Below are positions 1 to 64,000 of a DNA stretch of 64,000 nucleotides, piece by piece (positions within the stretch are counted from its first letter, which is position 1; each line of letters starts with the position of its first letter). Location of the stretch: sequence record PQ227241.1; one strand, written 5' to 3'. The notes beneath the pieces are model-generated. The model ran no database searches. It saw nothing but the letters and a program-made list of their open reading frames with translations, and was not told the origin of the DNA. Position numbers and translations under genes: made by a program.

Positions 1-378
1 GGACCTAGGTAGTGATTCAGAATGTATAATGAATCCCTCGATATCCCCTTCTTTTGTTTTAACAGCAACTATATCTTTGATAATACCTTTTATTTGTAAT
101 AAGCTATTCATAATCTCACGATAGAGTTGATCAAATCTATTTGCAATGATATTAGGATTTATTGGATAACCACAAATTGATTTATAGAAACTACACATTA
201 CATCATTGTATCTATCTGGAACACATGTCCAAAAGAAATTATGTCGTTCTTTAATATAAAGAATGATCAAGTAGTTAAGATCATCTTCATCTTTTGCGGT
301 ATAATTAAAGTATTGTTTTAATTCAGAAAAGAATTGTTGTGACCACCTCACATCAACTCGTATAAATAGTTGTTCCAT
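1..378 (-). CDS. Hypothetical protein, partial (runs off window start); phiKZ gp102 position
   Basis: Translated by hand: ATG at 378 after a TAGGTG SD-like sequence, 126 sense codons (MEQLFIRVDVRWSQQFFSELKQYF...) with no stop before base 1. Not in the ORF track. Confidence 0.7.
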   Translation of the reverse strand, partial: MEQLFIRVDVRWSQQFFSELKQYFNYTAKDEDDLNYLIILYIKERHNFFWTCVPDRYNDVMCSFYKSICGYPINPNIIANRFDQLYREIMNSLLQIKGIIKDIVAVKTKEGDIEGFIIHSESLPRS

Positions 379-394
379 AATACACCTAAATAAA

Positions 395-2368
<1,974 letters not shown>

Positions 2369-2372
2369 GGTA

Positions 2373-5428
<3,056 letters not shown>

Positions 5429-5463
5429 TTAAGATCATAAGATCATGGTCTAACAGCATAAAA

Positions 5464-5482
5464 GGGAGCCATGAAGGCTCCC
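5464..5482. terminator. Terminator hairpin flanked by CATAA and TTATG
   Basis: GGGAGCC-ATGAA-GGCTCCC between gp97 and gp98. Confidence 0.75.
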
Positions 5483-5493
5483 CGTTATGTTTG

Positions 5494-7944
5494 TTACTTA
5501 ATGGCACGATTCACAGCAGTGTTAATTGCATTGGTAAGAGCTACAATGTAATCAACTAGAACGGTGTGGTTTTCAGCCGATTGGCCAACAACTTCCCATA
5601 CTGCACTAGCTAGTTGCCGGACTTTCTTTTTACCGGCTTTACTATCCATGCTAGCCACTTTAGAGATATCACGGTTAGCTTGGTCAAGACGACGTACACC
5701 GCGGTTACCGCTAACTTTTAGAGAGGCATTACCAAGACCAATTAGAACTTTAGAAAGTTTCATTAGTTCAGTAACGTCCTTACGGCTAACTTTAGCAGTA
5801 GCAGTACCGGTAGCACCCCATTCACCAGTTGGAAGTGCAATAGCAGCTAATCGTTCAATATCTTTACTAGTGCGACCAGTTACATCACGGCCAGACTTCT
5901 CGAAGGTAAAACTACCTTCTAGTTTTCCACTGATAAATGAACTCTCAGGATATTTCTTAACAGGTACTTCTAATTTAGTTGCTTCTTCTAGAGCCTTATC
6001 AATAGCTTCTTCACTATCAGCTTCAATAGCAGTTGATAGGTGACCAACTAAACGTTCGATGTATTCACCATCGATTTTGAAGCATTTGTTAATAATATCG
6101 CTAATACGACGAACTTCTCCAGCAACACCGCGTACTAGATTATCATCACCTTTTAGAATACCATTAATTTTGATTTCTTTATTTTCAAAATTATCAGTAT
6201 CTTTAAGCTTAACTAGAAGTTGGTCAGCTTTAGTATTAGCTGCGGCTAGTTCTTTTTGGTTAGCTTTAACATGGATGGATGCATTTGCACCTTCAGCAAT
6301 GTTGTCGATAATATTTCGAACAAACTTACCAATAGTGCTATTAAATGATTCTAGCGAAGTAACCATCGCCTTATAGTAATCTTCTAGATTACCATAACCA
6401 TAATCTTCCATTGCTGGAACACCAGGTGAATAGACATCAAAGGCGTTATGCAGGCGTTCTAAACAGCTATTAGCATGTACGATGAACTGAGGACTATATT
6501 GCTTATGTTCTAGGCCATAATGTAGAATCTCAAGCATGGATTCATTTGATGCCTGCTCTTCAAGTAATTGACCAATGGTTTTCTTACCATCTTCAATGTC
6601 ATCTTCAAGCTTATCGGCTTCTTCAACTGCCTCATCAGCAGTCTCGTCAGCTTCTTCAACATCATCTTCAGTTACTTCTACGTCAACATCCGGGATGTCA
6701 ATTTCACCTTCAGCTAACTTTTCTTCGATGTCATCTTCTGAAACGTCATCATCTGTTTCTGCAACAATTGTTTCACTGTCGTCTTCAACAGCACCTTCTT
6801 CAATTGTTGGTTCGGAAATAGTAGATGCCGTTTCGGTTTCAGCAACTGTTTCTTCAGTTTCAGCTTCATTGATTAATACATCAGTAGAATCACTGTCATC
6901 ATTAGTTAATTCTTCTTCAGCTTCATCCCGAACTTCTTCCAATTCGCTTAAGCCTTCTTCAGCTACTTCTGCTGTTTCGGCAGCTTCTTCTACAATTGGA
7001 TCAGTTACAGCTACTTCTTCATCAACTGCTACGATTTCATCTGGTTCAGCTTCAGCAGGAACACTTTCAGATTCCGCCTCTACTACTTCAGCTACTTCAC
7101 TATCAGTTGTATCCGGCGTATCTTCTACGGTTTCAACAACTTCTGTTTCAGCATCAGCTACAGCTGGTTCAGTAATTTCGACTTCTTCTGTTTCAGTGAT
7201 CTCTGTCTCAGGTTCATCATTGGAACTTTCATCAGCAGTTGTTTGCTCAGCACCGGCTTCTTCAGGAGTTACATCGTCATCAATACCAGGGACTGCTTCA
7301 CTTACAACTTCACCAGCATCTAACACTTCATCTGGTAGTGTATCCATGGTTGATGAAACAGGTTCATCACCAGCTGGAAGTTCCTCAGATAGTGGTGCAG
7401 GCGGTGGAGTTTCGTCACCAAGTGGGGTTTCTTCAGTGGGGGTTAATTCCACTGCTGTTTCACCAGGTGCTTCTGCAACAGGTACTAGTTCAGTATCATC
7501 AGCCGCATCTTGTGCAGCTTCAATAATTTCAGTGGTTGAATCTAAAACCTCTTTACCGCCTTCAGAAATTGTACCGATTTCTTCAGCGATTTCAGCTTCA
7601 GCAACTTTAACTGCTTCTTCGCCTTCTTCGACACTAGTGGTAGCTAGCGGTTCAGGAATACTTTCCTCAACAACAGTTTCTTCTGGTACAACTTCTTCAA
7701 CAATTACTGCTGACTTATCAGCAGCATGTGCTGTTTCTTCATGTTCTTCAGCAGAGATAATATCAGTATCTGTTTTAACAGTTTCATTCTCAATAGTTGC
7801 AGATGCATCATTATCTTTCTTTAAATCTTGAACTAGTTCATGATCATCTTTAACAGATGTCTCGACTTTGGATACATCCTGTTCCACAGCCGTACCATCT
7901 TGGTTCTCAAGGCTGGCTACATATTTGTGAATATTTACCATCAT
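5494..7944 (-). CDS. Head inner-body/ejection protein with long acidic propeptide (gp97 orthologue)
   Basis: 816 aa. The N-terminal ~450 aa are E/D/A/V/T-rich low complexity. S/A-x-E prohead-protease-type sites (ASLE, AMEDY, TSLES) precede the C-terminal domain. Confidence 0.75.
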   Translation of the reverse strand: MMVNIHKYVASLENQDGTAVEQDVSKVETSVKDDHELVQDLKKDNDASATIENETVKTDTDIISAEEHEETAHAADKSAVIVEEVVPEETVVEESIPEPLATTSVEEGEEAVKVAEAEIAEEIGTISEGGKEVLDSTTEIIEAAQDAADDTELVPVAEAPGETAVELTPTEETPLGDETPPPAPLSEELPAGDEPVSSTMDTLPDEVLDAGEVVSEAVPGIDDDVTPEEAGAEQTTADESSNDEPETEITETEEVEITEPAVADAETEVVETVEDTPDTTDSEVAEVVEAESESVPAEAEPDEIVAVDEEVAVTDPIVEEAAETAEVAEEGLSELEEVRDEAEEELTNDDSDSTDVLINEAETEETVAETETASTISEPTIEEGAVEDDSETIVAETDDDVSEDDIEEKLAEGEIDIPDVDVEVTEDDVEEADETADEAVEEADKLEDDIEDGKKTIGQLLEEQASNESMLEILHYGLEHKQYSPQFIVHANSCLERLHNAFDVYSPGVPAMEDYGYGNLEDYYKAMVTSLESFNSTIGKFVRNIIDNIAEGANASIHVKANQKELAAANTKADQLLVKLKDTDNFENKEIKINGILKGDDNLVRGVAGEVRRISDIINKCFKIDGEYIERLVGHLSTAIEADSEEAIDKALEEATKLEVPVKKYPESSFISGKLEGSFTFEKSGRDVTGRTSKDIERLAAIALPTGEWGATGTATAKVSRKDVTELMKLSKVLIGLGNASLKVSGNRGVRRLDQANRDISKVASMDSKAGKKKVRQLASAVWEVVGQSAENHTVLVDYIVALTNAINTAVNRAIK

Positions 7945-8043
7945 GTTAATATACCTTCTGTACAGAGTTTATGAGTTATGCTATTCGTCTTAGTCATAAC
8001 TCCAAGCGACGAACGTTAACATTCAAAATATTGCGCTGGAATC

Positions 8044-9159
8044 TTACTTTAGATTTTCATCGCATACATTGAGTATGGCAGTCAAATTACGACATGTTAA
8101 TTTAAATAGGTCGTGATAAGGAATAGCCAACCAATCAACATATGTTTCTACCAATGAAACAAGTTCTTGTATTTCTCTATCAGGTCGCCCTTCATTACGA
8201 GCACGTGTTAGTTCATCTCTAAACCTGATTAATGCACCTTTAAGAGTCCTTAACCGTTCATTTCGACGAGTACGCATTGATGCAGCATTTGCACGATTGA
8301 TCTTATCAACTACCTTAACAACTCGATCAATAATACTTTCAGTAACTTGATGGTTGAAATGTTCAAATTCTATTTCGACTGGTAGTGGTCTAGGGGTTTC
8401 TTCAGATGGAACTAACCGTGAAGAAATATCCCTACACTGATCATAAGCACTTGCATTCTTATCGGGATTATAGTTAATTACAATTTGATGATTACCTAGC
8501 AAATGCAATGATACAAATCGATTACCTTGATCGCGATAAACAGATGGTGTGGTTATTTTAGTTGGGGCACTATTTAATAGTAGTTCTGCTAAAGCATCTG
8601 GACTAGCATTTGGATTCATATACGAAGGTATGATATTAGCTGGCCTTAGAATCACATTGTCTAATCCATTGATATACCCATCAACTACTGTCTCCAATAC
8701 GCGTAAGTGAGATAACAAATTAGCACTATTGGTAATAGGTTTATATCTAACACTTAAGTTCTGAATACGAGTTGTAATTAGAAATGTAGGATTCTTATTT
8801 TTACGAGTTCTAGCACGACTGTTAACTCGTAAGTTTTCTGCTCGAATTGCAACATATTCAGCAGTAGCTGCTAGCACTACTCCACTATCCATCAGTTTCT
8901 CAATAGTGGTAACAAATAGTTTTATAACTCGATCAATAACATGTTTAATAGTATCACTAATATCTTCAGTAGATACAACATCCTCTAATTCTTTGATAAC
9001 CCCTTGGATCTGATTATAATCTTCCATACCGCCTAATAGATCCATCACTCGCCTAGCTAACGCTTCATCGCCTGATAATAAATCTGCAAGTCTTTTAGGT
9101 TCATCAAGATCAATAATCATTTCATCTGGAGTATCTTTATAAATATCAATTAATTCCAT
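8044..9159 (-). CDS. Head protein (gp96 orthologue)
   Basis: 371 aa; VSTE-DI processing-type motif followed by an amphipathic helix, as in neighbouring paralogues; TTATG-TTAGGAG upstream. Confidence 0.7.
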   Translation of the reverse strand: MELIDIYKDTPDEMIIDLDEPKRLADLLSGDEALARRVMDLLGGMEDYNQIQGVIKELEDVVSTEDISDTIKHVIDRVIKLFVTTIEKLMDSGVVLAATAEYVAIRAENLRVNSRARTRKNKNPTFLITTRIQNLSVRYKPITNSANLLSHLRVLETVVDGYINGLDNVILRPANIIPSYMNPNASPDALAELLLNSAPTKITTPSVYRDQGNRFVSLHLLGNHQIVINYNPDKNASAYDQCRDISSRLVPSEETPRPLPVEIEFEHFNHQVTESIIDRVVKVVDKINRANAASMRTRRNERLRTLKGALIRFRDELTRARNEGRPDREIQELVSLVETYVDWLAIPYHDLFKLTCRNLTAILNVCDENLK

Positions 9160-9177
9160 TGCTAACTCCTAACATAA

Positions 9178-9201
9178 GACGGGACTCTTCCGAGCCCCGT
9201 C
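9178..9201. terminator. Terminator hairpin between gp95 and gp96
   Basis: GACGGG-ACTC-TTCC-GAGC-CCCGTC, flanked by CATAA and TATG. Confidence 0.65.
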
Positions 9202-9220
9202 GATATGTCGTCACTTATCA

Positions 9221-10864
9221 TTATTCTGCTTGGAATTTAGTGTTAATTACACTATTATAAAGTCCAGTTGCAGTATTTGCGTAACGCATTGCTTCACGAA
9301 TAATGGAGTCATGTTTAGGTGCACTATCTGTAATAATAGATGCTACCTTACGTGATACTTCTTCGATCTGTTCTTTAGAAACATCGTCGATTTTATCACT
9401 CTCTAGTTTCCGTGAAAGTTGATCAACATCATCTTCAAGTTGCTTAATGGCTTTAACAATATTCCGACCGCCAGTGATAACATCAGCTGCATCATCAACC
9501 AGATTACGTAGAGCTACCGCTTCTTTCTTAGCTTGACTCTTATCAAAGTTCTTTAAAGTCACTTCAGTGCCAGGTTCTGCGGCTGTCTCATCATCCGTTA
9601 GATATACTTGAGTAGCAGTCGTAGTTACAAGCTTATTACCCGGTAAAGTGTTAGATGTACTAGCGTAGTGTTTGAGAGGTCCATCTTGAAGTTTGTCCAT
9701 CTTCTCAACTAGTTCACTAGCATCATTACGCTCTGGATCCCAAGCTTTAAGCACAGTGCCAATATTCGTTAGGTAGGTAGCATAGTCTTTTGCATATACA
9801 GATGCCATCCATTTAACGATAGGGCCATATCCAACGTTAGCTGAAGGCTGAATGAATTTACCATTAGCAAATACGGGTCCACCATTTTTAACAGGAACCG
9901 TTAATTCACTGGGTATATTTTCAAACTTAGCATTTTGGATAGCTAAAATGAGTTCATCAACTTTTACGCTCACACGCGGTACACTATTCTTAAGACTATC
10001 CCATACGTGGCTAATAATTTCACGTAGTTTAGCAATAGCTTTCTTGATATAAGCAAGCGCCTTACGACTTAACTCTTTAATATCCTCAGTTGAAATCTTA
10101 ACTGGATATAAATGACTTTTACCACCAGTCGTATAGTTTTCTAATGAGCTAGTTAAAGTATTATCACCAAGTACATGACGATGTGGTAAGAGTGCAGAAT
10201 GAATAAATGCAGCTGTACTTTGACTGATACCATTAATACCAGCTTGTCGAACAAGAGCTTTAATTGACTCTAGGGCATATGCGGTATTTAGACCTTGATT
10301 GATATCTTGCACTGCTGTAGTAACTACTTGTGCATTACCAATGTCCATGAAATCAGTAGGTTTATCCATATCCACTGCAACAGCGATCTGTGGCACCACG
10401 CCATTATGTGCTAGTGGAATAGAACTATCTTTGGCAGCCTGATCAGCGATTTGCTGAGTTACTGTTTCACCACCTTGTGGATTCTCTCCTTCGGCACCTG
10501 CTGGAATAACTGTTTCAACAGCAACATTAGGTTGTTCAGGAATAGGGGGTACTTCTGTTACTACATCTGTTTCAACTACGGTAACTGGTACAGCTGGTTG
10601 TTCAACTAGAGTAGCAGCTGGAGTCTCAACAATAACGCCATTATTAGGAGTATTAACAATAGTGGTATCTGCATCCACTGGTGCAGTTGGTGTTACACCA
10701 ACATTAATGTCAGACACATCTTGAATAGTATTTTCAGGCACAGCGTCTTCAGAAATACAATCGCCACTGGTCATGGCTGCTACTTTATCAACTGCTGTTT
10801 CAGGAATAGGTACCTCAGTATAGTCTTCTAGACTATCTAGATACTCATTGAGTTTAAATGTCAT
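9221..10864 (-). CDS. Head inner-body protein (gp95 orthologue)
   Basis: 547 aa; acidic propeptide, paralogue motif AGxxGIS..AAF...SLENY...ISTEDIKE; GAGG SD. Confidence 0.75.
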   Translation of the reverse strand: MTFKLNEYLDSLEDYTEVPIPETAVDKVAAMTSGDCISEDAVPENTIQDVSDINVGVTPTAPVDADTTIVNTPNNGVIVETPAATLVEQPAVPVTVVETDVVTEVPPIPEQPNVAVETVIPAGAEGENPQGGETVTQQIADQAAKDSSIPLAHNGVVPQIAVAVDMDKPTDFMDIGNAQVVTTAVQDINQGLNTAYALESIKALVRQAGINGISQSTAAFIHSALLPHRHVLGDNTLTSSLENYTTGGKSHLYPVKISTEDIKELSRKALAYIKKAIAKLREIISHVWDSLKNSVPRVSVKVDELILAIQNAKFENIPSELTVPVKNGGPVFANGKFIQPSANVGYGPIVKWMASVYAKDYATYLTNIGTVLKAWDPERNDASELVEKMDKLQDGPLKHYASTSNTLPGNKLVTTTATQVYLTDDETAAEPGTEVTLKNFDKSQAKKEAVALRNLVDDAADVITGGRNIVKAIKQLEDDVDQLSRKLESDKIDDVSKEQIEEVSRKVASIITDSAPKHDSIIREAMRYANTATGLYNSVINTKFQAE

Positions 10865-10951
10865 GTTATTTCCTCAAGGAATTTCTTTGCGCGCGTTTAA
10901 CAATAAACCATAGAATTAGGTACTTAGATAAAAATGAACACTTAGATATAT

Positions 10952-12469
10952 TTATTGGCCATATCTTTCTAATTCCATATTACAAACAGCATTTCGTTGC
11001 TTTGCAATACGTAATAGGTAACTAATTAGTGTTGCGTATTCTGGTGACATATCGGTGATAAAGCCATTAATTAAAGATATAATCTCATTTGCATCATCAC
11101 GAGCACCTTTCCAAATAGCTTTAGACCTACGTAGCTCCATGTCTTCAATACCCTGTGCAACTTTCTTCAGTTGTTCAAGGATATCTTTTTCAGCTTTAAA
11201 TAGATCACCTAAACGACGAATAGCTTCTTTATTAACTTCTAATGTTTTACGCACTTCAATAGGAGGCCTTGGTTCGATCGTGATTGTATCTGGACCATCA
11301 CCATGATTATCTTCACCAAGTCGTGGAGCATATTTATCTTTCTGGAATATAAGTTTACTATTACCAGGTAGAGAAGTATCTTTTACTTTATCTAACTGAT
11401 TAGCTTCACCAATAAATTCAAAAGCCTCTTTAAACTTATCTAGTTCATTATCTTCTAAGTCGTAGTCTTTAATTAATTTAACTACTTTATCAATGTTTGA
11501 TCTAGCTATATTTGGCCATTCTTTAGCTAGAAATTGACTAACTTTTGTTTCATTAGTTAAATCGTCTAAAACAAATTCATCACCAATGAATAACATTTTA
11601 GGATTGTCAATCTTAATTGACATATCAAAATCAGGTGTTACCCTTTCATTTGATACGATTGGCTTATTGATTAAACTTTTCGCTTTTTCAATTAACTCAT
11701 CAGTTTTATCTTCAACTGATTTGATTCCAGTTAGTACACGCTGTGCCGCTACTTTAGCTTGTTCAATAACATGGACTATTAAAGCAAGTATCTTTTTACC
11801 TATACTTTCAATACGTTCTTTTATTTCTTCTTGAGAAATATTTACAAAACGCATAGCGCTGCTAGGGGTTGCATTAAAATCTTCAATACTAATCTTTTCA
11901 AAGCCGATAAGCTTATCAATTGATTCTAATGTAACGTGCATAAAAGCAGCTGATTGTTTAGTAATACCTCTATCACCAGCGGTATTTAATAAATCTATAA
12001 AACATTCTAAACTAGTACGCGCATGCAGTAATTGATTTAGCTGATATGTCATGTTTTGAGATGGAGGTGCATCATACGCAAAGATATTTAAATGATCATC
12101 ATCACTATCTAAATCTTTACCATCCACTGGTGTAGGTCTATTATCAGGACTTTCTCGGGTATCATGGGGTGATGCTGGATATTCTTCTGATGCGACGTAT
12201 GTTTTACCAAATGAATCAACTTCAGTAACTAAACCACGATCTGATTTCCAATGGATATTAGGTTTATGTGCTTCTTCAACATCTAACCCATTATTAGTTG
12301 CTTTTACATCATTTGGTAATTCATCAATTAATTTGGCAGCTTCTTCTGGTTCTTTAGATATTTGCTTGTCGTCTGTAGCAGCGTGCTTTAGTTTGGCTTT
12401 CGCGACTTTTTCTTTTACTTCGACAACACCATAACCTTCTAAACTATCAAGTAATTTATTTAAGTTCAT
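10952..12469 (-). CDS. Head/ejection protein (gp94 orthologue)
   Basis: 505 aa; paralogue motif AGDRGITKQSAAFMH...ISQEEIKE; GAGG SD. Confidence 0.75.
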   Translation of the reverse strand: MNLNKLLDSLEGYGVVEVKEKVAKAKLKHAATDDKQISKEPEEAAKLIDELPNDVKATNNGLDVEEAHKPNIHWKSDRGLVTEVDSFGKTYVASEEYPASPHDTRESPDNRPTPVDGKDLDSDDDHLNIFAYDAPPSQNMTYQLNQLLHARTSLECFIDLLNTAGDRGITKQSAAFMHVTLESIDKLIGFEKISIEDFNATPSSAMRFVNISQEEIKERIESIGKKILALIVHVIEQAKVAAQRVLTGIKSVEDKTDELIEKAKSLINKPIVSNERVTPDFDMSIKIDNPKMLFIGDEFVLDDLTNETKVSQFLAKEWPNIARSNIDKVVKLIKDYDLEDNELDKFKEAFEFIGEANQLDKVKDTSLPGNSKLIFQKDKYAPRLGEDNHGDGPDTITIEPRPPIEVRKTLEVNKEAIRRLGDLFKAEKDILEQLKKVAQGIEDMELRRSKAIWKGARDDANEIISLINGFITDMSPEYATLISYLLRIAKQRNAVCNMELERYGQ

Positions 12470-12506
12470 TTACAATTCCTCAAGAATACTTAATTACATA
12501 GCATAA

Positions 12507-12528
12507 GAGGAACCCCGAAGGGTTCCTC
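12507..12528. terminator. Terminator hairpin between gp93 and gp94
   Basis: GAGGAACCC-CGAA-GGGTTCCTC, 9-bp stem flanked by CATAA and TTATG. Confidence 0.8.
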
Positions 12529-12538
12529 ATTATGTTTG

Positions 12539-13846
12539 TTACTTCTCATCATTCTCAGATGCTTTAGAAGTTTCTTTGCCATATGCAGCTAGTTCATATT
12601 TAACAATAAATGTATATTGCGCAGCGATGCATTTAGCAATATAGTTAACTAGTGCACTATTGTCAATGCCACCAATATTCAGTGCATCACGTGCTGTTTC
12701 TTTTGACATACCTGCTTCGTCAGGATTCCAATCAGCTAGGGCCTTTTCAAGATTCTCAGCAATCTTGTAATCAATCTTATTAAAGTCCTGTAGTTTAATA
12801 ACAAGACCTTTAAGAATATTAAGATGTGCTAAGATTTTACTCGGTGCACGGACATCAACTTCAACTTCATGTAGATCCGTTTCCCCATCACCCTCAACAA
12901 CTTCCCACTTATTCACACCTGACTTAGAAGAAGTAACTTCTAACTTAACATTACCAGGAGCTTTCTCAACGGCTTTATTAATATCTTCAGCCATCTTAGC
13001 TTGTAAATCACTGGTGACTTGATCAATATCAATAGACTTGTCACCTTTGAGATAACGTACTCCAAGTTCGCCATATTTCCTAAGAGCAGATACATACTGA
13101 GTTGAGAATACAGTCATGAAGTCTGCAATAGTCTTCGGATTATTTGCAATAAAGCCACTACTAGATACCATATACTCAGAAGGAGTGAACTTAATCTCTT
13201 CTTTCTTTAGATCACCGGCTTTGAGTGATTTAATAGCATCAATAGTTTTAGTAATACGCATATCGAGTGCAATCAGCTTAGGATTAAAATCTTTAATCTT
13301 CTGCTTTATCATTGCAACAATCTTCTTGATAATCTCTAAAGCTTTCTTACCTGCTTCTTTTAGTTTCTCTTTGAGATCCTCAAGAGAGATAACTGCTGCT
13401 TTCTGAATAGCGCTGCGTGGAGAAGCATCGTAATTCTCAAGCGCGGCAGTGAGTCCAGATTTTTCAATACCTAGGATACGATCAATTGATTCCATGCCAA
13501 CATGCATGAAGGCAGCTGCTTGACGAGAGATACCATCTTCACCAGCTTGAAGTAAAAGACCTTGGAACTTTTCAAGTGCTTCTTTAGCATCTTCAATTAG
13601 CCCTAATTCATCTTCAGCTTGAACAATAGTTACTTCAGTATCTAATGCAGTTGGTTGAATAGCATCATCTGCATCAAGAACTTCTTCTACGGGATTATTT
13701 TCAATCTGATCTACTTCTGCTAAAACGGATGATACATCAGCAGAAGTTTTATTTTCAACGACTAATTCAACATCACCATGAATCGTAGTGCCTTGATCTT
13801 CAATTGATTCAAGTGATAGTTTGTCTAGCATTTTAAGTAGAGACAT
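12539..13846 (-). CDS. Head inner-body protein (gp93 orthologue)
   Basis: 435 aa; paralogue motif AGEDGISRQAAAFMH...ALENY...ISLEDLKE. Confidence 0.75.
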   Translation of the reverse strand: MSLLKMLDKLSLESIEDQGTTIHGDVELVVENKTSADVSSVLAEVDQIENNPVEEVLDADDAIQPTALDTEVTIVQAEDELGLIEDAKEALEKFQGLLLQAGEDGISRQAAAFMHVGMESIDRILGIEKSGLTAALENYDASPRSAIQKAAVISLEDLKEKLKEAGKKALEIIKKIVAMIKQKIKDFNPKLIALDMRITKTIDAIKSLKAGDLKKEEIKFTPSEYMVSSSGFIANNPKTIADFMTVFSTQYVSALRKYGELGVRYLKGDKSIDIDQVTSDLQAKMAEDINKAVEKAPGNVKLEVTSSKSGVNKWEVVEGDGETDLHEVEVDVRAPSKILAHLNILKGLVIKLQDFNKIDYKIAENLEKALADWNPDEAGMSKETARDALNIGGIDNSALVNYIAKCIAAQYTFIVKYELAAYGKETSKASENDEK

Positions 13847-13851
13847 GTTAA

Positions 13852-15174
13852 TTACCTTACCTGGGAGGGATTATTTACTTGTTCTTGCGTAGGTCTTTGA
13901 ATTGGACGCTGGTAAGCTTTTAATTCTAACTCGGTCACGAATACTAGTCGACCCATTACTCTGACTAAACCAGCAAGAGCATTACTAAAATCTGTTACAA
14001 CGCGACTTACATTATTGATCATTAATGTAATTGAATTAATGATATTTGAGATAGCAGGGATGCCATCAGGTGCATCAGGATCTTGAACTTTTGCTTGACG
14101 ATTTCGCATATTAGATTGTTGTGCCCGAATCCTACCAGCTTGTTGACGATTAGTCTCGGCTAACTGCATTAACCTACCAAATTCAAAATCTAGTTTAGTT
14201 GCATAATCTTTTCTAGCATCTATACGTTTAGCCATTTCGCTTAATAATACTAACCGTCTTCCAATTGAACTCGTATCATTAACCTTAAAGGTATTGTTAC
14301 CTTCAGGTGCATCCTTCATAGTAGGAATAGTATAAAACTTAAAGGCAAAATCACGGACAGTATTTACTAAAAAATCCCAATCCCTGATCTCTTCAGTCTG
14401 TGTTTCAGTTGGCCCTGCGCCAAATAAAGTCTTATTACCTTGAACTGGCATACTACGATAAACTGTAGAACTTACTCTAAATCTATCATCTTTCTTAATA
14501 GGTACTGCACCCTTCATCCAGTTCTTAACATTAAACTTACTAAAGTCTTGTGCAGCTCTATCAGTCCATTTTTCATCAAATGATAATTTCCTAAGGATAT
14601 CCGCTACAGATTGGATATACAAGAGTAGGGATTTATCATAGAAAGCTATCAAGTTGTTAACTTGCATGAGTATCGGATCAACTGTAGTCGGTTCGAATTT
14701 ACCATCAATACTAAATCGTTTAGTATTTTTAAATTTTAATTCTTGCTTAAATGGCTCATGCTTAATATTTTCAGCTCTTTCTAAAAGCATGTTTATTCGT
14801 TCAAGAGTACGTTGATTACCTTGTGTAATAACACGTGCATACTCTTTTAACTCATCTCGATGCTTTGCTTGGGATTTTTTCATTTCATCCCAGGTATTTC
14901 GTGCTGTCTTAGATAGGTCTTCTAATGACACATTCTCAGTTTTTAGAATGTGTTCACTAACAACATCTTGGTTATCTGCATATTTTTGAAATAAGCCATC
15001 GGTATAGGTTTTAACTAAAATGTCTTTTTCAGTGCATTCTAATCTACTTTGAATATCTTCAATTGATGGCAATAATTCTTTTAGATATCCATCGCATGTA
15101 GCGATCATATCGACGGGGCTGTCCCCGTCGATTGATTCAAGTAAGACCGAATGACTAAGTGAATTATTAGTCAT
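13852..15174 (-). CDS. Head protein (gp92 orthologue)
   Basis: 440 aa; VSLEDL processing-type motif; synteny. Confidence 0.7.
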   Translation of the reverse strand: MTNNSLSHSVLLESIDGDSPVDMIATCDGYLKELLPSIEDIQSRLECTEKDILVKTYTDGLFQKYADNQDVVSEHILKTENVSLEDLSKTARNTWDEMKKSQAKHRDELKEYARVITQGNQRTLERINMLLERAENIKHEPFKQELKFKNTKRFSIDGKFEPTTVDPILMQVNNLIAFYDKSLLLYIQSVADILRKLSFDEKWTDRAAQDFSKFNVKNWMKGAVPIKKDDRFRVSSTVYRSMPVQGNKTLFGAGPTETQTEEIRDWDFLVNTVRDFAFKFYTIPTMKDAPEGNNTFKVNDTSSIGRRLVLLSEMAKRIDARKDYATKLDFEFGRLMQLAETNRQQAGRIRAQQSNMRNRQAKVQDPDAPDGIPAISNIINSITLMINNVSRVVTDFSNALAGLVRVMGRLVFVTELELKAYQRPIQRPTQEQVNNPSQVR

Positions 15175-15183
15175 AGATAGTCC

Positions 15184-15729
15184 TCAGTCCTTATCTATTA
15201 CTTCTACAGATCCAAATAGTAGATGTAGGGTATACATTAGATCATTCATACCGTTTTTGTGTTTAACCCAATTCTGGATCATTGAAACAGTATCTAGATC
15301 TAATTTTAACTCATTAAAGAGAGTAGCAATTTCAGCGCGCGGTTCAATGAGTTGTGCACCAGCATCTGGTTCAGTAGCTAGTAACATTGGCCATTGGGTA
15401 ATTGAAATACGTCGATGACCCGTAGCAATGTATCGAACAGTATCTAATAGGAATTGATAATTATAACTATCAATATTACTATTATTGTCCTGTAGAATAA
15501 ACCAATTATAGTTTCCGCTAAAAAGACGAATAGCACAAGCTAGAACTTTCTTATGGAATTCCCAATATGCAGTTTGTGCAGGAAAGTTGGTAAAGATAAG
15601 ATATAGTTCTTCAACTTGAGGATCACCGGGACGAGCAGTGAACCGTGAAATGGCCTGTTGTTGACCACCTGAGTAATTACGACCAAATGGGCGTACAGCA
15701 TTAGTTGCTGGCATATCAATGCCCTCCAT
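15184..15729 (-). CDS. Head-associated protein (gp91 orthologue)
   Basis: 181-aa ORF with TAATG overlap with gp90; synteny. Confidence 0.6.
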   Translation of the reverse strand: MEGIDMPATNAVRPFGRNYSGGQQQAISRFTARPGDPQVEELYLIFTNFPAQTAYWEFHKKVLACAIRLFSGNYNWFILQDNNSNIDSYNYQFLLDTVRYIATGHRRISITQWPMLLATEPDAGAQLIEPRAEIATLFNELKLDLDTVSMIQNWVKHKNGMNDLMYTLHLLFGSVEVIDKD

Positions 15730-16661
15730 TAGTGACCAAGAGATAGTAGATCACGATGGTTAGCAAAGAACTCAGATGCGCGATCTTGGATCATACCTAG
15801 GCGATAGTTATAATCAGAGATACGAATTTCATACTCTTTAATAAGCTTCTGTAGGCGTGCATCCACTTTACCATTACTTTGCATTTCCCGCATTTCTTGT
15901 AAACGTAGTTGAAGTGCAAGGAATTCTTGCTCAGCTTCTTTAAAACGTTCAACCTGATACTCAGCTAAGAACTTGCCAAATAGCACGAACGGGTTCTGAC
16001 GAGGTGAGAAGCCATCCATGTTAAGTGGATCACGTTGAGCTATAGAGAGAGCACTCACAGCTACATCATAAGTACCTTCATTGACTTCAGCACTAGATGC
16101 ACGACTTAAGCGTTGTTTCAGTTCATTAGTCTTAAGACTCATTGCTGGATACAGAGTAATGAATTGCGCCATATTAGTGTATAGCCATTCTTTCTCAGCA
16201 CGAGATGATTTTAATTCTGTAGCCTTACCTAATTTCATTGCTTCTTGTGCAATTAGATTTAGTAGTAGTTTACGGCCATAACGAATATAGAAACTAAGAC
16301 CATCAACAAAACGTAACATGTTTGCACGGTCAAAGGTTAGATTAGAGTTAGTAAACTGAATAGCAAATAAACGCCGGATTTCGCTTTCGATCATATCAAA
16401 GCTACCACGAATATTTGAAAGAGTATCCAGTACTAGTTTAATCGGTTCAGTATTAAAACTAATCGCTCGCCGTAGTTCAGTAGATAACCGCATACCTAAA
16501 TCTGATTTAAGTTGCATATTACCAAATACTTCACCTACATCGTCAATAATTGGTGCGAGAGTTGCATCATATTCTTCACGTAATGAACGGATTTGATTTA
16601 ATAGTTCACGACGTTCAGTAACTGGTGCGAGTTCACGTACATAATCAATAATTCTCATCAC
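15729..16661 (-). CDS. Head inner-body protein (gp90 orthologue)
   Basis: 310 aa, helical/coiled-coil C-terminus; synteny. Confidence 0.7.
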   Translation of the reverse strand: MMRIIDYVRELAPVTERRELLNQIRSLREEYDATLAPIIDDVGEVFGNMQLKSDLGMRLSTELRRAISFNTEPIKLVLDTLSNIRGSFDMIESEIRRLFAIQFTNSNLTFDRANMLRFVDGLSFYIRYGRKLLLNLIAQEAMKLGKATELKSSRAEKEWLYTNMAQFITLYPAMSLKTNELKQRLSRASSAEVNEGTYDVAVSALSIAQRDPLNMDGFSPRQNPFVLFGKFLAEYQVERFKEAEQEFLALQLRLQEMREMQSNGKVDARLQKLIKEYEIRISDYNYRLGMIQDRASEFFANHRDLLSLGH

Positions 16662-16668
16662 TCAGTCC

Positions 16669-17832
16669 TTAAATATTGGTAGACATGGTTTTATTCATCA
16701 TTTTAAAGATCTCAGTGATATCCGGACCTTTATTCTTTTCAGCCATTTTAATTTCATCAAGTCGGTGAGATGTAGATAGATCAACCCCACGATGATAAAT
16801 AGTTACTCGCTCATAACGGTCATCAATAACAACAAGCATCATTAGATAGCTATTGTCAAAGATCTTTTGCCGAGTGGCGAAATCATCAATACGACCATAA
16901 AGAGAATTAGAAGCAGCTTTAAGAGTTGAAGTTGATACAATCGCGATATTTGATGCATCTGCTAATGAAACCGTACCACTGCGAACTGATTGTTTCCAGT
17001 TGTTACGGCGGCGATCGGTGATTTGTTTATAAACACCTGATTTATCATTCATTAGAATGCGATAATGTTCATCGATCATATCTTGACCTAGAACGAAGTC
17101 ACGCCAGAATTTAATTTGACCAGTTTTTACTAGAAATAGGCGATGTAGCCAAGTATCTCGTCCACCAGCACTAAAGATGTGCGCAATAATCTGAGGACTA
17201 ACAGCGGCTGGAATTAAACGGATCATAACAGGAATTTTAGCTTTCTGCTTTCCTGATTTAACATCAACGTTAACCAGCTTACCAACGGCAAGGTTTTCAA
17301 CTTCATAAATCTTTTGTGTATCACCACTAGAAATACTTTGTGCACTTGTACTTTCGTCATTCGCTTCCATTGAAGCTACCCAACGCTCATGTGAGTGTTC
17401 AGCGACGATATTTGGTAAATGCACAGGCTTCTCAAAAGACTCTAATGAAGGAAGACCATCAGAATACTCTTCGGCAGAGAATACACTAGTGCGAGTTACA
17501 CCTGTACGGTTAGGATTAATAGTATCGAATACTTTTAAAGTATCAATCTTATCCACACCTAGAAGCATATTAACAGCTTGTAGATAATAACCAGTAAAAG
17601 ACGATGAAACAAATTTCATAACGTCTTTCATGTAAGGTTGATCAACTAAGGTTTGGTCTACGATGACCAATGGTTCAACACGAGTTGGACGTGCTAGATC
17701 GGTTAGAGAAGAAATCTCTACACCATTTTTAGTGGCTTGTAGGACAGTCTGCATTAGACCACGTACACCTTGATCAGCAGCAACAGTCATCAGAGCAGAA
17801 CTTACTGCTCCGGCGATTACAGGTAATGGCAT
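16669..17832 (-). CDS. Head inner-body protein (gp89 orthologue)
   Basis: 387 aa; internal SAEE/SLES/SMEA processing-type sites; synteny. Confidence 0.7.
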   Translation of the reverse strand: MPLPVIAGAVSSALMTVAADQGVRGLMQTVLQATKNGVEISSLTDLARPTRVEPLVIVDQTLVDQPYMKDVMKFVSSSFTGYYLQAVNMLLGVDKIDTLKVFDTINPNRTGVTRTSVFSAEEYSDGLPSLESFEKPVHLPNIVAEHSHERWVASMEANDESTSAQSISSGDTQKIYEVENLAVGKLVNVDVKSGKQKAKIPVMIRLIPAAVSPQIIAHIFSAGGRDTWLHRLFLVKTGQIKFWRDFVLGQDMIDEHYRILMNDKSGVYKQITDRRRNNWKQSVRSGTVSLADASNIAIVSTSTLKAASNSLYGRIDDFATRQKIFDNSYLMMLVVIDDRYERVTIYHRGVDLSTSHRLDEIKMAEKNKGPDITEIFKMMNKTMSTNI

Positions 17833-17868
17833 TTTTCTCTTCCTATATGGGTTTGCAGAGAGTTATAA

Positions 17869-21840
<3,972 letters not shown>

Positions 21841-21848
21841 GGTCATAA

Positions 21849-21868
21849 GCCCTCCCCTAGGGGAGGGC
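21849..21868. terminator. Bidirectional terminator between convergent gp87 and gp86
   Basis: GCCCTCCC-CTAG-GGGAGGGC, flanked by CATAA and TTATG. Confidence 0.8.
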
Positions 21869-21881
21869 ATTATGTTGTATT

Positions 21882-23171
21882 TTACATTGCATAACCACGT
21901 TTAAAGTCATCGATGACTTTATCAAATCGACGCTGCCATTCGCGAATAGCATCATTGAAGCCATGGATCTTATAATCTTCACTAACTACTTGTGCACACT
22001 TACCATAATAGTTAAGTACGCAACTAGCTGCTAGATATTGTGCTTGAGAATATTCAAACATCGTATCAGTAATACGACGCATACCTTCAAGGGAAGTGTT
22101 GATTAATTGAACAGACTCACCAATAGCATCAATAGTTTCTTGACTATAATTACGTGATAGTTGCTTTAACTTACGTAGAGTATCACTGCTATTGCGATAT
22201 GCTTTTAACAAATCATCAAGTGGTGCGACAAAACGATCTTTTAACAGATGTGAGTTTTTCCAGAAATTCTTATCAGGGAAATCTGGAATGCTTGAACGAT
22301 CAGGATACACTGTAGATAGTTCATTGCACCGGGTAGCTAGTTTACCAATCTCACGGATATTAGCGATAGGCATAAGTGCACGATAATCGTCACCATTGTA
22401 ATTAACATATTCAATGATAGTGCCAACTAGCTTTTCCATTGTACCTAGTTCAGTACGTGCTTCATTATTAATATTAATGATTTCTTTCTGGTAGTATACA
22501 CTACCAAATGCAGCAGCATATACACGACTAGCTAGGATTTTAGGATCATCAATGATTGATTGTGCAATTGCATCAAACTTTTCTAGTAATGCATCCTTTC
22601 GATTACCTAATCGATTTTTAACTAGTAACTCTTGAAAGAGAGTACGTGCTTGATCAACTGCCCGGACAATCTTTCCATAACGAGTTGCTACAACAACATC
22701 ACGCTTCTTAAAATCACTAATCCAACGCATCAGCTTAGCAAATAGTTCCATTAGTTTCTCAAACCAAGTCTTAAGAGTATTAATGATGGTAGCCATCACT
22801 GCCTCTTGAGAAATAGTCACATTAAGAGTACTACGGGTTGGTGTAAACATAGAAGCATATTGCTCAAGTGAAGCTACTGCTTTCTTAGGAGCTTCAAACC
22901 CTTCAGTGCTCATGCGCTTAACTAATGCTCGAATACCATCAACATCTGGTTTTGATACGCCTTCAAGTTTAGTGATTGCATAAATATCAGATAGCTGATG
23001 AATCGCTTCGACAGCTACACACATCTTAGCTAAAATTTCAGGAGCCGAGGCACTTGAAACAGTCTCTTCTTCGCCTTCAACCATCTCTGGTTGGTTCTCA
23101 TCAAAGAAAAGTTTTTCCTCTTCGACATCTACTTCTTTAACATGAGACATGGGTTTAACCTCACTCATCAA
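21882..23171 (-). CDS. Head protein (gp86 orthologue)
   Basis: 429 aa; ASLEQY...ISQEA paralogue/processing motif shared with gp93-95. Confidence 0.7.
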   Translation of the reverse strand: MMSEVKPMSHVKEVDVEEEKLFFDENQPEMVEGEEETVSSASAPEILAKMCVAVEAIHQLSDIYAITKLEGVSKPDVDGIRALVKRMSTEGFEAPKKAVASLEQYASMFTPTRSTLNVTISQEAVMATIINTLKTWFEKLMELFAKLMRWISDFKKRDVVVATRYGKIVRAVDQARTLFQELLVKNRLGNRKDALLEKFDAIAQSIIDDPKILASRVYAAAFGSVYYQKEIININNEARTELGTMEKLVGTIIEYVNYNGDDYRALMPIANIREIGKLATRCNELSTVYPDRSSIPDFPDKNFWKNSHLLKDRFVAPLDDLLKAYRNSSDTLRKLKQLSRNYSQETIDAIGESVQLINTSLEGMRRITDTMFEYSQAQYLAASCVLNYYGKCAQVVSEDYKIHGFNDAIREWQRRFDKVIDDFKRGYAM

Positions 23172-23610
23172 TACTACCGATTAATTGATTTAATGCATTA
23201 CCCATGTCTGCTTGGATACGGTTATAATCTGGGCCATTAACAACGGCAGAGACAATATTGATATCATCGACAGTTAGATAATCATTAGCGGTATCAGATG
23301 TCAGTACAGCTTTGACAAGACATGGATCAGTAATACCGTTGATAAGACTTTGGCGAATGCGAAGAATATTGTTAAAATATGTTACGGCTAGTTTAGTATC
23401 AACTGCAATATTCTCATTAACTTTACTTAAGATTTTCTTAAATTTAGCAACAGCTTTATCCTGTTGTTCATTGAAATCAAGTAAAATCTCAAATGGAATC
23501 TGTAATGCCACCGCATTAGCTAGGAGCATTGCGCGGGTTTTACGATCAGAACCACCTAAGTTAGGCAGTTGCTTTAGAATACGGGAAAGTTCAAAACCTA
23601 ATTGTTGCAT
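23161..23610 (-). CDS. Head/minor capsid protein (gp85 orthologue)
   Basis: 149 aa, overlaps the gp86 start; synteny. Confidence 0.6.
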   Translation of the reverse strand: MQQLGFELSRILKQLPNLGGSDRKTRAMLLANAVALQIPFEILLDFNEQQDKAVAKFKKILSKVNENIAVDTKLAVTYFNNILRIRQSLINGITDPCLVKAVLTSDTANDYLTVDDINIVSAVVNGPDYNRIQADMGNALNQLIGSIDE

Positions 23611-23621
23611 GATTTTTCTCT

Positions 23622-24863
23622 CTATTTAGTTAAGCGGTAGGCTCTTACAAATAAGTCATTATTTAATAGACTTTCTAAAGTATCTTCTAATTCAGTAGCC
23701 CGTTTATCTTTACGACGCTGGGGACTAAGGAAATCTAAAATTTTATCAAAAATGGTCCACTCATTAGCTAAATCATTTATCAATGAATCAATTACTTTAA
23801 TGTCATCATCAATTCCTGGTTTTAGTGATGAGTCCTTTACCCATTTAAGTTGTGCTACTAGATCTTGTTTAATTTTCATTAAACGTTGTCGTTGTTTGTC
23901 ATAACGTGAACTAATTGGATCATATCCAACTTTTAAATTACCGGCAATGATACCTAGTGTAACAGGTAAACCAATGATCATAAATAGACCTTTGAATACC
24001 TCAGCAGTAATATGGCTAGAAACAGATTTATATTCACGGTCATTATAATACCGACCTGATTTAGTTAATGCCGTTGCCAGTGGCCTTCCATAACCTAATC
24101 GAGTGGCGAATAAATCAGCTAATTGTTCATCGCGTTTACGTGATTGAACATCACCAGTTAAATGCGGACGTTGCGCTTTCTTAAATGATGATAGAATGAC
24201 TTTACGAATATTTCCTTCAGTCCTATCATTAGCAAACTTCTCATAATCGGCTGGATCAACGTTTTTCTTTAACCATGTTTCATCCAATAATTGAATCTTA
24301 TACTTATTAGCTTTCCTACCCTGTAAGATAAGTATACCTTCAGTAAGTGCATAGTTAAGATAGACGTAGTCACCCATTGTAGCCAGTGTTTCCCAACAAT
24401 GCCCAATTTCATGTAATGTAATGGCGGTAGCTTCTGCTATACTAACACGGTTAATAGCCGATAATAAACCAATAGATAAACCGACCTTGTATTTAAAAGT
24501 TGAAACAGCCTCACCCGTAACTTTTAAATTTGTTAAATCAATATTAATGAATGTATTGACACCTTGCTCAGTTGCTAAAGTAACTCGATTAATATTGTCA
24601 AATTTACTACCAGTATGTCCAACTGTAAAGGATGTGTATGCACCACCCATTATACCCTGATCATCCAGGTGTGTAAACTCTATATTCATATTGAGGATCT
24701 TAGAAACATCATCACTCAGTGACCTAAAATCATTAATATCTATTCTCTGTTGATTATCTAATTTATCACGAATCTTGGTTAGATGTTCTTCGATCAATGG
24801 ACCTAAGTCACGCTTAACATTCACATCTAACACTTCATTAGAGATTTCTATCGTATGTAGCAT
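23622..24863 (-). CDS. Virion head protein with zincin HExxH motif and a hydrophobic segment (gp84 orthologue)
   Basis: 413 aa; TLHEIGHCW, downstream EQLADLFATRLGYG and apolar VFKGLFMIIGLPVTLGIIAG. Confidence 0.65.
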   Translation of the reverse strand: MLHTIEISNEVLDVNVKRDLGPLIEEHLTKIRDKLDNQQRIDINDFRSLSDDVSKILNMNIEFTHLDDQGIMGGAYTSFTVGHTGSKFDNINRVTLATEQGVNTFINIDLTNLKVTGEAVSTFKYKVGLSIGLLSAINRVSIAEATAITLHEIGHCWETLATMGDYVYLNYALTEGILILQGRKANKYKIQLLDETWLKKNVDPADYEKFANDRTEGNIRKVILSSFKKAQRPHLTGDVQSRKRDEQLADLFATRLGYGRPLATALTKSGRYYNDREYKSVSSHITAEVFKGLFMIIGLPVTLGIIAGNLKVGYDPISSRYDKQRQRLMKIKQDLVAQLKWVKDSSLKPGIDDDIKVIDSLINDLANEWTIFDKILDFLSPQRRKDKRATELEDTLESLLNNDLFVRAYRLTK

Positions 24864-24964
24864 TTTATATCTCTACCAGTATTAATTTATAATCATAAAG
24901 ATAAGGCTGCGTTGTATAGAATTCAATCTTATGCACTACGTATTATAAAAGAGGCGCACACAAA

Positions 24965-26479
24965 ATGTTTGAGTTATTGTTGTCTTCTGGACTAACAAAT
25001 ACGCCTATATATTCCGATCCTTATCCAGGTCCTAAAACACTGATAGCTGGGACAAGGGAATTAGGTTTGTATGGTGAAACAACATCTTCAGAATTATTTG
25101 GTTATGATGATGCAGCTAAATTAGTTAATATGACATTTGGAACAGTAATCAATGATGGACAACCATGGTTAAAGTTCTCTAATAAAAATGTTACTTGTTA
25201 CATACCAAAGAAACCAGCTCGTAAATCAATACAAAAATCACGGCTTAATAATGCCGGACTCCGTAATGGTGACTATGAAGTTAGATTTATGGGGAACATT
25301 TATAAATTTGGTTTATTAACAATGGCTGGTGCCACATCAGAATGGCAAAGGTTACTTTATAATGTTCACGTATCTAATTTAAATGGTGCTAACTGGCCTT
25401 ATAAATTTACAGATAATGACTTAGGTATTAACCAAGCGGTCGCTGGTGGTATTAGCACTGATGGTACTACTAACTGGGGAAGAGACCCAGGTAGTGATCC
25501 AGTTAATGACCAGCTCTATCGTGGCTACTATGCGATTGATATAACTAGCTCGTCAAGTAGTGAAACGGGTGCTGCAACCCAAGGTTGGCGTCCAGTGGTT
25601 TATGCTAGTGGTACATATCCATTCGTTAAAGATAATGTTATTAAACTTACTGATTTTGAAACTGATAACGAAATGGCAGCAGGTGCCCAAATAGGTAACT
25701 TAGTCTATTATTACGGTGGTAAGAATAATGCTAATACTGCTCTACGTACACTGAATTTAGTCACGGGTAAGTTAACAACATTACAACCAACTGGTACGCC
25801 TATAGCAGTTAAACAATGCTCGGCTGTTGCATTTAATGGTAAAGTATATTTCTATGGTGGTGAAAGTGCCACAGATGGTGTACTTACTAAAGATATGCAG
25901 TGTTATGATCCTGCAACTAATACATGGGAAATAAAATCACCAGGCACGATAGCTTGCCGGTATGCACGTGGAACTAGTCTTAATGGGTTAATCTACATAT
26001 TAGGTGCAGCTGATACAACTGCGACAAATAATCGTGGATTTACATTAATGTACAATCCAACTACAGATACATATACCAGTGGTGCAGCATTTAATGATAC
26101 TGGGGAATATACCCAAGATTATTCAGTGAGTATTTATAATAATAGCGTATGCGTTATTGGTGGTACGGTTGGTGCTGGTGTTAATACTGGAATCATATCG
26201 TACAATCAAACCAACAATAATTGGTCCAAACCAATAACTACAGGTATACCTCTTGGTGCAGCTATTAATATACGCCCATCTGGTGAACTTTATGTAATCG
26301 CTGGTGAAAATCAAAATAACGCACCAATTAAGTATTATGAACCACGATTAGCACGATGGATAAATTTAGGTAATTTAGAAACTGGTTTAGTGGATGCAGG
26401 TTTTGCCAATACGTTTAATAATGACGGTAAGATTTATGTTCTAAACGGTAATCAGAATTTAAAATACCAAATTAGTTAA
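24965..26479 (+). CDS. Tail-associated protein: gp131-family N-terminal module plus Kelch-like beta-propeller (gp83 orthologue)
   Basis: 504 aa; repeated YYYGG/YFYGG/YILG/CVIGG/YVIAG Kelch-like blades with YDP/YNP...W; N-terminal GLYGE...WLKF...EWQRLLY...GWRPV module. Confidence 0.7.
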   Translation: MFELLLSSGLTNTPIYSDPYPGPKTLIAGTRELGLYGETTSSELFGYDDAAKLVNMTFGTVINDGQPWLKFSNKNVTCYIPKKPARKSIQKSRLNNAGLRNGDYEVRFMGNIYKFGLLTMAGATSEWQRLLYNVHVSNLNGANWPYKFTDNDLGINQAVAGGISTDGTTNWGRDPGSDPVNDQLYRGYYAIDITSSSSSETGAATQGWRPVVYASGTYPFVKDNVIKLTDFETDNEMAAGAQIGNLVYYYGGKNNANTALRTLNLVTGKLTTLQPTGTPIAVKQCSAVAFNGKVYFYGGESATDGVLTKDMQCYDPATNTWEIKSPGTIACRYARGTSLNGLIYILGAADTTATNNRGFTLMYNPTTDTYTSGAAFNDTGEYTQDYSVSIYNNSVCVIGGTVGAGVNTGIISYNQTNNNWSKPITTGIPLGAAINIRPSGELYVIAGENQNNAPIKYYEPRLARWINLGNLETGLVDAGFANTFNNDGKIYVLNGNQNLKYQIS

Positions 26480-26485
26480 CGAAAT

Positions 26486-26510
26486 AAACCCTCCCGTAAT
26501 GGGAGGGTTT
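26486..26510. terminator. Bidirectional terminator after gp83
   Basis: AAACCCTCCC-GTAAT-GGGAGGGTTT, followed by TATG. Confidence 0.8.
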
Positions 26511-26582
26511 TATGATGTGTCGAAGTTTATGTTAGCAGTAATGATCAATTGATAATATTTAATTAGGAATACCTTCCATTTT

Positions 26583-26951
26583 TTAATATCCTTCATTAAG
26601 TAGTTCTGCTAGAGCACGTGCCTGTGAAATATCAGTAGAAGCAAAAACATCAGAAAGATAGTTATCATGTTCTTTTGCATTCTGACGCAATTCATCCATT
26701 AGATGTTTATTAGATACCGCCCATACTTTCCACAGATTTTTATAATCATCATATTTGGGATTATACCCGTCTAGTGGTGGTTTTCCTTTACCAGCTTTCC
26801 AATGGTTGGAGTATATGCGATATCCTTTACAATCTAACTGCCAAGCTTCCTCAATTGTTCTGCCATCAGGAAGCCTTGCGTAAAGAGCCGAGAATCTTTT
26901 GTCACCAACAGATGAACATTCATATCCTCCTCGGCGCTTCCACTGATATAT
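26583..26951 (-). CDS. Cryptic 122-aa ORF without ATG/GTG/TTG start (ATA start or -1 frameshift extension of gp82)
   Basis: Hand translation: IYQWKRRGGYECSSVGDKRFSALYARLPDGRTIEEAWQLDCKGY...SQARALAELLNEGY*. It fills the gap exactly. The only in-frame ATG gives 38 aa, so the ORF track misses it. Confidence 0.7.
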   Translation of the reverse strand: MYQWKRRGGYECSSVGDKRFSALYARLPDGRTIEEAWQLDCKGYRIYSNHWKAGKGKPPLDGYNPKYDDYKNLWKVWAVSNKHLMDELRQNAKEHDNYLSDVFASTDISQARALAELLNEGY

Positions 26952-28867
26952 TACTTTGGGTTCTTATAGGTATTAATAAACTTCTCTAGCAGGGTGTCCA
27001 TTTTAGGAGCACCCATGATCTTCTGTGTGATTTCAATAGCATTAACCCTACCACCTGTTAAGTTTACGCCAACTTCACGGCGATGGTGTTCACTAATTCC
27101 TTCCATCATTGAGAATTCCATCACACATGTTTCACGTGCAATATTTAGAATCTGACTAACGTTAGGATATGTCGACACGATGTCAAGGTCGGCGATATGA
27201 CAGAAGATTAAGGTTTTATAATTCGGTAAATCTTTAACACACTGCAATCCATTTGGACCTGCCATGTATGATGGTAGTGTAACAATCCAATCATTATGGC
27301 CAATAACATATTGATCAAGTTCATGCACCATCTGATCTGAACTTGAACCAATGACACATGGCTCTGGTCTATTCAAATACCAGAAGTGCATATCGTCACA
27401 TAGTCGTTTTGGGTTAGAACTAAAGTTCTTATAGTCAGATGCCTTAGAGAATAGACTTATAGAGCGACCAAGGTCATTTACTTGTTCATCAAGTTGTTCT
27501 AGTCGAATGGAGTCGATGATGTTATAAAGACCATATTTGATTTTATGCTTAGTCTGCATCTCACGGTGCCAATCGATACCACCAAGATGTGCAGTTTCTT
27601 TAAAGGTTAACTTACCAAATTCCATTACATATCTAATAGAATCACCATAGGTAAAGTTATCATTTAATATAAAATCATCCACCGGTACCCATTCATTACT
27701 ACCTACATTTTTAATATATTTAGTAATAACGCCGCCTGGTCGGTCAACTAGTTGTTTATTAAAACCTTCAATAAAATCTTCTAAGTCCTTATCATTTTTA
27801 ATGGTCGTGGATTTATCGATGTTTAGTTCTTTTCTAAGAATAGACTCTAACCGATAGTTAGGATCACGTCCTTTAGCTAATCGAGTTACTCGATAAGTTG
27901 ACATAGAATCGATACATTGAAAACTAGAGGGTGCTGTAATCCAATGCCATTGATCCTCCGGTCCTTTAGATTTAGTGACCCCAGATGCAGTGGTGGTCAT
28001 AGGTTCATCAATCTTAAAATGGAAATACCTATAATTCTTAGGTACCGATGGATCAGAAAAAACATCAGCTGGATTAACACCATAGTGTTCTAATGTTTTT
28101 AAGATTCTACCAATGTCGAAGCTAATATTCCAGAATGCGAAGAAATCTGGTTTCCAGGTATGTAGTCGTTTAAAACATTCAATAATAATATCTACTGGTG
28201 TTTCAACAACCATTACTTCAATATCTAGACCACGTTCTTTAATTAGATGTGATAATACCTCTTCTTTTTGTGCTTGTTCTAATGTCTCTTTCACTGGATC
28301 TTCAATATCACTAACCCATCGTTTTAAATAGGCTAAGAAAGCTTTGTTCTTATGTGTAACTGACATACAGATAATCTGACCATCGTTCTCAGCTTCATAA
28401 ACGTTGGTTTCGATGTCACCGCCAGCAACAGTGTTTAGAGAGATTAGACCAGGATAACGTTCTTGATAATCATGCTTCAGATAACAGGTTGAACTAACAT
28501 CACTGCCATATAGGTAAGGACTACGCGCTAGTTGACGAAGAGATCTAGCCGAATAGTCACCTAGGATTTTACTAATCTTACGTTTCATGTCAATTTGAGT
28601 TGACATGTATTTAACTAAGTTACGCTCATATTCGTAATCTTTCTTTTCTTTATGGTTACGCATTCCTTTTGAGGTAATCCAAAAAGGACGCTGGTAGTTT
28701 TCCCACATCCTTAAATTATTTGCAGTTGTACCATCTTCAAAATGAATTCGTTCTTTAACGAAATGCGCATCTGTAAACTTACCAAATTGATCAGTACAAT
28801 AAGTAATATGTTTGGCTTCAATGCCCTTAATCTTTTTCTTATTTGTAACCTGTTGTTCATTAGACAT
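26951..28867 (-). CDS. Family-B DNA polymerase N-terminal subunit: 3'-5' exonuclease plus motif A (gp82 orthologue)
   Basis: ExoI GGDIETN, ExoII WNISFDIG, ExoIII YNIIDS and PolB motif A DLDIVSTYPN. Confidence 0.9.
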   Translation of the reverse strand: MSNEQQVTNKKKIKGIEAKHITYCTDQFGKFTDAHFVKERIHFEDGTTANNLRMWENYQRPFWITSKGMRNHKEKKDYEYERNLVKYMSTQIDMKRKISKILGDYSARSLRQLARSPYLYGSDVSSTCYLKHDYQERYPGLISLNTVAGGDIETNVYEAENDGQIICMSVTHKNKAFLAYLKRWVSDIEDPVKETLEQAQKEEVLSHLIKERGLDIEVMVVETPVDIIIECFKRLHTWKPDFFAFWNISFDIGRILKTLEHYGVNPADVFSDPSVPKNYRYFHFKIDEPMTTTASGVTKSKGPEDQWHWITAPSSFQCIDSMSTYRVTRLAKGRDPNYRLESILRKELNIDKSTTIKNDKDLEDFIEGFNKQLVDRPGGVITKYIKNVGSNEWVPVDDFILNDNFTYGDSIRYVMEFGKLTFKETAHLGGIDWHREMQTKHKIKYGLYNIIDSIRLEQLDEQVNDLGRSISLFSKASDYKNFSSNPKRLCDDMHFWYLNRPEPCVIGSSSDQMVHELDQYVIGHNDWIVTLPSYMAGPNGLQCVKDLPNYKTLIFCHIADLDIVSTYPNVSQILNIARETCVMEFSMMEGISEHHRREVGVNLTGGRVNAIEITQKIMGAPKMDTLLEKFINTYKNPK

Positions 28868-28943
28868 TGCTATAACCTCAGCACATATTGATATTTATCT
28901 ACGTACTATATTAGTGCCTAGTAAAAGTAATAATCAGCATAAA

Positions 28944-28961
28944 GCCTCCCCTAGGGGAGGC
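28944..28961. terminator. Terminator hairpin between gp81 and gp82
   Basis: GCCTCCC-CTAG-GGGAGGC, flanked by CATAA and TATG. Confidence 0.75.
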
Positions 28962-28968
28962 GATATGT

Positions 28969-30390
28969 TTACATACCAGCTTTCTGCCGGAAGAAGTGTA
29001 GAACGAGTTGCCGTTTACCTTCAGGGATGAAACGTGCAAGATAGTTAATATCTACCTGATAAAGCGCATCTGATACATCACTAGTAAATAGGCAGAATAG
29101 AGTAAGAAGATTAATGTGTGCTTCTTGACGGTTATTCTGAGTAGGTAGAGTAGCAACAAAGCGAAGTGCGTTAGATTCACTAAATAGAGTATTACGATTT
29201 TTCTTAACGAAATCAAAGATAATATCCATGCCTGATTTAAAGCCTTCAATATCTTCGATTGTCATTACGTAGTTGAATACATCATCTAGTTTCTTTTGTG
29301 CATCGCCACCACGTTCGATAGTGATATAGTCACCAGGTTTAGCACCAGTGGCAAACTGCTCTAGACGAGATTCGATAAATACTTGGTTCATTTTGGTCAT
29401 ACCTTTACGAAGTACAGGTTCATTAGATGTTGATTCACTATTCAAGATTTTAACTTCCCCGGTTGGTTTAATATCATCTTTACCAGAGAATACTTTCCAT
29501 TGTTCAACAATAGTTTCAATATCTTGACTAGTGGTAGGTAAGAATAAACGATCGCGTAACTCAATAGCAATTTTAAAATCTTTTATCAGATTACTATTTT
29601 TAATAAGTCCTTCAGCCCAGTCTTCAAGCTCTGCTGTCGTCCAATCGGTAGGTGGAGCATTATCACGAATAACACTATTAACCCAACTACCACGTAGTGT
29701 TTTTGGTGGAGTAATACCTTGTTTAACAAAATCAACCACTTCTTGGGTAGACCAATCTAGTGGAATATCACTAGTGTGAATACGCAGTTGCTTGACTAAT
29801 TCTTCAAGCTTGATACTGTCTTCAGTATTGCGAATATCTTGTTTCAGAGTATCTTCATTAACTACCGGTACAATTACTTCCTCAGTAGTCTCATTCTCTT
29901 TAGCCCTTTTAGTTAAAATATCATCAGCAATATCGGCAATATCATTAACTACACCAGTTAGACGATGGTTAGCAGCATCGATTAGTTCATCATCTGACCA
30001 TTCATCATAAGGACGATATTTACGGGTTGGGTCAAATACAAAGCTACCGAGTTCAGTTTTACCTTTAGCAATGCCATCATTGGTAAACCATTCAATGACG
30101 TTTTCATCTGTCCATGTTTCAGGAATATCATGGTCAGTACGCAGTGCATTTACATTAACTTTAGCTAATTCTGAGGTATCGTTAACTGTATTAACTGAAG
30201 AATTAATATCATCTGCTGTAGCATATACTTCCTCAGGAGATACTAATTCAATATTTGTTAATCCTCGACCAATTTCAGAAGTTGGCTTATCTTCAGTTAC
30301 TTCTGATAAAACTTCGTCTTTGACAATAGGTTTTTCAGGTAAACGATTGAGTTGAGGAAACTTTCCAAATCGTTGATTCTTTTTAGACAT
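28969..30390 (-). CDS. Hypothetical protein with internal ~60-aa duplication (gp81 orthologue)
   Basis: 473-aa ORF; repeats at aa ~83-143 and ~202-263. Confidence 0.65.
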   Translation of the reverse strand: MSKKNQRFGKFPQLNRLPEKPIVKDEVLSEVTEDKPTSEIGRGLTNIELVSPEEVYATADDINSSVNTVNDTSELAKVNVNALRTDHDIPETWTDENVIEWFTNDGIAKGKTELGSFVFDPTRKYRPYDEWSDDELIDAANHRLTGVVNDIADIADDILTKRAKENETTEEVIVPVVNEDTLKQDIRNTEDSIKLEELVKQLRIHTSDIPLDWSTQEVVDFVKQGITPPKTLRGSWVNSVIRDNAPPTDWTTAELEDWAEGLIKNSNLIKDFKIAIELRDRLFLPTTSQDIETIVEQWKVFSGKDDIKPTGEVKILNSESTSNEPVLRKGMTKMNQVFIESRLEQFATGAKPGDYITIERGGDAQKKLDDVFNYVMTIEDIEGFKSGMDIIFDFVKKNRNTLFSESNALRFVATLPTQNNRQEAHINLLTLFCLFTSDVSDALYQVDINYLARFIPEGKRQLVLHFFRQKAGM

Positions 30391-30452
30391 TACTAGTTCC
30401 TTTCGGGTTATAATCTAAATAATGGAGAAGCTGAGTAACTTCTCCATCTATT

Positions 30453-31811
30453 TTAACTGATGCGATCGCGATAAGACCATTTAACAGTCTTAAGAACAGC
30501 ACTGTGCATTTTAGACATGAAGATGGATAGGAATCGACCACCAACACCTGCTGCTGCTGCCGGAATGCCATTGGGGTTCTCTGACATTTGTTTACCCATA
30601 CAGACAGCACATACGTTCTTACCTCTACCTATTACACCATTAGCTGGATCACCACCGGCCTTACATGTCATTGGACCACGTAGTTCAATCTCAGTGCCAA
30701 CTAGTTCATCAATATTAGTTTCTTCAATAAGGATAGATTTCCCATTCTTAACATAAGACAAGCCAATGAAATCTTTCTTATTAAATTGGTGAACAGTAGT
30801 TGGAATACCTATCCATGTATTGCAGTCTTCCATAATAATCCTGACTGTACCAACCATTCGATAAATCGTTTTAGTTGACTCACCGCCTAGGGCTGTTTGT
30901 GCACCACGGTTATATGAACCATAACGTAATGAGTTATTCATTACTGGCATATGGTCAGTGTCAATGCCTTCTTCCAATGATTTACCGATATATTCAACTG
31001 ATGTACCATCTTGGAATGGCGCTTCCCCACCAAACATACCAAATACTTTCTTACGCACGCCACCAAATAATTTACTATGTTTAGTGTCATAGAACTCATA
31101 AGAAGGATCGTCTTTTAGATAGTCCTCATCTAGCTTGATTAATGCATTACCCATTTCTGCAATAACAGCCGGATCATCTAACCGATCTTTATATTTCTCT
31201 TCTAGTTCTTTACGTAACTTATCTCTGTCTGGTGCAGAGGTCATTGATTTCTCAGTAATGGATGTTACCAAGGTACTGGCATATGCTGGCAATGCTAAAC
31301 AATGATCTGCAAACATCCGATATTGCCATACATATAACTTACCATCAGTTGCACGCGGTGGATTATCATCATCAATTGGATCATCGATCATGCGGTTAAG
31401 AATTTCTTTCTCAACTTTACCAATATCGAAATAACCAGATTGGAATGGGAACAGATCACCAAAAGGTAAACATAATACTAAATGGTTAACAAAAACGTTA
31501 CCATAAGTTGTTCTTAATGCACCTGGTCCTTTATAGTTTTCAATTTCACCAGGTTGTAAAATGAATTCATCTCGAAATGCTAATGGTTGTTTACCTTCAA
31601 TATAATCGTCGATATAAACAACTTCATCATTAGAATCGCCTTCTTTATAGAAGAACATTTTACCATCTTTGAAATATGGCTTGTATAGATATTCACCACC
31701 ATCATTTGGGTTATAAACGATATTAAATAAAACGTTAACCCATGCTCGTTTCTTATCTAATCCAGCATTGATACCCATTAGAAAATAATCACGTAATTTC
31801 ATTAGTATCAC
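30453..31811 (-). CDS. Virion RNA polymerase beta' C-terminal subunit (gp80 orthologue); true start probably 31802
   Basis: Bridge-helix-like RGAQTALGGESTK, Zn-site cysteines (C..CKAGG..VCAVCMG) and trigger-like GRFLSIFMSKMH. Confidence 0.85.
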   Translation of the reverse strand: MILMKLRDYFLMGINAGLDKKRAWVNVLFNIVYNPNDGGEYLYKPYFKDGKMFFYKEGDSNDEVVYIDDYIEGKQPLAFRDEFILQPGEIENYKGPGALRTTYGNVFVNHLVLCLPFGDLFPFQSGYFDIGKVEKEILNRMIDDPIDDDNPPRATDGKLYVWQYRMFADHCLALPAYASTLVTSITEKSMTSAPDRDKLRKELEEKYKDRLDDPAVIAEMGNALIKLDEDYLKDDPSYEFYDTKHSKLFGGVRKKVFGMFGGEAPFQDGTSVEYIGKSLEEGIDTDHMPVMNNSLRYGSYNRGAQTALGGESTKTIYRMVGTVRIIMEDCNTWIGIPTTVHQFNKKDFIGLSYVKNGKSILIEETNIDELVGTEIELRGPMTCKAGGDPANGVIGRGKNVCAVCMGKQMSENPNGIPAAAAGVGGRFLSIFMSKMHSAVLKTVKWSYRDRIS

Positions 31812-32679
31812 CTATGCTATTTAAAATCTTTTTAGCTTCATTTTCCATAATAGATCGTTCAATATTGTTAGATGTGAAATCATCTATAATACTCATTACG
31901 GTTCTACTAATTTCATTCTGTTCAGTATTTGAAATTAATACCAATCCGACAATTTCTTTAGCAACTTCAATAGGCGTCATAGCATCTAATGGGCCAAATG
32001 AAATTTGTAATAGGTCATCAATATTCCTTTTACCAACACGTAATCCTGCATTAACTAGTTCCATAGCTAACTTAAATGATGCGCGCGTATGAATACGAAT
32101 AAGGCGATTAATTAAATTAATCCGTTCAACATTACTTACATTGCCATATGCTTGACCACGGGTAGTAAGTACTGACTGAATAAATGATGTAATATTACTA
32201 ATAAGTGTTGGCGATACACTTTCAATTAAGTCAATGATATTTAAGAAATCTACACTTGTATCAATAAGTTCTACCAGATGCGCTAATGTCTCTTCGGGTG
32301 AATATTCAGCTAACAGAATATCATTCACTTCATCTGGAATAATGTAATCTTCTAAACTAAGGAGTGTATTAACAACAGCTTGCCGCTCAGCCTGAGTTGC
32401 TTCATCACTAATTTTAATAAGATGCTCATTTAGAATTTCATCTTGTGCAATGCGAATGATATCATCAATGCGAGAAAGAAGCATTGCATTATCTGAGATA
32501 CCTGATTGAATCTGACATACTGTATTTAGTTCATCTAGAGCTGCAACATAATTAATCTTTTCAAAAGATGCTACGCAGTCTAGGATAACTTCTTTACGCT
32601 CTTCATGTATAAGAGGCGTAAGATAACTATCAATGAAATCTTTCATGACGATATCCTTTTTATACGGAATTATTAACAT
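31789..32679 (-). CDS. Conserved hypothetical/virion protein (gp79 orthologue); start may be 32646
   Basis: 296-aa helical ORF; AAGGA SD precedes the second Met (MKDFIDSY). Confidence 0.6.
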   Translation of the reverse strand: MLIIPYKKDIVMKDFIDSYLTPLIHEERKEVILDCVASFEKINYVAALDELNTVCQIQSGISDNAMLLSRIDDIIRIAQDEILNEHLIKISDEATQAERQAVVNTLLSLEDYIIPDEVNDILLAEYSPEETLAHLVELIDTSVDFLNIIDLIESVSPTLISNITSFIQSVLTTRGQAYGNVSNVERINLINRLIRIHTRASFKLAMELVNAGLRVGKRNIDDLLQISFGPLDAMTPIEVAKEIVGLVLISNTEQNEISRTVMSIIDDFTSNNIERSIMENEAKKILNSIGDTNEIT

Positions 32680-32816
32680 AGGGTTGGACAGATAGTTATT
32701 CTTTAATATAGTGTAAAATTACCAAATGTGTTAAATATATGTTGAACTAATCATTTTTTCATTTGTCAATTTATATTGGCAAATATTAAATTAAGCCTCT
32801 ATCGGAGTATAACAAG

Positions 32817-33311
32817 ATGTCAAATAAAGCTAAAGAACCAACTCTAACTAAAGAACAGGAAAAGACTCTACGTCTATTTGAACGTGCAGTTGGAGCATCA
32901 GCTGCCGCAGCTGATCATATTCTTAACCGTGATGGTTGGGATGTTGTCAATGTACTAGCAGGTTCCGTAGGTAAACGTATTCTACAAACTGAAGTATTCA
33001 TTAATCCAGTTATCAATAAGATCAATGAAATCATTCCGACGTTATCTGATCCTACTGGATTCCAAAAGAACCTACAAACAGTTATTGCTGACCTTAATCG
33101 ACTAACTAAAATTATCAGTGTCCTATATGCACAACATCAAGGTAAGGCTGGTCCAGCAAATAATGAAGATGAACTAAAACTCATCAGTGAACTTGTTACT
33201 AAATACACTGGTATTGAAGGTGCTATTGAACGCGGTATTGATGGTGTAATCCTAGCGATGATCGGCACTCTTCGAGAAGCTGGTTGGGACGAAAAACTAA
33301 TTCAACAATAA
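32817..33311 (+). CDS. Hypothetical protein (gp78 orthologue)
   Basis: 164 aa, GGAG SD, phage-typical codon usage. Confidence 0.65.
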   Translation: MSNKAKEPTLTKEQEKTLRLFERAVGASAAAADHILNRDGWDVVNVLAGSVGKRILQTEVFINPVINKINEIIPTLSDPTGFQKNLQTVIADLNRLTKIISVLYAQHQGKAGPANNEDELKLISELVTKYTGIEGAIERGIDGVILAMIGTLREAGWDEKLIQQ

Positions 33312-33322
33312 TGGAGTTTTAA

Positions 33323-34924
33323 ATGGCTACTGCTGACTTCGATAATGAGTACGATGATACTCCAGAAGAGAATTTACTAGATCAAATTGATGAGATCAAT
33401 GCGCAACACGATCCTGACTCTAGTATTGAAAATAATGACGAGGTGGAAACTCCACCTTTCGTTCCTGATCAAAAAGAAATTAAACTACGTATTCCACGTA
33501 ATGCTAAAACTGGAAATATCCGGGATGCTTCTGAACCGGCTATTAAAGATAGTGCTAGCATTCTTACTTTACTACGTGAGAATCCCCAGACTGTTTATAA
33601 TTTCCTGGATCACAATAAAGAACTATTTAAAGCATTTGCTGATAATAAAGTAGATGACACTAGTGACGGTGTAAAGTGGACAGCTGCTATTCTGGAAGGC
33701 TTAGCTCACTCTATTGTTGAAGATGCACCAATCGGTGCAACTGCCCGAGAAGGTTCTGAATGGTCTAGTGAAATTCCTTATGGTGAAAAGATCATTCGAC
33801 CTGGCCGACCTGTATTTAATACCAATGGTCGTAAAATGACCGATGATGAAACTCTAGTTTTCCTAACACGTAAAGCTAACATCGGTACGCCATATGATAC
33901 TTTCCTACCTCATTCAGGTATTTGGGTAAAACTACGTGCACCTACTGGTACTGAAGTAGCTGCCCTACAAGCACGTCTAGCACAATTAAAGATCCGGCTA
34001 GGCGCTGAATCAAAAGGTATGCTGTTCTCAAACATGGCAGCTGTGTTACTTAACATGGTTAGTAGTTTAGCACTTGCATGTGTTATTCAATCCAACTATA
34101 AGTTCAACACCCCAACTGATCTAGAGCATGTTATCTCAGTAGCTGATGAGCCGTTCTTGCATCACGCACTAGCGGCGACTATGTATCCAGATGGATTTAA
34201 TTATAGTTATCCATGCATTGCAGATGCCAATACATGTAACCATATTGAAACAGCGAAACTTAATATGTCAACGCTTGTTCAATATGATCTACTGGCATTC
34301 TCAGAAGAACAAAAGAAATATATTGCACGTAAGTTTAATGCATGTACTGAATCTGATCTTAAGACTTATAAAGAAGGATTCCGTATTGAAACTCAAGTAA
34401 CTGAAATGTTTGGTGACGTTGGTGTTGTTCTTGAGATGTGTACAATTGCTGATCGCCGAGAGTCTGGTGATAGTTGGATTAACTCAATTATCGATATGAC
34501 TCAAGGTAGTTTTAATGAACCAGTCGATGGTCCGCAACGTTCTCAGTATATTGCACGTTTACAAAAGATCTCTATTGCCCGTCAGTTCTCACATTTTGTT
34601 AAAGAAATTAAAGTACGTGAAGATGACGATGGTGAAAGTTCTGAAGACAATATTCGTACTGCAACCACTAATCGTGAAACTATTGAAAAGTTCTTAACTA
34701 ATATTCTATCCACACCGGAATATAATGACCGCTTTATTAATGCGGTGAGTAACTTCATTGATTCACAACTAATTGGAATGATTGCAATTACAAGTTGGAA
34801 TTGTCCAGTATGTGAGTCACCTGCTGCTACTAAATTTAAAGAACGTTTCCCACACTTAATCCCTATTGACATGCTGTCAACTTTTTTTACTTTGGCGGCC
34901 TCGAAGTCAAACCTGATGGTGTAG
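33323..34924 (+). CDS. Probable tail/baseplate assembly chaperone with Zn-ribbon (gp77 orthologue)
   Basis: 533 aa, GGAG SD; C-terminal WNCPVCES and IPIDMLSTFFTL; T7 slippery run at 34882-34888. The function is inferred. Confidence 0.6.
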   Translation: MATADFDNEYDDTPEENLLDQIDEINAQHDPDSSIENNDEVETPPFVPDQKEIKLRIPRNAKTGNIRDASEPAIKDSASILTLLRENPQTVYNFLDHNKELFKAFADNKVDDTSDGVKWTAAILEGLAHSIVEDAPIGATAREGSEWSSEIPYGEKIIRPGRPVFNTNGRKMTDDETLVFLTRKANIGTPYDTFLPHSGIWVKLRAPTGTEVAALQARLAQLKIRLGAESKGMLFSNMAAVLLNMVSSLALACVIQSNYKFNTPTDLEHVISVADEPFLHHALAATMYPDGFNYSYPCIADANTCNHIETAKLNMSTLVQYDLLAFSEEQKKYIARKFNACTESDLKTYKEGFRIETQVTEMFGDVGVVLEMCTIADRRESGDSWINSIIDMTQGSFNEPVDGPQRSQYIARLQKISIARQFSHFVKEIKVREDDDGESSEDNIRTATTNRETIEKFLTNILSTPEYNDRFINAVSNFIDSQLIGMIAITSWNCPVCESPAATKFKERFPHLIPIDMLSTFFTLAASKSNLMV

Positions 34925-35385
34925 TTAATGATCTGAGATATAGTCGTCTTGAGGCCACTTTCACGGAAGATAGTGGCCACATCCTACATCCAAACTTTGG
35001 TTATGATAAGTTAACTGAAGATGATACACACTTAGATAGACTATTATCGACAGTAGGGGCAGTAAGACCGTCTACAGCAGCACGTTTAACAAGAGAAGCA
35101 TATCTACTTGATTACGATATCGGTTCACCAGAAAACGGACCCATGTGGTTAAATAAAGTAAATCCTAAAGAGGATTTTATCGAAGGTGGGTTGAGAAGGA
35201 GACTGACTAGAGATTTCTTCAAGTATAAAGTAGGTAGCTTATCTAATATGTCATTAACTGAATTCTTTGAATTAGCTTATTCTGAGGTAGAATACATAAT
35301 TGAATTATGTAGGAATATTACTCATAATGAGGCTGTTAATAACAATAACCAGTTAAATGAATTAAACAAGCCGTTAACTAAATAA
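34888..35385 (+). CDS. -1 frame extension of gp77 (gp76 region; the track shows only the last 80 aa)
   Basis: Frame open from 34870 to the stop at 35383-35385. No ATG, GTG or TTG for 91 codons before 35143. It is the -1 frame at T_TTT_TTT. Confidence 0.65.
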   Translation, partial: YFGGLEVKPDGVVNDLRYSRLEATFTEDSGHILHPNFGYDKLTEDDTHLDRLLSTVGAVRPSTAARLTREAYLLDYDIGSPENGPMWLNKVNPKEDFIEGGLRRRLTRDFFKYKVGSLSNMSLTEFFELAYSEVEYIIELCRNITHNEAVNNNNQLNELNKPLTK

Positions 35386-35402
35386 AAAAAAATAAAGACA
35401 GG

Positions 35403-35424
35403 CCCCTCTCCACATGGAGAGGGG
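35403..35424. terminator. Bidirectional terminator between convergent units
   Basis: CCCCTCTCC-ACAT-GGAGAGGGG followed by TTTATG. Confidence 0.8.
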
Positions 35425-35435
35425 TTTATGTCGTC

Positions 35436-35579
35436 TTACTTACGTGCAAAGCTAGCTACAAGACCTTTGATAGCTAGAACGACCATCCAGGCCGTTAACC
35501 CTTTTATTGGGTGGATATCAACCCGTTCTTCGATATCCAGATTACCCTCACTATTGATTACCTCAATTCGTACTTGCAT
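35436..35579 (-). CDS. Small 47-aa protein with hydrophobic C-terminal helix
   Basis: Hand translation MQVRIEVINSEGNLDIEERVDIHPIKGLTAWMVVLAIKGLVASFARK*; AGGAG SD 6 nt upstream; below the track cutoff. Confidence 0.7.
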   Translation of the reverse strand: MQVRIEVINSEGNLDIEERVDIHPIKGLTAWMVVLAIKGLVASFARK

Positions 35580-35674
35580 GGTCTACTCCTTGTCAGGATG
35601 GGATATGATATTCAAAAGTCTTTTGATATAAAGATGGCATATTACCCCACCAATAAAAGGCGGGGTAATATTTA

Positions 35675-35869
35675 TTAAACCATCAGATATCCTAATGGAA
35701 ATAAAGCAAAGAAGCCATATAAAACAACAAGCAGTGTCTTTTGGCGAACATACCGGGATTTAATACTATCTTTATCTAAGTCAAACTTGACATAAAGATA
35801 AATCTGATAACTTTTATATCCCATACTAGCCACAAGGGCTATTACTATAAGTTGACACAAAAAGACCAT
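35675..35869 (-). CDS. Small membrane protein, 2 predicted TM helices
   Basis: 64 aa with two apolar stretches. Confidence 0.6.
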   Translation of the reverse strand: MVFLCQLIVIALVASMGYKSYQIYLYVKFDLDKDSIKSRYVRQKTLLVVLYGFFALFPLGYLMV

Positions 35870-35924
35870 AGTGGGATGCTCTTATTATTAGAGAACAATG
35901 ATCAATTGTTCTTACATAGCATGT

Positions 35925-36116
35925 CTATTTAATATGCATGATTATCATATTAAATAACCACAACCCTAACATAAGGGTAAACATACTGCAAATCAAGCCA
36001 CTTACAATCATTGCTTTTTGTTTGATTGTTTTAGCAGCAGCAAGAAATATAATTGAAGTTATTAATCCACTAAATGCAATTAATAGTGGTACTAAAAATA
36101 ACAATACCCGAGCCAT
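35925..36116 (-). CDS. Small membrane protein, 2 predicted TM helices
   Basis: 63 aa, almost entirely apolar; GAGGTG SD. Confidence 0.7.
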   Translation of the reverse strand: MARVLLFLVPLLIAFSGLITSIIFLAAAKTIKQKAMIVSGLICSMFTLMLGLWLFNMIIMHIK

Positions 36117-36128
36117 ATAGACACCTCA

Positions 36129-36401
36129 TCAAAATAGATAAGTTGTACATGTCAGTGAATAGTTAGTCCAGCAACTAACAATAGTACTTACCCATATGGT
36201 AACTAATACAATGCTTACGGAGAGAAAAAGCATAGCGTACTGGCATGCACTTTTATTAAAGATATCTTTAAACTCAAGATATGTTTTAATAATAAATATC
36301 AGCATGCATGTTAGAAGAATATCAACTAAGATCAAAGTACTGACTAGAAGCCATGTTGCACCAAAGATCTGATCAACTGTATACATTATTTCCACTCCCA
36401 T
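36129..36401 (-). CDS. Small membrane protein, 2 predicted TM helices (start may be 36386)
   Basis: 90 aa with two apolar stretches; GGAG SD before the second Met. Confidence 0.7.
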   Translation of the reverse strand: MGVEIMYTVDQIFGATWLLVSTLILVDILLTCMLIFIIKTYLEFKDIFNKSACQYAMLFLSVSIVLVTIWVSTIVSCWTNYSLTCTTYLF

Positions 36402-36480
36402 AGTTTATAAGCTATAACTACAATTGTAATCATAATCAATTTTTTCTTCATTGTAAATACCCTATAGTTTTATCACATTT

Positions 36481-36498
36481 GTGATATACTGTTTAAAA
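36481..36498 (-). promoter_or_regulatory. phiKZ-type early promoter
   Basis: TTTTAAACAGTATATCAC on the minus strand; close to the TATATTAC early consensus with upstream TTTAA. Confidence 0.6.
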
Positions 36499-36530
36499 TG
36501 CTTTAAATACAAAAAATAAAAAAAAGCATA

Positions 36531-36554
36531 ATCCCTCCCAACTAAGGGAGGGAT
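36531..36554. terminator. Terminator after the helicase gene
   Basis: ATCCCTCCC-AACTAA-GGGAGGGAT, flanked by CATA and TTATG. Confidence 0.8.
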
Positions 36555-36569
36555 CATTTATGCCATTTA

Positions 36570-38183
36570 CTATAAACGCATCATGCGCATACTTTTAGTT
36601 TTACCCATGAAATGATTTTCTTTATTTCTAGCGTATCTGCAATGATGAGGTATGTTATTACAAACCATGAATGTTAACCTTGGTATTACATCAGGCCAGT
36701 TCTTCAATGGTCTTAGTCGTCCAAGAATTTGGATGCTGTCCTTTTTAGAGTCAGTTGCTTGTAATAGAATAACTTCCCTTAAATTCCTAATATCAACACC
36801 AGTACCAGATGATTTAATAGTTGATACAGTGATATCATTAGTCATTAATCTATCATACGGACTACCCGAAACATGTCTATTAATCTGAAGATCTGGATAT
36901 TGTTTCTTAAGATAAGCTGTCAGTACATCGATAAAGTTTACAGTCGCGCATAATAGCAAACATTTCTGACCTTCAATACGATCCTTTATATAAACGCCAT
37001 CTACAATACGTTTAACCATCTTTAAATAGAAGTCTAGGCGCCTAGGATTCTTCATCATTACTGTTTCATAACGAGCATGGTTATATGTATTTTTAAATGG
37101 AGTTAAATAGTCCTTAGGTTTAATAGTTGGTTCACTATATAACAAGCCAATAACATTGATGTATGAGTCATATGCAGGTAACCTACACTTTGTAGTGGCA
37201 GGTAGCATGACATCAATCATTTTAGTAACAAACTGATTACCAGTGTATGGAGTAGCTGATAAATAGATTTGTTTATTGACATTGGTATATAGATCAGTAC
37301 GAAATACTAATCCTGGATCTTCTTGAATCTCATCATTGATCTGCCAACCTGCTCCAATAACCTCATGGAATCTAGGTGGTGGTACATTAAATCCAACTAC
37401 ATCGATTTTTTCACCTAATCGTTCAAAAGTATCGATATATGCACGGTATGTTGTAGAACTAATGAGAATAATTTCAACACCCTCTAAATCATTCTCTAGT
37501 CCGCGATTAATTAGATTCTGTAACTCAGCAGATCCAGATACTTTTAAATATTTTATACCTAGCTGATCTTCATAACCAACAAATGTTTCTTTTAATGCTT
37601 TCTCCCAAATACCGAAATATTTAGGTGGAATCATAACAACACCACGTTCTTTCATTACTGCAACTGAAGCTAAACTAGTTAAGGTTTTACCTTTACCAGT
37701 CTGTAAATCAACACGTGCTGAATGTAAATGTGGTCTTAGAATATCTTCGCGGATGGTTTCCTGATAATCCCTTAGAACATAATGTTCAAATAAAGTATAG
37801 TCTACTTTAACAGCTGTTGGTACAGGAATATCTACAATTTCAATTCTAGTAGATGGTATATTCTTATCGGCTAGATAATTAATAAGTTCTTGAAGACATT
37901 CACGATGGATGAATACAGATTTACCATCTTCTGTTTCACCATAATATTTTTTCTTTATTTCCATTATGGTGCGTTGACCAGGTATCTTCTTAGGTTCTTT
38001 TAAAACCAGTTTATTAAGATATCCAGTCATCTTTAAGTATGTTTCCCGATCGTAACCGGATAAACGAACACCATGGGTGTATCGTTCTGCTGTAAGAATC
38101 GGTTTCATAAAAAAATCAACGATCGGTAAGGGGAGCAGTGCTCCCCAAACCTCACGTCCTCCACGTCTATCGCAGTTTACCAC
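36570..38183 (-). CDS. SF2 DNA helicase, UvsW/XPB-like (gp75 orthologue); start may be 38108
   Basis: Motif I LQTGKGKT, II NDEIQE, III LSATP, V SSGTGVDI, VI QILGRLR. Confidence 0.9.
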   Translation of the reverse strand: MVNCDRRGGREVWGALLPLPIVDFFMKPILTAERYTHGVRLSGYDRETYLKMTGYLNKLVLKEPKKIPGQRTIMEIKKKYYGETEDGKSVFIHRECLQELINYLADKNIPSTRIEIVDIPVPTAVKVDYTLFEHYVLRDYQETIREDILRPHLHSARVDLQTGKGKTLTSLASVAVMKERGVVMIPPKYFGIWEKALKETFVGYEDQLGIKYLKVSGSAELQNLINRGLENDLEGVEIILISSTTYRAYIDTFERLGEKIDVVGFNVPPPRFHEVIGAGWQINDEIQEDPGLVFRTDLYTNVNKQIYLSATPYTGNQFVTKMIDVMLPATTKCRLPAYDSYINVIGLLYSEPTIKPKDYLTPFKNTYNHARYETVMMKNPRRLDFYLKMVKRIVDGVYIKDRIEGQKCLLLCATVNFIDVLTAYLKKQYPDLQINRHVSGSPYDRLMTNDITVSTIKSSGTGVDIRNLREVILLQATDSKKDSIQILGRLRPLKNWPDVIPRLTFMVCNNIPHHCRYARNKENHFMGKTKSMRMMRL

Positions 38184-40200
38184 CTTTAACTAGTAAGTCA
38201 TATGGATGGTCATTCCTCATCTTGTTAAGGAAACTGCCTGGGTTATTTAGTGGCTCATGCTGCTTTTCGAAAGCCATCGCACCACCTAAACTACGACATT
38301 GCATTAGCCTATTATATTTTTCAAATTGGCCATTAATACCGGGTTTAGGTAAGCGATAGTCTCGATATTGAGCTGAACGGATCATCATAGCGTATATCAA
38401 GATCTCACAATGGGAAATATTAAGGCTAATCTTTTCATTAGCCATTGTTGCAAATACAGGTAGTGCTTCAATTGGTGACTTGTAGTTTTTAAGATACGTT
38501 TTAGACGTATATCCAACTTTCTCAGTGCTTAGTTTACCTGCCTCGGCTGAGTCACTACCGGAATGTAAGAAACTTTGGAATCGTTTCATTACTTCATACA
38601 TGTTTACGTGCTTATTTGGTAGCGTTAAGAATGGTAGGTTAAAATCAAAACCACGAAGACTAATGACGATATTGTCTCGCTGATCTAGTTCCCAACGGAC
38701 CATCTTAATATGCTTTAGCATTTCAATAGATAGACTAGCCCTACGGTTATACAGCGACACAGTCAGAACATCACCACATTCACCATTCACCTCATCATCA
38801 TAGACTAGGGCCAGGCTGGTTAGTTCAGTAGCTGAAGTAGCTGGATATGCAGTAAGGTCATCAATCATTAAAATGTCAGCAAGGTTTTCTGCCTCTGACC
38901 GTGCGATTACTAAACGATAATCCTTCTGAGTAAGTTCTTTCTTTAGATATAGTGTCTCTGGGATTTCACCTGTTCTTAAATAATTACTTTCAATTTTGCC
39001 AAGTTTATATTGTTCTACAGCAGAAGACGCATCGGTGTGTTTAGTAGACAATACTGCTGAAGTAATTTTGTCACCCATCGATACGGCAGCAACCTGACCG
39101 ATATTAGTTCCTTTTGGAATATTGATACCTAGTCGGCCATAACAAGTCATACAGATACCCTGACTATCTGGATGATTACATCCAAATACAGACCTGAATT
39201 TCTGTTTAGTTCCAATTAGGTGTGTTTCATTTCCACGGATCCAGTCTAGTTTACCATCTTCTTTTTGATAATATTTTCCTTTGAATGCTTTTAAAGTTAA
39301 CTTAGTTACAGGATACTCAGCTAAGATTGTGGTCTTACAATCACCAGGATGTAGCCTTTGGACATATTGTGCAATAAGCTGAGATTTCCGGTTAAAGTAT
39401 TCAGTTACTCGCAGTAGTTCTTTGTTATATAGTAGTGCTTTAGTACCTGAACGAGATTCAATCATATTCTCATACAGATTCCAAATACCATCAATATAAC
39501 CAGTTGTTACCGGATATTTAAAGATATCTGAGTTAATGTCAGTTGGAAAGCCCCGCCAAGCAAATGCTTGTAGAAGCTGTTCAGTTTTCTGAGTACCAGA
39601 ACGAAGACCTTCAATGATGCTGTTACCAATGAATTGGGTAGGATCATTAAATACTTCTTTGACTTTACCATAACTAATTTTTTCGATACCATAAGTAGTT
39701 GGTTCGATATTATGGTTAGCCTCACGTACCTTGGGATGATTATATACTTCAGCAATATCAAACATCGACAAGGTTGCTAGATATTCAGACAGTTTCACAG
39801 TGGTCTGATTATACAGCCAGTTCTTACCTTCAATAGCCAGTTTAGATAGTACTTCAGGATCTACTGTTTCACCTGACCAATCATAGATGTTCCAAATAGC
39901 CTTATTTAAATGCTTAACCATGGCCTTAGATGTTACTCGGCCACCTTCAACATTTAGATAATCTTTAGGGTTATCAGTTAAGATGCGATTGAAATCGATA
40001 TGGTGATCAGATGGAATTGGGCAATCTTTATAATGTTTAAGAGGATACCAACACAGAACGGATAATTTGGTAATACGGTCAACTGACACAACCGTTTTAC
40101 CATCATCAAATTCGATTAGATGCCATTCTGAAGGGAGTGACCATAAATCATCATAACTTAGATTTAGAAGATCACGCGCTTTATAACGATTAAGATTCAT
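38167..40200 (-). CDS. Non-virion RNA polymerase beta' C-terminal subunit (gp74 orthologue)
   Basis: 677 aa; ESRSGTKAL bridge helix, GICMTCYG Zn site, IGQVAAVSMGDKITSAVLSTKHT trigger loop, GAMAFEKQ. Confidence 0.92.
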   Translation of the reverse strand: MNLNRYKARDLLNLSYDDLWSLPSEWHLIEFDDGKTVVSVDRITKLSVLCWYPLKHYKDCPIPSDHHIDFNRILTDNPKDYLNVEGGRVTSKAMVKHLNKAIWNIYDWSGETVDPEVLSKLAIEGKNWLYNQTTVKLSEYLATLSMFDIAEVYNHPKVREANHNIEPTTYGIEKISYGKVKEVFNDPTQFIGNSIIEGLRSGTQKTEQLLQAFAWRGFPTDINSDIFKYPVTTGYIDGIWNLYENMIESRSGTKALLYNKELLRVTEYFNRKSQLIAQYVQRLHPGDCKTTILAEYPVTKLTLKAFKGKYYQKEDGKLDWIRGNETHLIGTKQKFRSVFGCNHPDSQGICMTCYGRLGINIPKGTNIGQVAAVSMGDKITSAVLSTKHTDASSAVEQYKLGKIESNYLRTGEIPETLYLKKELTQKDYRLVIARSEAENLADILMIDDLTAYPATSATELTSLALVYDDEVNGECGDVLTVSLYNRRASLSIEMLKHIKMVRWELDQRDNIVISLRGFDFNLPFLTLPNKHVNMYEVMKRFQSFLHSGSDSAEAGKLSTEKVGYTSKTYLKNYKSPIEALPVFATMANEKISLNISHCEILIYAMMIRSAQYRDYRLPKPGINGQFEKYNRLMQCRSLGGAMAFEKQHEPLNNPGSFLNKMRNDHPYDLLVKGGKLR

Positions 40201-40230
40201 TATTTACCTCTTGTATTATTAAACCCCTGA

Positions 40231-41154
40231 TCATTGATCAGGGGCATATTCTAATGCAATACCACTACATTCAAGCAGGTGATCAAACATAGCTACTGGG
40301 CGAGATCCACCAAATGGAATCTTTTCACGATCAACTGCAACTGGTACAGATGAAGGTTTTTCTGCTGTTAGCCAAGACTCGATAACCGCAGCATGCGCCA
40401 ATGGGTTATTAGTTTGGTCTAAGATTTCAGCAGTCGGACCTGGACCAACTGTACAGTTATATGACCGAGTTTCAGATTCACCGAATGACCGGATAGCTGT
40501 TTCTCGACCAGGTGTGCTAGCCCTATCAGCATTGTTTAACTTAGAAGGTAGACCAAATGGTTGTGTTTTTACAGATGCTGCTGCTGACCAGTCTTCACCA
40601 ATCTTTTCTAGTAGCATCATGTAAAGTGGACCCATTAAGACATTATCTTTAGTTGTTACCCACTTACCAGCTTGATCTCGATAAGATACCTTCCCATAGT
40701 GTGGTCGATACTTATCGCTATTAATTAATTTGTTGACTGCTGCCATTAGATCCACTGGATCATCAACTGGTGCGTAGATATATGGGAATCCATCCATTAG
40801 TACTGTTTTAACATGTTCTGCTGGATTTGGGTGTTCCATCATTTTACTATGCATTGTTGGAGCAATGATCTCATAGAAACCTAATAGTTCTTTAAATGCA
40901 TAATCAACCCATTGCGTATTACCCATTACACTATTTAGTTGTTGCTGGGTTGGTTTGGCATGTCGATCTAGTCCAGCTTCAACGCGTAGGCGTTGAGCTA
41001 GATCTCGTGCAGCTGCGCCAAAACCATGTTCATAAATTCGACCATAATTTGAACGACGCATGGTTGAACCACCAAAGATAATTAGATCTGCCCTATTACC
41101 ATTTTCGTCAATAGGCATATCTTCATCTTCCATTACCTTACAGATGACGCCCTT
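40231..41154 (-). CDS. Non-virion RNA polymerase beta C-terminal subunit, exon 2 (gp73 part of gp71-73)
   Basis: Frame extends 7 codons above the track ATG (KGVICKV-MEDEDMP); beta motifs DLIIFGG..RRSNYG, VLMGPLYMMLLEK, RSFGESE. Confidence 0.9.
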   Translation of the reverse strand, partial: KGVICKVMEDEDMPIDENGNRADLIIFGGSTMRRSNYGRIYEHGFGAAARDLAQRLRVEAGLDRHAKPTQQQLNSVMGNTQWVDYAFKELLGFYEIIAPTMHSKMMEHPNPAEHVKTVLMDGFPYIYAPVDDPVDLMAAVNKLINSDKYRPHYGKVSYRDQAGKWVTTKDNVLMGPLYMMLLEKIGEDWSAAASVKTQPFGLPSKLNNADRASTPGRETAIRSFGESETRSYNCTVGPGPTAEILDQTNNPLAHAAVIESWLTAEKPSSVPVAVDREKIPFGGSRPVAMFDHLLECSGIALEYAPDQ

Positions 41155-41461
41155 CGTTATGTTCAGGTAAGTTCGCTACGCTTACCCCGCCTCTCGTATT
41201 GCAGGCAGCTGCATGTCACCATGCAGACCAGACTATATCTTAACCTTCACTCTAGGTGGTCAGGTCCCTCCCATTTCCACTCGCTTGAGTGTACTCCGCG
41301 TAACCGGATAGTCGTTGAACGTTCAATCCATTTCTGGAAAGCTTCGCTGCTGATTGTCTCATTGAGATGTCCCAGCAATTAGAGAGGATTTACTTGACTC
41401 TTTCGAGATCAAGCAGGCAATTTGACAATATCCATTCCTGAGAGATGGATGGATATTAATT
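41155..41461 (-). ncRNA. Group I intron, ORF-less, 307 nt
   Basis: Exon 1 ends in U and the intron ends in G. Core elements AATTGCTGGGA, AATCAGCAGC, TTCAACGACTAT and AAGATATAGTCTG are shared with the second intron. Splicing restores HGG|KGV. Confidence 0.9.
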
Positions 41462-42655
41462 ACCACCATGAAAATCAGTCATCTTGAAAGCACCAGCAGG
41501 CATCTTTTGGGCTTTGTAAGTTACTTCGACTCGCCATTCATCTAGTGGGTCTAGTCGATAGAATCGAGATAGTTTACGGACATTATCAGGTTGAGGTAGG
41601 AACATCTGTGCAGTTACAATAAGACGTTCAAATTCCTCAGTGATATGTAGATCATCTTTACGACGTGCTAATAGACCACGATAGATCTTTAATAGTTCTC
41701 GATAATAACTGCTAAGATGAGTATGATATTTAACTAGTTGTGCATCCATTCCTGTTGGAGTAGGGGATGGATTTACACGCTCATCACGCCAAATATCAAT
41801 ATCAATAACCTTCGCACCAGGTGTGCCAATAACAGCTCTATCGAAAGTTCTATCTAGTGTACGAAGTGCCCTAGGAGTCATCTCGGCAGGAGCTAGATCA
41901 TCATTATGGTCACGGATGGCGAAGATTACACCATCTGGTCGGATAACATCGCCAATGTCTGGGAATGGTTTATAGACCTTATCATCGCCATACATGTTTA
42001 AGAAGAAAGCTTTCCTACCAGCATTAGCTACAGCCGTGCTATAACTAGTTGGCATCATCCTTTTAAGGAAATTCTTATTAGCTACGAATCCATCTTCAAT
42101 GGTACCAGCGGCAGATAGGAATACAACATTAGCATTAACACCCATCCCTAAAGTACCGTCTTTCTTAACTGCACCAGACTGTGCAATCACTGTGTCTTTA
42201 GAGAACATTTCATTTGGGGCAATGGTTTCCCACACTTCTCGATTCTTTACAAGTTCATAACCAAAGTCTTGGTGATGACTCATGTACTCGGGAACATGTA
42301 AGACACCAATGGTTTTATATTTGTCAAAATAGTTTTCGTAGATAATAGTTGTTACCGGGTTAGATCTAATACTGTCTTTACCAATACCCGTTGGATATTT
42401 TCTAAGAACATGTAGTACACGACAATCCTCAGGAAAACGAACATCATGTGTATACTTGGCATACTCTAATTCAGCACCCGTTAGGAAATAACGCGATTCA
42501 TTTCCATTTACTTCTGGTGCCTGGCCAATATGTGTTACAAACATAGCACCCCGTGCAGATGAGGTAGTGCCATACCAAGGATCTAAACCAGTATGCCCTA
42601 ATAGGGTTAGATCAATTTCACGTTTACCTAGTTCAGCCATTTTGTTTATCACCAT
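41462..42655 (-). CDS. Non-virion RNA polymerase beta C-terminal subunit, exon 1 (gp71); start probably 42640
   Basis: GVNANVVFLSAAGTIEDG and AFKMTDFHGG motifs. The spliced product from 42640 is 700 aa. Confidence 0.9.
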
Positions 42656-42752
42656 TAATTAGACAAGATGCAGTACTACTATATTTCTTATTTGCGCTGT
42701 TTTTAGATATAGCCTTTTGTAAGACTTCAATGTCTGGTATCACCAATCTCAT
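42633..42752 (-). CDS. Putative 36-39 aa leader ORF coupled to gp71
   Basis: AGGAGGT SD; in-frame ATG/TTG/GTG; MRLVIPDIEVLQKAISKNSANKKYSSTASCLINGDKQNG*. Its stop overlaps the gp71 ATG (ATGGCTGA). Confidence 0.45.
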   Translation of the reverse strand: MRLVIPDIEVLQKAISKNSANKKYSSTASCLINGDKQNG

Positions 42753-42777
42753 ACCTCCTGTTTACTAATTACAAATC

Positions 42778-42795
42778 AATGATATAGATCTTAAA
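42778..42795 (-). promoter_or_regulatory. phiKZ-type early promoter for the gp71-75 operon
   Basis: TTTAAGATCTATATCATT on the minus strand. Confidence 0.7.
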
Positions 42796-42804
42796 TAAAA
42801 TTTA

Positions 42805-43179
42805 TTGGAATTTATTATGGCATTCACACTGTTAGCTAATCAGCCAGATTCAGGTGAATCTGTTTATTATGAACCAGGGTTCAGATTAATTATTGAGACT
42901 CATTTGAATATCTTACGTAATGTCAGATCCACACGTATTCAGATTCCACCTGAACTGTATTACCAGTTCGAAGGAAACTTTTATGGATACATGGCAGAAC
43001 GCCGTGTCAATCCTGATATGTGGTGGATTCAAATGCGTGTTAATGGTTTAGTTAGCCCTTATGATTTTGGTAAAGTTCTAAGGGATCCTTCAGCTAATGA
43101 TTACACCAGCTATTTAATCATACCGAATAACGACATGATTCAACACCTCGTTAGCTTATATCAAACTAAAAAGTTTTAA
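42805..43179 (+). CDS. Probable baseplate wedge subunit, T4 gp53/P2 gpX-like
   Basis: 124 aa; FYGY...DMWWIQMRVNGLVSP resembles the YG...LWW.I...N....P pattern (inference). Confidence 0.5.
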   Translation: MEFIMAFTLLANQPDSGESVYYEPGFRLIIETHLNILRNVRSTRIQIPPELYYQFEGNFYGYMAERRVNPDMWWIQMRVNGLVSPYDFGKVLRDPSANDYTSYLIIPNNDMIQHLVSLYQTKKF

Positions 43180-43185
43180 AGCAAG

Positions 43186-43209
43186 CCAGGGGACCCTTAG
43201 GCCCCCTGG
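43186..43209. terminator. Bidirectional terminator between convergent genes
   Basis: CCAGGGG...CCCCTGG followed by TTTATG. Confidence 0.7.
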
Positions 43210-43220
43210 TTTATGCCGTG

Positions 43221-44612
43221 TTACAGTAGACGACCCATCATTTGGTTTCCACCTAGATTCATCATCGCGGTGTTACCATTACCAGCTAGAGCGGGGTTTA
43301 GTGCTTGTGCAAATCCACCACCCATCGGCATTTGATTGCCCATGAGTTGCATCATTTGCGGATGCATATTAGCCATCATTGGTTGCTGTGGCTGCATCAT
43401 CCCAGGCATTGCAAAGTTATTGTTCATCATAACAGGTTGTTGCATCATTCCGGGTTGAGCAAATTGGTTTTTCTGCCCAGCGTTTAGAAGATCTTGGATA
43501 GATGCTTTATTGCTAGTTTGAACTTGTTGTGCGGGACGTTGAGGTGCCTGAGTCATTGCTACAGCTTGACTCATAGATGGATTAACATTCACAGTTGTGC
43601 CTACTGGTACACGTGTAGAAGTAGTTTGTTCTTTAGCAGTATTACCCACTTTAACTACACTATCCTTTTTCTGGACAGGAATTTGGGCAACTGGGTTTAC
43701 AGTTTCAGAAGCTTCTTCTTCTACTTCATTGCTGACTCCTTCATTACCATCAAGAGAGGGGATCTCACGTTGCATCTTTGCAAAATCAGCAATCACCTTC
43801 TCATCAACTTTTGAATAAGGTTGAATAGCATCATCGAAGATCAGGCGATACTTATCAATAACACTATTTAGTTGAGTAGTGATTTTGTTAAATGCCTGGA
43901 TAAGACATACAAAATAAGGTGCTACCCGCTCAACTGTTCCTGCTGAATATTCAGTTGGTGAATCACCAAATGGTACAACTAGTTTAAATAGTTCGATTAG
44001 AACTGGCCGCTGTTTCTTAGGTACATTTACTCCAAGGATATCATCTTTAGAATAAAGATCCTCTACGATAGGGAACCGAATAACGCAGATACGGTTAACT
44101 GTCTTCCCATCAAATTTACCATTTGCTTTTAGATACACGCTTACAAAACGTGAACGTTTTTCAGCAGCTTTGACAACCTTATTAAACCACTCAATGGTAT
44201 CTGGCTTAGCACCGGATAGTTTCTTTAGGAAGTCTGAACATTCTGGTGGAATGTCTTTATGCAGAGTGGAGTCGGCAGCTACTTCTAAAATACGTGAAGT
44301 AAGATACTTCACAGTAAACATTAGATTAGCCTTAACTTGACGCTGCATATGCTGTAGTACTTGAGAAGTACCTAGCCGAGAGATCTTTTCAGATAGCGGG
44401 TGGAAGGCGATGTAATCATCGCCTAGCCCTTTACGAAGCCAATCTTTAGTAGGTACCACTAGTCGCTTACCATCTACCTTTGCAGGTGCAGGTCGACCAA
44501 GTGGATCGAGAATACTGATCATATCCTCTTCACCTACTTTGTATCGGAAAGCAGGTAATACTTGATCACTATAGAACTTGGAAAGAGAAATCGTAGGCAT
44601 TGTTATCACCAA
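43221..44612 (-). CDS. Conserved chimallivirus protein with M/Q/N/G-rich disordered tail (gp70 orthologue)
   Basis: 463 aa, immediately after PicA; low-complexity last ~130 aa. Confidence 0.7.
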   Translation of the reverse strand: MVITMPTISLSKFYSDQVLPAFRYKVGEEDMISILDPLGRPAPAKVDGKRLVVPTKDWLRKGLGDDYIAFHPLSEKISRLGTSQVLQHMQRQVKANLMFTVKYLTSRILEVAADSTLHKDIPPECSDFLKKLSGAKPDTIEWFNKVVKAAEKRSRFVSVYLKANGKFDGKTVNRICVIRFPIVEDLYSKDDILGVNVPKKQRPVLIELFKLVVPFGDSPTEYSAGTVERVAPYFVCLIQAFNKITTQLNSVIDKYRLIFDDAIQPYSKVDEKVIADFAKMQREIPSLDGNEGVSNEVEEEASETVNPVAQIPVQKKDSVVKVGNTAKEQTTSTRVPVGTTVNVNPSMSQAVAMTQAPQRPAQQVQTSNKASIQDLLNAGQKNQFAQPGMMQQPVMMNNNFAMPGMMQPQQPMMANMHPQMMQLMGNQMPMGGGFAQALNPALAGNGNTAMMNLGGNQMMGRLL

Positions 44613-46242
44613 ATTTAGGATTGATTTGAGCAGGTTGAGCTACAGGATGTTGATACGGTTGCATGTTAACCGGCTGACCACTACTGTTTAGAATGTTTTG
44701 TTGAGTCTTAGTTGGGATAACATTCTTAACAAGATAGGTAAGGTCATTAGAGATCATAGCCGGTGCAGATGCATCCCGAGTAATGACTGGACTAAACAGA
44801 CTATCAATGAAGGTCGGTGCGATGAATCGTTCTACCGATTCATGATTTAGACTGATATCAATAACAGTATCACCAGCTAAGTCAGAGTGCATGGAAATTT
44901 TAAACGGAATCTGGTTACCATAAGAGATACTGTTAATCGCATCGGTAATAAGACGACGTTCAAAGTCATTAATCTGTGGAGTCATATCAATTCCATCCAT
45001 GATACTCCTGGTACCATTTGGATGCATTTCGAATAGATAGTTATTCGCTCCATGTCCATTTGTAATTGCAAAGGAGGTTACCCGGAAATAGTTATCCATC
45101 ATGATTGCTGGAACTACTTGTGCAAGTAGAGATGCTGCAACAGTGTGATGATCTGCACCACCCCAATGCATGGAATGCTCTGCTCGGTTAACGAAGCGTT
45201 GAGAATTACCATTATCCATACCAGCTTTAACTACACCATCAACCAGTAGTTCAGGGAATACTCGTTGTAGGTCAGCCAGTGTAACAAAGCCACGTTCCAT
45301 GTAATTGCAGCGTTCTTTTAGAATGCGCATGAACATATTGGAATGGATATCTTGATTTCGAAGTACAGCAGATGCATCGCCTAGCATCACTTCATCAGAG
45401 ACACCTCCAAAGATATTATCGTTATCATTATTAGCCATCTCAGCTTCTTTAACAGAATGCTGCCATGCATTAAGAGTACTAGATAGATAACGAGTAGGAG
45501 AAGTATCACGGCGATTTGAATATTGGAAAGTGCCTGCTTCACCAACACTGGAGCGTTGGTCAATGATCCGGTCAAATACGCCTTGATGTAGTCCAGTTGA
45601 TTCAATGCGTTTAGCTACTTGCATCGTTTGCTGAATTTGGAAAACATCTTCTGGTCGTTGGAGATATGATGAAGTTCCAGTATACATGCTAAACCCGTTC
45701 TGAGGGATAGTAATATCACTCATGATATCGACGGGTGCAAGGATCTGGTTAGAACCTAGGATATGTGCTTGTTTGACTACACCGAACTCAGTTGGTCGTT
45801 GGCGCTCTACAATAACAGTTTCACTATTAAAATAGATACGCATGTTAGGATCTAGACTATTGCTAAGCGGACTAATAGAGCAATGGTCAGAGCAACCAAA
45901 TAGAATCCGGCAAGTACGGGTATTACCAAAGAAACGGTTATTCTCCCATACTTTCATCATGAACCTAAACCGGCGCTCACCCCAACCATTGACGATAGGG
46001 ACTTCACCTTGAGTTTGAGCACGTGGTGCAATCACATCAGCTGCAATTTGCTGCACAGCTGCAACACCTAGATTACGACCATCATTAGTTGCTTCTTTTA
46101 AACGTTCAATAGAGTTCTCAGTGACCTCTACCGTAAATGGTCGAACATGCTCAGGTTGATAAGTACCAGTCTGTACTAGAATGAATGATTCAATCTGTAC
46201 TTCAGTATTACCACCCATTGCTGAATTATTAAAACCTAACAT
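44569..46242 (-). CDS. picA: Phage-nucleus protein import factor PicA/Imp1 (gp69 orthologue)
   Basis: 557 aa, directly downstream of the gp68 nvRNAP subunit in the conserved chimallivirus order; called by synteny. Confidence 0.8.
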   Translation of the reverse strand: MLGFNNSAMGGNTEVQIESFILVQTGTYQPEHVRPFTVEVTENSIERLKEATNDGRNLGVAAVQQIAADVIAPRAQTQGEVPIVNGWGERRFRFMMKVWENNRFFGNTRTCRILFGCSDHCSISPLSNSLDPNMRIYFNSETVIVERQRPTEFGVVKQAHILGSNQILAPVDIMSDITIPQNGFSMYTGTSSYLQRPEDVFQIQQTMQVAKRIESTGLHQGVFDRIIDQRSSVGEAGTFQYSNRRDTSPTRYLSSTLNAWQHSVKEAEMANNDNDNIFGGVSDEVMLGDASAVLRNQDIHSNMFMRILKERCNYMERGFVTLADLQRVFPELLVDGVVKAGMDNGNSQRFVNRAEHSMHWGGADHHTVAASLLAQVVPAIMMDNYFRVTSFAITNGHGANNYLFEMHPNGTRSIMDGIDMTPQINDFERRLITDAINSISYGNQIPFKISMHSDLAGDTVIDISLNHESVERFIAPTFIDSLFSPVITRDASAPAMISNDLTYLVKNVIPTKTQQNILNSSGQPVNMQPYQHPVAQPAQINPKFGDNNAYDFSFQVL

Positions 46243-46258
46243 AGAACTACCTCAATTA

Positions 46259-47842
46259 TTACTGATTAAGTTTACCCAGATGAATTACCAGTTCGGTGAT
46301 CACCGACTTAATTGTGGCCGGTACAACAAGGACTTTATTCTGAGTTACCTGTTCTGCTTCTTTGAATAAACGATCGGGTCCATGATAGATCCAGTTACTA
46401 GATCTAATGGATGCATGTGCAGATTGCACAGCAATGCCCGCAATATTTACAGGTGCTACTGGAACACCGTTAATAGCTCGTTGTTGTCGCTGATGTGGAT
46501 AAAGTTCATCCATCACATCCTTATATTTAATTTGAATACGTGTACTATTACGTGGTTGAATGGACATTGCATGATCACCACTATAATACAATTCTACTTG
46601 CATAAATACAGCAACTTGTTGGAAACCCCAATGCCACATTAGTGACTGAGCTGCTGCCAACAAATGGTTAACTGCATTCTTATTAATGTGGCTGAATGCT
46701 CTTGCAGGAAAAGCTTTGTGCATTACCCATTGCGCAAGTAATATCTGGTGTGGATAGATATCTTTAGTAGCTGTAACTGCAACGCAATCTAGACATTCCT
46801 GAATTAACTCTAGTGGGACAGTGTCATCGATTTTGTGAACAAGTTTAACTACATCAAGAGCATCTAAGTTATAAGCTACGATATCACCAGGAGTAACTCG
46901 CTGTTTAGTTTTATGCGATTCGATAAATGATGTTTTATCATCATCATCAATACCACCTTTATCTGGCCGTTTATCATTAACCCGGTCAGCAGTTGATCGT
47001 TCCGCAGGGTTTAGATTTGACTTAACATATCTAAACATATTTGAAACGATGGAATGTGAGGTGACATCGTTTAATGGTAGGATGGTTAATCGCCTAACCA
47101 TAACTTTAGCCTGTAAGATATCCGGCACTTCAGCTGAACTCATACCCCTATAAAGGTTGGCTAAGGTGGGTGCTTCATCTTCTACACAAAACTTAACATA
47201 TGCACTTAGCTTATCATAAGCTGTTTCTACTGGAGTTCCATCGATTGATATTTCATCAACAGGCCAATGGTTAACCTCACAATCCGAGATGAGACTAATT
47301 ACTTCACACTCTTTATGCATTTCCTGAGAAGTGCCCTGATCAATAAACTCGCCCCAAATAGGTACTAAAGGACGAAGAGCTAGTGATACAGATGCAAGGT
47401 TAATATAGTCATGTTTCAGATATGTTTGATCTGGTCGATTATATCGTGAATCATCAGTGATAACTTCTTCAATATCTACTGGAATATAAAGTTTACCAAT
47501 AGTTAGTAGCCATCGCCGAAAACTGTTCATCGGCATGGCTTTATACATCTCTTTGATGTAATAGGATAGACTCATTGCAATCCTCATCGGATCCATAGCC
47601 ATATCCATGATCTTACGAATTTCTACATAACAATTCCAGATATGTTGTTGTGTCTCAGCACTTAGGCCACTCCAATAATCATTGATTTCTTGGAATACGC
47701 GTTGTTGATCTTGTACACGGATTTTACTATAAGCCGTAGTTGTCCAAGTTAAACGTTTACCATTGTGTTCTGTAGCCACTTCAGTAAAACCAGTACCTTG
47801 AACTCCTGTAACGATGATTTGCATTTTAACCTCTTTTACCAA
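46259..47842 (-). CDS. Non-virion RNA polymerase promoter-specificity subunit (gp68 orthologue); start probably 47824
   Basis: 521 aa from MQIIVTG (GAGG SD), matching the recalled gp68 size; synteny. Confidence 0.85.
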   Translation of the reverse strand: MVKEVKMQIIVTGVQGTGFTEVATEHNGKRLTWTTTAYSKIRVQDQQRVFQEINDYWSGLSAETQQHIWNCYVEIRKIMDMAMDPMRIAMSLSYYIKEMYKAMPMNSFRRWLLTIGKLYIPVDIEEVITDDSRYNRPDQTYLKHDYINLASVSLALRPLVPIWGEFIDQGTSQEMHKECEVISLISDCEVNHWPVDEISIDGTPVETAYDKLSAYVKFCVEDEAPTLANLYRGMSSAEVPDILQAKVMVRRLTILPLNDVTSHSIVSNMFRYVKSNLNPAERSTADRVNDKRPDKGGIDDDDKTSFIESHKTKQRVTPGDIVAYNLDALDVVKLVHKIDDTVPLELIQECLDCVAVTATKDIYPHQILLAQWVMHKAFPARAFSHINKNAVNHLLAAAQSLMWHWGFQQVAVFMQVELYYSGDHAMSIQPRNSTRIQIKYKDVMDELYPHQRQQRAINGVPVAPVNIAGIAVQSAHASIRSSNWIYHGPDRLFKEAEQVTQNKVLVVPATIKSVITELVIHLGKLNQ

Positions 47843-47856
47843 TGTAGATACATGTT

Positions 47857-47874
47857 AGTAATATAGATCTCAAA
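47857..47874 (-). promoter_or_regulatory. phiKZ-type early promoter for gp68-70
   Basis: TTTGAGATCTATATTACT, exact TATATTAC core. Confidence 0.85.
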
Positions 47875-47949
47875 TTTTTTTTAGTATAACGGCATTTAGT
47901 ACTGAGGGCATATCGGTGCCTACTTCGAGAGTAGGCACCGAAATATGTT

Positions 47950-48690
47950 TTAGAAGGAAGGCATATCCTCATCAAAAGCTGAGTCATTATAACTATTATT
48001 AGCCGGCTTAGCATAACTATTATTGCCGCCGTTGTTATAGTTATTGCGTTGACCACCGTTATTGTAACCGCCGCTATTACCATTACCCTGATTGAAATTA
48101 GCAGGGTTAGATACACCTTTAGCATCTGGATCGAATTCAGTTACTAGAAGATGCATTACTAGTTTATATGCGGGGTCTAGGAAACCGTATGCATAAGCAT
48201 CGGACATTTCCTTAGGTGATAGTTGACTACCATCTGCTTTGCGGATATCATGGAATTGGGATGGGCCAAAGAAGAATTTGATCTTTGGACGATCAGGTTG
48301 AGTGCTTAGCACTGCGATGTAAATTCGACCATCTTGTGCACGGCCAACATGTAGCTTAGAAAGCTCAATAAAATTATCACGCTTCTTACCAGCTACGAAG
48401 TTATTGCGGTAAACAAAGACACGTTCAGTATCTTCAGTTTTACCTTCAATTAAGTCCATTGCAAACTTAATGAAACATGCAAAGGTTGCTAGGTCAGTAT
48501 TGAACTCAATTTTACCATGGTCTTTATCACCAGGTACATTAGTACGAACAGTAACCCGTGGTTGGTTTTTAAACAGACCAAAACGCAGCGTCGGTCGTTT
48601 TTGAGAACCCTCACATGGTTTGGCATGTAGCCAAGTATTCATTACATTAAAAGGGTTAACTACGGGTGCATTAGACTGCTGTTGTGACAT
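47950..48690 (-). CDS. chmC: Nucleus-associated RNA-binding protein ChmC-like (gp67 orthologue)
   Basis: 246 aa immediately upstream of gp68; two-repeat beta/alpha core and a G/N/Y-rich tail with acidic tip (DEDMPSF); synteny with the recalled PhiPA3 gp61. Confidence 0.65.
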   Translation of the reverse strand: MSQQQSNAPVVNPFNVMNTWLHAKPCEGSQKRPTLRFGLFKNQPRVTVRTNVPGDKDHGKIEFNTDLATFACFIKFAMDLIEGKTEDTERVFVYRNNFVAGKKRDNFIELSKLHVGRAQDGRIYIAVLSTQPDRPKIKFFFGPSQFHDIRKADGSQLSPKEMSDAYAYGFLDPAYKLVMHLLVTEFDPDAKGVSNPANFNQGNGNSGGYNNGGQRNNYNNGGNNSYAKPANNSYNDSAFDEDMPSF

Positions 48691-48776
48691 GATGTGATAA
48701 CTCCAAATTAAAACTAGATTCTTTTAACTAGATGGGAAATGATTTCTACGTAATATTATCGCAACAAGTATTTCTT

Positions 48777-49607
48777 CTATTTGAATTTCTTGTATGCTTC
48801 TTTTAACTCTTTAGAACCATAAGCAGTAATGTCATGATGAACTTTATCTGGTGTTGTTAATCCTGTCCATTTTCTAGATTGTGCCAATTGTTTTAATTGC
48901 GCACGAATAGCTTTGTCTTGTGGTTCAAGTAATTGTTTATCGCCAAATATCTGTATAGCAAATGATGTAAAAGGAAATGGAGTATCTTCTTTTAAACCAT
49001 TTAGTTTAGTATACCACATGTTGTATGTCTTTATTTTACCCGTATGGGATTCCAATAAAAGAAGTCTATTAAAATGGGGTTTCCATAATAGTTCATGTGG
49101 GAAATGGGTTAATAGTAAAACAGTACCTTCAACCTTTGGAGGTTTATTAGATATTTCCATTGTAGTTAAATCTGTATCTTTTAACTTCTGGTATAGTTCA
49201 ATTGATACAAATCGTTCATAAACATCATAAGCTAATTGTTGCGGTGTTCGTGATACTTTAAATGTAGCTTTAGGGAATAACCACTTCACTGCATCTCGAC
49301 CAGTAATGTAATATTTTACAGTTGCTTTTATCCCCGATTGCCGTAAAGCAACCGGGATTGTTTGTGCTTCTTGAAATAAAACATCGACTGCTGCAACCAA
49401 GTTAATATTAGTTTGTTGTTCAGACTTCATAGCCTGCCACATATTTCTTGCAAGAGTACGGACATTAATCCATATTTCTTTAATAGACTTAACATCAGTT
49501 GGTTGTCTAGGCTTTTGTGGATGTGTTCCTATAAGCCCTTCGAGAGCAAAAGAAGTTCCAATGCTAATTGGAATATTAGCACCTACATCTCTCTCGATAA
49601 TATCCAT
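48777..49607 (-). CDS. Conserved chimallivirus core protein (gp66 orthologue); nuclease-like fold unconfirmed
   Basis: 276 aa between SbcD and ChmC; synteny only. Confidence 0.55.
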   Translation of the reverse strand: MDIIERDVGANIPISIGTSFALEGLIGTHPQKPRQPTDVKSIKEIWINVRTLARNMWQAMKSEQQTNINLVAAVDVLFQEAQTIPVALRQSGIKATVKYYITGRDAVKWLFPKATFKVSRTPQQLAYDVYERFVSIELYQKLKDTDLTTMEISNKPPKVEGTVLLLTHFPHELLWKPHFNRLLLLESHTGKIKTYNMWYTKLNGLKEDTPFPFTSFAIQIFGDKQLLEPQDKAIRAQLKQLAQSRKWTGLTTPDKVHHDITAYGSKELKEAYKKFK

Positions 49608-49619
49608 TATTATTGCCTT

Positions 49620-50786
49620 TTATTTGAACTCTGTCAATAATCCCAATACCCGTTGGATCTGAGCAGCGTCCGCTGTAAATTTTTCAATATCTGGAATAAT
49701 TAAATCAGAAATACTTTCTGGAGTTATATCCAAAAATTCTGATAAATCAAAATTCTTTAGGCTATCTGACACAGTATTTTTCTTTGTAGTAACTTTTTCA
49801 ATTAAGATACTCCATGAAAAATTAGGATATTCATTTTGAAATGTATCGAGATCACCAGTAGCTACATCACCTGGATTACATCTTAACCTAATTGCAGAGT
49901 TAGTTGGTAGTGTCTTGATATGTTCTTTAACAGTGTAATTAAGTTGCTTAGTATCCATTCCATGGACATTCAAAGTATCGTATCTACGCGCACCCTTATT
50001 CTCAAGGAATGTAGCAGTCCATTCGCCATTTTCTTTTACCACAACATCAAATAATCCTTTTGGAATTTCATCGTTGTGACTTAATCGATCAAATCCACCG
50101 GCAGCTAAAATGCGTTCATAGATAGACATCTCATGAACATGTCCACCATTGATCATATATTTAGTTAATGCTAAATATTCGTCTGGATCATGTGTTGGCT
50201 CTTCCACAATGCTAGGTAGCTGGTGTTTAAATGCACCATGTAAAATAGTAAAGTCAACTTGAGATATACCTTTCTTATGCATTAAATCTTTTACTTGATT
50301 TAAAGTCTCTGATGTGGATGGATTCCATTTATCAGGGACATAAAGGAAATATGCATCTAGTTTCTCAATATACTCGATATCGAGAATCTTTGAATAATGC
50401 AAATCAACTTTAATATTAGCATTATTCTTTTGTTCTACGAAAAACTGCATTTGCCCACGATCGTGTGATGGAGTCCCTTCAACAATACGGATCATTACAT
50501 TATACATTTCACATTTGTAGAGAAGTATTGTAATAAATCTATCAATTGCGTATGCAGCTGGATCACCATTGTTTAATTGGCGATCAAATAAATCCCCTGT
50601 AATAATCAACATATCAATATCTTTTAAAATTGTATCAGGGACAGTTTTCCAAAAGTTATTGATGATTAATTCAGTAGGGGTTTGGCGATGCCCCATATGG
50701 ACATCGCCTACTGTTAAATATCGAAATATGCCAGGTTTCTTTGTTTTATCAGTCTTCATATTCGTCACCGTAAACACATTCATCAT
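49620..50786 (-). CDS. sbcD: SbcD/Mre11-like metallophosphoesterase nuclease (gp65 orthologue)
   Basis: Motifs GDVHMGH, ITGDLFD, EGTPSHD, LHG and GGHVH. Confidence 0.9.
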   Translation of the reverse strand: MMNVFTVTNMKTDKTKKPGIFRYLTVGDVHMGHRQTPTELIINNFWKTVPDTILKDIDMLIITGDLFDRQLNNGDPAAYAIDRFITILLYKCEMYNVMIRIVEGTPSHDRGQMQFFVEQKNNANIKVDLHYSKILDIEYIEKLDAYFLYVPDKWNPSTSETLNQVKDLMHKKGISQVDFTILHGAFKHQLPSIVEEPTHDPDEYLALTKYMINGGHVHEMSIYERILAAGGFDRLSHNDEIPKGLFDVVVKENGEWTATFLENKGARRYDTLNVHGMDTKQLNYTVKEHIKTLPTNSAIRLRCNPGDVATGDLDTFQNEYPNFSWSILIEKVTTKKNTVSDSLKNFDLSEFLDITPESISDLIIPDIEKFTADAAQIQRVLGLLTEFK

Positions 50787-51381
50787 TCTCAGGTGTATCT
50801 ACTTGCACACCTCCAGATTTAGATGAAGATGCATTCGGTAACTCATATAACGGAGTACCATCAGTATTTTTTAATACCCGACCATATGCTGCTAAGATTT
50901 GGATTAACACTTGTAGAAGTTGTTTTTCTAATGGTTCATTATAAATACACCGCTCTAGGAATTGAGCCGCTTCTTTAGCAAACCCACCACGTGGATTACG
51001 GTTATGTTCTTTATTATAATAATCCATTACGTTAGAAATGCTAGCAACATTCTCACCAGATGAGATTGCAACACTTGGACGAGGATAGAGTGCTGGAACT
51101 GTAAAAAGCACAACTGCTTCTTTGGTATTTACACTTGCTACGCGTAACGGATTTGATAGCTCACGAACATATTTACGATATTCATCTAATGCACCAGGTG
51201 CCCATGGACATTCAAGTAACGGTAATATATTCTTTACAAAAACGTCCTCATGAACAATAGGTGTCTCTTTCTGATGAATGTTAACCATGGCTTGCATTGC
51301 ATCCATGATCATGTTATCGCTATCTGTAACTCTAGTGTTCGGTTCCGGAGTTGCCATCTTCTTTACCCATAACTTGTTCAA
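50749..51381 (-). CDS. Conserved hypothetical protein (gp64 orthologue)
   Basis: 210 aa; likely start at MATPEP; synteny. Confidence 0.65.
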   Translation of the reverse strand: MNKLWVKKMATPEPNTRVTDSDNMIMDAMQAMVNIHQKETPIVHEDVFVKNILPLLECPWAPGALDEYRKYVRELSNPLRVASVNTKEAVVLFTVPALYPRPSVAISSGENVASISNVMDYYNKEHNRNPRGGFAKEAAQFLERCIYNEPLEKQLLQVLIQILAAYGRVLKNTDGTPLYELPNASSSKSGGVQVDTPENDECVYGDEYED

Positions 51382-51889
51382 TCTGTTGTTTAGTCAGAGT
51401 AGTGATGATATTAAAACGAGCTTCTTCTTTATTTTCCATTAGTTGAGGATTACTATTTAGGTAATCAATCAACGCATCGCAGTTTTCAGTAGTGAACTTA
51501 TTAGGCGTTCCAACAGTAGCAAACATATAACCTTTATCACCGCCCTTACGAACAATGACTGATTCCATATGTTCTTTCTGATTAACCCCATCTACTTCAG
51601 CTAGTGAGAATACTGGTTTAGTATCACCATGGATAGCTCGCAATGCGTCATCAACTTCATGCCGAATACTTTCACCCATATTGCAAAGAATATCTGCAAG
51701 AACTCGACTAACGCGAATATTAAATGTTGCAGTTTCTTCAGCTTTAGCTTTTACCAATTGTTGGAAAGCCTCATCTACAACATTAGCATGTTTTGTTAGA
51801 TTCCTAACTGTTACTTCTAGCATATGAATTCGTTTTAATAGCATGGAGTTCATAGCTTCGCTTTCATTTTTCTCAACTTCACTAGTCAT
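51332..51889 (-). CDS. Hypothetical protein with N-terminal coiled coil (gp63 orthologue)
   Basis: 185 aa; synteny. Confidence 0.6.
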   Translation of the reverse strand: MTSEVEKNESEAMNSMLLKRIHMLEVTVRNLTKHANVVDEAFQQLVKAKAEETATFNIRVSRVLADILCNMGESIRHEVDDALRAIHGDTKPVFSLAEVDGVNQKEHMESVIVRKGGDKGYMFATVGTPNKFTTENCDALIDYLNSNPQLMENKEEARFNIITTLTKQQIEQVMGKEDGNSGTEH

Positions 51890-52327
<438 letters not shown>

Positions 52328-52339
52328 TTAAGTTAAGAT

Positions 52340-52357
52340 GGGAGCCAAATGGCTCCC
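52340..52357. terminator. Terminator hairpin
   Basis: GGGAGCCA-AA-TGGCTCCC followed by TTTT. Confidence 0.7.
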
Positions 52358-52393
52358 TTTATATTGCTTGATACATACAGTTAAATACTTACA

Positions 52394-52918
52394 TTAACTA
52401 GCATATAAATATTTACTTGCAATTAATTCAATGTGATATACGATAACAGCACCTTCTTTTTTCTTGAGTGTGCTTGTTAAAACGATATCGTGTTCAGTAA
52501 CACATGCATGTACACTAATGGGTTTGGTAGTAATTTCACTACTTGTCCCTGAAAAATGAGTTGTAGCTACATATAACTGGGTATCATCAACTAACCCATT
52601 TGGATCCCTACCAACATGTACAAATGGTGGCCTGCTAGAAACATTAGGATGGTCGTCTTTAATAACAAGATGACCATCTTCAGATGGGTAAGCATAGTCA
52701 TATCCAGTTACATAGATACGTAGAGCGCCATTCTTAAATGCTTCTTTAAGATAAGAATATTCTTCAAAATTAAAACGAATTGAATCAACCACAGCAGTAG
52801 TTAATTTAAGAATAGGGTGTAGTGGCCTTGATGAGTTATTATTCTTAATTAATAGCATCGGTATTTTCCTTAACGTAAAAAGCAATATGTGGATGGTTCC
52901 ACAATGGACTCTCATCAC
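52394..52918 (-). CDS. Hypothetical protein (gp61 orthologue); start probably 52858
   Basis: ORF; AAGGA SD before MLLIKNN, overlapping the gp60 end. Confidence 0.55.
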   Translation of the reverse strand: MMRVHCGTIHILLFTLRKIPMLLIKNNNSSRPLHPILKLTTAVVDSIRFNFEEYSYLKEAFKNGALRIYVTGYDYAYPSEDGHLVIKDDHPNVSSRPPFVHVGRDPNGLVDDTQLYVATTHFSGTSSEITTKPISVHACVTEHDIVLTSTLKKKEGAVIVYHIELIASKYLYAS

Positions 52919-53180
52919 AAAAACTATAACTATGTATTTCCTCGCCAGTATCTAATTTAATAGAGACCACTTCACCTTCAATGACTGTGAAAATAAATTT
53001 AGTATCAGGTGAAACATAATCACCAGTTACATAGTCATTATCGGGAAGATACAATAGTCGTGTTTGATTATCGTATTTAAGTTCTATTCCATCTGTACTA
53101 TTAAAGTACATATATCCCGTACCATCTGGACTTTTTTGAAACATCTTTAGTTTATTTGGTACGAGTAGATCAATTGACAT
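52845..53180 (-). CDS. Hypothetical protein (gp60 orthologue)
   Basis: 111 aa, AGGAG SD. Confidence 0.65.
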   Translation of the reverse strand: MSIDLLVPNKLKMFQKSPDGTGYMYFNSTDGIELKYDNQTRLLYLPDNDYVTGDYVSPDTKFIFTVIEGEVVSIKLDTGEEIHSYSFCDESPLWNHPHIAFYVKENTDAIN

Positions 53181-53202
53181 AGATCTCTCCTAAACGATAG
53201 AA

Positions 53203-53225
53203 GAGAGCCCCATGTAGGGACTCTC
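53203..53225. terminator. Terminator-like hairpin after gp59
   Basis: GAGAGCCCC-ATGT-AGGGACTCTC, imperfect stem. Confidence 0.5.
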
Positions 53226-53231
53226 ATTTAT

Positions 53232-53843
53232 TTAACCTAGAAGATTACCTACGACTGAAGTTGGATCTTCTTCACCTGCGTCCAGATGTTCATCAATAGC
53301 ATTCCACATACGGATGATGTCAACTTTCTCGTGCAGACTAAGTTTACGATCGCTCTTGATATCTTCGTGATAGTTTTTATAACCGAATTCTTTCTTATCG
53401 GTATACATAACTCCATCCATCACGCGGCGATAATCAAACTGTCGTTCACCTACAGCATCACCTTGGATGTTATTATAAGAACCACCATATCCATCAACTT
53501 CATTATTAAGATACATAGTTCTTAGACGCTCATGCGCCATAACCCAACGTTGCATAATTGGACCAGCTGTTTGTAGTTCAGCTAATGTCTCAAGATACAC
53601 AATGTTGTTCGACTGCCATAAGTTATCTTTCTTTGTGGTCAGATTCCGCAGTGCTTGAACAGCAGCTGATTCACTAATCATACTGTACATATTTTGAGCA
53701 GTATTAAAAAAGCTAGCAGCAGCAGTTGACATAGTTGAACGAAGTGCCTGACTACGCTCACCCAACCATTGAGTTGTTTGCTGTGTAAGATGGCCACCTG
53801 CACAGATGTCCAAGAGGTCTACACCATGTGCATCTACAATCAT
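53232..53843 (-). CDS. Conserved chimallivirus protein (gp59 orthologue; recalled as import-associated Imp3)
   Basis: 203 aa, GAGGTG SD, C-terminal EEDPTS motif; numbering from gene count. The Imp3 link is from memory. Confidence 0.55.
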   Translation of the reverse strand: MIVDAHGVDLLDICAGGHLTQQTTQWLGERSQALRSTMSTAAASFFNTAQNMYSMISESAAVQALRNLTTKKDNLWQSNNIVYLETLAELQTAGPIMQRWVMAHERLRTMYLNNEVDGYGGSYNNIQGDAVGERQFDYRRVMDGVMYTDKKEFGYKNYHEDIKSDRKLSLHEKVDIIRMWNAIDEHLDAGEEDPTSVVGNLLG

Positions 53844-53851
53844 TATACACC

Positions 53852-54277
53852 TCAGTTATTGGCCGTATATGACCAGCATAGATTAAACGGATGTTGCATA
53901 GGTAAGTTAAATGTATCTAGTTCCTGACCGATCCAATTGACAGCTTTTGTAACACCTTCAACAGTTACAGTTAATTCAACATGGATATCATGTTCAGGTG
54001 CAGTCACCACAATAGTGATTGGATCATCATGTTTAATACGGAATCCAAACTTAGGATGATGGAATCCAGTATATTCACCTTTAGTATTTTCTAGAATACA
54101 TTCAAATAGATTAGTTTCTTTATTAAGTTTAAATGTAACTAGTTTATCTGAATCTTTAAGTAAACCATTATCCCCAAATACATTGAATCGATAATGCTTA
54201 TGGCAGATACCAAGTGTTTTTGGTACATCATGGGAATTATCGATTTGCTTAGTACATTCGTTGCATTTACTATTCAT
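53852..54277 (-). CDS. Hypothetical protein with N-terminal CxxC...CxxH (gp58 orthologue)
   Basis: 141 aa; KCNEC...GICHKH. Confidence 0.6.
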   Translation of the reverse strand: MNSKCNECTKQIDNSHDVPKTLGICHKHYRFNVFGDNGLLKDSDKLVTFKLNKETNLFECILENTKGEYTGFHHPKFGFRIKHDDPITIVVTAPEHDIHVELTVTVEGVTKAVNWIGQELDTFNLPMQHPFNLCWSYTANN

Positions 54278-54289
54278 CTTTATTTACCT

Positions 54290-54673
54290 TTAATAGATTT
54301 GTTTATCAAAAGAACAATTGATTGGAATAGTGATAACTTCATTAGTAATTACATGTTTACCTGTCTTTTTAAAGAATTGTGCAAATTTTGAAGTAGCTGG
54401 AATTACAAGGGTATCATCCCGATCATTATTTGACATATTGTAAAAAGTAAACTTACCGTCTAGGTTAAACCTAATGCACCACTTAATATTTCGTATTTTG
54501 AAATCTATACCAAATCTTAAATGACCATCAATCAATTCAGAACCACCGTATTCATAAGCTCCGGTGAAATTCCAATTAATTTCTGATAATTGGAAAGTTA
54601 CAGGATGTTCGCCATATTCATCTTGTATGTAGTAACCATCATGAGCTTTCCAATAGATAACTAAATCATGCAT
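54290..54673 (-). CDS. Hypothetical protein (gp57 orthologue)
   Basis: 127 aa, GAGG SD. Confidence 0.6.
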   Translation of the reverse strand: MHDLVIYWKAHDGYYIQDEYGEHPVTFQLSEINWNFTGAYEYGGSELIDGHLRFGIDFKIRNIKWCIRFNLDGKFTFYNMSNNDRDDTLVIPATSKFAQFFKKTGKHVITNEVITIPINCSFDKQIY

Positions 54674-54691
54674 ACTACTAGCCTCAAAGAA

Positions 54692-54720
54692 TTAATAGGG
54701 GATTCAAACTCCCCTATTAA
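54692..54720. terminator. Terminator hairpin
   Basis: TTAATAGGGGA-TTCAAAC-TCCCCTATTAA, 11-bp stem. Confidence 0.75.
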
Positions 54721-54732
54721 TTTATTTTGCTT

Positions 54733-54921
54733 TTAATCATTAAGCTTAGAGATCATTTCGACATATGCATCGACAAACCTTCTGTTTACCACTACATCAC
54801 CATTCCCGCAAGTAATATATCTCTTAGTGAATACGGCTACCGATCTGGCTTCACGTTCATCTCATTCGACTTGTGATAAACATTCCGGGTTACGTCGAAT
54901 AATTTCACGAATATTAGACAT
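54733..54921 (-). pseudogene. 62-codon early ORF with in-frame TGA at codon 20
   Basis: AAGGGGA SD; MSNIREIIRRNPECLSQVE*DEREARSVAVFTKRYITCGNGDVVVNRRFVDAYVEMISKLND*; lies between an early promoter and a terminator. Confidence 0.6.
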
Positions 54922-54951
54922 TGGGTATTCCCCTTATCACTATTGCATCTT

Positions 54952-54969
54952 AGTGATATAAATCTGAAA
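54952..54969 (-). promoter_or_regulatory. phiKZ-type early promoter
   Basis: TTTCAGATTTATATCACT on the minus strand. Confidence 0.7.
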
Positions 54970-55027
54970 TTAAATCCAGTGGAACTTTACATCCATGGTT
55001 AGTCGCCGCCATAACAGGAAATAAAGC

Positions 55028-55051
55028 CCCCTACTACATAAATAGTAGGGG
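55028..55051. terminator. Terminator after gp56.1
   Basis: CCCCTACTA-CATAAA-TAGTAGGGG. Confidence 0.75.
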
Positions 55052-55062
55052 TAAGTTTATTA

Positions 55063-55281
55063 TTACGACTTCAACCATTCTTCTAATGGCGGTAAATACT
55101 TCTCATGCGCCCAGTTAATAATTGTTTCTACAACAGGACCCTGTAATTCAAGGTTACCTGAGATTTCATGTGGTTCATCAATAGATAGAACCCATGTATG
55201 TGGAGCAATGCGTTCAGTTGCTTTGGTTAAATACACATCAGGCATTAACGTTAAATTCAATTGATCGCCGTCAAAATCCGC
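55063..55281 (-). CDS. Non-virion RNA polymerase beta' N-terminal subunit, exon 2 (gp56.1)
   Basis: Frame begins ADFDGDQLNLTLMPDV right after the intron terminal G; 72 aa. Confidence 0.92.
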   Translation of the reverse strand, partial: ADFDGDQLNLTLMPDVYLTKATERIAPHTWVLSIDEPHEISGNLELQGPVVETIINWAHEKYLPPLEEWLKS

Positions 55282-56671
55282 CGTTATGTTCAGTATGGGT
55301 CGTTAATCCATACCCGGTAGTATAATTACCACATGATAATTACCACCTGCTGCATGTCGCCATGCAGACCAGACTATATCTTCACCCTTCCTTTCGGAGT
55401 AGGGTGTCTCCCATTTCGAGTCACTTGACTCTACATCCTATTTCTAGGACCGGCGCACCTGATACCGTAATAGTCGTTGAACCTTCTCCTATTCCTAAAT
55501 GGAATGTTACGGAGCTTGGCTGCTGATTGTCCCTACCTAATCTTTTTCAAACCTTGGCTTTGTCTTTCGACTCGCAGTGGTAGATTAGTTTAACAGGATA
55601 TCCCAGCAATTAGAGAGAACTCATCCCAATGATTACTCATTGGGGGAACTAGACTTGATTAACTTAATAAGGTATTTATCAAGCACCCCATTCTTTTCAA
55701 AGATTGCTCTTCGAATAGTATTCGGATGCTTAATACCGACATCTCTTGCAAAGTGTGGAATACTTGGATACACTTTGGTAGTGTTCAAGATGGTGTCAGT
55801 TACTTCAATTGGAGTGCCTTTTCCATTACTAGGTTTTCCAAATGAGGCTTCAATTTCTTTCTGAGTATATTTAGGGAAATCTTCAGGATTAGCAGTATAT
55901 GAGAATACCAGACCATCCATGATTTCCTTACTACCTCTAACTAGATGGTAATAGGCTTTATTACGTTTAGTACCTAGTGCAAGTTCCATTTCTGCTAAGT
56001 TATGAAACACATGTAATGTCTTAGTCTTATAGTCTAAAACATAAACTGTCTTGGTACTTTCACGATCAGCAATCTTAGTCTCACCGGTAATAAATTCAAA
56101 TGTGAATCTATTTCTATACGGCTTAGTCTTATGGTCACGTATAATAACCCAAACCGTATTTTTATTAACTCCTAATACCCGAGCAAGTTCATTCATCGAG
56201 TAATAAGTAGTCTTTTCACCAGTGGTAACATCAGTTGCAATTACCCGTCTATTTTCTTTTCTTAATCCATTTTTGTAAGCATGCTCAATGTTTTCACCAC
56301 GAGTCATCCATTCCAAATTGGATGGTAAGTTATTATGTTTGTTGCCGTCTTTATGATTGACTTCATATGTTGGTCCAGGAGATGGACCATGGAATGCAGT
56401 ACAAACTAGAATATGCGCTCCCTTACTTTTTGATGTCTTTTCATCATTTTTTGCACCTATATTGAGATATGTCCCAATTGATGTTTTAGTAAGGAAGAAA
56501 TTACATATTCTATTTAACCGCTTATGACGAATCGTTCCTAAGTTACTAGCCTCATAAGCTGAGTATCCAGGAATATCTCGCCATTCAATTTTAAATGAAG
56601 CCGGATCAAAGACGGACACTACTCCGTTTTTGTTCCATTGTCTTTTACCTTATTTGGTTATTCAATTGTCC
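55282..56671 (-). ncRNA. Group I intron (1390 nt) carrying an HNH homing endonuclease gene
   Basis: Exon ends in U (AAT) and the intron ends ...TGAACATAACG. Core P/Q/R/S-like elements lie at 55282-55632. Splicing restores KAPN|ADFDGD. Confidence 0.92.
55633..56619 (-). CDS. Intron-encoded NUMOD4-HNH homing endonuclease with C-terminal NUMOD1-like repeats (gp56 orthologue)
   Basis: EWRDIPGYSAYEASNLG (NUMOD4); HILVCTAFHG...VNHKDGNKHNNLPSNLEW.T..EN..HA (HNH); GTG start. Confidence 0.9.
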   Translation of the reverse strand: MSVFDPASFKIEWRDIPGYSAYEASNLGTIRHKRLNRICNFFLTKTSIGTYLNIGAKNDEKTSKSKGAHILVCTAFHGPSPGPTYEVNHKDGNKHNNLPSNLEWMTRGENIEHAYKNGLRKENRRVIATDVTTGEKTTYYSMNELARVLGVNKNTVWVIIRDHKTKPYRNRFTFEFITGETKIADRESTKTVYVLDYKTKTLHVFHNLAEMELALGTKRNKAYYHLVRGSKEIMDGLVFSYTANPEDFPKYTQKEIEASFGKPSNGKGTPIEVTDTILNTTKVYPSIPHFARDVGIKHPNTIRRAIFEKNGVLDKYLIKLIKSSSPNE

Positions 56672-57916
56672 ATTAGGCGCTTTAAGGCATAAAACTGACA
56701 TGCTGATAGAATTATCATTAATGTCATCTTTTACTTTAGTAATAAAGAACTGCTGCGTAGATCCACGTTGAAGCGTTGGATTTCGGTGAAAAGTACAACC
56801 CATCCCTTTATAAGGGGCTGCTTCTGCAATTAGCTCTTTAAATAGATCTGCAATGATTTGGTTATATTGAAGTACATTCTCATATACAAATGAGAATGCT
56901 TCACGAGTTGTCATGTTAAACTTTGCTTTTAGTTTATTGGTTAGATGATACTTTAATAATTGACAACCTACCCCCCAAGGGATATGTAGTTCATCATAAT
57001 CATGCGGGTCACTAATAGAAGTGATTACTGCACGTGCCGTAGCGTTGAGACGAGCACCAAACATGTGACGCCGAGCAAGACCAGGCTTTTGAGCAATTCG
57101 TGATTTTGCGTAGATCTCGTAGAACTGGCCATATAGTCTTAGTCCTCGCATAGTCCTATTCTGAGCTTTAATTGGACTAAGTGGTACAGATGATGCATCA
57201 ATACTAGCGAAGGTTAAGGTAGCATCAATTGCTGCTTCAATTGGTTTATCTAAGTAAGTACCAGATGTGGTTGATTCTGCTACGAAACAGAGTTTAGAAG
57301 GAACTGGTAAATATTTAGGGAATAACTTATCTTTATTCTGAGCAACGAATTGAGCGAATTCGGATTTATTATTAGAGATAATATTTGCATCTAGTAGGAA
57401 TTGGAAGATCTCATTGAAATTATCAATGAAGTGATTTAATCCTCTTTCAAATCCTCGATGCAGTAGCCTATCTACTTTCCTGCGTGTTTCCTTAGAACCA
57501 ATAGATTCTACATCGTATCGATAAGAAGTATCAGTTAGATATGCTAAGAAATCGAATTCTTTAGTTACTAGATATCCGGTTAGCATAATGATTAAACGTG
57601 GGTTAATTAGGCTACGTACATGTTTTGGTGTACGAACCCACATTGATGGTTCGATAGGGCGGCTAGAAGTATTGACAACTGGAGTATTACAAATATCACA
57701 GATTACTCCGAGTTTATGTGCGTCTTCGATTGCTCGACAATCACAGCTTACACTACTTTCAATTGCTTCTGAATCTTGGAAATGAGAATAGAAATGTCTA
57801 TCAAATTCTTCTTTCTCATCTGAGTTACTCGTATTGTAATCATTGGCATAAATTCGTTTACCCGTAAATTGATCATGTACTTCATCATGATCAACAACTT
57901 TGGCATAAAGACCCAT
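56672..57916 (-). CDS. Non-virion RNA polymerase beta' N-terminal subunit, exon 1 (gp55)
   Basis: Zn ribbon CDC...CDIC, RHMFGARLNATARAVI, FHRNPTLQRGS; 415 aa, spliced total 487 aa; AGGAG SD. Confidence 0.92.
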
Positions 57917-57951
57917 ACCAAACTCCTATTTATCGATTAACAAAAAAAGGA

Positions 57952-57984
57952 GATATAAGCGGCCCCCGAAGGAGCCGCTATATC
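57952..57984 (-). terminator. Terminator of the chimallin transcript
   Basis: GATATA-GCGGC-TCCTTCGGGG-GCCGC-T-TATATC followed by CCTTTTTTTG on the minus strand. Confidence 0.8.
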
Positions 57985-57989
57985 AGTTT

Positions 57990-58310
57990 TTACAATGGAC
58001 CACCAACGGAGCCTGGCCCGATCCTAGCGTCGTCTACAAAGCTTAACCTCCGCTCTTCTCTGTAGCGCTCTGACACTAGAACCTTTTACCATCCATTGTA
58101 GTTTTTTGATCACACGTCACCTTTTGAGTAACTCCTTTCGGTTAAGTGATCTATCATCCTCGTGTAGTGATAGGTCGACCTAGACTAAGTCCACTAGTCG
58201 ATTACTTCACGGAACCTACTCCTAACCGTTATCACTGAAGTGAACCGGGTCGCAGTATTAGAATCGGGATGTTACTTATTTAACATCCCTATCTACCGAG
58301 GTATTTCCTA
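57990..58310 (-). ncRNA. Candidate structured RNA in the chimallin 3' UTR
   Basis: No ORF longer than ~15 codons found by hand; several 8-9 bp stems, some nested; more GC-rich than other intergenic spacers. Confidence 0.5.
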
Positions 58311-60191
58311 TTAGTACCAGGTACCCGGTGCGTTATAGGAAGGAGCGCCGTAAGTTTGACCCATGCTGCCAGCCATACCAACTTGTGCACTACCAGAAAC
58401 AGCCATGTTACCCATACCGGTGTAACCAGCGAAGCGCTGTTGACCGAAGTTGGTAATTAGGTTTTCCATGGTTACAGTTACACCAGCTGCTGCTGCTGCG
58501 GCATCCATTGCGGTGATGAATTTCGGGTTAAAGGTTAGACGACGAGCACGACCAGTATAGGTAACGTTACCTAGGTACATCTTGTCGAAGCCTTTACTGT
58601 TATTCATACGACGCACAATGTGGTCATTACCTACCTGAGTAGCATACCAGGTCTTCCACTCTTGGTCATTACCTTCAGACATGTTCATGGCACCTAGAAC
58701 GTCGAGATCACGACGGTCGCTTAGTTCACCATGCTCATCAGTGTAGTGACCGAGGTCTACTTCATGATGGTTGTCAAAGATAATCGGACCAGCTTCAGCT
58801 AGATTATAGAACTGACGGAAATCAGTGCCGTATAGGTTAGTTAGAGCTTGGAAGATCAGACTAACTGCACGAGCTTGGTTTACGCCACCAGCTGCATCTA
58901 GGACGACTTGCTCAATAGCTGAGTTGTCGCCCATTGGATCGATATCGATCTGGAATGCAGGGTTCTGGTTAACCATCTTGTTCATTAGCATTACGAAGTT
59001 GCTGTCGTCTGCCATGAATGCTTCGGTGCGAGTTTCAATCGCTTTACCTAGCTCTGAGTAATAACCAAGTGCACCAATATCACGCATCTTGCTAGTAGCG
59101 ATCTTCGGCATTAGGGTACGAGCCCATGCCTGGGATGCAGTTGCACGATACGCATTACCGAGTGCGAACAGCCACATTTCTAGAGTCCATGCTTGGATCC
59201 AGGACGCCTTACGAACGTCAGTAATAACGATGTAAGGAGTGAACTGCGGAGGTAGAACTGCACCAGGTAGAGTTACGCCAAACATGCCTTGTTGCTGGCC
59301 AGTGGTCGGAGTCCAATGTAGATCTACGAATAGACTAACTTGGTTTAGCTGGCTATCGGTATCATAGAACTCGTTCTCAGGTACGTTGGTTTTCTTACCA
59401 CGGCTAGTGGAGATGACCAGGTCAGAACGGATCGGATTACCACAGCTATCTTTAACCGGAATACCATTGTAGTCTAGATTGCAGGTAAGCTGTTCGTTTT
59501 CTGCTTTGATGTGGGTCGCAATAGAGAACGGAGTCTCATTGTTACGACGCGCAATAGCATCTTCACAGATATTAACGGATTCAACTAGTAGGTTCTTAAC
59601 AGCTAGTTCATCTTTGAAGTCGAAGTCAGCATACACTGCACGGGGACCGGCAGATAGTACTTCTAGACCAGGGATGTTGTAACGGTTCCGTAGGAACTCG
59701 CCGATCTTGCTCCAGTATTGAGCAGTGAATACATCACGCGGTAGTACCTTCTCTTCAATGATGTCATCAGTTAGACCATTGTTGATTTTGTGGGTACGGG
59801 GACGGATGCGAGTACCAGGTAGGTTATCGAGTACTAGAGTACGAACGAATGCCTTCATGGAACCATTGATATCTTTAGCTAGTTTAACAATGAGTAGACC
59901 AGCCATACCCACTTGTTGTGCATCGCGATCGAAACGATGGATATCGAAGTCATCAGGTAGGTCCTGATGGCGGATTGCTTCTTCTTTTACTTTAGTGAAT
60001 ACTTGTAGGGCATCTGCTGAACGAGCATCAGAGCCATCTAGCCGACCAGAGCGACGCATTAGATGGTTAATGCCAGTAGTGGACCCAGGTGCGCCAGCCG
60101 GACGTTGAGCTTGACGTTGTGCAGTGGGTTGCGGAGCCGGAGCGGTAGCTTGAGTTTGAACGGTGCCGATTTCGTTTTCGTTAACAGCCAT
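58311..60191 (-). CDS. chmA: Chimallin, major phage nuclear shell protein (gp54 orthologue)
   Basis: 626 aa, recognised sequence ([21 protein letters not shown]...), directly upstream of gp55, with highly-expressed-gene codon bias. Confidence 0.9.
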
Positions 60192-60262
60192 TTTAAATAC
60201 CTTTACGATTATGGTTTCTTGATCAAGAAGAACCTAAGTACTTAGTATACTAGATTCAATTT

Positions 60263-60280
60263 AGTAATATAAATCTCAAA
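60263..60280 (-). promoter_or_regulatory. phiKZ-type early promoter of chimallin
   Basis: TTTGAGATTTATATTACT, exact TATATTAC core. Confidence 0.85.
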
Positions 60281-60502
60281 TTTTTTTCATTACAACATAG
60301 ACGCTATAATCTGCTATCAGCAGATCGTAACGAACACTATGTTCACTACATATTATTACAATCTGAGTATTATTTATTTTTCATCTTACAATTTCCATAT
60401 CTTCTTTTTTGAGTTTATGGGTATAAAGTTTGAATCCAGAAACTAATTTACGTCAGTCCTGTATTAAATAATAACTATCAGTATTTTTATAAAATGCAGT
60501 TA

Positions 60503-60868
60503 TCATTTACTTCGCATATACTTACGAACTGTTCCAAAAAGAGAATGATACAGTTTGTATAGTTTACTAACTGGATCAACTTTATTATTATCAGTTGTAT
60601 CAAATTTAGCAATAAATGGTGAATGTGCCGAAGCAGATGTTTCATTTACTTTAACTACACTACCAAATCGATATGCGACTAATACCTTTATTAATTCCTC
60701 ATGGAGTTTAGTAGCAGTTGCTAATGGATTGGGATCATTAGGATCTATCTTAATCCTACGCTCGACATTGAAAAAGTTTACTACAATTTCTTTGCTAGTC
60801 ATGTATACAGTAAGATCTTTGTTATTACCTAAATATAGTGGCGGATCTTCAACATTATTTTTAGCCAT
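60503..60868 (-). CDS. Hypothetical early protein (gp53 orthologue)
   Basis: 121 aa, AGGA SD, behind an early promoter. Confidence 0.65.
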   Translation of the reverse strand: MAKNNVEDPPLYLGNNKDLTVYMTSKEIVVNFFNVERRIKIDPNDPNPLATATKLHEELIKVLVAYRFGSVVKVNETSASAHSPFIAKFDTTDNNKVDPVSKLYKLYHSLFGTVRKYMRSK

Positions 60869-60909
60869 TGTATATTCCTATTTGTAATTACTACTGTTGT
60901 TACCAAACT

Positions 60910-60927
60910 ATGATATAGATCTCAATT
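60910..60927 (-). promoter_or_regulatory. phiKZ-type early promoter
   Basis: AATTGAGATCTATATCAT on the minus strand. Confidence 0.7.
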
Positions 60928-60949
60928 AATTTTTAATCGGATAATAACC

Positions 60950-62041
60950 ATGTATAATTTATTTAAGAATGCTCCGTCACGTAAATTGGGGCAGGTGGTT
61001 GATCCTAACATCCATTATATCCGACGAATCTACGCTGAGCAAATTAGGGACGTTAAAAGTTATTATAGACGGGCACCGAAGTATGTTGAATCTAAAAATA
61101 TATTAGCACAAATGATTCGACATTTTAACGTAGAGTTACTAAGTGATGATGCTACTTTTATAAAGAACGTGGACGATCGTTCACGTGCTATTATTCGTTC
61201 ATTTGGTATTACATCATCTTTAAATAAAGGTAAGGTTCATGTAGGTGGTGTTACACTTGGCCCTCAGACTGAAGAAGTTTTAGTATCCACATCAGAGAGC
61301 TTTGATCTAAAAGATCTAAATAAAACATGGTATAAACTTTCCCCTGTTACGTATCTGTATCATACACGTACTGATACTAATTTACCTATCATGAACAATA
61401 CCACACAGGGTAGAGGCTATGGTGTAACTCTAGTAAATATACCAATGCTTCTTGTGATGTACCGTTACTGGTATCGATGGCAAGTTGAGAAGAATCCTGA
61501 TGAAGTAGAAGACACTTATAGGTTTATAGGATCATTTGTATTGCCAAATATGGTTGACTCTTATTTAGATATTTCTTTCTTTAATAGGTTAGCAAGGAAT
61601 GCTTTAGATATTAAAAATCCAACATTCCCTATACCGCATCCATTTTACATCACTGATATGAATCCACGTATTGATAAACTATGTACAACTATCAATAGAG
61701 AATCCATATTAAAAGGTGTAGACATGGAAGGTTTATCATGGATAACACCAGCTATCGTACAATCTAATTTGTTCGATATGATGCGGCTCCCACGAGAACC
61801 TATTAACAGGAATAATGAATGGGCTTATGTATTGGCTCGCACACCCTTCATTAAGTATCTTGTAGGGCAGCTTTTAAAGAATACTGGTTATGATCAATCT
61901 TCTGTTAACACTGTATTAATTGATCTTATAGAAGCATCTAATGATCAAGCATTTAAGCAACAAGCAAATAGTGAGTTTGTAAAAGCTCAACAGGCACAAG
62001 TTGATTGGATGATAGATGCACTTAAAAGAAAAGAAATGTGA
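60950..62041 (+). CDS. Conserved chimallivirus core protein (gp52 orthologue)
   Basis: 363 aa on the opposite strand next to chmA; synteny. Confidence 0.7.
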   Translation: MYNLFKNAPSRKLGQVVDPNIHYIRRIYAEQIRDVKSYYRRAPKYVESKNILAQMIRHFNVELLSDDATFIKNVDDRSRAIIRSFGITSSLNKGKVHVGGVTLGPQTEEVLVSTSESFDLKDLNKTWYKLSPVTYLYHTRTDTNLPIMNNTTQGRGYGVTLVNIPMLLVMYRYWYRWQVEKNPDEVEDTYRFIGSFVLPNMVDSYLDISFFNRLARNALDIKNPTFPIPHPFYITDMNPRIDKLCTTINRESILKGVDMEGLSWITPAIVQSNLFDMMRLPREPINRNNEWAYVLARTPFIKYLVGQLLKNTGYDQSSVNTVLIDLIEASNDQAFKQQANSEFVKAQQAQVDWMIDALKRKEM

Positions 62042-62045
62042 CATA

Positions 62046-62071
62046 AACCCCCTCCTAAATTGGAGGGGGTT
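62046..62071. terminator. Bidirectional terminator between convergent genes
   Basis: AACCCCCTCC-TAAATT-GGAGGGGGTT, flanked by CATA and TATG. Confidence 0.8.
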
Positions 62072-62084
62072 ATATGCCGTTTTA

Positions 62085-62807
62085 TTAGAAATTACCTTTC
62101 TTCATTTTAGAAAGTAATTTTCTACGTTCAGCTCGGTTAATTCCTGGGATAGCTGGTAATAGCATTTTATTACTAAACTTACCTGGCTTGCGGTCATGAT
62201 TTAGTAATTGATCAACTACAGCTTGGTCACTGCTTTTAACTCCATTATCCATTTCATCTAATGGGTCCATAATAGCTTTAGCAGTCAATCTTAGATGAGT
62301 AACTAGTTCATCAAATGAACTATCGGTATTAATAAGTTGTTTATCAACACCTTCTTTAAGAGCTTGTTTAATAGTTACGTCTTTTACCAGGATATTATCA
62401 CATTCCCAAAGAGTTGTATGATGGGTATTTAACATTAATTCAAGTGAGACATTATTGTAATCGTTGTCAGCACTTGAGTGCCAATTGAATTCATCAATAT
62501 AGTCATTTAGACTCATTAACTTTGGTGGTTCGTTACTAGAGGTAATTAAACCAATTGGTTGAACATCATCTAGTGAACTTTTATCACTAGTAATTGCAGT
62601 TGTTTCAGTAGTAACATCAACTTCTTTTAATTCGTTGGTATAAGTTACATATACTAATTCTTCACTACCGTCATCCAAAAGAACATAGGCTGTTGCTTTG
62701 GTGGAATCATCAGGTGCTAATCCATGGATCCTAATACGATTATCATTTACTAATTTACTATAATCATTCCAGGTAATTACGCGGACTTCTTTATTCTCTT
62801 TCATCAT
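62085..62807 (-). CDS. Hypothetical early protein (gp51 region)
   Basis: 240 aa, GAGG SD, basic C-terminal NRAERRK tail. Confidence 0.65.
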   Translation of the reverse strand: MMKENKEVRVITWNDYSKLVNDNRIRIHGLAPDDSTKATAYVLLDDGSEELVYVTYTNELKEVDVTTETTAITSDKSSLDDVQPIGLITSSNEPPKLMSLNDYIDEFNWHSSADNDYNNVSLELMLNTHHTTLWECDNILVKDVTIKQALKEGVDKQLINTDSSFDELVTHLRLTAKAIMDPLDEMDNGVKSSDQAVVDQLLNHDRKPGKFSNKMLLPAIPGINRAERRKLLSKMKKGNF

Positions 62808-63000
62808 TAGTTACCTCTTTTAATTTGTCTTTAATATAACTTCGGATAAATGCTCGTTTTTCTTCACGAGTTAACCCATGTGGAGCGGTTGGTAATGTGA
62901 TAGTACCACTGTTAATTGCCTTCTTCATCCGATCTAAGTCAAAATTAAATTCGGTATGATTTGTCATTATATTGAACCATATTAAGTTAGTAATTGGCAA
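62791..63000 (-). CDS. Small early hypothetical protein; start probably 62964 (MTNHTEF)
   Basis: ORF behind an early promoter, overlapping the next start. Confidence 0.6.
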   Translation of the reverse strand: MPITNLIWFNIMTNHTEFNFDLDRMKKAINSGTITLPTAPHGLTREEKRAFIRSYIKDKLKEVTNDERE

Positions 63001-63004
63001 TCAG

Positions 63005-63022
63005 ACTATATAAATCTTAATT
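63005..63022 (-). promoter_or_regulatory. Probable early promoter (variant core)
   Basis: AATTAAGATTTATATAGT on the minus strand. Confidence 0.55.
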
Positions 63023-63037
63023 ATTTTTTAGTATATA

Positions 63038-63058
63038 AGCCTCCCACTAGGGGAGGCT
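63038..63058. terminator. Terminator after the DNA polymerase gene
   Basis: AGCCTCCC-ACTAG-GGGAGGCT. Confidence 0.75.
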
Positions 63059-63065
63059 ATATTTC

Positions 63066-64000
63066 TTAATAGAAGTCAGAGATGAGTCGATCGTTATTTT
63101 TATCAATAAGGAAAATACCTAGGGACTCTAAGGTTAGATAGAATACACCCATAGTATTTCCAATGATAGTTCTAACGTCAGCAACACGCGTAATAACTTC
63201 TGGAATACGACCAGTTTCTACTACTGTACTCGGGATATGGAAATCACCAATACTGGTTTTATTTTCTTCAGTAACCCATGCTTGAATACGAGCAGCTAAT
63301 TTCTTATCTTCGATACCATCAATCCATTCTTTGATCGCAGTTTTATTATTAAGAGTAACTGAGATCTTTACATGTGAATAAGGTGGATCACCAGCGTCAC
63401 CAAATGACGGAGCAAATACAGTCTTCCACACCAATCCCTTTTTATGAGTTGAGTTATCTTCAGATTTATAAGATTCAGGTCGTTTAGTTTGACCACTTGT
63501 AAGATACTCGGCTTTACCACTTCTAACAGACTCAATAATTTCTCTTTCGATATTACCGGCTTCTTTTAGAATTGAAGCTAAGTCGATTTTCTCTTCAGCC
63601 TTTACCGTCTTAATAATATCTTCCATGAGTTTTTTAGCACGACTATTAATCTTCTTAGGTACTTTACTATCCCTTAGCCCCACGCCTTTAATCTCCATCC
63701 GAGATTCATTAAACATCACCCCTTCTTGGGCATCCTGTGATGCAAAGTAATGTTTAGAACGAGTAGTTAAGGCCAGTACTGCGAAATAAAATTCGTTCTT
63801 CATTGCAAATAGACGAAGCTTATCTTTAGATACACCCATATTAGCGGATTGAATCGCTAAGATATGCATAACTACTTCAGATACTAGAAACACTAGTGCA
63901 AATACTAGTCGTTTAGCTTCATTGCTAAAAGTTACTTTACCAAAGAATTCCTCAACCCACCATTGTAATGTAAACATAGTGGAGTCAGTATCTGAAATAA
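63066..64000 (-). CDS. Family-B DNA polymerase catalytic subunit, 5'-partial (gp50 orthologue)
   Basis: Frame stays open above the track ATG and reads ISDTDSTMF (motif C, YGDTDS-like), followed by K.EF.F...L....KHY and MEIKGV.L..S. Confidence 0.9.
   Translation of the reverse strand, partial: ISDTDSTMFTLQWWVEEFFGKVTFSNEAKRLVFALVFLVSEVVMHILAIQSANMGVSKDKLRLFAMKNEFYFAVLALTTRSKHYFASQDAQEGVMFNESRMEIKGVGLRDSKVPKKINSRAKKLMEDIIKTVKAEEKIDLASILKEAGNIEREIIESVRSGKAEYLTSGQTKRPESYKSEDNSTHKKGLVWKTVFAPSFGDAGDPPYSHVKISVTLNNKTAIKEWIDGIEDKKLAARIQAWVTEENKTSIGDFHIPSTVVETGRIPEVITRVADVRTIIGNTMGVFYLTLESLGIFLIDKNNDRLISDFY

What the first reader, a model, noticed from the sequence alone, without database searches (positions are those of the whole stretch)
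26583..26962. Hidden ORF behind the DNA polymerase exonuclease subunit: possible -1 frameshift fusion to a NADAR-like domain
Seen: gp82 ends AAC CCA AAG TAA, so a C_CCA_AAG X_XXY_YYZ heptamer with the shift-prone A_AAG sits directly before the stop. The -1 frame stays open for 123 codons and has no ATG/GTG/TTG near its start. A slip would give a ~761-aa fusion. Alternatively ATA in TAATA is a non-canonical or mutated start (normally TAATG). Inference: RFSALY...DG..IEEAWQ..K and W..SNKHLMDEL......LSD follow the motif spacing of NADAR/YbiA proteins (FSNFY...DG..xE.yQA.K; KF.QN..L...L....L.E). NADARs remove DarT1-type guanine ADP-ribose from DNA, and T4 gp30.3 is one. An eraser tethered to the proofreading subunit would be a neat counter-defence. 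The fold call is by eye only.
Basis: partly seen in the sequence, partly recalled or inferred. Interest (0 to 1): 0.8.

Follow-up and report, generated by a model that had tools for sequence, protein, structure and literature searches.

The report
Frameshift-extended phiKZ DNA polymerase subunit
The gene for the N-terminal half of phage phiKZ's DNA polymerase ends in a conserved slippery sequence that very likely lets some ribosomes slip back one base and add a hidden 123-residue domain, giving an unannotated longer form of the polymerase subunit in the best-studied jumbo phage.

Summary
On the minus strand, gp82 (DNAP-N, 638 aa) ends AAC CCA AAG TAA. The -1 frame opens one codon before C_CCA_AAG, stays open for 123 further codons, and has no ATG/GTG/TTG until codon 89 of 126.

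The ORF is a real, selected gene (phrog_9995; more than 850 cluster representatives; dN/dS 0.08-0.34). Comparative evidence strongly favours recoding:
- Of 16 IMG/VR loci where the domain follows DNAP-N, 14 lack a start codon. None of 64 loci elsewhere do (p = 8e-14).
- Most junctions carry C_CCA_AAG or G_GGA_AAG next to the stop, or A_AAA_AAG 8-32 codons before it. These are the three heptamers a review names as highly shift-prone in E. coli. The base before the doublet always matches it.
- Three loci (two lineages) instead have one in-frame TAG, and two metagenomic relatives are plain in-frame fusions.
- D6 and Psa21 lack a heptamer and have their own GTG/TTG start.

The predicted product is 761 aa (74.0 + 14.4 kDa). 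No protein evidence was available, and no paper in the searched library describes it.

The NADAR call is only weakly supported: Pfam and hhalign fail, Foldseek gives TM 0.44-0.59 to NADARs, and the domain is fused to SLOG and DUF4326 partners.

The parts
26951..28867 (-). gp82 = DNAP-N, the N-terminal subunit of the split B-family DNA polymerase (N-terminal domain, exonuclease, part of the palm). 638 codons plus a TAA stop; this is the zero frame.
   Evidence: ORF list. phrog_3011 'DNA polymerase', E=1.2e-241. 100% identical to Phikzvirus records. Structure and role described in bioRxiv 10.64898/2026.09.30.755723.
26954..26960 (-). Slippery heptamer C_CCA_AAG in X_XXY_YYZ register with the gp82 frame; the proposed -1 frameshift site.
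   Evidence: Sequence. Invariant in 13 divergent lineages, whereas none of 82 ungapped codon columns in the automatic alignment of the gp82 C-terminal region keeps its third base (Fisher p=1e-5). Replaced by G_GGA_AAG or A_AAA_AAG in other relatives. All three are named as highly shift-prone in E. coli in PMC5009743.
26951..26953 (-). Zero-frame TAA stop of gp82, directly 3' of the heptamer (a 'shifty stop' arrangement).
   Evidence: Sequence. In 12 of the 15 C_CCA_AAG/G_GGA_AAG lineages the stop follows the heptamer immediately; in the 201phi2-1 group (three lineages) it comes one codon later.
26964..26966 (-). TAA in the -1 frame that closes that frame one codon upstream of the heptamer. Entry into the -1 frame must therefore happen at the heptamer.
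   Evidence: Sequence and translation.
26583..26954 (-). -1-frame extension: 123 sense codons (GTA ... TAT) plus a TAA stop, 14.4 kDa. It has no ATG/GTG/TTG before codon 89 of the 126-codon open frame.
   Evidence: Translation. Start-codon scan and mass. phrog_9995 E=1.8e-55 over residues 6-126. 500 homologues. dN/dS 0.08-0.34 among lineages without a start codon.
26586..26951 (-). 122-residue globular domain (phrog_9995 family), alpha+beta and weakly NADAR-like. Invariant residues in the 56-sequence alignment include E34, Q38, D40, K42, W74, W77, D101 and Q110.
   Evidence: Alignment A1. AlphaFold2 pLDDT 96.7. Foldseek against PDB and BFVD. Profile search found 854 representatives, many inside multidomain proteins.
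26949..26951 (-). ATA codon at the position where some relatives have ATG, GTG or TTG and others have ACA, GAA, GTA, GTT or ACT. In phiKZ it is a sense codon (Ile), not a canonical start.
   Evidence: Junction survey.
26583..26699 (-). The 38-aa ORF that GenBank records annotate here (PHIKZ082.1 in phiKZ). It is the C-terminal end of the same -1 frame, called from the first internal ATG.
   Evidence: Annotations. phrog_33573. The region is highly transcribed in RNA-seq tables of PMC12571901.
26486..26510 (-). Intrinsic-terminator-like hairpin with a T run, 73 nt after the extension's stop. It closes the gp82 + extension transcription unit and lies between two convergent genes.
   Evidence: Terminator scan; sequence.

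Best explanation
Gene 82 of this phiKZ-type phage ends in a programmed -1 ribosomal frameshift site.

Proposed mechanism:
- Most ribosomes read AAC CCA AAG and stop at TAA, making the known 638-aa DNAP-N subunit (74.0 kDa).
- A fraction slip back one base on C_CCA_AAG. The Pro and Lys tRNAs re-pair with CCC and AAA, probably helped by slow decoding of the adjacent stop.
- These ribosomes miss the stop and read 123 more codons, giving a 761-aa isoform of about 88 kDa.
- That isoform carries a 122-residue globular domain of a widespread phage family (phrog_9995) on the C-terminus of DNAP-N, at the palm-insertion end of the subunit.

What is shown: the site, its register, the open conserved frame, the missing start codon, purifying selection, and conservation and interchangeability of recoding signals in relatives, including plain in-frame fusions.

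What is inferred: that slippage occurs in infected cells and how efficient it is.

A further and weaker inference concerns function. Tethering would bring the domain to the replisome and, with DNAP-N, into the phage nucleus. The domain is a small NADAR-like hydrolase acting on a nucleic-acid or ADP-ribose-derived adduct. I put about 0.8 on the recoded fusion and about 0.3-0.4 on a NADAR-type activity.
For: 1. Site and frame: heptamer in register, stop adjacent, and the -1 frame closed one codon upstream and open for 123 codons downstream.

2. No canonical start before codon 89, yet the ORF is a conserved protein: phrog_9995 E=1.8e-55, 500 homologues, and dN/dS 0.08-0.34 with near-saturated synonymous sites among lineages that also lack a start.

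3. Heptamer conservation: C_CCA_AAG occurs in 13 lineages. The preceding codon encodes N, P, S, L, A, D, V or T, yet always ends in C. None of 82 ungapped codon columns in the automatic alignment of the gp82 C-terminal region keeps its third base (p=1e-5).

4. IMG/VR survey: of 16 loci with DNAP-N directly upstream, 14 have no start near the domain. Of 64 other loci, none lacks one: each has a start or is embedded in a long ORF (p=8e-14).

5. Other junction types give the same product. G_GGA_AAG sits next to a TAG in one locus (L031). A_AAA_AAG lies 8-32 codons before the polymerase stop, with the -1 frame open from it, in seven loci. A single in-frame TAG separates the two parts in three loci.

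6. Natural one-ORF fusions of DNAP-N with the domain exist: P0222/L107 and P0145/L108.

7. D6 and Psa21 lack a heptamer, have the ORF in the +1 frame, and carry their own GTG/TTG.

8. [quoted passage not shown]

9. Function hints:
- AF2 model with pLDDT 96.7.
- NADARs are the only PDB hits with TM above 0.4, and there are several BFVD NADAR hits.
- The domain is fused elsewhere to SLOG, DUF4326, DUF488-N3a, RNase H and an SF1 helicase.
- SLOG and DUF4326 are partners that PMC9503650 describes for NADAR.
Against: - No protein-level evidence was available: no peptide, no band size and no ribosome footprints.
- No conserved stimulatory RNA structure was found. The phiKZ downstream fold has z=-0.83, and hairpins differ in place and form between lineages. 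No consistent upstream Shine-Dalgarno-like element was seen.
- Some relatives (PhiPA3, 201phi2-1, Viktualia and three metagenomic contigs) have ATG or GTG exactly where phiKZ has ATA. A free-standing protein is therefore made in at least part of the clade, and ATA could be a weak start.
- The recent cryo-EM work used the 638-aa protein and found a stable, active complex, so the extension is not needed for core activity.
- For function: no Pfam NADAR hit, hhalign probability 0.1-0.2%, and Foldseek probability at most 0.47. The invariant Glu and Lys are 8 residues apart, not the 7 seen in NADARs.
Confidence: 0.75

Rival explanations
1. The ORF is a separate gene translated on its own. Initiation would be at the non-canonical ATA (or by termination-reinitiation of ribosomes finishing gp82 at the overlapping TAATA), giving a free 122-aa protein. 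On this view the heptamer is incidental.
For: phrog_9995 members are mostly free-standing proteins of about 120-130 aa. PhiPA3 and L020 have TAATG at exactly this place. 201phi2-1, Viktualia, L015 and L022 have GTG, D6 has GTG and Psa21 has TTG. ATA differs from ATG by one base.
Against: - Other lineages have ACA, GAA, GTA, GTT or ACT at that codon, which cannot plausibly all initiate.
- In the A_AAA_AAG lineages the domain frame overlaps the polymerase gene by 8-32 codons. In five of the six lineages the open -1 stretch holds no start codon; Noxifer has one only at its far upstream end.
- This rival does not explain invariance of three synonymous sites of the heptamer, or why the preceding base always matches the doublet.
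- No Shine-Dalgarno-like sequence precedes the ATA.
Confidence: 0.12
2. The shift into the -1 frame is made by RNA polymerase (transcriptional slippage adding or dropping a base in the A or C run), not by the ribosome.
For: The A_AAA_AAG lineages have runs of six A. Transcriptional slippage is a known alternative way to make dnaX products in some bacteria (PMC5009743).
Against: The phiKZ site has only CCC and AAA runs. From general knowledge, that is far shorter than the runs of about 8-9 bases usually needed. The conserved feature is the X_XXA_AAG register relative to the zero frame, which matters to tRNAs and not to RNA polymerase.
Confidence: 0.04
3. The ORF is a dying remnant: a gene that lost its start codon in phiKZ and is no longer expressed. 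Alternatively, the missing start is a sequencing artefact.
For: Annotators see only fragments.
Against: The sequence is identical in more than 30 independent genome records. The 126-codon frame is intact in a 37% G+C genome. dN/dS is 0.08-0.34 between start-less lineages whose synonymous sites are near saturation. The same start-less arrangement occurs in many genera.
Confidence: 0.03

Closest known systems
E. coli dnaX (tau/gamma) programmed -1 frameshift
   Same: A -1 slip on an X_XXA_AAG-type heptamer in a replicase gene gives two isoforms that differ at the C-terminus. A_AAA_AAG, the dnaX site, is the variant used by Noxifer-like relatives.
   Different: In dnaX the slip leads to early termination and the shorter product, and it is driven by an upstream Shine-Dalgarno-like element and a downstream hairpin. 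Here the slip bypasses the stop and adds a whole extra domain, and no conserved stimulator was found.
Phage lambda G/GT tail-assembly chaperone frameshift (G_GGA_AAG), and other phage C-terminal extension frameshifts such as T7 gene 10A/10B
   Same: A low-frequency -1 slip near the end of a phage gene yields a C-terminally extended minor isoform. Locus L031 uses the same G_GGA_AAG heptamer (the lambda site is from my own knowledge and PMC5009743).
   Different: Those are structural or assembly genes, whereas here it is the DNA polymerase. Here the added part is an independently folding domain that is a free-standing gene in other phages.
E. coli copA -1 frameshift at a CCCAAAG site (Meydan et al. 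2017; from my own knowledge, and PMC9548414 confirms only that copA frameshifting was reported)
   Same: As I recall it, the same heptamer is used for productive -1 frameshifting in a gammaproteobacterium.
   Different: copA frameshifting truncates the protein and relies on a downstream pseudoknot. Here it extends the protein, and the stop codon is adjacent.
NADAR ADP-ribosyl glycohydrolases: DarG1, E. coli YbiA, T4 AdfN (gp30.3)
   Same: A small alpha+beta domain. NADARs are the best structural neighbours (TM 0.44-0.59). There is a local 'FSxxxA...DG[KR]' match to the NADAR N-terminal motif. A Glu and a Lys on one helix are invariant. Fusion partners (SLOG, DUF4326) are like those reported for NADAR. 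T4 AdfN shows that phage NADARs can be anti-DarT factors.
   Different: About 30-40 residues shorter. No Pfam PF08719 hit, and no significant profile-profile match. Glu-Lys spacing is 8, not 7. Activity is untested. No known NADAR is attached to a polymerase.
Stop-codon readthrough extensions (for example the Q-beta A1 protein)
   Same: Relatives L083/L084 and L100 have the domain in the same frame as DNAP-N behind a single TAG. The same extended product would arise there by readthrough.
   Different: This does not apply to the window itself. Readthrough in those contigs is inferred from the arrangement alone.

Membership tests
Bacterial-type programmed -1 ribosomal frameshift site | X_XXY_YYZ heptamer in register with the upstream (zero) frame, allowing both tRNAs to re-pair in the -1 frame | tested here: met
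   C_CCA_AAG at 26960..26954 is in register with gp82. The heptamer is named as highly shift-prone in E. coli in PMC5009743.
Bacterial-type programmed -1 ribosomal frameshift site | The -1 frame is open from the site and encodes a protein under selection | tested here: met
   123 open codons, phrog_9995 E=1.8e-55, and dN/dS 0.08-0.34.
Bacterial-type programmed -1 ribosomal frameshift site | The slippery sequence is conserved beyond what the zero-frame protein requires | tested here: met
   Three of three synonymous or variable third positions are invariant in 13 lineages, against 0 of 82 ungapped columns in the automatic alignment. X in X_XX always matches the doublet across the C, G and A variants.
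Bacterial-type programmed -1 ribosomal frameshift site | A stimulatory element (downstream hairpin or pseudoknot at 5-9 nt, or an upstream Shine-Dalgarno-like sequence) | tested here: inconclusive
   No conserved structure was found. The phiKZ fold has z=-0.83, and a GGAGGA/TCCTCC hairpin 17 nt downstream occurs only in some lineages. The adjacent stop codon may serve as the pause instead.
Bacterial-type programmed -1 ribosomal frameshift site | The trans-frame protein is detected | not testable with these tools
   No proteomic or footprint data could be read. No paper in the library reports it.
phrog_9995 (phage protein family of unknown function) | Full-length match to the family profile | tested here: met
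   E=1.8e-55, residues 6-126 against profile positions 2-123 of 124.
NADAR (Pfam PF08719, YbiA-like) | Match to the family HMM at or near the gathering score | tested here: not met
   No PF08719 hit for the window protein at E<=1, or for any of 56 family members at E<=10. A PDB sequence-profile search finds no NADAR.
NADAR (Pfam PF08719, YbiA-like) | Profile-profile homology to bona fide NADARs | tested here: not met
   hhalign against YbiA-type alignments gives probability 0.1-0.2% with only a 6-13 column local match. The NADAR profile was narrow (64% identity or more to YbiA), so sensitivity was limited.
NADAR (Pfam PF08719, YbiA-like) | YbiA-like alpha+beta fold | tested here: inconclusive
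   Foldseek gives YbiA (2b3w) TM 0.53 and Phytophthora NADAR (8bau) TM 0.44, while all other PDB hits are at or below 0.21. BFVD NADAR proteins give TM 0.45-0.59. All E-values are above 0.2 and probability is at most 0.47.
NADAR (Pfam PF08719, YbiA-like) | A catalytic Glu and a Lys seven residues later, plus a third Glu, Asp or His in the C-terminal part (PMC11543638, PMC11825919) | tested here: inconclusive
   Invariant E34 and K42 are 8 residues apart; the variable E35 would give 7. Invariant D101 follows a strand. No residue-level structural superposition was available.
NADAR (Pfam PF08719, YbiA-like) | Hydrolysis of ADP-ribosyl-base linkages | not testable with these tools
   This is a biochemical property; nothing here bears on it directly.

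The most novel reading that the evidence does not exclude
A large clade of nucleus-forming jumbo phages uses recoding to set the dose of a replisome-tethered NADAR-like 'eraser'. Recoding would be by -1 frameshifting at three interchangeable heptamers, by TAG readthrough, or fixed as a true fusion. By riding on DNAP-N the domain would be carried into the phage nucleus and to the fork, where it would remove ADP-ribose or a similar base adduct from template DNA. This would be a polymerase-coupled counter-defence or repair activity not described for any replicase.
Probability: 0.2. Interest if true: 0.85.

Novelty: new member of a known kind. Interest (0 to 1): 0.72.

Why it matters
phiKZ is the model nucleus-forming jumbo phage, and its split DNA polymerase has only just been reconstituted and solved using the annotated 638-aa DNAP-N (bioRxiv 10.64898/2026.09.30.755723). 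If the frameshift operates, several things follow:

- The native enzyme population includes a 761-aa isoform with an extra enzyme-like domain. Current annotation, proteomic search databases, interaction screens and structures all omit it.
- It would give chimalliviruses a first documented case of programmed recoding.
- It would explain why gene callers fragment this locus in dozens of genomes.
- It would link a widespread, uncharacterised phage domain (more than 850 cluster representatives, also present in giant polyvalent proteins) to DNA replication.

The comparative pattern is also a clean natural example of interchangeable recoding signals. Three heptamers, an in-frame stop and true fusions all lead to the same product.

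Tried and rejected
- **Sequencing error or start loss in one isolate.** Rejected: the junction is identical in more than 30 records, and the start-less state is widespread.
- **Conserved stimulatory RNA structure.** Sought by folding the phiKZ region and 13 relatives. None is shared and z=-0.83. Rfam finds nothing at the junction.
- **NADAR membership by sequence.** All negative or insignificant. I tried Pfam on one and on 56 members and NCBIfam. I also tried a PDB profile search and PADLOC. hhalign, local and global, was run with a broader family alignment against YbiA-type NADARs fetched from E. coli K-12. The global alignment was uninformative.
- **DUF4326 or rhodanese-phosphatase fold as an alternative.** Only short, low-TM (about 0.33) matches.
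- **Giant multidomain carriers of the domain.** P0133, P0153 and P0158 have no Pfam domains at all, so they gave no functional context.
- **A T4-type NADAR comparator.** I tried to obtain one through a polymerase search, which returned only chimalliviruses.
- **Noxifer relatives in GenBank phages.** None found; IMG/VR supplied one (L036).
- **Literature.** No paper in the library mentions a frameshift in gp82, PHIKZ082.1, PhiPA3 gp084 or 201phi2-1 gp143. Supplements of the Grad-seq paper held no entry for gp82 or 82.1.
- **Frame joining.** I built no sequence that joins the two frames and did not fold the fusion.
Full report
**What the window is.** The region is 100% identical to Pseudomonas phages of the genus Phikzvirus (PA7, SL2 and more than 30 others; phiKZ itself is about 99%). 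The finding lies on the minus strand. The upstream gene, 26951..28867(-), is phiKZ gp82 (phrog_3011 'DNA polymerase', E=1.2e-241). A 2026 preprint shows gp82 to be DNAP-N. [quoted passage not shown]

**Checking the observation.** gp82 ends AAC CCA AAG TAA. CCCAAAG occupies 26960..26954, in X_XXY_YYZ register with the gp82 frame. In the -1 frame a TAA sits at 26966..26964, so that frame opens just one codon before the heptamer. It then stays open for 126 codons, 123 of them after the Lys codon, to the TAA at 26585..26583. The first ATG/GTG/TTG in it is codon 89. That explains why GenBank records annotate only a 38-aa piece (PHIKZ082.1), or that piece plus a spurious 29-aa ORF in another frame. 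The arithmetic is right: 638 + 123 = 761 aa, or 74.0 + 14.4 kDa. A terminator-like hairpin follows 73 nt after the extension's stop. The heptamer alone is not rarer than chance in 64 kb (2 found, 4.3 expected). What matters is its context.

**The hidden ORF is a real gene.** It matches phrog_9995 end to end (E=1.8e-55). It has 500 homologues in the word-indexed protein search and 854 cluster representatives in the full profile search. Among lineages that also lack a start codon, dN/dS is 0.08-0.34, while synonymous sites are near saturation between genera. The region is abundantly transcribed according to RNA-seq tables in the supplements of PMC12571901.

**Junctions in named relatives**. The domain follows DNAP-N in Pseudomonas-infecting chimalliviruses of several genera.

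| Phage | End of polymerase gene | Domain frame | Codon at 'start' position |
|---|---|---|---|
| PhiPA3 | CCC CCA AAG TAA | -1 | ATG |
| 201phi2-1 | TCC CCA AAG TTG TAA | -1 | GTG |
| Viktualia | CTC CCA AAG TAG | -1 | GTG |
| PS119XW | TCC CCA AAG TGA | -1 | ATA |
| HPP-Temi | TCC CCA AAG TAA | -1 | ACA |
| Phabio | GCC CCA AAG TAG | -1 | GTA |

In 201phi2-1 and Viktualia three extra linker codons keep the frame open.

**Junctions in metagenomic contigs.** Six contigs found through their truncated or full gene calls add GAC, GTC, AAC, TCC, ACC and ACC before CCA AAG. Their 'start' codons are ATA, GTG, ATG, GTG, GAA and ACA.

**Conservation of the heptamer.** The codon before CCA therefore encodes eight different amino acids, yet always ends in C. 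In an automatic alignment of the last 94 polymerase codons of 13 lineages, none of 82 ungapped columns has an invariant third base. Aligned from the stop, all three heptamer-bearing codons do (p=1e-5). This is selection on the nucleotide sequence C_CCA_AAG, not on the polymerase protein.

**Wider survey.** A scan of IMG/VR with the family alignment returned 80 loci. Sixteen have a gp82 homologue directly upstream, and 14 of these have no canonical start within reach of the domain's N-terminus. Among the 64 loci elsewhere, every domain either has a start codon or lies inside a long ORF (p=8e-14).

The polymerase-adjacent junctions fall into classes that all give the same product:
- C_CCA_AAG next to the stop.
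- G_GGA_AAG followed by TAG (L031).
- A_AAA_AAG in the polymerase frame 8-32 codons before its stop, with the -1 frame open from the heptamer into the domain. These are Noxifer (L070), L036, L035, L038, L053 and L071/L073.
- The domain in the same frame as the polymerase behind a single TAG (L083/L084 and L100). L100 has no other in-frame stop in the 1479 nt of polymerase frame held.

The base before the doublet always matches it (C-CC, G-GG, A-AA), as P-site re-pairing requires. [quoted passage not shown]

Two phages fit the rule from the other side. D6 and Psa21 have no heptamer, carry the ORF in the +1 frame overlapping the polymerase end, and have their own GTG or TTG.

**Natural fusions.** Two metagenomic relatives encode the fusion as a plain single ORF:
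- P0222 (698 aa; its contig carries a phiKZ-type major capsid gene) aligns to gp82 residues 47-621 and has the domain at residues 561-677.
- P0145 joins the palm piece of the polymerase to the domain, on a contig where DNAP-N is itself split once more.

**Mechanism.** The most economical reading is a programmed -1 ribosomal frameshift at C_CCA_AAG, likely aided by the adjacent stop (a 'shifty stop'). It would yield a 761-aa DNAP-N isoform alongside the 638-aa form. I found no conserved stimulatory structure. The phiKZ downstream fold is unremarkable (z=-0.83), and hairpins in relatives differ in place and form. The efficiency is unknown. Lineages that keep both a start codon and the heptamer (PhiPA3, 201phi2-1 and others) may make both free and tethered forms.

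Rivals:
- Initiation at ATA or termination-reinitiation. This explains neither the ACA, GAA, GTA, GTT or ACT codons nor the heptamer conservation.
- Transcriptional slippage. The runs are too short, and the conserved feature is codon register.
- A dead gene or a sequencing artefact. This is contradicted by selection and by identity across records.

**What the domain is.**
- The AlphaFold2 model from 56 sequences is confident (pLDDT 96.7) and is alpha+beta.
- Sequence methods do not place it in NADAR. Pfam, NCBIfam, a PDB profile search and PADLOC all give nothing.
- hhalign against YbiA-type NADAR alignments gives probability 0.1-0.2%. These alignments were built from E. coli K-12 ybiA. Only a local 'FSxxxA...DG[KR]' match appears.
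- Structure search is suggestive but not significant. In the PDB, the only hits with TM above 0.4 are YbiA (0.53) and the Phytophthora NADAR (0.44), and all others are at or below 0.21. In BFVD, several proteins named NADAR or YbiA score TM 0.45-0.55 and one uncharacterised phage protein scores 0.59, with probability at most 0.47.
- The family's invariant E34 and K42 lie on one helix, and D101 follows a strand. NADAR catalysis uses a Glu, a Lys seven residues later, and a third Glu, Asp or His (PMC11543638, PMC11825919). The spacing here is eight.
- Context helps somewhat. Elsewhere the domain is fused to SLOG domains (YAcAr, YpsA), DUF4326, DUF488-N3a, RNase H and an SF1/PIF1-type helicase, and it sits inside giant proteins of 2-6 thousand residues. 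PMC9503650 describes DUF4326 and SLOG as typical fusion partners of NADAR and Macro domains.

I therefore treat 'NADAR-like hydrolase acting on an ADP-ribose-type adduct on or near nucleic acid' as a reasonable but unproven inference (about 0.3-0.4). The anti-DarT idea is one instance of it. T4 AdfN (gp30.3) shows the precedent.

**Novelty and limits.**
- None of my searches of the paper library for frameshifting in phiKZ or chimalliviruses, or for the names and accessions of gp82, PHIKZ082.1, PhiPA3 gp084 and 201phi2-1 gp143, returned a paper describing this recoding or these ORFs as expressed proteins. The two 2026 polymerase preprints do not mention it.
- The mechanism is of a known kind. 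The case is new, as is the family-wide pattern of interchangeable recoding signals and a DNA polymerase as the carrier.
- Everything here is comparative and predictive; no protein-level datum was accessible.
- I built no sequence joining the two frames and did not model the fusion.

Noticed in passing
L027:911-1216 (PhiPA3, HQ630627) and L083:732-1107 (IMG/VR contig): Group I introns interrupt the DNAP-N gene at the motif A region (Rfam RF00028: 71.7 bits in PhiPA3; 48.8 bits, just under the gathering score, in L083). This probably explains why the PhiPA3 record has no CDS annotated upstream of gp084. PMC13648698 notes that the Goslar DNAP-N gene is interrupted.
   Followed up: partly
L083/L084 around 1495 and L100 around 1480: In these contigs the domain lies in the same frame as DNAP-N behind a single TAG (GAT TAG CTA; CAT TAG CTG) and has no start codon. 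These are candidate stop-codon readthrough sites or amber suppression by a phage tRNA. L100 has no other in-frame stop in the 1479 nt of polymerase frame held.
   Followed up: partly
L108:1550-3711: A relative in which DNAP-N is split once more. Gene 1 (482 aa) ends at TGA, and an ATG three bases later starts a 236-aa protein made of the palm/motif A piece plus the domain as a plain fusion.
   Followed up: partly
P0133, P0153, P0158 and other hits: The same 120-residue domain is embedded in giant proteins of 2000-6000 residues that have no Pfam match at all. They look like polyvalent proteins of phages or mobile elements.
   Followed up: partly
window 26834-26923 (-) and the AGGAGG about 26 nt into the extension: A strong Shine-Dalgarno-like AGGAGG lies inside the extension, where it encodes Arg-Gly-Gly. 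It is followed by out-of-frame ATGs, which leads some annotations to call a 29-aa ORF here that is almost certainly spurious. In PhiPA3-like relatives the same GGAGGA pairs with the TCCTCC (Ser-Ser) codons to form a hairpin 17 nt after the heptamer.
   Followed up: partly
gp82 residues 350-415 (window about 27620-27820, minus strand) compared with L100: The 'little finger' insertion that Basu et al. report only in some Pseudomonas chimalliviruses, and suggest binds a clade-specific partner, appears absent from L100's polymerase by eye. L100 nevertheless carries the appended domain, so the two features are not strictly linked.
   Followed up: no
291 phage records encode a gp82 homologue. In the GenBank phage collection, however, the appended domain was found next to a polymerase gene only in Pseudomonas-infecting chimalliviruses among the records I inspected. 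Erwinia, Vibrio, Salmonella, Serratia, Aeromonas, Klebsiella and Ralstonia phages gave no match to the domain. It is an accessory feature of one clade.
   Followed up: partly

Follow-up and report, generated by a model that had tools for sequence, protein, structure and literature searches.

The window analysed here is a stretch of 64,000 nt from record PQ227241.1 and belongs to a phage of the phiKZ type. At the locus of interest lies PHIKZ077 (gp77), the Chimalliviridae core gene cg18, whose product matches phrog_4585 (E 1.8e-195) and whose neighbours are PHIKZ075 (helicase), 073/074 (RNAP), 078, 079-081 (head/vRNAP) and 082 (DNA polymerase). The features of the locus are collected in Table 1. 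The 0-frame codons at the T7 run near the end of gp77 read ACT TTT TTT ACT, giving the phasing T_TTT_TTT, and are followed by 11 sense codons and TAG (34922-34924), so that the heptamer at 34882-34888 is correctly phased ahead of the gp77 stop as originally predicted. Equally in line with that prediction, the -1 frame is closed upstream by TGA (34867-34869) and then stays open from 34870 until TAA (35383-35385), with a long start-less stretch in which the first ATG, GTG or TTG past the run appears at 35143, 85 codons on. Given the composition of the window, 172 codons would be free of stops with a probability of about 1e-5, and 91 codons free of start codons with one of about 0.013. Runs of at least seven T are depleted in the window (5 seen against 17 expected), the other T7 runs lying at 3412, 4788, 47875 and 60281. 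The downstream ORF had been called gp76; the annotated ORF is PHIKZ076.4. Before its ATG at 35143 there is no motif comparable to the Shine-Dalgarno-like GGAG of gp77, and between 34925 and 35142 there is no terminator-like site; the hairpin at 35403-35424 closes both the gp78-gp77 transcription unit and a convergent unit.

Table 1. Features of the gp77 locus, with positions in the window; isoforms and shift are as proposed in the text
Feature	Position	Strand	Remarks
Shine-Dalgarno-like GGAG of gp77	33313..33316	+	Read directly; 6 nt upstream of the gp77 ATG
PHIKZ077 (gp77), 0-frame ORF	33323..34924	+	533 aa; putative short isoform
Slippery run T_TTT_TTT	34882..34888	+	Spans the near-invariant Phe codons F521 and F522
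-1-frame extension	34888..35385	+	165 codons and TAA; would be translated solely after the shift
Dual-coding overlap	34889..34924	+	11 codons and stop of the short form; putative long form in the -1 frame
-1-frame coding stretch annotated as intergenic	34925..35142	+	No ATG/GTG/TTG; near-invariant F37, Y72 and P85
PHIKZ076.4	35143..35385	+	Annotated ORF, 80 aa; C-terminal half of the -1 extension
Terminator-like hairpin	35403..35424	both	Directly past the -1 stop

The gp77 family was compared in 61 loci of 22-100% identity, drawn from at least 10 genera and from metagenomic contigs. Conservation of the heptamer, of the Phe-Phe codons and of the -1 frame, by which the original prediction could be judged, was found in nearly all of them. 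A phased N_TTT_TTN stands 8-44 codons upstream of the 0-frame stop in 61/61 loci, in the canonical form T_TTT_TTN in 46; in the 15 with a non-T first base, which include most Pseudomonas-phage genera except phiKZ and 201phi2-1, perfect re-pairing is offered only by an A-site or single-tRNA slip. Beyond the run the -1 frame is open for 151-181 codons in 60 of the 61 loci, while the +1 frame is mostly short, and in every locus the -1 frame opens at or before the run, never after it. The first Phe codon of the site is TTT in all 61 loci, although TTT accounts for 29% of the remaining Phe codons of the same ORFs, or 14% where the locus is GC-rich; by this comparison of sequences, the nucleotides of the slippery site are conserved beyond what the encoded Phe-Phe needs. 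The first ATG, GTG or TTG of the -1 frame lies anywhere from 8 to 151 codons past the run, in 31 of 53 loci comes only after the near-invariant column of Phe, and is so late in one locus that 151 of its 154 codons are start-less; many relatives do have such a codon within 18-35 codons of the run, and the annotated starts of the downstream ORF are non-homologous among relatives. When the best 150 of 1231 cluster representatives of gp77 were inspected, all ended within ~30 residues of the FF motif, and neither an in-frame fusion nor a clean gap was found among them. The same arrangement of the two frames recurs in 47 phiKZ-like records from many laboratories. In the relative RVTF4, one frameshifting indel was seen in the -1 part.

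The start-less stretch contains three of the four near-invariant residues, and its substitutions at codon positions 1, 2 and 3 number 21, 16 and 53 in eight independent pairs of relatives; the corresponding counts in the -1 frame further downstream are 152, 84 and 377. In the dual-coding zone, 21 differences in 113 codons were counted over eight independent relative pairs, against 90 in 125 codons directly downstream. All 42 tested -1 pieces match phrog_12109, and the alignments to this family, like the tblastn alignments to relatives, begin at the first residues past the run. Judged by these substitution patterns, the start-less stretch is evolving as coding sequence, and both parts are under purifying selection. 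A phased signal, an open frame without start codons, coding-type evolution and family-wide conservation are combined in gp77, and the comparative evidence for recoding is strong.

Some ribosomes very probably slip back by one base at the T7 run near the end of gene 77. Most ribosomes would translate 33323-34924 and release the 533-aa protein, while a fraction, with tRNA-Phe on the TTT_TTT codons at 34883-34888, would slip by -1 and continue in the new frame to 35385. The resulting long isoform of ~687 aa would have residues 1-522 in common with the short form and a different C-terminus of 165 residues; the sizes given earlier for the two products were arithmetically right. The central claim of the original prediction, a programmed -1 shift that links PHIKZ077 with the ORF ending at 35385, is upheld by the run, its phasing, a -1 frame of ~150-180 codons in 60/61 loci and the coding selection. 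We infer both the ribosomal nature of the shift and its efficiency. PHIKZ077 and PHIKZ076.4 are probably a single recoded gene whose putative short and long isoforms, produced by a -1 shift, would serve as an assembly factor for the hub or tail. What are now a protein of 533 aa, an orphan of 80 aa and a gap of 218 nt between them would then be one gene with two products, and the annotation of cg18 would be corrected in every nucleus-forming jumbo phage record examined. No join or frameshift is annotated in any database record examined, no frameshift has been described in the searchable literature for phiKZ, Chimalliviridae, gp26 or gp51, and a literature mention of the locus tags PHIKZ077 or 076.4 was likewise not found.

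A stimulatory RNA element is usual, yet not obligatory, for bacterial -1 frameshift sites. In the 72- and 102-nt folds past the run, phiKZ and 15 relatives have no structure that is conserved or above chance, the phiKZ folds themselves being within chance (z -0.5 and -1.0, respectively). RNAalifold gave a consensus of -0.9 kcal/mol for 12 Pseudomonas-phage loci, without covariation, and Rfam had no match at the gp77 frameshift region. A stimulatory stem and a competing one had been proposed downstream of the run. Their arms do lie where they had been placed; however, the first stem is present only in the 72-nt fold, its place being taken by the competing hairpin in the 102-nt fold, and both were rejected in the roles assigned to them because no structure is conserved or exceeds chance. 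Neither an upstream SD-like element nor a downstream hairpin or pseudoknot was detected at gp77 as a frameshift stimulator. In bacterial dnaX (tau/gamma), a single tRNA species reads a homopolymeric heptamer and two isoforms of one protein result; in its heptamer and its two isoforms dnaX resembles gp77. However, dnaX relies on an SD-like element upstream and a hairpin downstream, neither of which is detectable at gp77, and its shift leads into an early stop, so that the shifted product is the shorter one, whereas that of gp77 would be the longer.

The same long protein could also be made if the phage RNA polymerase added one U to the run, or dropped two from it; some of the mRNAs would then have both parts in a single frame, and no ribosome would need to shift. 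Such transcriptional slippage would suit a purely homopolymeric signal at which no stimulatory RNA structure could be detected, as well as the runs of T8-T9 in some clades of the family and the unusual multisubunit polymerases of their own that these phages are annotated to possess. Nevertheless we consider it unlikely. T5-T6 is short for productive polymerase slippage, yet no more than this is present in 25 of the 61 loci, most of them from Pseudomonas-phage genera (PS119XW, PhiPA3, Phabio, Noxifer), and each of the 79 cyanophage-type loci described below has T6. In addition, the run is always codon-phased as N_TTT_TTN, a phasing that ribosomal slippage requires and polymerase slippage does not.

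Less likely still are two separate genes, of which the downstream one would initiate either at ATG 35143 or, further upstream, at a codon of non-canonical type, while the run would merely encode Phe-Phe. This is how every database record examined presents the locus, with two CDSs, and the start codons within 18-35 codons of the run in many relatives, like those 4-20 codons past it in the cyanophage group, would allow it. However, initiation at the nearest start in phiKZ would leave out 85 conserved codons and with them three of the four near-invariant residues, and this ATG has no SD ahead of it. The non-homologous annotated starts, and the locus that lacks a start for almost its whole -1 frame, argue against independent initiation elsewhere in the family. 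Nor would separate genes account for the choice of TTT, fixed against codon usage, for a -1 frame that never opens later than the run, or for the lack of any clean gap or fusion among the best 150 of the 1231 cluster representatives.

A clue to the function of the recoded gene comes from T4 gp26 and gp51, which both belong to PF12322 in Pfam and appear as hub assembly chaperones in PMC3004832. Relative to these, gp77 has a disordered, acidic N-terminus and large insertions. In Foldseek searches of BFVD the confident AF2 model of gp77 (pLDDT 87, pTM 0.87) matched entries named as T4-like baseplate hub assembly proteins or hub subunits (overall E 9e-5 to 2e-2, TMt 0.47-0.57), the best of them at E 9e-5, 1.3e-4 and 1.9e-3 with probability 1.00 and TMt 0.52-0.57. 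Foldseek against the PDB returned nothing below E 1, and since no family member was found there, the match in fold between gp77 and PF12322 is one between predicted structures. In hhalign, a 63-sequence PF12322-type alignment matched gp77 residues 170-533 with a probability of 82% (E 1e-5, 151-235 colinear columns), up from 14-38% when 11 sequences were aligned; single T4 gp26 or gp51 sequences, compared with the gp77 family by hhalign, gave short motifs only, and the PF12322 Pfam model itself matched neither gp77 nor 11 diverse relatives, even at E<=1. The original prediction had named gp26/gp51, along with tail assembly chaperones (TACs), as proteins to be compared.

The -1 part gave a fainter signal. 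Its residues 105-155 align with the tail specific to gp51 of T4, colinearly but weakly (48%, E 1.8e-4); with a larger alignment the register was the same (8%, P 0.004, against P 0.8 for a reversed control), and hhalign of the -1 family against the whole of gp51 yielded nothing. The stretch earlier likened to the T-portions of tail chaperones is the one with this weak alignment to the gp51-specific tail; no match to lambda-type TACs was found. Searches of Pfam, NCBIfam and PDB sequences with both parts of gp77 returned nothing. Modelled from only three homologues, the -1 piece reached a pLDDT of 37, and word-indexed protein searches with the piece or its alignment recovered just 1-3 fragments, matches being few because gene callers truncate the -1 ORF.

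As modelled, the fold of gp77 resembles that of the T4 gp26/gp51 hub-assembly chaperones (PF12322), and its profile may do so too. Two Cys pairs and a Phe-Phe ending the shared domain are found in the natural sequences of both, and both would come as a short (gp26-like) and a long (gp51-like) version. Unlike gp77, gp26 and gp51 are two paralogous genes with neither a slippery run nor a -1 extension; the tail of gp51 has ~48 aa against 165 in the gp77 extension, and the genome neighbourhoods differ. We infer for gp77 a function as a gp26/gp51-like assembly factor, which would be the first functional lead for cg18. In this reading gp77 would be a greatly enlarged relative of the T4 proteins, with gp26 as the counterpart of its short form and gp51, which has the extra tail weakly alignable to the end of the -1 extension, as that of its long form. 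As in G/GT, the isoforms would act as a pair of non-virion assembly factors for the tail hub or tube, a pair that T4 would obtain from two paralogous genes. For the relatives of gp77 no virion role is on record: the record of the 201phi2-1 homologue gp136 carries no mass-spectrometry note while that of a neighbour has one, and the paper on the structure of the Goslar virion does not name Goslar gp81 in its text. The position of gp77 among replication and transcription genes counts against a role in tail assembly. The Churi orthologue is among the early-expressed proteins (PMC11849849), and such early expression is unusual for a tail morphogenesis factor. In an antisense knock-down screen, phiKZ 077 is absent from the top hits, and published knock-down and Tn-seq work yielded nothing of use on this gene.

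It is very unlikely that gp77 is itself a member of the TAC family of lambda G/GT, P2 E/E+E' and Mu, with which the original prediction had grouped it. The logic is certainly the same: as in those systems, a morphogenesis-type gene would undergo a -1 shift near its 3' end and give two products with a common N-terminal part and different C-termini, and the signal is kept across very divergent phages. P2 slips on a T run as well, and the TAC frameshift of long-tailed phages was reportedly described by Xu, Hendrix and Duda in 2004. A few Foldseek rows for gp77 do carry the name of tail assembly chaperone. However, these rows have E values of 2.3-5.0 and probabilities of at most 0.12, and no TAC family was matched in Pfam, PHROGs or NCBIfam. 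Family and fold differ, gp77 is about four times larger (533 aa vs roughly 100-150 aa), and in phiKZ it lies beside helicase, RNA polymerase and head genes instead of between the genes for the tail tube and the tape measure. What stands of the predicted tail chaperone pair is the resemblance to T4 gp26/gp51; the assignment to the lambda/P2/Mu type fails on context, size and sequence. With the recoded gene, the two-isoform scheme of such chaperones would reach another protein family, and phage groups from which it had not been reported. Finally, a sequencing or assembly error in the homopolymer, or a decaying gene, can practically be dismissed: homopolymers are error-prone and RVTF4 has its indel, but the arrangement is shared by the 47 phiKZ-like records and 60/61 divergent loci with both parts under purifying selection, a distribution that refutes error and decay alike. 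In 12/12 phiKZ-like records listed in both tblastn searches, the first -1 codon lies at the same offset of 1565 nt from the start of gp77, which shows that the frame arrangement is no sequencing artefact, so that the homopolymer error named beforehand as a possible refutation was not borne out.

It is possible, and we propose it only tentatively, that T4-like phages, cyanophages and nucleus-forming jumbo phages owe their hub-assembly chaperones to one ancient recoded gene, in which a T run at the Phe-Phe that ends the PF12322 domain would yield the short and long isoforms, and that in T4 and its close relatives the shift was replaced by gene duplication. This would give a simple account of the two paralogous hub-assembly chaperones of T4. 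If it is true, contractile-tail phages thought to be without a G/GT-like frameshift would share its two-isoform logic, and the small ORFs called "gp51" in cyanophages, like those of the PHIKZ076.4 type in jumbo phages, would be mis-annotated fragments. A published description of a frameshift in PF12322 genes was not found in the searchable literature. The PF12322 genes of cyanomyoviruses, Agrobacterium phage OLIVR5 and Cronobacter phage LPCS28 share with gp77 a phased run, the terminal Phe-Phe and an open -1 frame. Unlike gp77, they reach the 0-frame stop after 1-2 codons and adjoin genes of the tail-tube type, and their extension has 54-69 codons, against 165 in phiKZ. T_TTT_TTC stands at the terminal FF, with a -1 ORF, in the PF12322 genes of OLIVR5, S-WAM1 and LPCS28 and in 79/79 cyanophage-type loci, the latter having a start codon 4-20 codons past the run. 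Like the end of the phiKZ extension, the -1 ORF of these genes can be aligned with the C-terminal tail present in gp51 but not in gp26.

The window belongs to a phage of the phiKZ type with a Pseudomonas host, and over its stretch 33323-35420 it matches phage HUST_1 at 100% identity, phiKZ at 99.0% and 47 records at 95% or more. As the original prediction held, a T7 run at 34882-34888 lies in phase as T_TTT_TTT near the end of gp77 (PHIKZ077), where the 0-frame codons read ACT TTT TTT ACT, and the -1 frame stays open over 34870-35385; the downstream ORF, called gp76 there, is annotated as PHIKZ076.4. Past the run the 0 frame continues for eleven codons to a TAG, while the first ATG, GTG or TTG of the -1 frame comes 85 codons downstream, at 35143. 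Given the composition, 172 codons would stay open with a probability of about 1e-5. The gp77 ATG is preceded 6 bases upstream by GGAG, nothing like which is found on direct reading upstream of the ATG at 35143, and a terminator-like hairpin is absent between PHIKZ077 and PHIKZ076.4 but present 3' of the -1 stop. At 35384-35424 an A9 run starts within that stop codon; the 9-bp GC-rich hairpin after it sits between convergent transcription units and is scored as a terminator on either strand. On the + strand of the whole window, T and A runs of seven or more are rare (five each, where composition predicts about 17 T runs), suggesting that long homopolymers are generally avoided in this phiKZ-type genome.

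Features of the gp77 locus and of PF12322 (T4_baseplate) genes in other phages
Feature	Position	Remark
PHIKZ077 (gp77, 533 aa)	33323-34924	ORF
PHIKZ076.4	35143-35385	annotated downstream ORF
Terminator-like hairpin	35403-35424	3' of the -1 stop
PF12322 gene, Agrobacterium phage OLIVR5	L073:1866-2057	
PF12322 gene, Synechococcus phage S-WAM1	L074:1863-2063	
PF12322 gene, Cronobacter phage LPCS28	L075:1866-2042	
PF12322 genes, cyanophage-type IMG/VR loci	L076-L155	

The arrangement is widely conserved. We compared 11 annotated relatives and 49 IMG/VR loci, the latter through the family alignment, and give counts over 61 loci; gp77 identity ranges from 22% to 100%, and the hosts include Pseudomonas, Xanthomonas, Erwinia, Ralstonia, Serratia and Bacillus. 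A T5-T9 run 8-44 codons upstream of the 0-frame stop, with the -1 frame open for 151-181 codons onward, was found in 60 of the 61, and the +1 frame is mostly short. The sole exception, Pseudomonas phage RVTF4, differs from two close relatives by one frameshifting indel in the -1 part, which may be either an error in the record or a genuine lesion; the same part also has one in-frame 3-nt gap. A phased N_TTT_TTN is present in every locus and the canonical T_TTT_TTN in 46. The first canonical -1 start codon falls anywhere from 8 to 151 codons past the run, and the annotated starts are non-homologous. Concern that the run might be a homopolymer error was allayed, given that the offset between gp77 and the extension is 1565 nt in all 12 phiKZ-like records common to both tblastn listings; the arrangement is thus reproducible across such records. 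An exhaustive HMMER search of the family yielded 1231 cluster representatives, the best 150 of which all terminate no more than about 30 residues from the segment that aligns with gp77 524-532, with no fused or cleanly separated relative among them. In PCH45 (L011:2239-2380) and one further locus, the 0 frame runs on for 44 codons past the T run instead of 8-20, giving the short isoform of this clade a much longer private tail.

Judged by its sequence, the stretch annotated as intergenic between PHIKZ077 and PHIKZ076.4 is coding. The 147-position profile of PHROG family 12109 aligns with residues 27-163 of the -1 translation from 34888, beginning 59 residues upstream of the annotated PHIKZ076.4 Met. 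A tblastn search aligns this -1 piece, from its first residue onward, with PS119XW, PhiPA3, Phabio, Noxifer, Psa21 and D6 (34-41% identity), and the alignments overlap the ends of their gp77 homologues. All 42 -1 pieces align and match phrog_12109, and their near-invariant residues are F37, Y72, P85 and E95 (numbered in the piece), the first three of which lie upstream of the annotated phiKZ Met86; in 31 of 53 loci the first -1 start codon falls downstream of the near-invariant Phe column. A 96-aa fragment with 89% identity to the piece, which NCBI/UniRef assigns to Klebsiella pneumoniae as a partial protein from a 288-nt contig, is probably phage DNA within a bacterial assembly.

Selection was assessed in eight non-overlapping pairs of relatives at 70-93% nucleotide identity. 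Between the 0-frame stop and any start codon, differences at -1 codon positions 1/2/3 number 21/16/53, and further downstream 152/84/377; the overlap zone is far more conserved (21 differences per 113 codons), as would be expected for dual coding. TTT makes up 29% of Phe codons elsewhere in the family ORFs, and 14% in the 22 GC-rich loci, and yet the first Phe codon of the site is TTT in 61 of 61, indicating that the bases are selected beyond the residues alone.

Recoding at the gp77 T run is well supported. In the simplest reading, tRNA-Phe would slip on the U run, in tandem at canonical heptamers and by an A-site or single-tRNA slip at those with a first base other than U. The main rival, that polymerase slippage at the T run yields the long form, is conceivable in the clades with T8-T9 but disfavoured on two counts: 25 of the 61 loci have no more than T5-T6, with T6 in all cyanophage-type loci, and the run is codon-phased without exception. 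The stems proposed downstream as stimulators have their arms in place, but folding lends them no support in that role (z -0.5 and -1.0): the first appears in a 72-nt fold only and is outcompeted by the second in a 102-nt fold. Folds downstream of the run had no structure common to fifteen relatives, RNAalifold on 12 Pseudomonas-phage loci gave -0.9 kcal/mol and four pairs with no covariation, and an Rfam search of the site returned no match.

gp77 itself has no match in Pfam, NCBIfam, or PDB sequence and Foldseek searches, and is listed as Chimalliviridae core gene cg18, 'hypothetical protein' (PMC10299810 supplement). Its AlphaFold model (100 homologues) is confident (pLDDT 87, pTM 0.87), with the first ~30 residues disordered (pLDDT <50), patchy confidence until ~80 and a C-terminal helix, 517-532, holding the Phe-Phe. 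Residues 1-70 (33323-33530) are strongly acidic and mostly predicted disordered; N-terminal length varies greatly across relatives, those of phrog_8054 type having ~150 additional residues. Searched against predicted viral structures, the model matches, beyond family members, proteins named 'Baseplate hub assembly protein, bacteriophage T4-like' and 'Baseplate hub subunit' (246-284 aa, E 9e-5 to 2e-2, TMt 0.47-0.57). Entries named tail assembly chaperone fell far short of significance. The T4 hub assembly chaperones gp26 and gp51 (so listed in PMC3004832) both belong to PF12322. In hhalign, alignments of few sequences picked up the Cys motif alone, whereas a 63-sequence PF12322-type alignment gave a colinear match (82% probability, E 1e-5) over 151-235 columns of gp77 188-525. 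A gp26/gp51-like function has about an even chance and is a lead, because the Pfam PF12322 model does not reach gp77, the gene sits amid replication, transcription and head genes, the Churi orthologue is on a list of early-expressed proteins, and the gene is absent from the top hits of an antisense screen. Among the records examined, only Bacillus phage AgentSmith (L012:922-2625) gives its homologue a functional name, 'putative baseplate hub assembly protein', in agreement with the fold result.

The same signal occurs in PF12322 genes of other phages. In T4 gp26 and the PF12322 proteins of OLIVR5, S-WAM1 and LPCS28, the natural C-terminus is Phe-Phe followed by one to three residues; in the latter three a phased T_TTT_TTC covers the Phe-Phe codons, with the -1 frame extending 54-62 codons beyond the stop. 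All 79 analysable cyanophage-type loci have a T6 run (again short for polymerase slippage) starting at codon position 3, a stop one codon later, and a -1 frame of 63-69 codons against 6-23 in +1. T_TTT_TTC with a -1 ORF of 54-69 codons probably represents a separate frameshift that is as yet undescribed. The openly searchable literature yielded neither a link of frameshifting with phiKZ, Chimalliviridae, gp26 or gp51 nor a mention of the PHIKZ077 and PHIKZ076.4 locus tags, and the words frameshift, slippage and recoding are absent from a 2026 jumbo phage review. T4 genes 26 and 51 (L069:10803-12229) match PF12322 over their full shared length and are thus paralogues, gp51 having ~48 additional C-terminal residues. 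In T4 and two relatives, whose genes 26 and 51 are separate, the Phe-Phe codons form no run and the extension is lacking. The PF12322 -1 pieces are colinear with the last ~50 residues of gp51, absent from gp26, and a 46-aa OLIVR5 CDS annotated 'baseplate hub assembly catalyst' is the -1 ORF of its PF12322 gene. Piece residues 105-155, which close the phiKZ extension, align with the gp51 tail in the same register, a weak to moderate match (48%, E 1.8e-4) that in a larger alignment gave 8%, P 0.004, against P 0.8 for a reversed control.

Follow-up and report, generated by a model that had tools for sequence, protein, structure and literature searches.

A conserved three-domain RNA in the 3′ untranslated region of the chimallin message of phiKZ-like jumbo phages

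The DNA considered here is a window of 64,000 nucleotides (nt) from sequence record PQ227241.1. We focus on a single gap in it, that between chmA and gp55, two genes that are both read from the minus strand and lie 394 nt apart. Across the 3′ untranslated region (UTR) of chmA, whose message we take to be very abundant and early, blastn gives 100% identity to Pseudomonas phage PA7 and 96% to phiKZ. The locus contains the following main features.

58311..60191, minus strand: chmA (chimallin, the nuclear shell protein), 626 aa; from the ORF list and Pfam PF25677 Chimallin_Phikzvirus (E=0, full length)
57942-58310, minus strand: chmA 3′ UTR, which holds the structured RNA element and the intrinsic terminator
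57942..57984, minus strand: chmA intrinsic terminator, a GC-rich hairpin (57953-57984) with a UUCG loop, then UCC and seven U (57942-57948)
56672..57916, minus strand: gp55 exon 1 (nvRNAP beta/beta′ subunit); from the ORF list, the phiKZ PHIKZ055 annotation, and alignment with the PA1C and PhiPA3 genes

The gp55 gene is split by an HNH-endonuclease insertion, inside which a group I intron is detected at 55350-55670 on the minus strand (Rfam RF00028, 85.3 bits, E=8e-22), about 1.3 kb from the UTR element; in PA1C and PhiPA3, gp55 is uninterrupted. The ChmC gene occupies 47950-48690 on the minus strand. It is thus found about 9.3 kb downstream of the element, and not directly beyond it as the original prediction, made from the letters of this DNA, had stated.

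With its GC-rich hairpin and U-run on the transcribed strand, the stretch at 57942-57984 has the make-up of an intrinsic terminator. It is nearly identical across the phiKZ, PA1C, and PhiPA3 groups, and related versions occur in D6, Psa21, 201phi2-1, and Viktualia. A simple terminator scan made no call at 57953-57984 because the U-run begins 3 nt beyond the stem. As the hairpin and the U-run close the region, the interval 57990-58310 represents the chmA 3′ UTR upstream of the terminator. Only 26 nt separate the U-run from the start codon of gp55. A promoter of its own would hardly fit in between, and gp55 is therefore probably transcribed by read-through of the terminator.

The original prediction had described this interval as a non-coding, multi-stem element on the chmA message and as more GC-rich than the other spacers. 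Both descriptions hold. The GC content of the chmA 3′ UTR amounts to 0.43-0.48, against 0.27-0.30 in the spacer upstream of chmA, and the element lies on the sense strand and ends at the chmA terminator. This strand folds with −130.8 kcal/mol (z = −5.75), the antisense strand with z = −2.85. The consensus fold was obtained with RNAalifold from 14 sequences, ten of the phiKZ type and four of the PA1C type, and shows three separately closed domains, listed here from the chmA stop onward.

58301..58310, minus strand: A-rich unpaired linker from the chmA stop to domain I; from alignments, unconserved between phage groups
58159..58300, minus strand: domain I, a 4-bp closing helix P1 and three arms; from the consensus fold
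58108..58151, minus strand: domain II, a three-way junction with closing helix GAUCAC/GUGAUC; from the consensus fold
58099..58107, minus strand: A-run linker that joins domains II and III and varies in length among aligned homologues
57993..58098, minus strand: domain III, a long-range closing helix CAAUGGAU/GUCCAUUG, a long arm, and a short hairpin

In domain I, helix P1 is formed by the pairing of 58297-58300 with 58159-58162 and encloses the arms Ia (58259-58295), Ib (58217-58257), and Ic (58167-58210), together with an unpaired and invariant GGUUC at 58212-58216. Domain II contains the inner hairpins CC-GAAA-GG and GUUAC/GUGAC and carries a Shine-Dalgarno-like AAAGGAG. The latter is complementary to CUCCUUU in the terminator tail and is paired with it by RNAalifold on the full alignment; this pairing is invariant across the alignment and hence offers no variation with which to probe covariation. 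Domain III is built from the long arm IIIa (58020-58083) and the short hairpin IIIb (58002-58017). Its GGUAAA and GCUCCG are unpaired and invariant, and the patch 58060-58084 is hypervariable. At least eight of the consensus pairs are G-U on the sense strand and correspond to A-C mismatches on the opposite strand. Because of these pairs and the asymmetry in z-scores, we assign the function to the sense RNA rather than to the DNA.

Covariation had been proposed as a test of the element, and it is present. Two covariance models, R1 and R2, were built from the two halves of the element, and 15 sequences were realigned by each. In domains II and III (47 pairs), 100% of the 658 cells are paired, compared to 30-44% with slid partners, and three pairs have changed on both sides. 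Domain I likewise comprises 47 pairs, with 98.9% of cells paired and nine double-changed pairs, a count matched by 0 of 500 shuffles. Over the whole element, 99-100% of stem positions are paired and 12 pairs carry compensatory double changes, numbers to be read in the light of folds drawn from the same alignments, few clades, and model-built alignments that lean to the model. Variable columns make up 15% in stems and 32% in unpaired regions.

At least five separate lineages or comparisons contribute compensatory events. Many pairs differ in this way between the phiKZ type and the PA1C type, W10-2 alone has a compensatory change in arm Ic, and HPP-Temi alone has exchanged A-U for G-C in domain II. 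In domain III, a phiKZ sub-lineage has gone from GGU/AUC to GAG/CUC, and the closing helix shows an A-U to G-C change. In domain II of PhiPA3, GAUCAC/GUGAUC has become AACCAC/GUGGUU.

All of the stems that had been listed from the single sequence were found at their positions, and five of the seven belong to the consensus fold of the 14 homologues, with compensatory changes in several of these five. They are the hairpins GGGATGTTA/TAACATCCC and TCGACCTAG/CTAGTCGA, the nested CTAGTG/CGCTAG and CTACA/TGTAG stems, and the long-range TACAATGGA/TCCATTGTA, which is the closing helix of domain III. The other two fall outside the consensus fold. The GATCTATCA/TGATAGGTC stem is not supported; it contains an invariant C-A mismatch and is broken in PA1C-type sequences. 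The ACTTCA/TGAAGT helix, on the other hand, can be paired in homologues (A-U, G-U, or G-C) but competes with a conserved hairpin, which is kept structurally in PhiPA3 (UCAC-UUCA-GUGA replaced by CUC-GAAA-GAG). At best, this helix represents an alternative conformer.

A blastn search against a phage collection retrieved the chmA 3′ UTR region in 57 records. About 50 phiKZ-type genomes match at 95.5-100%, and seven Pawinskivirus-type records (PA1C, PS119XW, HPP-Temi, BRkr, phiLBG22, HHBS36_1) match at 85-87% along some 360 nt. The match to phiHQ covers the 3′ 56% of the region, and that to PhiPA3 falls into two pieces. All homologues are located between chmA and the gp55 homologue. Three genera of jumbo phages that infect Pseudomonas aeruginosa have thus preserved the RNA nearly without change. 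It is confined to the phiKZ, PA1C, and PhiPA3 groups, a narrower range than the Chimalliviridae-wide one that had been implied.

When the window is compared with PA1C, the UTR is 84-90% identical, whereas protein identity amounts to 49.5% for ChmA and 68% for gp55. Identity falls to 39% at third codon positions and to only 0.35-0.44 at four-fold degenerate sites, from which we conclude that neutral sites are saturated. Over 60 kb of this comparison, alignable genes are 64-70% identical, and the UTR RNA is the sole stretch of at least 100 nt above 76% identity. The conserved block runs from the 5′ strand of helix P1, about 11 nt past the chmA stop, to the U-run; as its limits fall at the first helix and at the U-run, it can be considered a transcript-level unit. 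Part of the between-genus identity could stem from lateral transfer among phages with P. aeruginosa as their common host, yet such transfer is insufficient on its own because pairing is perfectly maintained across about 50 substitutions.

The element is single-copy, and a second copy is absent from the PA7-like, PA1C, PhiPA3, and Psa21 genomes. A 17-mer scan of IMG/VR gave chance matches only. With a gapped domain II pattern, only PhiPA3 was recovered from IMG/VR and nothing from metagenome and bacterial-genome collections, and two 18-mer scans yielded one chance match, rejected by both models, and nothing further. Judged by these exact-pattern scans, the element is neither host-derived nor widespread.

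The interval had also been called free of ORFs. Strictly speaking, short ORFs do exist, but none of them behaves as a gene, as their frames are shifted or they lack a ribosome-binding site. Those crossing the linker between domains II and III are shifted in frame by the A-run. The sole frame open in all 14 aligned sequences spans 20-22 codons (MVK/N...LQRRAEVKLCR); its AUG is not preceded by a Shine-Dalgarno sequence, and the frame does not occur in PhiPA3. Where the frame varies, the changes are non-synonymous; elsewhere, every codon position is fixed, the third included. No ORF in the chmA 3′ UTR combines the conserved frame, start context, and substitution pattern of a small gene, and the conserved small protein that the original prediction had named as counterevidence was not found. 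In the jumbo-phage literature surveyed, no small peptide from this UTR is reported from ribosome profiling or mass spectrometry.

Next to proteins, known RNA classes have to be considered. Searches with Rfam 15 returned nothing for 57942-58310 at E up to 10 and nothing for seven related loci at E up to 5, and no riboswitch, aptamer, or cis-regulatory class matched the chmA 3′ UTR. ARAGORN found no tRNA or tmRNA in the window or in related loci. The Rfam group I model gave no match on the UTR at E up to 10, and this silence is meaningful because the same model detects the gp55 intron, which serves as a positive control. A group I intron was rejected on these grounds, and also because RNA contigs (see below) contain no joints and the element follows a stop codon, where no gene is interrupted. 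An RsmA/CsrA sponge was dropped as well, since the GGA-like motif is found in one loop and is unconserved in the PA1C type. A mimic of a CRISPR repeat was set aside too, as domain Ib seems to have only the first 7 nt, and not the hairpin, in common with the type I-F repeat of P. aeruginosa.

The UTR element is thus firmly shown to be a real sense-strand, non-coding, three-domain RNA under purifying selection, outside the described families. It is a modular, independently folding RNA of about 310 nt with a shared terminator. We consider it a new RNA family of a known general kind, namely, the UTR-borne structured phage RNAs, and one with an unusual size, degree of conservation, and genomic setting.

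The order of chmA followed by gp55 is general in chimalliviruses, and the spacer between them varies considerably, as can be seen from its length and contents in different phages.

85-106 nt: Noxifer, D6, the EL-like P. aeruginosa phage DT01, Goslar, and RAY (terminator only)
394 nt: phiKZ type
427 nt: PA1C type
435 nt: Psa21
515 nt: PhiPA3
536 nt: phiHQ
635-875 nt: 201phi2-1, Phabio, and Viktualia (contain small ORFs)

D6 has a terminator 90% identical to that of its close relative Psa21 and lacks the module that the latter carries. In PhiPA3, domain I is recognized by R2 (E=2e-10) and has a 157-nt insertion in arm Ic, domain II is matched by R1 at E of about 0.04-0.1, and the third domain differs. 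In phiHQ, domains II and III are present (E=3e-42), and about 310 nt stand in for domain I; half of this stretch is 73% identical to the Psa21 spacer. A Psa21-type RNA module is thus fused to domains II and III in place of domain I. The difference between D6 and Psa21, together with the domain swaps in PhiPA3 and phiHQ, indicates that the content of this slot is exchangeable.

The Psa21-type module deserves a short description of its own. Its covariance model, R3, was built from six members, which it scores at 100-105 bits; up to E=10, it matches neither the window nor PA1C nor PhiPA3. The helices covary clearly, and a pseudoknot of UACGGU with ACCGUA was judged by eye. The module also occurs in five metagenome contigs and in the unrelated Ralstonia phage RP13, where it fills a 280-nt unannotated gap directly upstream of tRNA-Leu. 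Homology with the UTR RNA was considered on account of a 29-nt string that looks alike by eye and was rejected because R3 has no match in the window; hence, we treat the two as separate families. The module bears some resemblance to a group I core, but this identity was rejected, as Rfam is silent and the derived helix order misfits the P3/P7 arrangement of group I.

Turning to expression, contigs from four RNA-seq runs (four separate studies) contain gp55, the UTR, and chmA unbroken and without joints. They are 96-97% identical to the window and, for that reason, presumably derive from phiKZ itself. The contigs are compatible with transcription of the element and with terminator read-through, showing presence and not RNA ends or abundance, with DNA carry-over as a possible source. 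They argue against efficient splicing, although rare forms can be missed. Enustun et al. report ChmC eCLIP peaks in the chmA-gp55 gap of PhiPA3, the very gap that holds homologs of domains I and II. As ChmC binds phage mRNAs broadly, such a peak may merely reflect abundance. The phiKZ dRNA-seq, Grad-seq, and ONT-cappable-seq papers name no RNA at the chmA locus, nor is one described there in the 201phi2-1 transcriptome paper, the antisense-oligomer screen, or the 2026 jumbo-phage review.

Several known systems can be placed next to this RNA. By its location between a stop codon and the mRNA's own terminator, it resembles 3′UTR-derived small RNAs such as CpxQ and SdhX in enterobacteria, and it would likewise share the 3′ end of its parent. 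In Pseudomonas phage PAK_P3, ncRNA1 and ncRNA2, of about 120-210 nt, were reported to be processed from a 3′ UTR (Putzeys 2024). Unlike base-pairing small RNAs, however, the UTR RNA is much larger (about 310 nt in three covarying domains) and has no evident seed or target. With GOLLD and ROOL, which are typically found in the neighborhood of tRNA genes, it has in common that it is large, multi-domain, and phage-borne, with GNRA loops and conserved junctions, and the module in the Psa21 and phiHQ slots adjoins a tRNA gene in RP13 just as they do. It differs from them by the absence of an Rfam match, by a size of at most half theirs, and by being embedded in an mRNA 3′ UTR.

Within the same phage group, Grad-seq and ONT-cappable-seq of phiKZ have described 3′UTR_PHIKZ298, 5′UTR_p40, and the PHIKZ221 and PHIKZ302 leaders. 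These are UTR-borne structured RNAs as well and are abundant in infection, but they measure 70-200 nt, arise mostly from premature termination in 5′ UTRs, and none is located at chmA. Group I introns are similar to the UTR RNA in size, multi-domain build, and long-range helices; in contrast to them, it has no RF00028 match, shows no splice joint in the RNA runs, and interrupts no gene. Finally, as in HK022 put and terminator riboswitches, a folded nascent RNA stands directly upstream of a terminator that gp55 transcription probably must pass. The put RNAs, however, are about 70 nt long and lie near the promoter, no ligand-sensing family matches the UTR RNA, and relatives read through without it.

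The explanation that we favor, with a probability of roughly 45%, is that of an RNA gene that rides on the early chmA transcript by means of its promoter and terminator and acts as a protein-bound RNA. On this reading, it forms the 3′ part of the very abundant early chmA message and stops at the chmA terminator. The chmA promoter and terminator would then form an expression platform for the RNA gene, which would not be a regulator of chmA. Possibly, cleavage within the A-rich linker past the stop codon sets the RNA free from the mRNA. Since loops and junctions are conserved, recognition by a partner is suggested, and they most likely bind protein, be it ChmC, a host factor, or both, yielding a stable bound RNA (scaffold or decoy) in early infection. 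ChmC is the sole candidate partner with any data, namely, the eCLIP peaks. In sum, we infer that the UTR RNA accumulates as a discrete species, binds protein, and acts in trans. This reading is preferred because many phages with normal expression of chmA and gp55 have an empty slot, and because unrelated modules fill it in others, domains swap as units, and one module lives free-standing.

A wider version of the same idea is speculative, and we deem it unlikely as it stands. Here, the gap between the chmA stop and the terminator would be a dedicated RNA-gene slot in nucleus-forming Pseudomonas phages, with exchangeable folded RNAs serving as decoys or scaffolds on the strongest early transcript. 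Such RNAs would be plentiful before the protein shell forms. They might, for example, sequester a defense or RNA-handling factor of P. aeruginosa, or nucleate ChmC-RNA assemblies for mRNA export and nucleus maturation.

Among the other explanations, a cis element of the chmA mRNA comes closest to ours, and we consider it doubtful but possible. It would act in 3′-end stability, export from the early vesicle or nucleus, localization, or translation control, possibly via ChmC. The RNA is part of the most abundant early mRNA and uses the same terminator, it is kept in 57 of the 57 matching phage records of three groups, and the eCLIP peaks in the homologous PhiPA3 gap also fit this role. Nevertheless, comparison between phages speaks rather against a function purely in cis, be it for chmA or for gp55, because the same layout occurs with spacers of 85-106 nt or with unrelated modules. 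Chimalliviruses of the same gene order do without any such element, D6 lacks what Psa21 has, domains are exchanged as modules in phiHQ and PhiPA3, and an unrelated module from the same slot stands free in RP13; moreover, stability alone leaves the invariant loops and junctions unexplained. More improbable is a conditional terminator, riboswitch- or put-like, that controls read-through into gp55 and the following genes. The probable dependence of gp55 on read-through, the RNA-run contigs that continue across the terminator, and the conserved AAAGGAG, which RNAalifold pairs with the terminator-tail CUCCUUU, all suit such a switch. Yet terminator-only phages require read-through just the same, no covarying alternative antiterminator helix was found (AAAGGAG/CUCCUUU being invariant), riboswitch and cis-regulatory Rfam classes do not match, and about 310 nt in three closed domains would be oversized for the task.

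The pattern of swaps could also be that of a mobile RNA, selfish or relic (a degenerate intron or ribozyme, for instance), that has spread laterally among co-infecting P. aeruginosa jumbo phages without benefit to them. Presence varies between relatives, modules are swapped, between-genus identity far exceeds that of the flanks, and a true group I intron with an HNH endonuclease resides in gp55 of the same genome. We find this quite unlikely, given that the group I model scores 85 bits on that intron and remains silent on the UTR, that splice joints are lacking in the four RNA runs, and that the element has one copy per genome, no mobility gene, and, being located after a stop codon, no exon context. 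The compensatory upkeep of its structure across about 50 substitutions points the same way. Two further options are very improbable. A small protein could be invoked for the frame that stays open in 14 of 14 aligned sequences and for the small ORFs annotated here in some GenBank records; the missing Shine-Dalgarno sequence, the absence from PhiPA3, and a substitution pattern with a non-synonymous variable part and third positions frozen elsewhere speak against it, and the other ORFs are shifted by the variable A-run or by single-base indels. A DNA-level site (origin, packaging signal, or protein-binding site) would account for the dense inverted repeats, but not for the sense-strand G-U pairs with their A-C counterparts, the unequal folding of the two strands, or a conserved block that stops exactly at the U-run of the transcript.

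As to the significance of this RNA, chmA, the founding gene of the phage nucleus, is among the phage genes transcribed earliest and most abundantly. The best-conserved stretch of at least 100 nt in 60 kb between phiKZ-like and PA1C-like phages is an untranslated RNA and not a protein gene, which implies that the UTR RNA is under strong constraint. In the engineering of therapeutic phiKZ-like phages, this "spacer" might otherwise be deemed dispensable. If the RNA acts in cis, it would provide a handle on the stabilization, export, or localization of the chmA mRNA. If it acts in trans, as we favor, it would add an RNA player to the early takeover by jumbo phages and offer a defined ligand for RNA binding by ChmC. 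Should the gap even prove to be a dedicated slot for exchangeable RNAs, it would reveal a new class of RNA-based takeover or counter-defense modules in jumbo phages.

Domain III of the element contains a hypervariable patch (window 58060-58084), in which about 10-12 differences within 25 nt are found among phiKZ-type phages that are otherwise 96-100% identical, with pairing kept across the variants. W10-2 has the PA1C-type version of this patch, suggesting either recombination or an ancestral state.

Several phiKZ-type GenBank records annotate small hypothetical proteins within the chmA 3' UTR, as do the records of two further comparison loci:

Small hypothetical proteins annotated in the chmA 3' UTR (GenBank)
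L003:3474-3581 and 3727-3915, HPP-Temi
L006:3341-3583, opposite strand, Psa21 gp057

These annotations are probably spurious, given that the region covaries and its reading frames are shifted.

Outside the UTR, other short patches are shared with PA1C. Upstream of chmA, about 35-46 nt at window 60334-60379 match PA1C at 92% identity, but at a distant position in that genome. Contigs assembled from public RNA-seq runs branch here into several partners; the sequence is therefore repeated in the genome and may be a shared early-promoter element. Four more patches of 44-58 nt (36465-36508, 43170-43225, 35381-35438, and 9154-9209) are 83-93% identical against a background of 64-70%. Two of them are syntenic with PA1C, and the counterparts of the other two lie at distant sites. 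Such patches may represent promoters, terminators, or elements of small RNAs.

Downstream of the element, gp55, encoding an nvRNAP subunit, is in two pieces (window 55072-56671, minus strand), whereas its counterparts in PA1C and PhiPA3 are uninterrupted.

Features downstream of the element (window coordinates, minus strand)
near 56671, end of gp55 exon 1
55633-56619, HNH/NUMOD endonuclease ORF within the gp55 insertion
55350-55670, group I intron core within the gp55 insertion (Rfam, 85.3 bits)
55072-55281, gp55 exon 2
47950-48690, homologue of PhiPA3 gp61 (ChmC), 246 aa, 60% identical over 196 residues

One RNA-seq contig stops at the exon 1 boundary, about 29 nt past 56700; for the phiKZ introns, no splicing was evident under the conditions used (Putzeys 2024). 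Between the element and the ChmC homologue further downstream there are about 9.3 kb.

In some relatives, the chmA-gp55 slot contains a second structured RNA family, unrelated to the element and without a match in Rfam, which also occurs elsewhere.

Occurrences of the Psa21-type module
L006:3400-3558, Psa21, chmA 3' UTR
L004:3333-3502, phiHQ, chmA 3' UTR
L034:2427-2601, Ralstonia phage RP13, adjoining tRNA-Leu
L036, L038, L039, and L040, metagenome contigs, 3' of ORFs

Its conserved blocks are UCAAUUGC, with the palindromic core CAAUUG, UAAU-GUCUGAC, and GCCAAAGUC, and a conserved 27-nt loop includes ACUUACGGUGAUGUAA. Three helices of the module covary, and it apparently forms a pseudoknot with a downstream AAACCGU. 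On L036 (WBZR01030842.1), ~2 kb around the motif (about 233-2311) contain hardly any ORFs of at least 50 aa on its sense strand; several non-coding RNAs may be clustered in this stretch.

Small protein-coding ORFs are present in the slots of three other phages:

L007:3484-4050, 201phi2-1 gp106
L008:3537-3809, Phabio_83
L011:3389-3850, Viktualia

In all three, the ORF is preceded by a structured stretch of 200-280 nt with its own terminator-like hairpin. The chmA-gp55 slot thus takes protein genes besides RNA.
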